Shown here: one piece after another, positions 1 through 44,133 of the stretch
Layout of the letters: each line of letters starts with the position of its first letter
Position numbering within the stretch: position 1 is the first letter of the stretch
Assembly (NCBI GenBank): GCA_030167865.1
Contig: JALAGF010001066.1
Span: 1-44,133, forward strand
Direction of reading: 5' to 3'
From: Craspedostauros australis
Taxonomy: Eukaryota
DNA length: 44,133 nt
Position numbers and translations under genes: made by a program
The notes under the pieces: model-generated
Database searches by the model: none
What the model was told of the DNA's origin: nothing
Seen by the model: only the letters and a program-made list of their open reading frames with translations

Positions 1-3000
1 AATTCCAGTTGCATCGCATACAGGAGCCACCCATGGACGAAACACTGTTGCAGTGGTGATGTTGGTGTACCTGTTGTTGTTGTTGTTATTGTTGTGGTTG
101 TGGTTGTGATTGTGATTGTAACAGGAACGAAGTGCTCTGTGGAGCAATGATCTCTGTGGAGAGTGTTGGGGTTGTGAGTTTTGTGTGCTCTGCGCTGGCC
201 CAAGACAGCAGCCTTGTTTTGCGCGGACCGGAGACGAAAACACGCTCAGCAAACACCGACACAGTGTAAAGTGGGGAAATGGAGCAATGACGAAGAGCGA
301 AAGCAACTCGGGCGAATTTTGGGGGGAAAGCACCAATTATCCAAAAAAGAACAAAAATGCCATATTATTCCGTCGAGGATAAGAACTAGGCGGAAACAAG
401 CGATTTATGACTTAAACGCTATGAAATAGAGCCAATTATTGCATTTTGAACTGCCCCCCTAGTCGATTAGTGACACAAGGTCTCAAAATCACTTCGCCAA
501 TAAATGTCAATGACCGCATCATGTGCGCAAGCAAGAACGCATCGATTGTCCGCAGTTCTCGTTCAGACAGATTATCCCAAGGTGGCCAACCAACATCGTC
601 CGCTTCTACTTCCTCGCCACGCGGTTCCTGGGATGTTGGCACGACCAAAGGATGGTGACCTTGTGTTGGCACGCGGCGGCGCCACGCAGTAGATCATGCA
701 GGAGTGTGGAGGGCATGTGATACACGATCATACTCGTCCGTATGGGGATCCGTAGAATGCGGCGGAATTGGACACGTGGGGCGACGGCTGGCCACCAGTA
801 GTCGGGCATGGGTGTATTGGTACCAAAGAGGCTGTGTGAGTGGAGAGCAAGAACTGCTGAGGATTACGACCTCCTCCACTCCAAGATGTCGTTCACAAAA
901 TCGCGCCTCCGCATCCAGCGGGACCCTGTGGCGTCTTGGATCGAACACGAGTTCCCTATCAGGACGAATAAGAACGACTATAGCTCATGTGGTCTTGTGT
1001 GGTCGTGTCGCCGCGTATTCAATCGCAAGACAAAGAACGCGTTAAACCCTTTGGTTGCTGCGAGGTAGCTCAACTCCTAACCTGCTTGGATGACTGGCAT
1101 CATCCTGTGTTGGTAGCGACGATGGATACAGTACTCTCTCGCCTTCGTTGTTCATTGCAACCACCGTCGCAAAAGCACGTTTCGCGAGTGATCATTCCAG
1201 GAATCAACATGTTCGCCAAGGCCTCGTCTTCGGATTTGCGGGCACAGCGTTTACCAATCACTGTTCGCGTGGTTCGATCTAGATTTACTCCACCTGGAGC
1301 ACACGCATGAAGGAGATGCCTCCGATGCACCAGCCAGCACCAGGCGATTCCTTCCTCCTGCTCGACATGGATGCTCTGTCTGCGAAATGTCAGAGTTGGG
1401 GACTATCGTTCTTCGACTTTCTGCTGCGGAACCTTTGTGCACTGCAACGCAGGAACCTTCTCGCAATAGTTTTACCGGTCACATCCTCGCCATCCATTTC
1501 CTGTGATGTCGATGCGTGGTTGTCTTCGTGGCTTTGGCCAGCTTACCTCATACGGGCTAGTCGTACCCTCTTCGGTACGGTACTTTGAAGTTCCTCTCAC
1601 GCGATGTTCAGAAACCATACACTATTATACATCAGCCATCCTCGGCATTCATTCGAAGTCTTGCACGAGTGCGAATACATCCATGGAACTAAGATCAGCT
1701 TCTACCTTCACTCTAGCTCGTATGTGTTCATCTCGCATCCTGCGCATTGGTTGGCCACTGAGATGGAGCCCATGCATGACCCAATCGGTGGTGAGCCAAC
1801 CGCCAGCATCATCTCGTCGGGCTTGTCATTTGCTATGTGCTTGCAACGACCTCTTCGTCTGTAAATGTTGCCCCTGCACATCCTTCTACCCATGTCCCCA
1901 TGCTCAGAAGGGGTCACTGATTAGCTTCGCTTTGAAGAAGACGGGGAAGAAGGAAGGAAGCGGCGCTGGGTCACAGCCGTGCACTTGCATTGAGTACTTA
2001 TGCTTTGCCTAGCAATGCTGGTCTCTGTGCTTGCAGCAACTTGGATGCATGCTCAGCAAGCCGACCATGGTGGCGATGACGATGACGGTGTTGACGTTGG
2101 TATTCTCTTGATGATGACGATGGAAATCATCGTGCGATTGCATCAAAACAGCGGCGAAGATCCATGCTTCAATCACCAACGGGATCGCTTTCTGCTCTTC
2201 CAAAGGAAACTCTTGTCGCCCTTCTCTGGCATCTTGCTTCAGACATCGCCATTTGGACCGTTGCGTTGTGTCTGCTGAATTTTAAACTGAGCAACAGCGC
2301 CGTGCAGTTCCTCAGAACAGAGTCGGTCCGTCGATGAAGCTGCCATGTCCGATCATCTTGCGAATCTCTCTCCCTGGCAATGCGTACTGGTAGTCGTATG
2401 TACGTATGTCAGCGCTTGGCCCTTCATCACGAACTGATCGGAATGGATGGTGGAACGTGGGATTGAATTGATCGAGAGTCCATGAACTTGATACGGTTGC
2501 TTCTGTTGAATCCTCGTCAGATTCATTGCATGTGCCCCTGTTTTGGAACTGTAGTGTGATGTTGCGGAGTTGTGAAGTTGTGGAACTGTGGTGTTGACCG
2601 TGCTCTTCTCATTCGTCTCCTTTTGTGTTTCTGAAAATGTGAGAAGGGTGCGCCTTGCTGCCGATTTTCAAACGTGGATGCGCCGGCCGGGTTTCACTCG
2701 TGTACTTTGCACGCAACTCACATTTTCCAAGCACGAGACGAAGAAATGTGAACTCGGGCCTGCATGAAGAGGTGCACCAAGTCAAGTTCAACCACACGAA
2801 GTTGAAAATTTGGTTCCATCGTACGTTAGACGATGGTCGAAAGACAGAAGGGGTGCACGACCACACCATAACGCAACGCGTTGCCAACAAACAACGACGG
2901 CTGCGGAAACCTGCGCCAATCCCACCCTCCTCTCAGCTAGTCGATCAATCAGTCAGTCAGACAGGCATTGGAGATTGATCAATCAATCGTTCAAGAGACA

Positions 3001-3332
3001 TCACCAATTTCGGGAGGAAATCCACGATCACTCCGTCATCCCACTGTGAACTCAACCAGCGTTGTAGTTGGCTTGGACAAAGCGCGCAAGAGCGCTCATA
3101 CCAGACGACACTGGCTGATTCGTTCGTAGTTCGAAGTTGGAAGTTGTGGCAGAGTAGCAGCACTTCCATGCCACAAAGCACGACAAGTTGACAGACAATC
3201 AGAAGACCCCCTCCCCTTCTCTGCCTTGCGACCGCGCATACTTCTGGTGAAAGCAAACAACTTCAGGTTCCAACACAAACGCAAGCACGTTCGCATCTAC
3301 ATCCACATCAGCAAGGTCCGGTCATCTGCACC

Positions 3333-6300
3333 ATGGACCCTCGCCAAGGCAACCGAAGAAGCTCGATGGTATCTCCTGGAAGGTCTCAGCGACGATCATC
3401 GTCGCAGGAGATGAGGATCGGGGTGAGCCAAGAGCCTCAACCACCGCCGATGGACGCTGCGCAAAGACGCAGGCTGCAGCAAATTCAGAGGCAGCAGATG
3501 CTGCAATCACGCCAGCCTCGAAGTGTGATGATCCAGCATGGCACGTCCGCGCGGCCAGCACAGTCCAATCAGCGCAACGCTCCGCAGCGACCCACTTCAG
3601 CTCGGAATGTGAACGGCAACGCAAATAGCAACCAACGCTCACAAGCACGAGCGGGAAGTGCCCCACGTTCAGAACGATCTCTGAGATCACAGCATCAGCT
3701 CCCTGCGGTTGGTGCCAACAACCCTGCCAAGGCACGTCCCATGCAACGGCAAGTGCAGCAGAATCCACCGATGAATGAGGTCGATAGGGAGATCGCGATG
3801 AGGATGGAACACCATCGGCAGATGATCCTCGCCAACAGCGCCCCGTCGAAGAATCAGACCACAGCTGCGACCAGCGCAAGAAGCAATTCTCAGCGCCGCC
3901 AGGTCCAGCAGGGTAAGAGCAGTCGCAAACAACCAGCCCCGACGCAAGACTCTGTGCGCAGCCGCAGCCGCAATCGCAGCACCAGTCGCAACCGCGGAAG
4001 CTTCATCCGCTCGGTGTCTGCGACGCGTTCGCGCAGCATGTCGAGAGAAGGGCGCACGAGCAAGAAGCAATTGTCCGATGCCGCGCGCGAAGCATTGGGC
4101 ACGGCGCCTCCGGATGCCACCGAGGAGGCGGCCAAGATAGATGCGGATGAGAAGAGGGAGCACATGAAACTGGCGCAACAGCGGCAACGAGAGCTGCAGG
4201 ATTTGCACAAGCGCATGGAGCAGCAGAAGCAACTTCACATCCAGCAACGGCGCGAGGCCATCGCCAAAGGAAAAGCTGCCGCTGCAGCGGAAGCAGCCAC
4301 AGCCACTGTGCCACGGAAGGCGGCATCGAACACGAACAACTCCAAGGGCAGCGCCAGATCCATCTTTCCCTCCATGCAGCGTCCAAAGAACAACGAAGGT
4401 AAGCCAAACAATCAGAACCAGCAGGTACAACAGGCGAAACCAAGACCGGCGCCGCTGACCCCTGCGAGACGGGAGCAGCTCAAGAAGCAGCTGCAAGAGC
4501 ATGCGGTGCAGCGCACGGAAGAGGTGAGACAGGGCAAGAACCCAACCAAGATCCGACAGAAGATCAGCGAAGCTGCGACTCCGAGTGCACAGCATCGGGC
4601 ACCTCCTGCAAAGCGTGCACCGAAGGGAGCAGGAGCAGCAACATCCAATCGATCGCAGCCGGCGAAGAAAGCCAAGACTAAGAATTCAACGCGATCGGAT
4701 CATCATGACATCGAACACGCCAGCCAAACTCCGAGCAAGCATCAGCAGGGTCCCATCACCGATGAAGAACCGACGGCAAGCAACAGAAACAAGAGTGCAG
4801 CGCCCAAGAGAGGTGATCGTTCCAAGCTGTACTGGACGTTCTTGCTGCTCGGCCTGGTCCTTGCGCTCACCGGAGCAGCAATGTCCTATGTCCGTTACCG
4901 CATGCGCAATAATAGTGGCAGCGCCGCGGCGACACAAAATGAAGGCAGCGGCGGTCAGAATCCAAGTACTGATGGTTCGCCAACCAGCTCACCCAATCTT
5001 GCCCCGTCGGTCGATGGCGGAAAAGATGATGAGGACGAAGATGAAGATGACAAGAAGACGCCCAACAATGAATGGCAGGAGCGCATGGAGGGCATGATCC
5101 GCCGTGCCACCACGGATGAGACTGTCTTTGATGCAAAAGACTCGCCACAAGCAAAAGCGCTCCACTGGATGCTCCAGGTCGATCCGTTGGATTACAATAT
5201 CGTCAACGCACGTGTGTTGCAACGATACGCCCTGGCTGCGTTCTACTTCAGTACCGGTGGAGAGGATTCGTGGCAAGACAATGACTGGATGGAATCTGAT
5301 GAATGCGACGGATCTGCATGGTTCGGCACGAGCTGCAACGAAGATAGGCAAGTGCGGGCAATCGCCTTCGGTAAGTCAAGTTGTTTGCACACATGGTGGT
5401 ACTGCTTTGCCTTCAACGATGCCCACTACGTGTATCTTGTATGCCGAGAATAAAACTGGTGGCACGATGCGTGCTGGCATGTCATAACACGACATGCTAC
5501 ATCGTGCAACGTCGCATGACATGTGACATCAAATTTCATGTCACTCCATTCACCCCTCACCTGGTCTTTGTTTCTAACTCCAATTCCACCTGATTGTGCA
5601 TAACAACAGATAATCATGGCCTTGTTGGTTCCATCCCCGAGGAGATCGGTCTTCTCAGCATGCTGGAGAACCTCATCATCAAGAACAATCTTCAACTCGT
5701 CGGCCCCATCCCATTGTCGCTGGGAAAGCTCGCGGCGCTGCGACAGCTCGGTTTGTACAGCAACCGGCTAACAGGGTCCCTCCCACCCGAACTCAGCGAG
5801 GCGTACAACCTCAAATACCTCAACCTCGAAGACAACCGTCTCGGTGGCACCATTCCAACAGAATACGAACGCTTCTTCAGCTTGCGGATGCTCTCGTTGT
5901 CCAATAACTTCTTACGTGGCGACATTCCGTTCCATGAATTGGCACGAACGGACGTCGAGCATTTGAGCTTGAGCAACAACAAGCTGACGGGCACGATGGA
6001 TGGCAGCATCCAGCACTTCGTGTACTTGAAGGATTTGATGCTGGACAAGAACGAATTGAAAGGAGCGATTCCAAGCGAGATTGGACTGCTGACAACGTTG
6101 AGTAAGTGCTACAAACTGTCTCAGAGCATGCCTGTCTGTGTTGTTTGGTGACTGCATGATTCAATGCATGTGAGCCGAGAGCAATAGGAAGGAAACAATT
6201 ACTCACATTCGCACTCGCACTCACACTCGCCAATACTGTTGCCATCGCGTCTTCCGTATCCGACGAAAATCCGTATCATTCACCCCACTCCGTTCCAAAC

Positions 6301-7263
6301 ACATTCAATAGCCAACTTGGACTTGTCGCACAACAATTTTGATGGGCTCCTCCCGCCGCAGATTGGAAAGCTCCGGTTCTTGAAGTCGCTGGCATTGAGC
6401 AACAACGAGCTGTCCGGCGATCTTCCTCAGAACGTCGGTTTGCTGGTCTATCTTCAGTATCTGAACATGTCTGCCAACAAGTTCTCTGGACGGGTTCCCA
6501 ACATTTCCAACCTCGCGCAGCTCAAGTACCTTCACTTGTCGGATAATGACCTCACAGGCCCCTTCCCAGAAGCTATCCAACAGTTGTTGAATGTTGGTAA
6601 GTTGCTAAATGACGAGGATGCTTGAATATGGTCGTGTTGCGATATGCAAGCTTGGATGCTATTATTATGATGACCACGGTCGCTGGCTGTGTGCGGGATT
6701 TTGCTTCGCCAAAGTGACAGCTGATTTCGTTTCCAAGATACTGACTGATACATCCATCTTTGTTGCAATGTCCCATACTCTACAATTCTTTCACGAATGC
6801 ACGCGCAGAGGTGATTTACCTGAGCGGCAACAAGCTCAGTGGCAGCATCCCAGCCACCATTGATCGTCTGAGCAACTCCGTGCGTGGGCTCTACTTGTCC
6901 GATAACAACTTCGGCGGTCCCATCCCGTTTGCATTCTGCGATTTCTTCGACCTCGAGGCGCTCTTCTTGGACAGCAACCGGCTGGATGGAAGGATCCCTG
7001 CATGCTTGGGCGAGCTGACGCGCCTGCGACAGCTGTACGTCTTCCGCAACCGGCTGATGGGTGAGATTCCGAGCACGTTGTCCAAGCTGAGCCGCTTGAC
7101 AGGGCTTGGACTTGAGGCGAACAACTTTGATGGCAAGGTGCCCGATGAAATCTGCGTGCGCGATGTGGAGCTGTGGGCCGACTGCAACACCCAACCGGAT
7201 GGCGGTGCTGCCGTGACATGTGCCTGTTGTGACGTGTGCTGTCCTGGCAGCGATTGCATTTAG
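3333..7263 (+). CDS. Membrane-anchored leucine-rich-repeat protein, diatom type, about 1089 aa, 4 exons
   Basis: Exons 3333-5370, 5610-6101, 6312-6596 and 6809-7263. All three introns start GTAAGT, end (C/T)AG and are phase 1; splicing joins the ORFs at 3333, 5594, 6239 and 6760 in frame. The protein has a Q/R/S-rich disordered N-terminus, one TM helix (LYWTFLLLGLVLALTGAAMSYV), an SPQAKALHWM...LQRYALAAFYFSTGG..W cap, many plant-type LRRs (LxxLxLxxNxLxGxIP) and a C-terminal CACCDVCC cap. Confidence 0.92.
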
Positions 7264-8075
7264 CCCGAAGAAACAAACAATCGCAGACACACAGACACAC
7301 GCATAGAGTAAGAGAGAGAGAGAGACCGGATCGGCTGTTTGGAGTTCTTCGACAGCAGTTGAACAGCACAACTCAAATGAGACAAGCAACCGCAACGTGC
7401 GCGGGTGCATACACCTTTCCATAACAAGGAAAAGAAAACAAAAACGAGGAGAAGCTTCCTCTCCACGAGGAGAGATCACATCGTGTACAGTAAAGTAGTT
7501 TCAGACCATACCTATTCATACAAGTTGATAGAGTAGTTGGATGCTGCGCTGCGCTGTGCTGCGATGGGATGGGATCATCTCCTTCCTGCATCTTGATCTG
7601 TTCTTGGAATGAGTGTCCGTACTCTACGTCGTCATTGAAGGCGTTCTTGTGCATCTTTATTGCTGTGCGTTGCGAACCACCGCAGCATGCTTTGGATTGC
7701 GTGAATGGATCGTGGAGAGCATGATGTTTCGAAGGAAGTAGAATTGGGTGCTACTCTATCCCTGAGAGTCTTGCCCGAAAGCTTGTTGTTCTTACTGTGA
7801 GTTAATGTTCGGTTCGCGGTGGGTGTCAAGTCGGGTGGTTGTTGGGTCGGAGGCAATGAGATACAAGAAAAGAAGCAATGAGTGAGCCATGTTGTGCTGT
7901 CATGCGTGTATGTGCGCATCACGTCGCTTGGTGTGTAGGTGCGGAACTTACATCAATGTATGACTATCATGAAGTTGCAGATGGTGAGGGGTACAATTGA
8001 GCGTCGGTTATGAATGCGTGTGACGCACGGTGTTATGGATCGAAGCAATGGAACATGGTTTTATGCAGGTATGAG

Positions 8076-8478
8076 TTAGAAGGAAAGTCCAATGATGAAC
8101 TGAGAAGTAGGGCGTTAGATGGGGCTTGGGTTGACGTGATCGAGCCAACCATGACAAGAGACAACACAGACGGGCAGAGCATAGAGCAGAGTGGGAGATT
8201 CGCCTGTGTCCCAAGATTACATCCGCAGAGCACACCACACGGCACGCGTCATTCATTCAGTGCATTTGAATACGTACATCCTCCCATTCCTTGATCCATC
8301 TCATATCCTCCTCGTAGCGCACGTCTTCTTGGGACTTGTTCGTCGCTGGCGCCGTGGCAAGCGTACGCGGTCCGTCTCCGAGCGTCGACGTTCTTGCCAC
8401 CTTGTCGATGATCTTTCCCAGGTCGATGGTCGTCGGCCTCGAGAAGTACGCTTGCGAAAAGTTGCCCCAGCCTGTCAT
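8076..8478 (-). CDS. Small hypothetical protein (about 74 aa), micro-protein A
   Basis: The ATG at 8478 follows a CAA-rich leader (..ttccaaaATG). Predicted phase-0 intron 8277-8100 (GTACGT donor, CTAAC branch point, TTCTCAG acceptor). Spliced product: MTGWGNFSQAYFSR...LGDGPRTLATAPATNKSQEDVRYEEDMRWIKEWED|FIIGLSF*. Unspliced, it would stop at 8257. Confidence 0.55.
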
Positions 8479-9345
8479 TTTGGAAATCGTGTGGAGTAGA
8501 GTTTGGTTGCTGTTGTTGGTCGAGTTGGTTGCGTTGGTTGCTGCTGCTGATTATGAGAGCCCTGTTTCTGATTCCTCGAACTGGTGGCTGGTGGGTGTGG
8601 TGGCTGACCTGGTACGAGTTGCAGCGCAGGTACATGGTAGATGATGGCTGGCGAGTACGGTGGTTGGTGGGTGTGATGGGCGCCGCATCTTGTGCTGGTT
8701 GATGCCGGGGCACGTGGATCCCAGAATTTGGATTCGATTCCGCCGTGGTTGCCCAGTTCTCGTTCTCATTCCTTGACACCGGTCATCTTTTTCTTCGCGT
8801 TCTCATTTTTGGGAGAAACCGAACGCTAGAGGTCGATCGAGTCCAACAGGTAATCGTGACTCATACACAAGGGACTGGGTTGTTGCGACAGCAGGGTTCT
8901 CGTTGTGTGACATCATCAAGCATGCAAGAAGGTGACGACATCTTTCTTGGTTCGTTGCAGGCGCGCACACAGCCACGACGAGATTGTACTGGCGTGTTTG
9001 GTGCCTGAGCCACGAAGAGAAGAATGGAATTCTCTCGGAAGGCGTGACGATGTGTTGAAAGGAGAACGCTGGAGATTCCACAGAAGCGTGTTGACAGAGC
9101 GCCAGCGCACAACTCTGCGTTGAGAAAGATTGATGTCGTTGTTCCGCGGAGCGCTTTTGGTGATTCGCCTGCACGAAACGCTGGCTGCATTTGCGAGGCA
9201 GGATGTCACGTTCTTCCCAAGAGAAGGACCAACCCAATCTTCCACACATGAGCCCTGCACATCAACCAGCTCGCTGAGATCAGGCGAGGGAGATCAACGA
9301 GAAGACTGCCTTCTCGACCCACCACTGCCCGCATAATCTCAACAT

Positions 9346-9387
9346 CCATCGACACCCATCGACACCCATCGACAACCATCGACAACC
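9346..9387. repeat. 10-bp tandem repeat (CCATCGACA[C/A]) x4 upstream of micro-protein B
   Basis: Directly visible in the sequence. Confidence 0.8.
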
Positions 9388-9513
9388 ACCGCAAGCAGAG
9401 CAAAGGAAAGCAGAGACAGCACATCACAGAACAAATAGCACATCACCCCATCAATCAGCGGCAACAGCAACAGCAAGTAATAGCAATAGCAAGCAGAAAA
9501 CAGACAATCCAAG

Positions 9514-9795
9514 ATGACAATCGGAGCCCTCTTTTCGAAATCCTTTCACAGAACAATTCCGCGAGGCGATCCACCAATGGCCGGAGCGGGTGGAGACAGC
9601 ACGGCAGGTGTCCCCACAGAGGTCGGAGATGGCCCCAGATCCTTCTCTGCGGCCGTGTTGTTACCACCACCAGCATTCTCCGCCACAAGTCCAGCCCACA
9701 CACCGTCATTTCCAACCGCAGTATCACCCGCGACGGACAAGGAGACGAAACGAATTGAAGATACGCGTCGGATGATGTATCTTCATCCGTGGTAG
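9514..9795 (+). CDS. Small hypothetical protein (93 aa), micro-protein B
   Basis: The ATG follows a long CAG/CAA-rich leader. Shares MTxGxxFS..R, GDGPR and PAT(D/N)K with the divergent ORF at 8478 and ends MYLHPW*. Confidence 0.55.
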   Translation: MTIGALFSKSFHRTIPRGDPPMAGAGGDSTAGVPTEVGDGPRSFSAAVLLPPPAFSATSPAHTPSFPTAVSPATDKETKRIEDTRRMMYLHPW

Positions 9796-9956
9796 CGATC
9801 TGTTCCCACAGATTTCTCTCTCTCTCGCTCCTGTTGCGAAGAGCATTTCTCTACTTTTTGAGTACGACACTCCATACCAAACACTACATCCAAACACTCC
9901 ATCCAAACACAACCAGCCATCACAAAGCAAGCCAGGCACCGGCCTCTCGATTCAAC

Positions 9957-10049
9957 ATGAACTCATTCACTCGGACAACACCGAACCATACACGCGAACC
10001 AGGTACAAAGCGGAGCAAGAGGCAAATCGAAATGCATCCCTGGTCTTGA
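9957..10049 (+). CDS. Putative 30-aa micro-peptide C
   Basis: The ATG at 9957 (ttcaacATG) follows a CA-rich leader at 9870-9950. MNSFTRTTPNHTREPGTKRSKRQIEMHPWS* has the same terminal HPW as the upstream ORF. Confidence 0.3.
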   Translation: MNSFTRTTPNHTREPGTKRSKRQIEMHPWS

Positions 10050-10139
10050 TGCACGAGAATTCATTGATCAGCTGAACTCTCGCAGAACAGTACGCGTACA
10101 TGCCATATCATAATAATCAAGAAACAAACACAGCCATCG

Positions 10140-11738
10140 TCATTGAATCTTTTGCTTCTTGTTCTTCCTGGGAGTTTGTTCCTCCTCCTGTTCTTTCTGT
10201 TCCTCTTTGCGTTCTGCAATACTCCATTCTGCCTTCAGATTGCAAACGAACGGATGGTCCTCGCCGACGCAACCGCGCGATGTTTCGATCGCCGACTGCA
10301 ACTGCTCCTTGCACTTATCCAGATCGCCAACGCAATAGTAGTCATAAGCACAGGCTTGATGTTGCGTCGCCACCGTCATGGGATCCACCAGCTCGACGCG
10401 ATCCAAGAACAGCAAGTGATGCTGTACGGCGTCTTCGTGTTTGTGTTGCAGACTATCAATCATGGCCAACAGGCGATGCAGCTCCAAAGCTACCTCGTGG
10501 TGATGCGAAATGCCTTGATTGCTGACGCCGCGTTGCAGCATCTGCATCATGCCGCGGGCTTGGTGCAAGATGTCGTCATCCATAGTGATGGTGTTGGACG
10601 AGTCTACCGCCTTGATACGCAACGACATGGCCCACGGTTGCAACCTGCTAGACCATTCGTGTTGTATGGCGCGCAAGGTATGGATATCGTGACCGGCTGG
10701 CAGTTGCAGTTTGCAATCCTTGTTGCACACAATGCAGTTGCATTGGAAACCGTATCCATCCTGCAGCAGCTGTTGTCGTTCCGAACGATCCATGCCGGAC
10801 ATGGGAATATAGCTGACCGTGATGAGTACGTCCGTCCCGTCAATAGCTTCCATCAAATGCACACGCGCACGCATCCAACCATCGCCATCGCCGACGACGC
10901 ACGAGAGAAAGGCGTTGGGTTGACAGGCATGATTGTAGAAGGAATGTTCCAAGAAGATGGCCTTGCCCAGCATCTGATCGCCCAGCGGCCTCGTGAAGTC
11001 CACGACGGCGTGGCCGCAGCCGATGATGCGACCCAACGCAGCACCGAAGTTGTTCATGGATAGCCAAGAATAGTCCGGTTTGGGATCCTGCGATGCAGTC
11101 TGATTGTCATCACTCTGAACCGATGACTGTAGCAACCGCTGCGTGGATTGCAGCAGCAATTGAATGGCCGGATCCGAGCCGACATCGGCCGCATACAGGG
11201 CATCGAAGAGTTCCCAATTCAATGATTCTTGTTGTTGTTGTGCATGCTGTCGTGACTCCTTGTACCGCCGAAATAACAATCGCACCGCCAACAGGAGGGT
11301 GGTGTCAATCTCAGCATCGTCCGTCGACGTCAGCTGCCCCATCGCCTGCCGCATGCATCGCAGCACGTCGCATTCGCTGATAGCATCGCCATACTTCGTT
11401 GAATGATACAACTCGCAATCACCGCAGACGGAGACGCACTCGCACCGCGTGCAGAATGTTGCATCGCGCCCGCAGCAGATCGCACAGTGCGTCCTTCGAT
11501 GTGCGGGATCCAAGGCAATCGCGGCGGCACGGCATTGCAGCACATCGAATCCATCGGAAATGGCCGCAACGCCTGCGTTGGGTTGATGGATTGCCGTCAA
11601 TTGATTGTTGGATGCTTTGCGTAAGGCATCTTGGATGCAACGCAGGCGTTTGTCTTGTTGTGAAAGCGTTGGTTTGGATCTGTGGTGTTGTGTGGGCGCG
11701 ACATCAGTCGATTTGAGGTTTGGATCTTCGTCTGCCAT
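10140..11738 (-). CDS. SET/MYND (SMYD-like) lysine methyltransferase, about 532 aa
   Basis: Cys-rich MYND-like segment (CAICC..CTRCECVSVCGDC), SET motif SFYNHACQPNA, ITVSYIP, post-SET YGFQCNCIVC and a TPR-like tail (..CVGEDHP). The ORF opens at 11810; the start is placed at MADED (11738) after the CA-rich leader. Confidence 0.85.
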   Translation of the reverse strand: MADEDPNLKSTDVAPTQHHRSKPTLSQQDKRLRCIQDALRKASNNQLTAIHQPNAGVAAISDGFDVLQCRAAAIALDPAHRRTHCAICCGRDATFCTRCECVSVCGDCELYHSTKYGDAISECDVLRCMRQAMGQLTSTDDAEIDTTLLLAVRLLFRRYKESRQHAQQQQESLNWELFDALYAADVGSDPAIQLLLQSTQRLLQSSVQSDDNQTASQDPKPDYSWLSMNNFGAALGRIIGCGHAVVDFTRPLGDQMLGKAIFLEHSFYNHACQPNAFLSCVVGDGDGWMRARVHLMEAIDGTDVLITVSYIPMSGMDRSERQQLLQDGYGFQCNCIVCNKDCKLQLPAGHDIHTLRAIQHEWSSRLQPWAMSLRIKAVDSSNTITMDDDILHQARGMMQMLQRGVSNQGISHHHEVALELHRLLAMIDSLQHKHEDAVQHHLLFLDRVELVDPMTVATQHQACAYDYYCVGDLDKCKEQLQSAIETSRGCVGEDHPFVCNLKAEWSIAERKEEQKEQEEEQTPRKNKKQKIQ

Positions 11739-12249
11739 GATTGTGGATTTGTGGTGGTTGTTGGTCGCAAGGTGCGTGCGTACGCTTGCGATCATGAGGA
11801 GGTCGCACAAGGATGGAAACGTGATGTTGATGTTTCATTCGTTGAAGTCAAAAGGCGATCCTCGCCAAACTTCAAGAAGTTGGGGATACGAGATTCCGTC
11901 CGTTTGTGGGGAAACGGCTCGAAAAAGATCGGCACATCACATCACATCAATCCACGCTGCCATCATCATGGAGCTGTCCTGTTCTCCACAGCTGTTGATT
12001 CGCTTTGTTTCGTGAGAAAGTCTAATACTAATACTGGCGCGATGGCAACAAACGAGTGCAAGAGAGCATTATATTATATAATATGTTATATATTAGCAAT
12101 GGAGTGGAGTATTAGTAAGACGTTACTCCATTGAATCCACTCTCTAGTGTGCACAATAGCACTGATGAACCATGATCTATGCACCCTACTGTACTCCCAT
12201 ACGAAAGCACCCAGAGTAACGATACTCCATACTAGATTGAGCACTCGCA

Positions 12250-13902
12250 TTACACGCTGCGCCCATCTTCCGTATCGAACGCCGACGACGCCGACATATC
12301 ATCACCCAACTGTCCCCAGAACGACGTCTCCATATCGCTGTGAAAACAATCCAACCCGCGCCCCATCTGATACCGCTGCAGCACCCGCTCCCGCAACCGC
12401 CTGGCCGAATGCGGACCATCCGTGCGAAAGATGGCTAGGTATATATCCTCAAAGACGAGCTCGGCCATGCCCATCTCATCGATGTCGTTGGTATCGCAGC
12501 CGAACGGGTCGTCCAACGTCATGGAGACGTACTCCGTGCCGACGAAACCGAACGTGATGAGGAAGACGATGATGACGGTATCGCCCAGCGACTCCATCTG
12601 CAGCAGCAGCACGAGCGGCAGGGAGTAGGTCCAGAAGAAGAGGAACATGCGCGTCATCTGCACGAGGGGAAAGGGATACGGCGTGAAGATGAGAACGCGG
12701 AAGCCATGAAAGGCCTTGTTGAAGTCCGTGACGAAGTGGCACAGATCGCGGTACTCGTTGGCGTGCAGCGTGTAGCCCAGCGCCTCGGGATGGTGCATGA
12801 TGGTCTCACGCAGCACCTGCGCGAACATGGTCGTGGCTCTAAAGTTCTCATCGACCATGGTGCGGCGGCCGTGGCTGAACCTGTTCATCTTGCGCGAGGT
12901 GCGGTCGCTGGGTTTGTAGGTGTTCTCCCAGCTGTCGCGGTGCTCGGAGCTCCAGCGCAGCGTGTCCATGGTGATGCGGAGGAGGAGGATGGTGCGGTAT
13001 CCCATCTCCTGTCGCCAGGCGATGGCCGCGGGCGTTTGCGTCTTGAAGGTGTAGACGGTGGTGAACTGCATGATCTCGCGGCACGAGCGGTAGGTCTCGG
13101 CCAGGTAGTGGCGCATCTCCATGAAGCGGCTGTAGGAGACGCCGGAGCGCGAGACGATGAGGAAGCTGACGAGGAGGCCCATGAAGGAGTGTCCCGTGGG
13201 GGACTTGAAGGTGAAGTCGACGATTTTGTTCTCGCGCAGGACGTGCACCAGGATGGTCCACAGGATGTTGGCGATGCAGAACGGGAAGACGGAAGGCAGG
13301 GCGCTGCCGTACATCTGGAACAGCACCTGCACGTGGTTCTGGGCCGTGTAGGCCACGCGTCGGATCTTTCTCTTCTTCGCTTTGCCCTTGCGAGTGTTAC
13401 CTTGATTATTGCCTTGATTGTTCATGAAGGGCATCCCATTGTTCATCCCATTGTTCATCCCATTGTTCATATTGCCGTTCATGTTGCTCTGCGTATTGGT
13501 TGCAAAGTCTTTGGAAGCATGAGCATACCCTCTTCCCGCTGAAGCATCGCCTCCTCCAGATGGCACCGGCAAAGGAGGCCGCTTGCCTGCTTGGAACTGC
13601 TGCGTCCTTGGAGATGCTGCTGCCGCTGGTGGGCGTTGCATGGAGAAGGAATCGTACGCGAATGAGACGTTGTTGGAGTTCAGTGGCTTGGAGGCTTGGC
13701 TGGTGTTGCCATTGCCATTGCCATTGATGTTGGTACCTGCTGCTGTTGCAGTGCCATCATTGGATCTGCCATACAACGGCTCATGTTCTGCCGTCTTGGG
13801 AGACATGATCAATCGTTCACTTTCTTGCTCACTGTCTTGCTCACTGTCTTGTCTATTGTTCTTGTCTCTTATAATATGATCTATTCGATGATAACCTGAC
13901 AT
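12250..13902 (-). CDS. Bestrophin-family (UPF0187-type) anion channel, 550 aa
   Basis: Motifs YGSALPSV, GLLVSFLIVSR...YSRFMEMR, TPYPFPLVQM, four hydrophobic segments and EYVSMTLDDPFGCDTNDI. The long low-complexity N-terminus has no signal peptide. Confidence 0.9.
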   Translation of the reverse strand: MSGYHRIDHIIRDKNNRQDSEQDSEQESERLIMSPKTAEHEPLYGRSNDGTATAAGTNINGNGNGNTSQASKPLNSNNVSFAYDSFSMQRPPAAAASPRTQQFQAGKRPPLPVPSGGGDASAGRGYAHASKDFATNTQSNMNGNMNNGMNNGMNNGMPFMNNQGNNQGNTRKGKAKKRKIRRVAYTAQNHVQVLFQMYGSALPSVFPFCIANILWTILVHVLRENKIVDFTFKSPTGHSFMGLLVSFLIVSRSGVSYSRFMEMRHYLAETYRSCREIMQFTTVYTFKTQTPAAIAWRQEMGYRTILLLRITMDTLRWSSEHRDSWENTYKPSDRTSRKMNRFSHGRRTMVDENFRATTMFAQVLRETIMHHPEALGYTLHANEYRDLCHFVTDFNKAFHGFRVLIFTPYPFPLVQMTRMFLFFWTYSLPLVLLLQMESLGDTVIIVFLITFGFVGTEYVSMTLDDPFGCDTNDIDEMGMAELVFEDIYLAIFRTDGPHSARRLRERVLQRYQMGRGLDCFHSDMETSFWGQLGDDMSASSAFDTEDGRSV

Positions 13903-14376
13903 GTGTTACTCCATACTTTGTTGAGTTTTTATGACTGACCTTCGCTCTCTTGCTCTCTCTTGCTTTCCCATCTCGTTTGGATACGACAACGCACCATCAC
14001 CCTTGGCAACCATCGGTGATGACACCATCATCGCCCGTCAGCGCAAACAAACGAAATGGCATCAATTGCTCCTCCGCAGCTGCAACAATGTGCGAACAAC
14101 GGACTTATGACCACGTTGGAGCAGGTAGAGTACCGCGGAGTATTGACGTCAACTTCGCTCACTTCCAAATTCAAACAACAAGAAACCGACGGAACCAACA
14201 TCGGGAAAGGCCGAAAAATACCGCGGCGACAAAGACAAAAGGCAGTTGGTTGACGGAACTTCCGCATTTGCCCCTGACACATCTTCTGGAGGATGAAACT
14301 CGTGACTTGATGTTGAAATGGGATTCAATGGAGGTATCTCTAGGTTTATGCATGTAGTCTATATCGTGTGCAACGA

Positions 14377-14817
14377 TCACGACGCCATCGCGTGTTTGTT
14401 GGTGGCCGCATCGTCACGGAATTGGGCGCGGATGGTGTCCACGAGGAACTTCCACGATGATGGTATGTCGGCGTCGCTTGCATTGCTGCTTTGGATGCGT
14501 AGCAGCGGCGTCGATCGTTTGTTGTTGTTGCTGCATGGCGAGGGATCGTCCTTCTTGGTGTTGCGGAGGAACGTGGATGCTGGTGTTGTCATGGTCTTGG
14601 TTGTATGAATGTGCGGTTTGTGGCAGTGATCGTGATTGCGACAGTGGCTGTGAGGAGGTTTGGGTGCGTTTTGCTTTGCGAGTGTGTACGGGAAGGTTTG
14701 AGTGGAGACGGTTGATGAGAGAGTTGTTGCTTTCTTGGTGGAGTTGCTCTTGGCGATGCTGCTGTTGTCGATGATGTTCTTGGAGGTGCTCGTTGTGTCG
14801 ACGTCTTGTGTTGTCAT
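14377..14817 (-). CDS. Small hypothetical protein (146 aa, or 71 aa from the ATG at 14592)
   Basis: ORF with CA-rich context upstream of both ATGs; ends ...SSWKFLVDTIRAQFRDDAATNKHAMAS*. No family recognised. Confidence 0.3.
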   Translation of the reverse strand: MTTQDVDTTSTSKNIIDNSSIAKSNSTKKATTLSSTVSTQTFPYTLAKQNAPKPPHSHCRNHDHCHKPHIHTTKTMTTPASTFLRNTKKDDPSPCSNNNKRSTPLLRIQSSNASDADIPSSWKFLVDTIRAQFRDDAATNKHAMAS

Positions 14818-15320
14818 GTGTCATGTTGTGAGACCATCCCGGCCTTCTCTTGGCGTACCTCGATCGTGCACAGCAACATCAGCAACAACAACAGTGTGAG
14901 GAGCACGTCATGGCCGCCTCAAAACGGTCTTCTGGTGGGGATCTCCATGAGACATCGCCTTGTGTTCGTATGACTGGGCGCTAACAAGAGCTGCAATGAG
15001 CAACACGAACACCGTATGACGCATTCCCATGGCAACGAGAATCATCACTCGAGCGCGGTTGGCTGTTGTTGATTCGTATTCTAAGTTCGGTTTATTATCG
15101 TGTATTGCATACTGATGAAGCATTCTTGATTGCTTCCTTCCTTTGCTTTCTTTCCTGGAGTGTTGTCGTCATCCACTTCCGTCTCGCTCTGTGTCTCTCT
15201 TCGTCTGTTGATGTGGGAGATACCCTGCTTCTGCTGTCCAATGGCCCTGTGGATCCAACGATCCGTGTTCTGATCTTGCACGCTGGGCCACACCGCGAGA
15301 ATGATGGCGCTCTTTCCCAC

Positions 15321-15774
15321 TCACCACGGAAGCGATGGAAGTCGCGGTTCACCGAATTCCTGTTGCCCAGAGACGTTGTCGGAAACGAAGGGTTCAGCGC
15401 AATGTCCGATTGTTCAGATGGGGAATGTATGCAGAGAAGGAAGGTGATGGTGTGAGTTGGTGTTTTGCTGACCATGCCAACACTCGCACGAGAGAACATC
15501 ATCAAACGATCGTTCAGCAGGGCGTGAAATATGCGTCCATCCACAACAACAACAACGTATTACAACTCACATCCAGCACCATGAAATCCCAATCATCGTC
15601 ATGTGATTGTGTGGCGTTCACATCGTTCCTTGTCAGCACCGATTCCGATGTGGCGGGTGCTTTCGTTGTGGATGCGGAACTGCTCGCGGCACGGGCACCT
15701 TGCCGACCCATCATGGTGTTTACTCGGTACGCTGCTCCGCTGCGCATGGCGCCGTAGAATGCTGTCCAAGTCAT
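15321..15774 (-). CDS. Small hypothetical protein (80 aa, 2 exons), micro-protein D
   Basis: The ATG at 15774 (gagacaATG) follows a CAA-rich leader. Predicted phase-0 intron 15570-15360 (GTGAGT...CAACAG). Product: MTWTAFYGAMRSGAAYRVNTMMGRQGARAASSSASTTKAPATSE...HDDDWDFMVLD|EFGEPRLPSLPW*. Confidence 0.6.
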
Positions 15775-16368
15775 TGTCTCGTTCTTTGCTATTGTATGAT
15801 ACTTCGTTGACTGTGTTGTCTATGTTGTCGCTGGTTTGCTTTTTGTGATCGCGTGGTTGGTTGTTGCTGCGGATCGTTGGCCCTCCTCCTCCTTGTTGTT
15901 GTTGTTGTGTCCCAACACAGGATCGCTTCCATCTGCATGACACATCAATTCCTCGGTTGGTTGCCTTCAAACACATTTTCACGCGTTTCGTGAAGTGCTA
16001 CCTTCGATGACAACTCTGTTCTTGTCCGTGGGGTTCTCACGGAACAAGAGAAGAAGATGCGATCAATGGCAAGGAGCAGAAGGTGCGGATTGAAGCAAGA
16101 AGGAGGATCGTCACCATCATCCTTTGAGATCCCTCACGTGCGTTTCATCCATCAAAGAAAGAGAATCCCCCCAAAGAATGCGAACACCCCATCACGCAGA
16201 ATGGAACACAGAATCTTCCGCATTCGCCTCGTCCACATCTTCTCTTGTGTCATCTTTTGTGTCCGAATGCTCGTACATCCTCCAATCATCACATTATTGC
16301 AAGGATATATCATAACATCGGCACATCCCCATCAGAAGTGCAATCTGAATGCAATGGAATCTGCCTCT

Positions 16369-17772
16369 TTAACTCTCAATGACGCACTCCTTGCAGAACG
16401 TCGTCTCCCATTGCGCCACGATCTTCTGATGTATATCCTGAACCTTGACTCGCCCAAACTTGGCACGCAAGATCGGCATGTACCGCTGCACAACCGTGAC
16501 GGTGCACGACGGCCAAAAGTGAATGGGGATCTGAAGGATGTTGTCGCACACGTTGAAGATGGAGACGGCCTGATCGTAGAGCGGCAGATGCTGCGATGGG
16601 CATCCGAAACAATTGGCCGCCACGCACTCGCTGGCCGAGACAGACCGGAACCCGGCAATGGCGCTGCGTCGCAATAGCTCGGCCACGCGGGTGTTGAAGC
16701 GCACGGGCAGGCCGCGCACAACGAGCTTCTGAATCTGCACGAAGGCCCACGACGTGCAGACGTTGAGCATCAACCGCGCTGCCTTGATGGTGAGATAATG
16801 GCACGGCGACAGCACGTCATGACACTCATCCAAAAGCTCCTGCATCGTATCGGGCGAGAAATCGACGGCCTTGCGGAAACCCTTCTGGTTCTGAATGGCC
16901 CGCTCGATCGTCTCCAACGTCTTGCCGAGCGCATGCTCCATGCGGAGGTAGAGCGCGGCATCGATGCTGGCCTGACACCTGGAACATTGCCAGTACGGCT
17001 CCTGCGTGGACTCATCGTATCGACACGCGATGAGCTCGTCGCAATCGGACGAGAGGCACGGCAGAACGCGGCAGTAGTCCGGTCCGTTGCAGCGCTCGCA
17101 CTGGCACAGGAAGGACTTGGTCTGCAGCAGCAGCTCGCGACGTTCGTTCGTCGGCGTCTCGTACATGTCCGAGAGGTAGGACGTGCAGACCAGCTCGCCT
17201 GCTCGGATGGGACGGATGACGTGGTAGTCGACGATGCCCTCCTCGGCCGACGACATGGAGGAGTAGCCTACGTTGGGATGGCAGGAGTGCGCGAACTTGG
17301 ATCCGAAGATGAGCATCGCGCTGAGCTTGTGTCCCTGATATTGGTAGGAGTTGGTGCAGTAGATGGACAGCAGCTGGTGCAGGACGGTGAAGTCCTCCAG
17401 AACGCCCAGCAGGTAGAGGATGCGCGCCGGTTCCATGAGAGACAGTCCCATGGGCGAATCTAGCGGCTGGTAGAACATATCGAGCACGCCCACCTGCACC
17501 TGCACATCGGCATCCAAGAAGGCCTCCATGTACTCCATGTAATGGTTGGACCTGCAGATGATGGCCGGTCGTTCGCGCAGCACGGGTGCGTGGTCGCCGC
17601 TCATGTCGCGAGAAGCCACGGCCACGCGTCCCAGCTGGCGATCGAAGCGGATCGTCAGGCCGTTGTTCTCCACAACCAGCACCTCCAGATCCAGATCGGG
17701 CGCAGCATCGGACAGCTGGATCTTGCCCGCTTCGTCCTCCGCATCTGCCATCACTGCAGCATGCGCGCTCAT
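16369..17772 (-). CDS. SET-domain (SMYD-like) protein, 467 aa
   Basis: LGRVAVASRDM (SET-N), GSKFAHSCHPNV, RPIRAGELVCTSYL, post-SET KSFLCQCERC, a further CxxC pair (CLSSDC..WQCSRC) and a helical tail (LSPCHY). Strong GC3 coding bias. Confidence 0.85.
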   Translation of the reverse strand: MSAHAAVMADAEDEAGKIQLSDAAPDLDLEVLVVENNGLTIRFDRQLGRVAVASRDMSGDHAPVLRERPAIICRSNHYMEYMEAFLDADVQVQVGVLDMFYQPLDSPMGLSLMEPARILYLLGVLEDFTVLHQLLSIYCTNSYQYQGHKLSAMLIFGSKFAHSCHPNVGYSSMSSAEEGIVDYHVIRPIRAGELVCTSYLSDMYETPTNERRELLLQTKSFLCQCERCNGPDYCRVLPCLSSDCDELIACRYDESTQEPYWQCSRCQASIDAALYLRMEHALGKTLETIERAIQNQKGFRKAVDFSPDTMQELLDECHDVLSPCHYLTIKAARLMLNVCTSWAFVQIQKLVVRGLPVRFNTRVAELLRRSAIAGFRSVSASECVAANCFGCPSQHLPLYDQAVSIFNVCDNILQIPIHFWPSCTVTVVQRYMPILRAKFGRVKVQDIHQKIVAQWETTFCKECVIES

Positions 17773-18278
17773 CGTCTCTGTGTCATGCTACAGTCGTTCG
17801 TTGGTTGGATGAGTTGTACTACTATGGGTTGTACAATACCTATGGTCCAAGTGCGAGTACAAGTGCGAGTACAAGTACTTTGTGATCTATTCGATGACTA
17901 TGACTGCGGATGCACTCTCCCAACTCTTCTTTTGTGCTGTTCTCTTTTGCTCCTTGTGTTGCGCTTGTGATGAAAGCAAAGGCGAACAACAAGGAGAGCG
18001 CAACTTGTATTCTTCCATTATTGTGTTTTGCAAATCACTCGAATGAGTCAAATCATATTCTACCAGAAGGAAAGAAGACTGATGACGAGACAGATGATAG
18101 CATGTCCAAACGTGAATCAGTCTCCGCAGAAAGATGGCTACGTGTGACAATCAAAGCTTTGGCGCTCTCTCTAGAGTAGGACGTATAATTGCAGCATTCA
18201 GCGGCAGGTCGTCATGATGCTCCACTCTGCCAATCCTGCACCGTGCCCTACTGTTCGTGGTATGCTGTCGTCAGGCAA

Positions 18279-19215
18279 CTACAAAACCAAATCTGGAAAC
18301 TGCTCTTCCAATCGACGATGAACCATCTCACCGACAGGATTCAACGCTGTTGTCTCCTTCTCGTTACCACCCCCATTCGCTTGTGTCACCGCATCTCCTT
18401 CCGCCATCTGACTGCGATAATGCGCGTAATGCGTGTGCAAACACTTGATGGTCGGTGTGTAGATGCCGTCATCCGATATCTGACTCGCATAGTTCAATCC
18501 GGATATCCCCGAATCCTGCAGCATGCTGCGGATGCGCGAATGCTCGACGTCCAGCAACAGCAGCTCGCGGTCGTCATCTCGGAGGCTGTTCCATCGTGTT
18601 TGGGCGTACGATTTGTGGCATCGCAGCATCCGTTGCGTCAGTTCGTCATCGGTCCGCAGCTGTTGTTCGAACGTGCCGATGCAGCCGGCGCCTTCCAACG
18701 TGCCGATGGCCTTGGAGATGTCGGGGCATGTCAGCCAGTATAGCGTCGGGAAGGGGGCGCCTGCATGCATACATGGTATGTTATGATATGACACAGCAGA
18801 ACGCAATGTGAAATACAAATGTGATTGGATTGAGTGGATGAGTGGATGAGCATACCACCAAAGTATACCACCACCAACAACGCAGCCATATACACATGCA
18901 CATACACAAACTCTTACCGAACGTCTCCAACGCCTTGGCTTGCCGTCGCTTCGCACCGCCATGCAGAGGATACGTCTGTATCGCAACTGGAACGTCCCGC
19001 ATCCCTTCGGGACGACGCTTCCACGCGGACACCTTCACGAAGTTCGACGGGATGTAACCCAGCTGTGCCTTGACCAATTCCTTCTGCGTCACGATCGGTT
19101 GCGTCAATGATGACACCACCTTGGAATCACCGAAGCACCGCAGGACGATGGAACAGACGACGGTCCATCGTCGAACTCGTATCCTGCCTTGCCGTGGTGC
19201 GAGTGTCTGCATCAT
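18279..19215 (-). CDS. DUF501-domain protein, about 259 aa, 2 exons
   Basis: Exons 19215-18918 and 18760-18279, with a phase-1 GTAAGA...GCAG intron. Splicing rebuilds the DUF501 signatures V.AQLG, GAPFPTLYWLTCP, KCLHTHYAHY and NPVG. The hydrophobic N-terminal extension may be a targeting signal. Confidence 0.85.
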
Positions 19216-19864
19216 GGTTGCGCAATGGATGCGTGCGAGTACTATTCTATAATACGATTATACGTACGTGCGTGCTGTGGAGTTCTTGAGAAGGCTGCGA
19301 GCGGCGCACCAACACGGCAATCTCCATGGCCGATTCATTTTCCCGATTGGTTGGTTGCGCAGGTGTTGTCGTTGTCGTTGTTTTCGATGTGATGAACGTT
19401 GATGGGTCCATCGGATCAAATGTCAGACATGTCAACGAGAAAAAAGATGGAAAGGCTCAAGAGAGAGTCATGACATTCGTTTTGTGATGTTTGGTGTTCG
19501 GTTAGAATCGTGAATGATGAGTCCCGCCTTGAGTTGACGTGAGAAATCGCGACCAGAACACGTTCGCGAAAGAAGAAGTATCTTTCGGCATCGGATCCAG
19601 TGACCCGCTGAGCCGATGATGGCTCGCTTGCCCTGTTGGCATCGCAGTTGTGATCGTTATCACTTGACAGAGTATAGTGGCTTGATGCAAGAGCCAGTAG
19701 GTCGAGATCAGGATCATTCCAAGATCGCACTTTGCAGAAGAAGGCAGAGTCCAGCACATCAACTCACAAATCGGAACAGAGGGCGAGAGAGGATGTGGTC
19801 CCATCGTGCTCGTGCATCAGGAGTAGAGCGCAAGTCACCTGCCTCTGGCATTCGCAGACTCAAC

Positions 19865-21700
19865 ATGCGGCAAAGCCGTGCAACTCGGAGCGCGCGCATG
19901 CTCGGCATGATCTGCCTCATGGCGCTGATGCTGTGCAGCTGCATCCCACAGGCAGACGCCGCTCTCGTGACGGAGAGGACGTTGGCGCTGGATAGGATGG
20001 ACAGACGACCGCCATCGACCATCGCAGATGTGGGCGACGCCATCGACTTCATCCCCATTCAGAATCTGCTGTTCTTCACCACGACCACCAACAAGCTCAT
20101 GCTGGTCGATCTCGCGTCGGTGAACACGGAGCTCGAGTTGGTGGCTCAATTCGACAGCCCCATCCAGCAGACGATGGCCTTGCTCAGCTTTGTCTACCTC
20201 ACGGTCGGTGACGCGCCGGACAACGCCGTGATGTGGTCTGCGAACAGAAACAGCGCCAGGCTCTTTCAGAATCAGCCCACTGAGCTGCTGACCGTCTTCC
20301 GCGATCGATTGTACTACGCCTCGCTGCAGAACAATGGGCGGCGCAATGTGTTTGCCTTCAGCAGTCAATTCGTGCCGTCGTCCAATCTCGGCATGCAGTA
20401 TGACTACCAAGGATACTTCTCTGACGCCCTAGAGGATACGCTTTTCATGGAGCTTCTGAATGTGCCATCGCCAGAGCTCGGTCCGTACTATGAAGTCAAC
20501 TCCGATGGCGACCTCGTCATCTTCCAAAGTCCGCTCGGTGCGGCGATGCCGGCCAGCCCTCTGCTTCAGATCGGGTCGCTTGGTTCGTTCTTCTTCGTCA
20601 CGACCAACTTTGAGAATGAGGCGCTGTACCAGACGGACGTCACTCCGATGGGCACTGTCGAAGTCAAGGAGCTCAACGATCTATGGCAGCCCGATGGTGA
20701 CCTCATTCGGGAGCCGCTCGCGCTCGTGCTCAACAACACCCTCTTCTGCACGGCCAAGGACCCCGAGGATGCCACCAACACAGCTCGTCTGTGGAAGGCA
20801 TCGAGCAGCGTCCGCAACGCCAACCTCGTGGACGAAGGACGCCCGCCGAACAACTTGATCGATGTGCGCGATCCCAGCTCCCTCGTCCTCTTCCAGGAAC
20901 AGGTGTACTACAGCGGCCTCGTCAACAACCAGGACCGCGAACTCATGGTGTCCGATGACGACCCGCTCACCACGCGCATTGCCGTCGATCTAGTGCCATC
21001 GGGCACCGGCGGCAGCCAACCCGAATCCATGATCGTGCACGACGGCAAGCTCTTCTTCTGGGCCAAGGTGAATGGGACGCAGGACACGCCGGTCTACGCC
21101 ATCTACTGCACGGACGCCGTCGACACGGAGTTGATCGAGACCTTCGAAGCCAAGGGAGGCCCGCTGTTCGTGTACAGCGACGACCTCTTCGTGACGGGCC
21201 AACTACAGTCCACGGAAGACGTGACGTTGTATCGGTTGGTAGCGTACACGGAATCGCCCACCAGCATGCCGACCACGCCCGAACCATCTTCGGCTCCGTC
21301 CAGTTTGCCGTCGGCCGAGCCCAGCATGGTGCCGTCGATGCAGCCGTCGTCGAATCCGACGTCGCAACCCACTCCAATGGAATCAATGGCTCCGTCAGGC
21401 AAACCGTCGGGATCTGTAGCTCCAACCGAATCGGCGGCTCCTTCACAAGCAACAGCGTCTCCTTCGCGAGCATCTGCAGCACCAACGCAAATGACTGAAG
21501 CTCCAACACAGGCATCGGCCGCACCAACGCAAATGACAGAAGTTCCAACACAGGCATCGGCCGCACCGACGCAAATGACCGAGGCTCCGTCAGAGGCAAC
21601 AGCAGCACCAACATCTGGTGTGCGGTCTGCATCATTCATCGGGTTTTCGAGTTGGCTATGCGCAACTATTATTGTTGCCGTTGTCGGTGCCCTGGTGTGA
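19865..21700 (+). CDS. Secreted/cell-surface protein with ELWxxDGT-like beta-propeller repeats, P/T/S/A stalk and C-terminal hydrophobic anchor (about 611 aa)
   Basis: Signal-like MLGMICLMALMLCSCIPQADA. Repeats EALYQTDVTPMGTVEVKELN, ARLWKASSSVRNANLVDE and RELMVSDDDPLTTRIAVDLVP..GGSQPESM. An SPT/APT stalk is followed by a terminal hydrophobic helix with no cytosolic tail (GPI-like). Single exon. Confidence 0.75.
   Translation: MRQSRATRSARMLGMICLMALMLCSCIPQADAALVTERTLALDRMDRRPPSTIADVGDAIDFIPIQNLLFFTTTTNKLMLVDLASVNTELELVAQFDSPIQQTMALLSFVYLTVGDAPDNAVMWSANRNSARLFQNQPTELLTVFRDRLYYASLQNNGRRNVFAFSSQFVPSSNLGMQYDYQGYFSDALEDTLFMELLNVPSPELGPYYEVNSDGDLVIFQSPLGAAMPASPLLQIGSLGSFFFVTTNFENEALYQTDVTPMGTVEVKELNDLWQPDGDLIREPLALVLNNTLFCTAKDPEDATNTARLWKASSSVRNANLVDEGRPPNNLIDVRDPSSLVLFQEQVYYSGLVNNQDRELMVSDDDPLTTRIAVDLVPSGTGGSQPESMIVHDGKLFFWAKVNGTQDTPVYAIYCTDAVDTELIETFEAKGGPLFVYSDDLFVTGQLQSTEDVTLYRLVAYTESPTSMPTTPEPSSAPSSLPSAEPSMVPSMQPSSNPTSQPTPMESMAPSGKPSGSVAPTESAAPSQATASPSRASAAPTQMTEAPTQASAAPTQMTEVPTQASAAPTQMTEAPSEATAAPTSGVRSASFIGFSSWLCATIIVAVVGALV
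21470..21610 (+). repeat. Coding tandem repeat, 42 nt/14 aa unit (ASAAPTQMTE[A/V]PTQ), about 3 copies
   Basis: The unit gcatc(t/g)gc(a/c)gcacc(a/g)acgcaaatgac.. recurs in frame in the stalk. Confidence 0.9.
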
Positions 21701-22357
21701 TGTGATGGGATGTTGATGTTGATGGACGAGTTGTCGTACTACAATACACAATAATAATATGATGTGTTGAAGTCACTATGGAAAAGTATGATACATCGTA
21801 GTAGCTTCGATACAAGCTAATATCACGTCCTGAAACATGGTCAAAAGTAGTATCATCCCATGCCTGCACTCTCCTACTTCAATGCCGCAACACCAACTTG
21901 GAGTACAAACTCTGCCGCCCGACCAACATCGACTGCACTTTCCTTGGTTGATGGGTATGCTGCGATCACGTGTTTGCACGATTTTGGCGTGCTGTGATCA
22001 TGTCGGACATCAAGAGGAGTTGGCATCACTCACTCGCATGGGCTTCGACATAATCGTTGTAGATGAAAGGTCGTGCACTGCTGACCGAGTCGATACAATG
22101 GAATGTCATGCCATTAGACTTCGGAACATGTATGATATTACTCTATTAGTATGGAGATGGTATGGATTGAATGAACATGCATGATTCGAGCAGGCATAAC
22201 CCGTATGAATGGAATAACTCTGGATGGAAACTGACAGCTGAACGGCATTTGATTGCGGAACTGTGTACAGTACGAATATGATGGGTATCTGTACGTCCAA
22301 GCCATCCTGGCGCAATCATTGATAACAACACGGATGAGTGCATTGAAGTTGAGTAAA

Positions 22358-24234
22358 TCAATGCACACCGCCGTGCGGGACATCCCCTCGATCCTCCAGA
22401 ACGACGTATTCCGACATGATATCTCGCACCTGAGCCGTCATCTGCTGGCGGTGGTACTTCTTGTAAACCGCCAACGCGACGCTCAGCAACGTGAACATGC
22501 CGACCATGCAAAGTAACATGGTGAACATGGAGACCGTCTTGGGTTGCGTGTCCCATTGCGCATCGGGTTGCGTGTGGGCGATGATACCGCTGCTGGACTT
22601 GCCGCGCGTGCTGGGCTTGGACTTCTTCTTCTGCTTCGTGCTGGGAGAGAGACAGTCCAGCACATCCGCCTCGCCATGGCAGTGGGTGCAGACGGATGGC
22701 TCGGTTCCACGACCGAAGGAGCCGCAGATGGCCGCGAAGACGCCGTTCGTCGTGAGCTGTCCTTGGAAGGGCCGGTTGTTGACCTTCAAGGTGGGCGTGG
22801 CGACGATGCCCTTGTTTTCCATCTCGTTAAGTTCCGTCTCGATCAGCGCGTTGACTTTGTCGTCTTGCAATCCGCCCGAGTGCTGCATGCAGGCGTCGAT
22901 GAGTGACTTGTCGATGTTGGCCTTTTGCAGGGCGCTGTTGACGCAGTGGTCATCGTTGAAGAGAGTCTCGTAACAGTGGTCCACGAATTCTTCTACGTAG
23001 TCCCACCATGGCGTGCCGACGCCGTCCTTGCCGTACTCCTTCCAAATGCAGATACGACGCAGGCTCTCCGTGACGGAGTCGATACCCGAGATGTCGCCCT
23101 GCGAGTCCTCGTGCTTGTCCATCTGACAGTAGCGCCCTTGGTTGGTGCATAGATCGGAACACTGGTTGCTGTACGCGGTGTTGCGACAGCCGATCTTGTT
23201 GCCGTCGTGCACCACGACGTGGGGTTCGAAGATGGCGTGACTGCGCAGGGCCTCCGCGATGTGACGAAAGCCGCGTTGCAATGAGTGTTGGAAGGCATCG
23301 GATGGCGTCATCCATAGCTGGTAATGCACGCGTTGGTGATCGGGATTGTCTTTGGGCCATGCCATCTTGGCGCGCACGAATACATCGTCCATGAGGGAGG
23401 CCTTGAGGTCGTCGGCTTCCTGCTTGGCCACGAGGAAGGATGGAATCGTGATGTCGCCGCCGGATCCATCATCGGCCATGAGGGGTTCCCTTGGCTCGCA
23501 TGGCTTTTTGGAGACGCAGTTGTGACCGGCGGTGCAGAGACAGACGTCGTCGGCAATGAGGACGCCGCTGGCCCCCGCCATCTGCGCGTTGCGGACCTTC
23601 TGAACGAAGGTGCAGCCGCCGCGGTCCATCATGAGGATGAAGGGGTTGCGCGATGGCAGCATGCCCCCGTTGCTGGCATCGTCGATGTTGGCTTGCGGAT
23701 ATATGTTGGTCGTGTATGCCGGAGTGGGATCGCACATGTCTGAGTCGACGTAGTAGACGAACTGCTCGATGGCGATGCCCAGCGGAGGCATGCCGAACAG
23801 GGCCTCCTTGTGTTCATATCCATCGGTCTTGCGCAGTGATGGAGGTACCTGTGGATGTTGGTGTGTTGGAATGTTGAAGCGATGGAATGTTGATGTGTTG
23901 GAGTGTTGATGTGTTGGAGTGGAAGGTGAGCGAATGATGTGAATGGTTGATTGGGGTTGATGGGTCAACAGGCGTGACCACCTGGCTTCTCTCAGTCATA
24001 GAGTACTCGTGAAGCAGACACTCAGTCATCACCGGAAACAACTTCCATGATCGTTAGAAGCCAACTTCCACAATCGTTAGAAGCCAACTGCGATCACCAA
24101 CCATCTGAACGACGCACCGTGATCTGAAGCTGACTGGCGCTTTCGACAACCGCCATGGTCGCCGCCGCCATGGTCGACACCAGACAGAGACCAAGCTTGG
24201 TGCTGGATCGTTGCGAACACAACATGATGAGCAT
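22358..24234 (-). CDS. Vacuolar sorting receptor (BP-80/VSR family), about 535 aa, 2 exons
   Basis: Exons 24234-24118 (signal peptide, ..SQLQIT) and 23848-22358, with a phase-0 GTGCGT...ACAG intron. EALFG.PP, PA domain MDRGGCTFVQKVRNAQMAGA, ITIPSFLV, CTNQGRYC, ESLRRICIW, WWDYV, AICGSF, a TM helix and a cytosolic IMSEYVVL motif (cf. plant VSR IMAQYMPL). Confidence 0.92.
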
Positions 24235-24609
24235 GAAATTGTGTGAGAACATGAATTTGTGTGATGATGTCTGTGGAAAGGAAGTCCCGCGTCCGTGTTG
24301 GTATCTTGTGGGACTTGGAGGAAGAATATGTCACAGTCATGTCGCATGACTGTCTTACCTGTGGTCACAAAGTGGCAACAGACAGAACCGATTCCTCCAT
24401 GACAAGAGAGAGTTGAGATGGTAGAGTGGAAATGAAGATAGAGATGTCGGTAGATTGCGAGCCATGATACCTGCTCATGGTGGATGGAGTCTCTGGTACT
24501 GTTATGAATAATATTATAATATTATATTACTGTTGCTATTGTTGCCATTGTTGCTATTGTTGCTGTGGAGATGGTGAGACTGCCGCTGCAATGTTCCTAG
24601 ATGACACTT

Positions 24610-26058
24610 CTAAAATGTGACCTTGAATTCTTTGCATTTTTCTGAAAAGGAGGCATCATCGATGGCGTGCCTTCCCGCCGGCTCCGATGCGACCGACCGA
24701 TCATTCCAACTGCGCTTATCGTCATGATTGGAAGCCTGGAAATGATCTTCCAAAGCTCCCTTCTTGGAGGATGGTTTGCGAGGAGCATTGTTTGTTGTGG
24801 TTGACTTCTTGGTGGACCGGCCCGCCGTGCGACGCGACGCCATGCGGCGCCTCGTGGAAGAGATGCCGGGTTCCGACTTGACGGTCTCGGCACCGCCGCT
24901 GCCGACGCTGCCCGCCCCGCTGCCGCGTCGTTGCATTCTGGCGGAACGCGATCCCGTCGTGCGGGAGGCCTTGGAGGGGACCTGGTAGGCTTCCTCGTCT
25001 TCGTCTTCTTCTTCGCCGGTGTCGTCGAGGTACTTGGAGAGGGCCGAGTAGACGGATGATTTGCGCGTGGAGGATTCCTCCACGGATCGTTGGCGTCCGG
25101 GTCGGCGGTTGAGGTAGGATCCTTTGTGGGGTCTGGATCCTGGTCTTACGCGAGCGGAAGACTTGGCGGGCGCCGACGCTATCGATCTGTTGGAGGAACG
25201 CTTGGACTTGGGTCTGCCGCCGCTGCCGACGCTGGGCTCATCCTTTTCTCTGTCATTGCGCAGCTGATCCAGCAAGGTGGAAATGCCATCGGGATTGGCC
25301 TTGATCGATGACAGAGCGATCTTGGCAGGGCTGGACGTAGCCGATTGTTGTTGTGATTGATGTGATTGATTGTCGCCTTGCTTGTCGGAGATGAGCGACG
25401 CCGCAGCAGCAATGTCCGTGATCTCCTGCAGGATGAGCTCCGTGAGCAGTTCCTTGGCAGTTGGAGCAGGTGGGTCGTCGTTGTCATCGTTGTCGTCATG
25501 ATCGTTGTCATCGTTGTCGTCATGATCGTCATCTGCATGTTCAAGCTGATCGTGGCCACTTGACGCCTTGCCATGCTTTGTGGACGACTCTGTCTCATCC
25601 CGTTGCTTCCGTCGTGGTTTGCCAGACGAAGAGCGCTTGGACTTGGAGCTGGAGCGTTCCTTCTTTCCATCTCTGGACTTGGTTCTTCTCGATCCACTGT
25701 GCGATGGACCATGCGATGCGCTGCCTGACGACTCCTTCACCTCCGAGCTGCCTCTGCTCTTGCTGCGACGCCGATCATCTGGTTTGCCGCTCTTCCTCCT
25801 CGTTGTCTTTGTTAATGTCTTTGTCGTCGTCTTCGTCGCATGCTTCCGACTCGTCTGCTCCGGAGTGACATCGGCCCACACATCGAGCTCACCAACGGAC
25901 TCTCCGAAGACGTCGTTGGAGATGCAGGTCTCGGGGAACTCGAACTCCTCCGGCTCGCTGGTCTCAGGCGCGAACGCATTGTTGCCAAAGTCCGTGATGA
26001 AGCTGTCGTCGTTCGATCCTGGCGGCGGCGGCGGCGGCACTGGTCGTTGCATCATCAT
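24610..26058 (-). CDS. Hypothetical intrinsically disordered S/R/K/D-rich protein, 482 aa
   Basis: Long uninterrupted ORF with coding-like codon use. Poly-Pro N-terminus, DDNDHDDND repeats, one short helical segment (AKELLTELILQEITDIAAA) and recurring RS(I/V)AS(A/E)P motifs. No family recognised. Confidence 0.7.
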   Translation of the reverse strand: MMMQRPVPPPPPPGSNDDSFITDFGNNAFAPETSEPEEFEFPETCISNDVFGESVGELDVWADVTPEQTSRKHATKTTTKTLTKTTRRKSGKPDDRRRSKSRGSSEVKESSGSASHGPSHSGSRRTKSRDGKKERSSSKSKRSSSGKPRRKQRDETESSTKHGKASSGHDQLEHADDDHDDNDDNDHDDNDDNDDPPAPTAKELLTELILQEITDIAAAASLISDKQGDNQSHQSQQQSATSSPAKIALSSIKANPDGISTLLDQLRNDREKDEPSVGSGGRPKSKRSSNRSIASAPAKSSARVRPGSRPHKGSYLNRRPGRQRSVEESSTRKSSVYSALSKYLDDTGEEEDEDEEAYQVPSKASRTTGSRSARMQRRGSGAGSVGSGGAETVKSEPGISSTRRRMASRRTAGRSTKKSTTTNNAPRKPSSKKGALEDHFQASNHDDKRSWNDRSVASEPAGRHAIDDASFSEKCKEFKVTF

Positions 26059-28226
26059 GGTGGCTGTCGATCTGTTGCCGTGCCAATGCTATATAGAATA
26101 TTATAGAATAGAATAGAATACACGAGTGTTGTGATGGCACCAGTATCGTGCTTCTTGTCTGTGCGCTTCTTGGTGGAGCTGCTGACAAGATCAATGTGAT
26201 GGAATGCTGATTAATGATGGAAGCAAAGAGGATGGCTTGACTTGTGGGTTGTGGTGCGACCTATTCCTGTGGATGCTGATGGCAGACAGATGCTAATGCA
26301 GATGCTAATGCAGATGCTGGCGCTAATGCGTTTCTCGCCCCTCCACTGGATTGTCCTCGACTTCTTTGGCCCTCTACGATCTCTTTCTCTTCTGCTTGCG
26401 CTGTGTTGGCTCAGCCAGATACTGACTATCAGTAGTACAGTATAACGTAATATAAAAGCTCGTATAATCCGAGCAGGCGTATGTTTGATGGCCGCACTGG
26501 TCTCTTTGTGTGGGTCCTCTCTATTGGCGCTGTCCACCAACACTGTCTATTGACGCTGTCTATTGATGCTGATGATGTTGTCGGAGGGGATGAAGGCGAC
26601 GCAGTGGCTGCCACAGATTATATCACTTCACTTCACTTCACTCTACTTCACTCTACTTCACTCTCCTCTCTGTTCTTCTTCAGAAGCAGCTCAGCCAGCG
26701 TTGGTTGATGCCTCTTCTTGATTGCTGTTTGTGAATTGTGTTGTATTGTGTTGTCTCTTTGTGGATTGTATTGTGTTGCTTGGCATGTTCCTGTGCAATG
26801 GTAGATCGTACCTTGTGGCTTGTGCGAGAATGATGCTGTTGTGGTGGTGGTTGTCGTCGTCTTCTTGGTCTTGTTGTGCACACTCTTGCTGACCAATCCC
26901 CACTTTCTTGTCGCTCTCTGCCTCGTCGTTGTTTGTTTGCTGTTTGTGCACAGCACTCTCTATCCGCGTCAAGTGCCACAGAGACAGCCGCGACAAACCA
27001 AACCAGGAAGGAACCCCAAGCGAAGGATCCCGCCATGGCACGTCCTGCGCTTCGCTCTTACGCTTGCTTGTCTTGGTCTGGTTGTCTTTTCTTGGTCTGT
27101 TAACAAAGGGCGTGTCACGTCTCTGTTTCAGAATCGCGCGATTCCTGAAACCACAACCCGCACAGGTATCGCCACAGCCAGGTTCTTGGTACCTCTATCG
27201 CGTTTGTCGCAGCCGTTTTCTTTCCCCAAACTGGCACGATCACTGTTGTCACCCAACTTTACAACTATGGTGGGTACCGGAAGGGCACAGAACATGTTCG
27301 TGGCACATTTGGTTTGTCCCTTTCATGAGTCGCAGGTGTATCACGTTCCGCCTTGAACCTCGTTCGTGTCGTGCTGTTTGTTTCCTTCGAACATCCCTCA
27401 CTTTTAGCCTTGCCAGACACGAGGTCATTCGTTCCGCCTTCTCTTCCATGACCCCTTGCGGCACAACAAGACTCTTGGTCCGCCTTTCAACTTCAACGTC
27501 ACGTCACGTCGAGTAGAGTACATGGCGCGACGACCTTCGTGTAGCAGCGTCAACAGTCACAATTCACCATCACAGCCCAGACAGAAAGGTACTAACAACA
27601 ACCACACCAATTGCAACCACGACAGAAACTTCCGCTCTCTCTTCTGATTTGTGTCATTGACATTTTATTGTTGACCACTAGTACTTTAAGTCTAGAGATT
27701 GGGCGTTCTGGGACAAGAAATCAGCTTTTTTGTCCATCCATTCATTTTCTAGGTCTTCTTGAAATTCAGTCTCAACTTCGCACGAAAAGAAGCCCTAATG
27801 GACTAGATGGACTAACTAGTCTTCAAGTGTACCGAAAGTGACATATCAAACGATCCCATTTTCCAAGAGAGCTACTCACATCAACCCCAAATCCAAATCG
27901 TGGAAAAACCCTCGCAAAAAGATCCGTTGCTCTCTTGCGCGTCACCAACATCAGCAGCCTCCAAACCCATTCACTCCCTGGCATCCAACACGAGTACCAT
28001 CTCTCGCACGTGCAGATGGAGAGAGGAAGAGATAACGAGACAACGAGATAACGAGAAAGAAAGAAAGAACAACCCACAAGCAGCAGCATGTTGGTGGAGG
28101 TCAAGCGTTGGCCTCCGAACCACAATGAGGAAGATCATCACCATCCATCGATCGTGCGTTTCTGAATTGCCATCATCCCATCTCCTTGCCTTCCATCGAT
28201 CGCTCATTCCTTCCACGCTTGCCACG

Positions 28227-30068
28227 ATGATCATGATGATCACGGCATGGTTGGCGCCAACGACGATCCATGGCATTGCGATGCATGCAAGGAGGATGTC
28301 CTGCAGAACGCTTGCGTGCGGATATGCGGTCTCCTTTCGACCATCGCACAACAATCATCCACGGTGGGTTCGACCGACGGCGTTGGCAGATGTTGATGGG
28401 CGACGCAGCAGCTATTCGCAGTCTCGCGCCACACCTAGATCCACTCGTGCGAGTATGTCCAGTTCCAGCGACGGCGATAAAGACAACAAGGCCGCCATTG
28501 CTGCTTCCACCTGCAAGTCCGTCATTGACAATGCCATCGATCGCCAAATGAGAATACACGTTCTCGATGCACAGACGGACAACGTCCTGCTGCTCTGCGT
28601 CAGCGGAGGATCGGATTCGATGGCGTTGCTGCATGCCATGATTGATTGGTCCGAACGGCAGGCAGCTCCCACAAACGCGCCGCATCTGCACGTCCATCAT
28701 TTCAACCATCAGCAACGCGGCGCCGAATCGGATCTCGATCAACAGCTCGTGGAAACCGTGTGCGAGGCGTCCAACGTTGACTGCCACACGCATCGCTGGA
28801 ATGAAACATCGTCGTCGTCCTTCTCGCAGGAGATCGCACGCAATTGGAGACGCCAAACCTGCGTGGATTTCATAGCGACGCAGTACAGCGCAACGTCCCA
28901 CGTCAACGCCTTCATCATGACGGCGCATCATCGTGAGGATTCCTACGAATCAATGCTCCTCAAACTATTGCGCGGCGTCCACATTTCCAATCTGCAAGGC
29001 ATGGATTGTATTGCGACTGCCGGTGTGGCGCGGTCGCCCAATCTGCGGATCCAGTACTTTCGCCCTTTTCTGGAATTGACGAAGGACCAGCTGCGGGATT
29101 ACTTGCTGGAACAGAAACACGCATGGCGCGAAGACAAGAGCAACGCATCGCCCAAGTACCTGCGCAACCGCGTGCGCAACGAGCTCATGCCGCTGATGCA
29201 AGACATTATGGCCAGCGATGGTGAACAGCCGCAACGCGATGCGCTGCACGAGCGGCTGGACGTCTTGCAAGAGCAAACCACCATGCTGCGGGATGACATC
29301 CAACAACGCGTGCGGGCCTATCTGTCACAATCCGGCTCTGCCTTGCCTTGGAAGGACCTGGTGTCGTCGGATTCGCCCAACATGACGCCGTTGTTGCAGA
29401 ATCAGATCTTGCGTCAGTGGATGGTGGATGGCATTCATTCGCCTTCTGCATCCATCTCGTACAGCACACTGTCCCGGGTTTGGAAACAGCTCGTGGAACA
29501 TCCGCAGCGTCGGGAATGGAAGCTCGAGGTCGGCGCCAACTATTTCGTCTGCCGCAAGGGCGATGTGTTGGTCTTGGAAGATCGGCAGAAGCAGGAGAGT
29601 GATGGCTCTTTTCGCGTGATGGAATGGTCCATTGTCCTCCCAACCACAGACAAAGAAACGAATGAGACGACAGCAGAGACAACGAGAGAGACAACAAATG
29701 ACTTTATGCAACCGCTCACGATCCACGCTCCCGCCCATTTGCTGGCGCAGGGCGATTGGCAGCTGATTCAAACCACAATCGACGATTGGCCTGCAACGCT
29801 CCACTTCGTCCCGCACTGGAGACGTGGACGCAGCCCCATCAAGATGCGCCAATTCCTCAGAGGTCAAGGCATTCCGCTGCACGAACGCGGCAGCACGTCG
29901 GTTCTTCTTTTCGTTCCGCGGCGGGATGATGCGTCCGCCGTGGTCGTTGCCGCACGTCTTGGTCGAGAGTGGCTGGTACATGCGGACTTTGGTGCCGGCA
30001 ACATGCATGACAACGATGGTGGCAACGATGATGATGGAAGTGTCACAATCGCGGTTCACATCACGTGA
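28227..30068 (+). CDS. tilS: tRNA(Ile)-lysidine synthetase, nuclear-encoded and probably organelle-targeted
   Basis: PP-loop LLCVSGGSDSMALLH, HFNHQQRG, TAHHREDSYESMLLKLLRG, RPFL, WREDKSNASPKYLRNRVRNELMP and a C-terminal K(M)RQFLRGQGIPLHER TilS-C-like motif. The R/S-rich N-terminal extension suggests targeting. The start is uncertain (the ORF opens at 27900). Confidence 0.92.
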   Translation: MIMMITAWLAPTTIHGIAMHARRMSCRTLACGYAVSFRPSHNNHPRWVRPTALADVDGRRSSYSQSRATPRSTRASMSSSSDGDKDNKAAIAASTCKSVIDNAIDRQMRIHVLDAQTDNVLLLCVSGGSDSMALLHAMIDWSERQAAPTNAPHLHVHHFNHQQRGAESDLDQQLVETVCEASNVDCHTHRWNETSSSSFSQEIARNWRRQTCVDFIATQYSATSHVNAFIMTAHHREDSYESMLLKLLRGVHISNLQGMDCIATAGVARSPNLRIQYFRPFLELTKDQLRDYLLEQKHAWREDKSNASPKYLRNRVRNELMPLMQDIMASDGEQPQRDALHERLDVLQEQTTMLRDDIQQRVRAYLSQSGSALPWKDLVSSDSPNMTPLLQNQILRQWMVDGIHSPSASISYSTLSRVWKQLVEHPQRREWKLEVGANYFVCRKGDVLVLEDRQKQESDGSFRVMEWSIVLPTTDKETNETTAETTRETTNDFMQPLTIHAPAHLLAQGDWQLIQTTIDDWPATLHFVPHWRRGRSPIKMRQFLRGQGIPLHERGSTSVLLFVPRRDDASAVVVAARLGREWLVHADFGAGNMHDNDGGNDDDGSVTIAVHIT

Positions 30069-30230
30069 GCGTCGATTGCGCCCATGCGAACAGTGGTGTG
30101 AGAACAGTGGGAACAACAGGAAACGTTCCGACATCACCTTCGACGTGAGCGATGTCAAAGGCCTTGGCGCAGGTGTCCAAAATAGCAGCCTTTCGCGAGA
30201 AACCTTCCTCATCCACCATCACTTCCAGAG

Positions 30231-30310
30231 TATCATTGTGGTTATTATTGTGGTTATCATTGTGGTTATTATTGTGGTTATCATTGTGGTTATTATTGTG
30301 GTTATTATTG
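30231..30310. repeat. 12-bp minisatellite (GTTAT[T/C]ATTGTG), about 6.5 copies
   Basis: Directly visible tandem array downstream of tilS. Confidence 0.9.
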
Positions 30311-30920
30311 CGGATTTGAAAGATGGCACCACTCTGCATGTCTACTGCGCTGTGAGCATCTGTGATCGCACTACTACACACATCACAGTTACACACGGAG
30401 TCGTACCATGCGTGCACTATAAATGCTGCTGGGACATCTCGCAGTGCCATAGGTCTTGCACTGTGGAAATGTCAGCACGGAGAATCGATCTCTGGTGATG
30501 GCGAAGCATGAATTGTGAGAGTCTTTTGGCGCAGCATCGTTGTTCGCATTGGTAACTGATGGTGACAGCAGAATAGGAGTCGAGTGTCGCAAGACAGTGG
30601 TACCGCAGCAGCCATCCACAGGACAGGGCTTTGCCATCACGTGTGGAAACGCTCAAATCAAATCAAGGCTGAGCTACTGCTATGAGCAATCACCCTTTGT
30701 TGGACGACGAATAGTGTGGGAGAGCGCTATTCTACTACATATGTGGAGTAGCGCCGATGTAGAAGTTGTGAATGTGTAATGCATGCATTGTGTATGTAAT
30801 GCGTAATGTAGAAGTTGTGAATGTGTAATTTGTATTCTATAATATGGTATGGGTGTAATGTTACATGGATTGTTACATGGATAGTCGTACGTGAATGCAT
30901 AGTAGTATCCCACTATCCCA

Positions 30921-31562
30921 TTATTGCACTGTTGCTGTTCCTCGTCGATCTCTGCCAAAGAAGGACATGATGGTGCTCGTCATGCGACTCTGACTCGACA
31001 CCACCGGCGACTTGGATCTGCTGATGACCTTCGCGCCCATGATCGCGTTGGCCGATCGCTGCTTCTTCTCCAACCGCTTGGCGCGCTCCATCGCCTTCTC
31101 GTGAGCCATGCGCTCCGCGATCTCCGGCACGCACTTGGCATCGGCCTGGGCTCGTCGCTTGGCGGTCTTGCGGCTGTCTCGCGTCAGTTCCTTGCACACC
31201 TCGGCCAGCTTGGCCGCGCGGTCTCGGATGGGACATGTGCCATCGTCGATGTAGTCCGATAGCTGGCGCTGCGTCTCGAGCACCGAGTAGACGACTCCCA
31301 GCCTCGTCGTCTTGCTGTCGGAGTCGGTGGTGCTGTACTCCAACCCGCGTGGATCAAAGTCGGGGACGGCCGCGCCGCGTGCGAACTTCTTGTAGTCGAC
31401 GCGGTCTTGTGCTGCCAGCTGTGCCAGATCCTGTTTGCTGAACCATCGCGTCCTGCGTTCTTTGTCATTGAGCTCCGTGCGTTCTTCGATCAGGAACATC
31501 TCGTGATGGCCGTCATCGGCGAAGCTCACTTTGCTGTTCTGCATCTTTGTGTTGGCTGTCAT
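30921..31562 (-). CDS. Uncharacterised diatom 'VxF...W...RGLE' family protein, paralogue 1 (213 aa)
   Basis: Motifs SKVSF, RWFS, FDPRGLE, VYSVLETQ, ELTRDSRKTA and VPEIA; CA-rich leader; aligns with three neighbours. Confidence 0.85.
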   Translation of the reverse strand: MTANTKMQNSKVSFADDGHHEMFLIEERTELNDKERRTRWFSKQDLAQLAAQDRVDYKKFARGAAVPDFDPRGLEYSTTDSDSKTTRLGVVYSVLETQRQLSDYIDDGTCPIRDRAAKLAEVCKELTRDSRKTAKRRAQADAKCVPEIAERMAHEKAMERAKRLEKKQRSANAIMGAKVISRSKSPVVSSQSRMTSTIMSFFGRDRRGTATVQ

Positions 31563-33039
31563 GGTGTTCCTCTACTGTCGTGTTATTGTATTCGTACTGT
31601 GTTGTTGCTCCTGCTCTCGATGTGTGCCTTGCCTTGCGTTGAGTTGAGTTGAGTTGTTGTTCCTGTAGGATCAGTTCGGTGATGAATCAATTTTATGAGG
31701 ATCCGATTGCCAGGCAGCTTCCGAAGACCTGGGTTTGTGTGACAACACACAAGAAGACGTGAGAAACCAATTGCGAAACTTTTGTACGTGATCACGCTAA
31801 GATTTGTGTTGTTGTTGTGCAGCGTTGGGCGTGCAGTGCCTGTGGAGAGGCACGCGCGATTTGAATTGGATTGCTGGTCTTCCGCGCCTTCACAGGAAAA
31901 TTGTCGTTCGCTTCCCAGTGCGGCTGTACCAACATATGCCCCATGCCGACAGCGATGTGGTGCAAACTGTGCGTGACACCATAATAGCGCAAACGCTGCA
32001 TAAATACTTCACAAATGCTGCATGCAAAACAAGAAAGTATCATCGACTTTTACTTCTTTGGTGACTCCTTCCGTGTTTTCATTGGCACAATCGTTGGTCA
32101 CTGAGAAATCACGGGCTCGCGCACTGGCTGTTCGCAAGTTTGTGACTAACAATTTGTCGGTCTGGATGTCCCACACGCCATTTTTGCGTCGTGGTAAAGC
32201 CGGATCGAACTCAACATGCTTCGCATTGCCTGTCACGCGGGAACGACTCTGAGCTGTCGCGCCGCGATCGATCTGCGAAGCGACATCGCCTCGATTTCGT
32301 CCATGAGGTGTCACCCCAGTTTGTCTGCCGACCGGTATTATGGTTGCGAATAGGTACGCAGATGAGAAACTCACCTGAGTGACATTCGGTGGCAGCGTTT
32401 CGGCCACGTCGCCTTTTCTGGGCATGGCCGGATCGCCGTTGTGACCAGCACGACCAAACATTTTGAGAAACGCCAAGACCAAAGCGGGCCTGGGACCGTC
32501 TTGGTTGCCGATTCGTTGTTCTTTCTTCGCAGACGTGCGAACCAAGACAAGTTGTGGCGATGGTGCCGATCGTTTCGGCTTTCTTTGTGAGACGTGGATC
32601 TTGGCCAGTCTTGGTTTCGAGTCAAGATCGGTTTGCTTTTCATGCTAAGCGGTGTAAGTCTAGATAGATTGTGTTGAAAAAGTGGTTTCGTCTCGTACAC
32701 GTCTGGACGAGAGAGAAGGATGGACAAAGGAGAACCACCAAACGGAAATGGAACAACACATCAACATGAGACGCGAGAGACAGACACAGCACGTGATGGG
32801 TTCAGCAAAGGAGGAAAGAATGATGCGGCTGACCAACACCAGAAGAATCGCAGTAGTAGAGCTCGTGCGAGCAGTTTGTGTCCATTACATGGTACGTTGT
32901 GTGTCTACGTTGTTATTTTACTCTAACAATATGTAATAGGCTGTGCCTGTTCTACTCTACTCTGCTCTACTCTGGTTTACTGACCTTCCTCTGCGAGTGC
33001 CATACACGTACATACTCAATCAGTGGCCCTTTCCCCAAT

Positions 33040-33717
33040 CTAAGCACACGACGGTCTCCTTCTGGCCTTCTCGAACATCTTGCGGATCCCACGAAGGCTG
33101 CGTTCCCCCATGCGAGTCGGACTTCGCAGACCGACGGTCTCCGTACTCTTGCGTTGATGCGGTTGCGGTATGTTGGGTCGCTGATTCATGAATGTGCGCT
33201 GGCGCTGGATGGATGGTTGCTGCTTCGTGCTGTGCTGCCGGATGTTCTGCTGCTGCTCGATGATCTTCTGCCGGATCTTGAGCTCACGTTCCCGTGCTGC
33301 TCGTGCGGCGAGTTCCGGGATGTTCATCATGTCGGCATGGGCCATCTTCAGCGCCCGGCGGCGGTGTCGCGATGTCAGCCTGCGACTGACGCGTGCGACG
33401 GCTTCAGCATTGTACACCTGGCTGTCCCATTGTTTCTGCTGTTCCTCGATGACTGATTGGACGAGATCCAACGTGCACGTCTTCCTCTCCAAGCTCGTGA
33501 TGGCCATGAGGGATTCCAGGCCCCTCGTTTCGAACTCCTTGGAAGCGGTTCTCGTTGCAAGCATACGTTCGTCCAATGCATGGGACCTCTCGAGTTCTCG
33601 ATTGGTGTACCATCTCTCTCGCTTCTCTGCGTAGGACAGATCCAACAGACATTCCGTTTCTTGGAGTCCGTTCTTCGTGTCGTCGAATGATACTGATCGC
33701 TTCATTCCTCGTGTCAT
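33040..33717 (-). CDS. 'VxF...W...RGLE' family protein, paralogue 2 (about 225 aa)
   Basis: Motifs KRSVSF, RWYT, FETRGLE, VQSVIEEQQKQ and IPELA. The ATG at 33717 follows a CA-rich leader. Confidence 0.85.
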   Translation of the reverse strand: MTRGMKRSVSFDDTKNGLQETECLLDLSYAEKRERWYTNRELERSHALDERMLATRTASKEFETRGLESLMAITSLERKTCTLDLVQSVIEEQQKQWDSQVYNAEAVARVSRRLTSRHRRRALKMAHADMMNIPELAARAARERELKIRQKIIEQQQNIRQHSTKQQPSIQRQRTFMNQRPNIPQPHQRKSTETVGLRSPTRMGERSLRGIRKMFEKARRRPSCA

Positions 33718-35759
33718 TGTGCTTGGATGGGGTGCTGGTGTGTTGCGTTGCAATGTGTTGTGTGGTGTTGTACGCGTATTGTATTGTGTTGCTGCTTCGG
33801 TGGATGCGATGGTTGTGCTGATGCGTTCACGTTGTCGCTTTGCTCTGCTATTCTTTGCTTTGAGATGGTGCTCGTTTGTATTTTATGACAGGATCTGGTG
33901 TTGGTGTTGACCAGGGATTGGACCACAGTCTGATGGTCCACGCGTCGCAGGTTGGATTGGAAACACCCAGGTACTATACAATGGAGGATGCTTTGGCCGG
34001 CATCTCTATAACATGTATGGCATAAGCGTGGCACGAGTATCCGTGTGCCGTGGTGTAACTGGGCGCTAAGCGGATACTCCCACCGCAAATGTTGGTGAAA
34101 GAACAGAGCAGAGCGGCAAGAAAGCAATGAGCAAGGCAAGATTTCCAACCAAGACCGGGGTTGACATGTCGTTCACAGGCAACAAGACCGAAAATTCTTG
34201 CTTGCCACATCTTTGCATCTGTCTCTGACCCGTGCCAACTCCGGCTTGTATCGACCATCGGCTTTGCCGTCCCGTCCCAGGAACACATTTGTGTCATGCC
34301 ACATCGCTAAGGCTTTGTCGGCCCGTCCGCTGCTTGACGAAGACATGCATACGATGTCGGAGCGCCCCAGAATCGACACAGCGGACAAGGTACCATCTTG
34401 GTGACTGTGATTGACATACTACTACGTCGAGCAAGACGCATTCCTCAACTTCTACTTCATGCCACATTGCACCACCTCGAGCTCGTGTCTGCTTCGACCC
34501 GTCGGCATGATATTTCGTTGCGCTTTCAGTTGGAACGGACGAATGCACCCAACATGGATGTCTCATGGTCTTCATGTCTTGGTGGAACACGATAGTATAC
34601 AAGTGCTCCTTCGTTCGTCCACGAAGCTGTAATGCGGGATGTCTCATCCCGACAGCGTGGTCACAGAGAACATTAAAGACAACTGCTATGAGTCTGATGC
34701 TCCGACGCACCATACGACTACTGGTCGCGGAGAGTGCATGCAATCATCGAGGTGAGAGCCAAATCAAACCAGGGAGAAGTACGACCTCCGAGCCAGAGAT
34801 CGATACAAAATGTGGCAGCGTCCGCTACTCTGCGAGTCACTCTATCATTCTGTGGCAGGACGCCTACCACCTAGCGACACAGCAAGCATAGGTCGCAGAG
34901 AGTCCACTGTTCAGTTGGTGTTCTCCAACGATGATTCCGACAGTGATAGAACATGAGCAGCAACAGCGGCAACAGCAATGGCAATAGCAATAGCAAGATC
35001 GACGGAGATAAGATCGAACGGGTGAATGGATCCTTGCGAGCCTTGCGAGACGAGAAGAGGCATCGACGGCCTCAAAGACCAACAAGGGACATTGATCTGG
35101 GGGTAGCAACCGTAATCGTATCGGCAGGAGTACGCACAAATGCTCGCAGGTATAGCTCATGGCTCTCCTGTGAGTGTTCATTGGATACTGTAGTCCTTTT
35201 GCCGACGAGCCGTGGTCGACATTTCGGAGGTAGAAGATCATTGCAGACGATCATCATGTCGCGCCATGCATCTCGCCAGCGAGCAGTGATACGAACGGCA
35301 CGACTGCAGACTGGACATCGCGTCATGGGGCATTGTCCACCCCGCACTCGGAGGTATGCTAGCATGGCGCCACCACCGAGCTGGTGAATGCAGTGTTCGC
35401 AGACAGAAGCAACCAGCAGTGCACCAGGCCATGTCCGGACGAACGCAAACGGAGAGGCTTTTCCGAACCTACCAACACCGATGGACAGACAGCAAGGGAG
35501 CAGGAACGAGGCTGGAGTGGACCACCCGTGGCTCGGGATCAAGAGCCATTCTTGCACTGTGTACCAACACAGTCGACACAAACAACCACAGCATGCTCTG
35601 TTCGCAGAGTAGGCTATCATGGACACGAGCACACATGGGCGAGCAGCAACCGTCGTATTATATTAGATGTTGGTCGTTGGAAATGCGTATTGAGCTATGT
35701 ATTGTGGGCGATGCCTTCGTATGCAGCCCATACGCGCAGTTGTTGATCTAGCTGTTGAT

Positions 35760-36335
35760 CTAGGCCGCTCTTCTGCGGCTGAGATCGAAGATCTTGCTGA
35801 AGGTAGTTTTGCGAGATGATCTCTGACGATCGATGGGTGCCTTTCTGCTGCGCTTCTCCGATTCTCTCCTCAGCAACTCCTTCTTCATCAATTCCTTCTT
35901 CAGCTTCCTCCTGGCCTCATCTGCTGCGGCAACTTCTGGAATGCTTGCGGCGTCCTTCTTGCCGAGTTTCCGCGCAGTCTTTCGGCTGTCGTGCGTCAGC
36001 TCTCGGCAGATGGTCGCGACGATCTCGTCATCGATGATGCAGTCGCGGCGTTGCCTGTCAGCTTCGTCTAGGACGGCCTGCACGACGTTGATCGTTGTGG
36101 TCCTGCGTGCAAACTTCTGTTCGGGCGACCATGATTCCAGGCCTCTCGGTTCGAAGTCGCCTGGCGGCACACCTCGTTCCAGCGCTTGGAGTCCGCGCCT
36201 GTCCTCCTCCTGATTCCTGGCGAGCTCGTTCCTTGTGTACCATGTGTCCTTCCTTTGTTCCTCCGTCATTTCGTGATGAGACTCGATCTCGATGAGCCGC
36301 TCTGGCTGTTGACAGAAGTTGACTGACTTGCCCAT
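35760..36335 (-). CDS. 'VxF...W...RGLE' family protein, paralogue 3 (about 191 aa)
   Basis: Motifs MGKSVNF, TWYT, FEPRGLE, VQAVLDE, ELTHDSRKTARKLGKKD and IPEVA. The start was chosen by alignment with paralogue 4. Confidence 0.85.
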   Translation of the reverse strand: MGKSVNFCQQPERLIEIESHHEMTEEQRKDTWYTRNELARNQEEDRRGLQALERGVPPGDFEPRGLESWSPEQKFARRTTTINVVQAVLDEADRQRRDCIIDDEIVATICRELTHDSRKTARKLGKKDAASIPEVAAADEARRKLKKELMKKELLRRESEKRSRKAPIDRQRSSRKTTFSKIFDLSRRRAA

Positions 36336-37749
36336 TGTTGGAAAGTGATGGCCTTGATGCGATTTCGATTGGTGTTGCGTTTTATGATGTGTTTGGAATG
36401 TTTGGAGTGTTTTGGTTGTGTGGTTTTTGGTTTCTGTCGTCATTTTGTGACGATGCAAACGACGCAGTTCTTCTGCCAATCCGCCGTTTGACCCAGTTTG
36501 TCATGAAGACGCGCCACCAAACACAACAACACTTGTCTGGATTAGAAAAGCGCGCAAGAATGGACATTTCCAGTCCAGCAGACATTCTCGTTTTCCCAAT
36601 GTCTTCGTGAAAACTCCCGTTGGACAAAATTGTTGCGAACAAAGGCTAGTTGTTCGTGTCGGCGATGACTCAGCTGCACGTGCAACGACTTCAACGCGGC
36701 AGTTCATGCCTTGGAGAATCGCTCCAAACAGACAAACAAATAAGCCTGGTCATGGTTCTTCCCCCATTGGTCATTTTAACTGTGCATTGAAGCACAAAAA
36801 GTCCGCCGGACAAGTTAGATCTATGAACGTGTTCGCGTAATCCAATCTTGGAACGCTGACCAATTATGACCTGTGATGTGCCAGAGGGGAATAAAATATC
36901 CGTTTGGTCGTAGTGTTTTGCGCATTGCAGCTACCCACGACACTCACAACATGCTTTGGTTCCAATCGCCAGGAACTTTGTTGCGCATCGGTCGTGCGAG
37001 TTGGATGTGCCTCTTCGCCATTGTCGCTTGTGACCAGTCCTCCGATCAGATTTCATCTCGTCACAATGTCCCGGGCACCTTGCCTCTCTCCTCCTCTCTC
37101 CTTGCGGGCGCTGTTCCCACAAAGCACAAGACAGAGAACCTGAAGAGCAGCCCATCCGCTGGCAGCATCCTTCGTGTGGCAGGTGGGTGCCGCCGTCGTT
37201 CCAGTTGCGCCAGAGAGTCCTCGTTCTGTTGGTGGCATTGTGCTGGTGCCGATCGGTGATGCGCACCAATCAACGAAATCGCCGAGGGAGACAGTTGGTG
37301 TGTTGCTTCGCTGACACAGACACTTTCTTGTGTTGAGTCCAACCAACATGGGGGTGGACGCAAGAGACGCTGCGCCACGCAAGACTGCAAGTGGCTCTCG
37401 CGAGAAGACGCCAGCACCCTTTCTGACGACATGCCGATTGTCAGAAAACAGTCTTCTTCAACTACACCACATCGAGAACAGGAGATCAGTCCCATGGCCA
37501 TTTCACAAGGAAGAAGGTTCTTGCGCATGGGGAAGACATCAGCGATCTCGCGTTCGAGAGATCTGAGCGGTTGCGATGCAGAGGTATCAGCCGCTGAATC
37601 ATCCCCGACAACATGAAGGCGCAATGACTTGAGGAGCACCAACATCGGCGCGAGGGTCAAGGCGAGGATCAAAGTGAGGATCAAGACGAGGATGCAGGTG
37701 AAAATGAATTGGAAATGAGAGAAAGGCGACGCCGAAGCAATCGCGTTGT

Positions 37750-38280
37750 CTACATCGACCTTCTTCTATTTCTGTCGAACATGCGACGGAAGCCTCTCTT
37801 CCGCACTTCTGGTGGCGGCTCCAACGATGCTTTCCGCGCTCGCTTGGCGTCACGCTCTGCCTTCATCTTCACCGCCACCTCCGGGATGCACATTCCATCT
37901 TCCTTCCCCAGCTTCCTCGCCTTCTTCCGGCTGTTGTACGTCAGCTCCTGGCTTATGGCGGAGATGATCTCATCATCGAACACGCCCTCCGTCTTCTGCC
38001 TTTGCTGTTCATCGATGACGGCCTGGATAACCTCGATGGTCGTATTCTTCCTGAGGAAGTCCTGCTCCGGAGATCTGGCCTCGAGTCCTCTGGGATCGAA
38101 CTCTTCCCCCTCGATCCCGCGCATTGCATCCTTCATCGCCCGCTGGTCGTTGTGCTGGCTCTCGGCAAGCTCCGCCTTCGTGTACCATAGCCGTGCCTTG
38201 TGCAGCTCTGGCAGGTCCTTCGTGGACTCGATCTCGAGGCACTGGTTCCTGTCTTCATCGAACACGACCTTCTTTCCCAT
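37750..38280 (-). CDS. 'VxF...W...RGLE' family protein, paralogue 4 (176 aa)
   Basis: Motifs MGKKVVF, LWYT, FDPRGLE, IQAVIDEQQRQ, ELTYNSRKKARKLGKED and IPEVA. Confidence 0.88.
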   Translation of the reverse strand: MGKKVVFDEDRNQCLEIESTKDLPELHKARLWYTKAELAESQHNDQRAMKDAMRGIEGEEFDPRGLEARSPEQDFLRKNTTIEVIQAVIDEQQRQKTEGVFDDEIISAISQELTYNSRKKARKLGKEDGMCIPEVAVKMKAERDAKRARKASLEPPPEVRKRGFRRMFDRNRRRSM

Positions 38281-39239
38281 GTTGGCTCTGAGCGATTGTG
38301 TCGTTACTGTCTTGAGGTGTATTGGCTGCTGATCGATGCTGAGATATTCTTCGTTGACAGGATCACGTCGCTCTGAGTGTGGGTGAGTGCGTTTGTCTCA
38401 ATTCGCTCAGCCTGAGTTGTCTCGTCTTGTATTGTCTTGCCTTGTTCGTCAGAGATCCGATCTTCCTTTGTCGTTGTCGTCTTTGTCAGCATCGGCTGCC
38501 GAGTAGCTCGTGCCACAATGGTTTCGATAACGCTGCGACGAAGGAGAGGGAGGGCTGGTTGGTGGCGGATGTTGTCGTTGTTCCTGTTGGTGCTGTTCAC
38601 CCCGCTGCCCATCAGTCGCCGCATGCACGAGCTACTCCGGCATGGATGGTCATTGGCAGATCAACCTCAAACGACAGCAACAACCAACAACAACAGAGAC
38701 TGTGGGCACGTGTGAGGAGCACATGGGAGAAAGAGAGAGGATTAAAACGCCTGCGTGTCAACTCAAAATGACTGCAGGTGAGCAGTTGGTGTGATCAGCG
38801 TGGTCAAAGATACCATCGCTTCCAACAGTGTTTGGAAGTTACAACAAATGACCAATTCCAACAACTTTGTGCACCAACTAGCGAACACATCAATGTTGTC
38901 GAACACAGTTGGTCGATGGACAACTATGATGCAAATCTAGAAAGAGAGTGGTCGCTCTATTCCGCAGAGTTTACTTACTTGCTAACCCTTCGACGAGGTC
39001 ATCGTCGAAGGTATGAGATTTTGTTTTGGTCAGCAAACTCAACCAGTCGAAGAGTTGCGGGCTGGAATGTGATTCGATTGTGTACTCATACTTGGAAGCA
39101 GAGCAGAGACACTCCACTACTCTGACCAACCTGCCTCTCTTTTCCTACTCTTGTCGTATGGCGCACATGACTTCTCGGATGTGAGACAAAAATCCACTGT
39201 CCTTCACTCTCTCTCTCTCCCTGTTCTGCTCTCCCCCTT

Positions 39240-40154
39240 TTACAGCTGCTCGCGCTCCCGGCGCCCTGTCACCAGATGCCACAGCCGCCTCGGGCTTTGA
39301 TCATGGCGTGGTGCTTCACAGATTGGCACCGCCGATGCTTGCGGCGCGTGCGGCTCAACATCCCCAACAAATGCGACGTTGAGCATCATGTGACGATCCG
39401 AGCCGCTGAGCGGAATGCGCAACGGGTTGGGTGCCAGCTGGAGATTCCTGCCACTGAAGCAGTTCGCGCGGCGCAGTTGGGTTGCGGAGATTCTGTATTT
39501 GAGACAGATGCCTTCGAAGGTATCTCCCTTGTTGACTTCGTGTTCTGCATAACATACGACGGAGGCGTTGGTGATGTTCGATTCGGGATCCGTTGTTGAG
39601 ATTGATACTGGTGACGCCGTTGGGGTAACGTCAGCTTGTGGTGCAACTGATCTGTCACGCAGGGATGATGCCAATGACCTTCGTGAGGTGGATGGCGACA
39701 TCCGGTTGCTTCGGCCATCATCACTGTCCTCGATCGGAGCCACATCTGCGATGGGAATGTGTTGAGAGTCAAGGCCGCGGTTGTTGGTTCCTTCTCTCTC
39801 GGGATCCTCATGGATGGAAACAGGAGGAGGAGTGGAGTTGCTGCTGCCATTATCTCCGCTCAGATTGTGCGCCGAAGCCTCACCGTGCGCACGCACACGA
39901 GTGGAAGGACGATCGCAAAGACATGCGCTCATATTCTCAATTGCTGTTTGTGCAGCATCCATGTCCTGGGTTTGCGTCATCCCAGTGTCAGCGCTGACAG
40001 AACAAGGTGATGATGCAAGCAATCTTGGGAAGCATCGGTGGGATGCGTGGTTGTCTTCTGCCATGATGTCGCCTGTCATCGGATCGAGCAATGACAAGAA
40101 TGAAGGCGGTTGGCTGGTCCCTCTTGTCTCCGTTGCCCAACATCTCAGCGTCAT
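39240..40154 (-). CDS. LysM-domain protein with a disordered N-terminus; 5' end uncertain
   Basis: C-terminal LysM: HEVNKGDTFEGICLKYRISATQLRRANCFSGRNLQLAPNPLRIP. The frame is open from 40331 but the first ATG is at 40154. A possible acceptor CAG at 40327-40325 would imply an unseen upstream exon. Confidence 0.75.
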   Translation of the reverse strand: MTLRCWATETRGTSQPPSFLSLLDPMTGDIMAEDNHASHRCFPRLLASSPCSVSADTGMTQTQDMDAAQTAIENMSACLCDRPSTRVRAHGEASAHNLSGDNGSSNSTPPPVSIHEDPEREGTNNRGLDSQHIPIADVAPIEDSDDGRSNRMSPSTSRRSLASSLRDRSVAPQADVTPTASPVSISTTDPESNITNASVVCYAEHEVNKGDTFEGICLKYRISATQLRRANCFSGRNLQLAPNPLRIPLSGSDRHMMLNVAFVGDVEPHAPQASAVPICEAPRHDQSPRRLWHLVTGRREREQL

Positions 40155-40655
40155 GCCTTGGATCTCCACACCAGTGTTGGCGTCGATGCTGGCGCTGACC
40201 CCTTCGTCTCTCTTCCCAGCAGAATCAGAAGCAGCATCAACACTGATGTTGTTGCCGTCGTCACTTTTCCTTTTTTGTGTTTCGATTCCTTCAAAAAGTG
40301 TTCCATTCGTTTCTTCATTGTTCTCTGGGACTCAACTTGAACGTGTTGGTCTAGCGAATCACACAGCAGAACTTCAAGTTCAACCTCATTCCTTCGCATA
40401 CAAACGTTTATAGACGTTAATCTTGATATTTCAAAATGCAGTCAGGTCCTTTGTGTCAGCGATTGGCATCAATTGTGTATCTGCCTTTGCCGTCACCTCT
40501 CTTGTGCACCAAAGATACGGTCGCTGTTGATGGTGGCGAAGACTCTTCGCCTCCATCCATCCATGCGATACTCTCTCACTTCATAATCCCTTGGTTATGT
40601 CATCGTGTGGCACCGCACAAAGTATGGAGGAATGAAGACAACCAGGACGTCGTGA

Positions 40656-41165
40656 TCGCTGAGCCTCCGCGTGATCGTGATGGTGGTCGGCCTCATCTTC
40701 AATGAGCGAACGAGGATGGCGCGGGAAGCCTGTTCGGGTGCCTTCGTCGGATTGCAGCCTACCCATACATGTACAGGACCACGCACGTCGTGATGCACAG
40801 GTACACGAGTACTTCCATCTGCCACAGCGGCAACAACCTGGACCGCTTTCTCGTCGGCAGACAGTTCATTTTCTTGTCAGTCTTCGCGTTCAATCAGTGC
40901 GGTACGCCCATCGACTCTCTGATCATCGAGTATCGCCGTTGAGATCTGCTCACGTCTCAGCCCACCACGACGGGCAGAACGGCCCAATGCACCGCGCTGC
41001 ATGCTGGACGACGCCAACAGCCGCTTCACGATGCACGGTCACGCGGCGGCTCTTGTTTTGGAGTCGCATCGGTATGGCTTGCTGACATACGCATACGCAT
41101 ACGCATTCGCCGTCGCGCTCAATGCGCTTTTTGATGGCAAGGCCACCAAGTGGAATGGAGTATTA
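40656..41165 (+). pseudogene. SIT: Degraded silicon transporter (SIT) fragment
   Basis: Collinear SIT motifs spread over different frames: VIVMVVGLIFNERTRMA, GAFVGLQP, YRTTH...GNNLDRFLVGRQFIFLSVFAFNQCG (GRQ at 40856-40864), CMLDDANSRF (40998), LLFWSRIG and YAFAVALNALFDGKATKWNGV. There are frameshifts, stops and internal deletions, and the second half of SIT is absent. Confidence 0.85.
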
Positions 41166-41751
41166 TCATCAAGGCCGACGGTGGCACAGACGACAACGCA
41201 GAAGCTGACAGCAGCATTCTACATTCATACATCACACGAAGCGATGCATCAGCAGTGGCAGAAACAGAATTGAAGCACGTGCGTCTCGTCTGCACAATGA
41301 TCAATGAGGTGGTGGACGCAGGGGACCGCGCCGAGCAAAACGGAAGACGGGCTGCAGGCATCTGCTGATCACGGCCAACTATTCTGGAAATGGGCAAGGG
41401 TACTGGGTCTGCCAGTGGAGTATGTGAGTTGATTGGCTCCCATTATGGATGCAACCTGCAACACCAACATCGCATCGTGTTGTCATTAATCCTCCTGGTG
41501 GTTGGATCATGAACATACGACCGCCGTTCTTTGCGTCAACTCATGATATGCAGTGTTTGATGGACTATGTTCATGTCTATTGTGTTATCTGCACGTCAAT
41601 ATATATTCTGCAATGCGTACTTGTATCACGGGTTTGGACTCATCGGTCTCTCCCTCTTCTCTCTCGCTCTCTTTGTCTCTCTCTCTCTCTGCTCCATTTC
41701 GCAGCGGCGATCCACCCGTCATCTATTATATAGTACGAGTGCGATGATTCT

Positions 41752-43917
41752 CTAATAGAACTTGGTGGACTTGTGCGTGAGAATGCCGAGGGCTGACAGA
41801 CGGAACAGCACAAAGAGTGCGAGGAGGACCAGCCAGTACCAGTACGTGTCATCCTCCTCGGCATCCATGTTGCTGATCACTCTCTCGCACTTCTCGGCTG
41901 GATCGCACGATGCGAATTCTTGCAACACCATCAAGCGAAGAGCGTAAGTCAAGGAGCAAAGGTACTGCGCCCATCTCAACCACGATGGAATGAGATCAGT
42001 GGCCACGAAGAATCCTGCGAACAGCATCTGCGGGACGAAGAGCATGGGCAGCAGTTCCGTTGCCGTCTTCGGATCTTCCACCGCTGCTCCCAACGCAACG
42101 GCCAGCGCGGCGGACACCATGGCCAAGGCGTAGTTGATGAGGAGGAACCATCCGAAGCTCATCTGGAAGTCGATCATGTAGAAGGTGATGATGGACAGGC
42201 AGAAGATCTGGCCCAAGGTCAGGACGGCCTCGACTGTGAGACGGGACAGGAAATAGGCGAAGATGTTGTAATGGTTGGTGGAGTATTCGCGCAGGAAGAC
42301 TGGGCGTTGGGAAGGGAACTGGAGCAGCGCATCGTCAGCCGTGCCAAACATGGCCATGAGCAGGACGACGATGAGGGCGCCCCAACGACTTTGCACGTTT
42401 GTTTGCTTGGAAGGATCCTCCGCGCCGACATCCCAGAAGATGACGCCGATGAGGATGCCCAGAAAGATGGTGAGACCGTATCGTGTTCCCACAGCTCCGA
42501 CGTCGCGCTTCAGGTTGATGAACTCGCGACCGAACAGAAGGCGGAGCTGCGTGAGGATGCCGACCTGGCGCGCATCGAACTTGTCATCGTCCATTCCGGT
42601 GGAATGATTGGTGATACCAAGGGCGTCGCGGCCAGTCTCATTGAGTCCATCCAACGGCGGTGCCATGTCGCGCTCGTCGGTGGGGAAGAATCCATCCTTC
42701 TCCAGCTGCTTGATGTCCTTGGCCTGGGCCACCGCCATGATGTGGTCGGACACGTTGTAGTACTGCGGGACTGGGCTGTTGCGTTCCGCGAAGTGCTGTG
42801 GGATTGCATCAACGGCTCCCTGGTACATGACGCGCCCCTTGTTCATGAGGATGAGGTGGTCGAAAGAGTTGAATATCTCGCTGGATGGCTGGTGGATGGT
42901 AAAGAGGACACTGGCGCCAGCGTTGGCGACCTTCTTCAGCACCTGGCACAGCTGGACGGCAGAGAAGCTGTCCAATCCAGATGTCGGCTCGTCCAAGAAG
43001 ACAAGAGCTGGCTTGGTGACCAGCTCCACTCCCACGGATGTTCGCTTGCGCTGTCCGCCGCTGATGCCCTTGATGAGCGGTCCTCCGACGATGGTGTCGG
43101 CGCAATCCATCAAACCGAGCTCGGCGAGCATGCGGGTGGTCAGCATCTCGATTTCCTCGTCGGTGGTGGATCGTGGAAGACGCAGCTTGGCGGAGAAGCG
43201 GATGGCCTCGCGTGGAGTCGATGTGACTGGGAGGGAATCATCCTGCGCCACGAAGGCGATCTGCTGACGTACGTTGATATCGGTAGGGTCGACGGTGTAG
43301 TTGTTGAGACGGACGTCAGCATCGATGGTGATCGCGCCTCCAGTGGCGGCTCTTCCGGCCAGGATGTTGAGGAGGGACGTCTTGCCGGCTCCACTGTTGG
43401 TCGTTGGGGTGATAGATGTGAATGGATAGATGTGGGTGGATAGATGTGAATGGATAGAGTGGAATGGGTGGAGGTTGAGAAATGTGCTTCGGTATGTTGA
43501 TGCAGATTACGCGGTCAGTACAGCGTGGAATTACACGATTGCAAACATCCCAACAGAGCAACGATATCAATGCAATCGATTCATCAGAAACCCGCTTTTC
43601 ATACAATCGTACCTTGGTCCCATGATGGCTGTGGTTTGCTTGACTGGGACTTCTCCCCACACCTTCTCGAGAAGCATGCGATCGTCCTTGCCATCCTTGC
43701 CTGCCAAGGTCATGTCGACATTGGTCCATGTGAGCGTCTTGCCGTCACGTTCCGCGAATGGATCACCGCGAATGGACATCGCAGACGCGGTGGTTTGGGC
43801 ATCGTTGGAGTTGTCATGAGATAGCTTGTGGTTTGTGGCGTCGTCATTCACGCCAATTTCAACGTCCTGCATGGTTGCAGCGTCGGTGTCGATGTTGATG
43901 TCGTTGATGGTTGTCAT
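41752..43917 (-). CDS. ABC transporter G family (White-type) half-transporter, about 648 aa, 2 exons
   Basis: Exons 43917-43613 and 43393-41752. The phase-2 GTACGA...ACAG intron splits Walker A, giving GPSGAGKTS when spliced. Q-loop VAQDD, signature ISGGQRKR, Walker B VFLDEPTSGLDS, TIHQP, then an ABC2 membrane domain. Confidence 0.96.
43409..43470. repeat. Degenerate ~14-bp tandem repeat within the ABCG intron
   Basis: gatagatgtgaatg gatagatgtgggtg gatagatgtgaatg gatagagtggaatg. Confidence 0.8.
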
Positions 43918-44133
43918 GTTGATTGAATGGTACGAGGATTGATTATGTCGTTGCTGTTCTTGGTTTGTATGCGGTGGTGGCTGCGTTCGTTAGTGTTGTT
44001 GCTGTTGTTGTTTATGACGGTAGGAATGATGAAGGTGACGATGACGTTGTTGTTTTGGATGAGTTGGTTTTATGAGAGGCTGTTGGTTTGCTGTTCCTTG
44101 CGATTTGATTTTGTGAGGAGAGTTGGGAGATCT

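Follow-up and report, generated by a model that had tools for sequence, protein, structure and literature searches.

The closest described counterparts of the locus presented here are the orphan small ORFs of eukaryotic microbes, which it resembles in the length of its ORFs (fewer than 100 codons), in the RNA-derived contigs that carry them, in the use of the first AUG of each contig and in the lack of any detectable relative in very large collections. It differs from them in that two similar ORFs are placed head-to-head and in that one of the two, ORF A, shows the full codon bias of established genes. Young orphan genes often lack this bias.

The arrangement is also comparable to divergent gene pairs with a bidirectional promoter, of which stramenopile algae reportedly make use (PMC5785352). 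As in such pairs, ORF A and ORF B are head-to-head, the 5' ends of their contigs (8532 and 9338, which only approximate the transcription starts) are less than 1 kb apart, and the two contigs have a similar depth in X1, the public run used here. A and B depart from those pairs in being apparent paralogues, which fits an inverted duplication, and in that the sharing of a promoter is presumed. A third described system is that of natural antisense transcripts, which reportedly occur in a diatom (PMC7445176). The 3' part of the contig of A is similarly antisense to the end of an LRR gene. RNA A, whose tail is assigned to a strand presumptively, differs in having a codon-biased ORF at its 5' end, and it is for this reason regarded as an mRNA with an overlapping tail and not as a long non-coding RNA. 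The locus is a genuine orphan small-gene pair of an ordinary kind with a presumed shared promoter, and its uncommon details are a 12-nt terminal microexon and the apparent paralogy of the divergent partners.

Organization and transcripts of the locus

The window is the whole stretch of DNA that was analysed, 44,133 nucleotides from Craspedostauros australis. An earlier note on this DNA had claimed a divergent pair of ORFs starting at 8478 on the minus strand and at 9514 on the plus strand. Both ORFs are found, with predicted products of 73 aa (unspliced) and 93 aa, and they lie head-to-head with 1035 bp from ATG to ATG. The features of the locus are as follows.

8257-8478, minus strand: ORF A, ATG at 8478; 73 aa when read unspliced, 71 aa when spliced
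8278-8532, minus strand: exon 1 of transcript A, a 54-nt CA-rich leader without ATG followed by 67 codons of ORF A
7964-8277, minus strand: intron 1 of transcript A, 314 nt, GTACGT...AG
7952-7963, minus strand: microexon of transcript A, 12 nt, which ends ORF A with four codons (S-Y-I-D)
7795-7951, minus strand: intron 2 of transcript A, 157 nt, GTAAGT...CAG
6621-7794, minus strand: last exon of transcript A, opening with the stop codon TAA (7794-7792); 3' extent uncertain
8533-9337, no strand assigned: spacer of 805 bp separating the contig 5' ends, presumed bidirectional promoter
9338-10130, plus strand (presumed): transcript B, record 3 of X1, 793 nt, with no joint and 0 other letters
9339-9391, plus strand: 10-nt tandem repeat, CATCGACACC-like and present in about four copies, at the 5' end of the B contig (contig start 9338)
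9514-9795, plus strand: ORF B, 93 codons, opened by the first AUG of transcript B

The transcript evidence is composed of one public run, X1, which is stored as contigs and whose RNA nature is a guess made by the index. This run contains 41% of the words sampled from 6000-12000, and nine of its records match the region 4000-14000. Among the matches listed, the contigs skip introns, the spacer at 8533-9337 and the upstream LRR exons, and nothing is drawn from these gaps. Record 2 (1442 nt) follows the window from 8532 to 8278, continues with 12 letters and then follows it from 7794 to 6621, with 0 further letters. The two joints are exact, and the DNA omitted at them is bounded by CT..AC when read on the plus strand (GT..AG on the minus strand). 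As only a spliced RNA makes such a contig, the exact GT-AG joints indicate that X1 includes cDNA, and they fix the strand of RNA A. The 12 letters are exactly those of window positions 7952-7963, which have AG and GTAAGT on their two sides. A splice junction at 8277/8100 had been proposed earlier; the donor at 8277 is the one used, but the acceptor at 8100 is not, and record 2 instead passes to 7963-7952 and then to 7794.

The ATG of ORF A is the first in its contig, at transcript position 55. The predicted product is 71 aa in length, consisting of 67 codons from exon 1 and four from the microexon, with TAA as the first codon of the last exon. The gene model of A is thereby corrected to a 71-aa product that ends through a 12-nt microexon, a type of exon that gene finders usually miss. 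Transcript B contains nine ATGs on the plus strand, the first of which is at 9514, and 24 on the minus strand. If the RNA is of the plus strand, as presumed, ORF B is opened by the first AUG after a 176-nt leader without ATG and has a good start context, with an A at -3.

RNA coverage, one of the checks suggested in the earlier note, is in place for the pair: both ORFs lie inside X1 transcript contigs, and these contigs diverge with their inner ends 805 bp apart. The word depth of the contigs is 853 and 866 (records 2 and 3) against 4-15 on the neighbouring genes among the matches listed, contig depth being a poor measure of expression. As the contigs of X1 carry no strand information, both the strand given for RNA B and the position at which RNA A is taken to end are presumptive.

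The CA-rich leaders that had been ascribed to the real genes of the window are present in A (0.80 C+A) and in B (0.76), the value for the window being 0.48. The one other start that was compared (SET-domain gene, 100 nt upstream) has a value of 0.54 and is not CA-rich. The spacer at 8533-9337 holds three ORFs with codon scores of -0.10, -0.16 and -0.02, which mark them as non-coding, and its inverted repeats are short CA-rich matches only.

Coding potential

Nine ORFs of the window that are long or have Pfam support were used to build a codon table, and each codon was scored against the mean of the five wrong frames. The scores and the GC content at third codon positions (GC3) are listed below.

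Real genes, 54 chunks of 70 codons: score +0.24 per codon (sd 0.22), GC3 0.70
The 152 small ATG ORFs of the window: score -0.16 (sd 0.17)
LRR exons, held out of training: scores +0.29 and +0.27, GC3 0.73 and 0.69
ORF A: score +0.25, GC3 0.75
The other two frames of ORF A: scores -0.47 and -0.11, GC3 0.50 and 0.50
ORF B: score -0.07, GC3 0.51

ORF A ranks first among the 152 small ATG ORFs by codon score and is level with the real genes, and with this gene-like codon usage at the top of the set it looks like a gene. We read ORF A as a genuine protein-coding gene that is probably translated. ORF B ranks 51st of 152, fits the non-coding distribution and scores 0 or below in all three of its parts; the GC3 of its other two frames is 0.58 and 0.63. 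Having no codon bias and this rank, ORF B does not look like a gene, and it may be weakly constrained or non-coding. Among 5000 shuffles each, a first-AUG ORF of such length arose 211 times for A and 112 times for B, which is modest support. ORF B sits in T-poor sequence, where open frames come cheap.

Kinship of A and B

The earlier note had described shared peptide motifs in the two products. The GDGPR codons are as given there, GGA GAC GGA CCG CGT (8379-8365) and GGA GAT GGC CCC AGA (9625-9639), with synonymous differences at four of the five codons, and PAT(N/D)K followed by ED(V/T)R is found in identical order in A and B. The N-terminal motif that had been written as MT.G..FS is out of register, as A begins M-T-G-W-G-N-F-S and B begins M-T-I-G-A-L-F-S, so that M, T, F and S alone coincide. 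Among the 11,360 non-overlapping pairs that can be formed from the 152 small ORFs of the window, 104 have an exact 5-mer in common, and the argument from the motif and its synonymous codons is therefore weak by itself. The further proposal that the synonymous differences reflect selection on the peptide is not supported: the start residues that A and B have in common use identical codons, and the searches returned no orthologue of either. From these identical codons it follows that the best evidence for kinship is DNA identity and not synonymous divergence.

BLASTP of A against B gave E = 0.001 (as a single comparison). In the comparison with shuffled sequences, which had been named as a possible refutation, 14 of 2000 shuffles equal the A-B score, and 277 of the 11,360 window ORF pairs do too. 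In ordinary alignment of protein or DNA, 1-2% of random ORF pairs of the window do as well as A and B, which makes a weak case. The latter count was obtained with standard gaps, under which A and B each have a random partner that is equal or better. With soft gaps the number of pairs that equal the A-B score falls to 103 of 11,360, and the two ORFs become mutual best partners. Independent support comes from the remainder of the proteins: when the first 14 residues were removed, 167 of 11,360 pairs (standard gaps) and 51 of 11,360 (soft gaps) score as well, placing A-B in the top 0.45-1.5%, and the A-B score was reached by 9 of 2000 shuffles with standard gaps and by 0 of 2000 with soft gaps. 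Local alignment of the two loci as DNA did not stand out from shuffled sequence, as 89 and 156 of 1000 shuffles match it. A tblastn search of A and B against the window returned the B region at E 0.89 and no third copy.

The part of A and B that is best conserved between them is the start region, for which the following two features were compared.

8449-8490, minus strand: start region of A (-12 to +30), identical to the start of B at 26 of 42 positions; TCCAARATGACA has no exact occurrence other than here and at 9508-9519
9502-9543, plus strand: start region of B (-12 to +30), matching the start region of A at 26 of 42 positions

The 12-nt stretch TCCAA(A/G)ATGACA is found exactly in the window solely at these two start regions. 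In an ungapped comparison anchored on the ATG (-12 to +30), A and B each have the other as best match out of 2008 ATG sites, with 22 identities in the next match and a mean of 12.9 (sd 2.7). At least 26 identities are reached by 119 of 2,015,028 site pairs, many of them in tandem repeats, and the nominal probability is optimistic since this start-anchored test was devised after the match had been seen. The reciprocal-best status is kept in five of six other window sizes, with the upstream-only size (-12 to +3) as the exception; the signal comes from the first 10 codons and not from the upstream bases.

Single-sequence AlphaFold2 models, which are of low confidence (pLDDT 62 for both), give each product a 17-residue C-terminal helix that lies directly at PAT(N/D)K or follows it (residues 50-66 in A and 72-88 in B). 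As the start regions match and the rest of the proteins align above 98.5-99.5% of the ORF pairs, an old inverted duplication is likely. On these sequence comparisons, A and B probably share a common descent through such a duplication.

Protein properties and database relatives

The predicted A protein is acidic (pI 4.8) and soluble, and contains neither cysteines nor a membrane segment. The frame of ORF B is rich in P, A, S and T and is predicted to be coil except for one helix. The two proteins have some resemblance to mitochondrial presequences, their first 18 residues being free of acidic residues and B having some basic and hydroxylated residues; they differ from presequences in that A has one basic residue and an acidic one at position 19 and in that no amphipathic helix is predicted. 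The basic, presequence-like N-terminus that had been suggested for the pair is thus not supported for A, in which the first 20 residues contain one K/R and one D/E, at a pI of 4.8 for the protein. The first 20 residues of B contain three K/R and one D/E. Compared with the usual presequence pattern (15-40 N-terminal residues that are rich in R and K, free of D and E and able to form an amphipathic helix), A and B fall short, and AlphaFold2 shows an N-terminal helix in neither. For B, mitochondrial import is kept as a minor possibility; for A it is unlikely. On these predictions, both products are taken to be small and largely disordered, with a helix at the C-terminus and a putative cytosolic role.

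The suggestion of an undescribed family agrees with the database searches, as no described family matches A or B in the protein clusters, the ESM Atlas, the PDB or Pfam. Orthologues or other relatives were found for neither protein in the collections searched. For A, a word-based search of 5.8 billion clusters gave no candidate at near lengths and 24 candidates at longer lengths, none of them with E <= 1. The same search with B returned its own 72-aa form alone, and this form, from M22, is the only database match of ORF B. When B was run in full HMMER against 1.84 billion representatives, the matches were B itself and P0002, a 1718-aa protein in which a 14-fold repeat matches one motif of B; this match was read as chance. 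The ESM Atlas had no usable match for either protein, with 'recognition' values of 1270 and 1739 for the two, where 91 of 100 known-family proteins reach 2300. The best matches in the PDB by sequence had E values of 0.45 and 0.44, and A and B had no Pfam match at E <= 0.1. When metagenome contigs were searched with A, one of at least 598 pattern matches passed; it has a bacterial sigma-factor-like N-terminus with one 8-mer in common with A, and it was also considered a chance match. Protein A is itself missing from the protein collection, so its orthologues could be missed likewise.

Neighbouring genes and the antisense tail of transcript A

The LRR gene lies on the plus strand, with Pfam repeats at 5594-6151 and 6745-7263 and an intron at about 6598-6809. 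Record 2 continues for 1171 nt past the stop codon of ORF A, and as this tail lies opposite the plus-strand LRR gene, it is antisense to the final exon and to a portion of the final intron of that gene. The contigs being unstranded, the tail of transcript A may include a convergent RNA. Two minus-strand ORFs of 93 and 296 codons downstream of A have codon scores of -0.02 and -0.10 and no Pfam match, and the 296-codon ORF is the antisense of LRR codons. ORF A was also considered as an upstream ORF of a larger gene; as both downstream ORFs are non-coding, this was rejected. The overlap of the tail of A with the LRR gene could, judging from the positions in the sequence, give antisense regulation. 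On the other side of the locus, RNA B faces a convergent SET-domain-like gene on the minus strand (10140-11795).

A role of the locus as a host of snoRNA or other known RNA was likewise rejected. An Rfam search over 6400-10400, up to E = 1, returned a single chance match with 18.8 bits against a gathering score of 45 and hence no credible match, and the fold of intron 1 of transcript A has a z of 0.15, which is nothing unusual.

Interpretation of the locus

The explanation that we prefer, which we place a little above even, is a pair of head-to-head small genes that are found in RNA-derived contigs, probably originated in an old inverted duplication and lie on either side of a presumed shared promoter of about 0.8 kb, with A as the coding member and B as its diverged sister. 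Gene A would be transcribed into a three-exon mRNA, the first AUG of which would open the frame of a 71-residue protein and the microexon of which would supply the last four codons. Gene B would be the diverged sister, transcribed on the presumed strand into an unspliced RNA of about 0.8 kb in which the first AUG opens the 93-codon frame. It would have kept the order of the motifs and the matching C-terminal helix, and would have lost the codon bias or never gained it. As it is without the codon bias of the genome, B is probably translated yet weakly constrained.

The main competitor of this explanation, to which we give distinctly lower credence, holds that A alone codes for a protein. RNA B would then be non-coding, with a frame that is an accident of the T-poor sequence, and would be either a promoter-associated transcript of the divergent kind or what is left of a decayed duplicate. 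The codon log-ratio of B (-0.07) and its GC3 (0.51, compared to 0.58 and 0.63 in its other frames and 0.70 in real genes) agree with this, as do the scores of 0 or below in all three parts, the HMMER scan of 1.84 billion representatives that returned only B itself and the chance repeat protein, the predicted coil apart from one helix, and the short length of an ORF that is under 100 codons and is equalled by a first-AUG ORF in 112 of 5000 shuffles. On the other hand, the frame of B carries all four shared blocks in the order of A over an insertion of about 25 residues, with no stop or frameshift, its AUG is the first after a 176-nt leader and has an A at -3 in a 12-nt context like that of A, and its first 10 codons are the part best conserved between A and B. 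An expanded form of the preferred explanation, which we hold to be unlikely, would make the pair a lineage-specific family that arose by inverted duplication around its own promoter and of which both copies are highly translated; A would later have acquired two introns, its terminal microexon of 12 nt and a tail, longer than 1 kb, that runs antisense through the LRR receptor-like gene, so that a single strong promoter would yield a small protein and at the same time repress a neighbour.

It is very unlikely that both RNAs are non-coding, with fortuitous ORFs and with RNA A acting as natural antisense to the convergent LRR gene. The contig of A does run 1171 nt beyond the stop, antisense to the last LRR exon and into the last intron, natural antisense transcripts are reportedly present in a diatom (PMC7445176), and a relative has been found for neither ORF in the collections searched. 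This reading is opposed by the codon usage and frame-specific GC3 of A, which are gene-like and the best among the 152 small ORFs, and by the stop codon of A, which lies 3' of the last splice joint as in an mRNA that escapes nonsense-mediated decay; the antisense part may moreover belong to another RNA, since the contigs are unstranded. Least probable is a family of small proteins imported into mitochondria through a common N-terminus. Such a family would fit the absence of acidic residues from the first 18 positions of either protein, the three basic residues among the first 20 of B and the position of the best-conserved part at the N-terminus, but the first 20 residues of A include a single basic and a single acidic one, its pI is 4.8, and AlphaFold2 shows no N-terminal helix in A or B.

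The pair has no bearing on a long-standing open question. If the head-to-head pair of related genes is real, one promoter would serve two copies with opposite signatures, one of them codon-optimised and spliced and the other unspliced and without codon bias. The locus would then be a clean case of the origin and divergence of small lineage-restricted genes.

Genes and repeats around ORFs A and B

The two small ORFs, A on the minus strand (ATG at 8478) and B on the plus strand (9514-9795), lie among the following features.

Neighbouring features (window position, strand, description)
3192-5453, +, open frame, 753 codons long, with a high content of Q, R, S and K
5594-7263, +, multi-exon leucine-rich-repeat (LRR) gene, Pfam LRR_1 and LRR_8
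9339-9391, +, tandem repeat of a 10-nt unit, CATCGACACC-like, about four copies
10140-11795, -, ORF in one exon, 551 aa, matched weakly by SET and TPR
12250-13905, -, bestrophin, clear Pfam match
22358-23995, -, vacuolar-sorting-receptor-like protein, clear Pfam match (PA and VSR_TRX)
27816-30068, +, PP-loop ATPase, clear Pfam match
39240-40331, -, LysM protein, clear Pfam match
41752-43506, -, ABC-2 (ABCG-type) transporter, clear Pfam match

The tandem repeat is placed exactly at the start of the contig of RNA B, the unspliced transcript that carries ORF B, and a related 14-mer is found at 8422-8435 within the coding part of A (inverted-repeat pairs I5-I7). At its other end RNA B is convergent with the 551-aa ORF; the stop codon of this ORF and the end of the B contig are 10 nt apart.

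The pattern search with ORF A matched a metagenome contig (L001) in a bacterial sigma-factor-like ORF (1247-2530), which shares with ORF A a word of 8 identical residues and, close by, DGPR.LA. This match, one among at least 598 pattern matches, is read as coincidence.

The LRR gene ends in a Cys-rich tail, and the ORF A contig overlaps the last intron and last exon of the gene in antisense. The 753-codon frame, for which Pfam gave no match, extends into the region of the LRR gene, of which it may form the 5' part. Within this region (5808-6316), several contigs of the public sequencing run X1 match in part only, with mismatches and loose ends; in record 1 of this run, 5 of 37 letters differ. 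These partly matching contigs probably derive from LRR paralogues at other sites in the genome.
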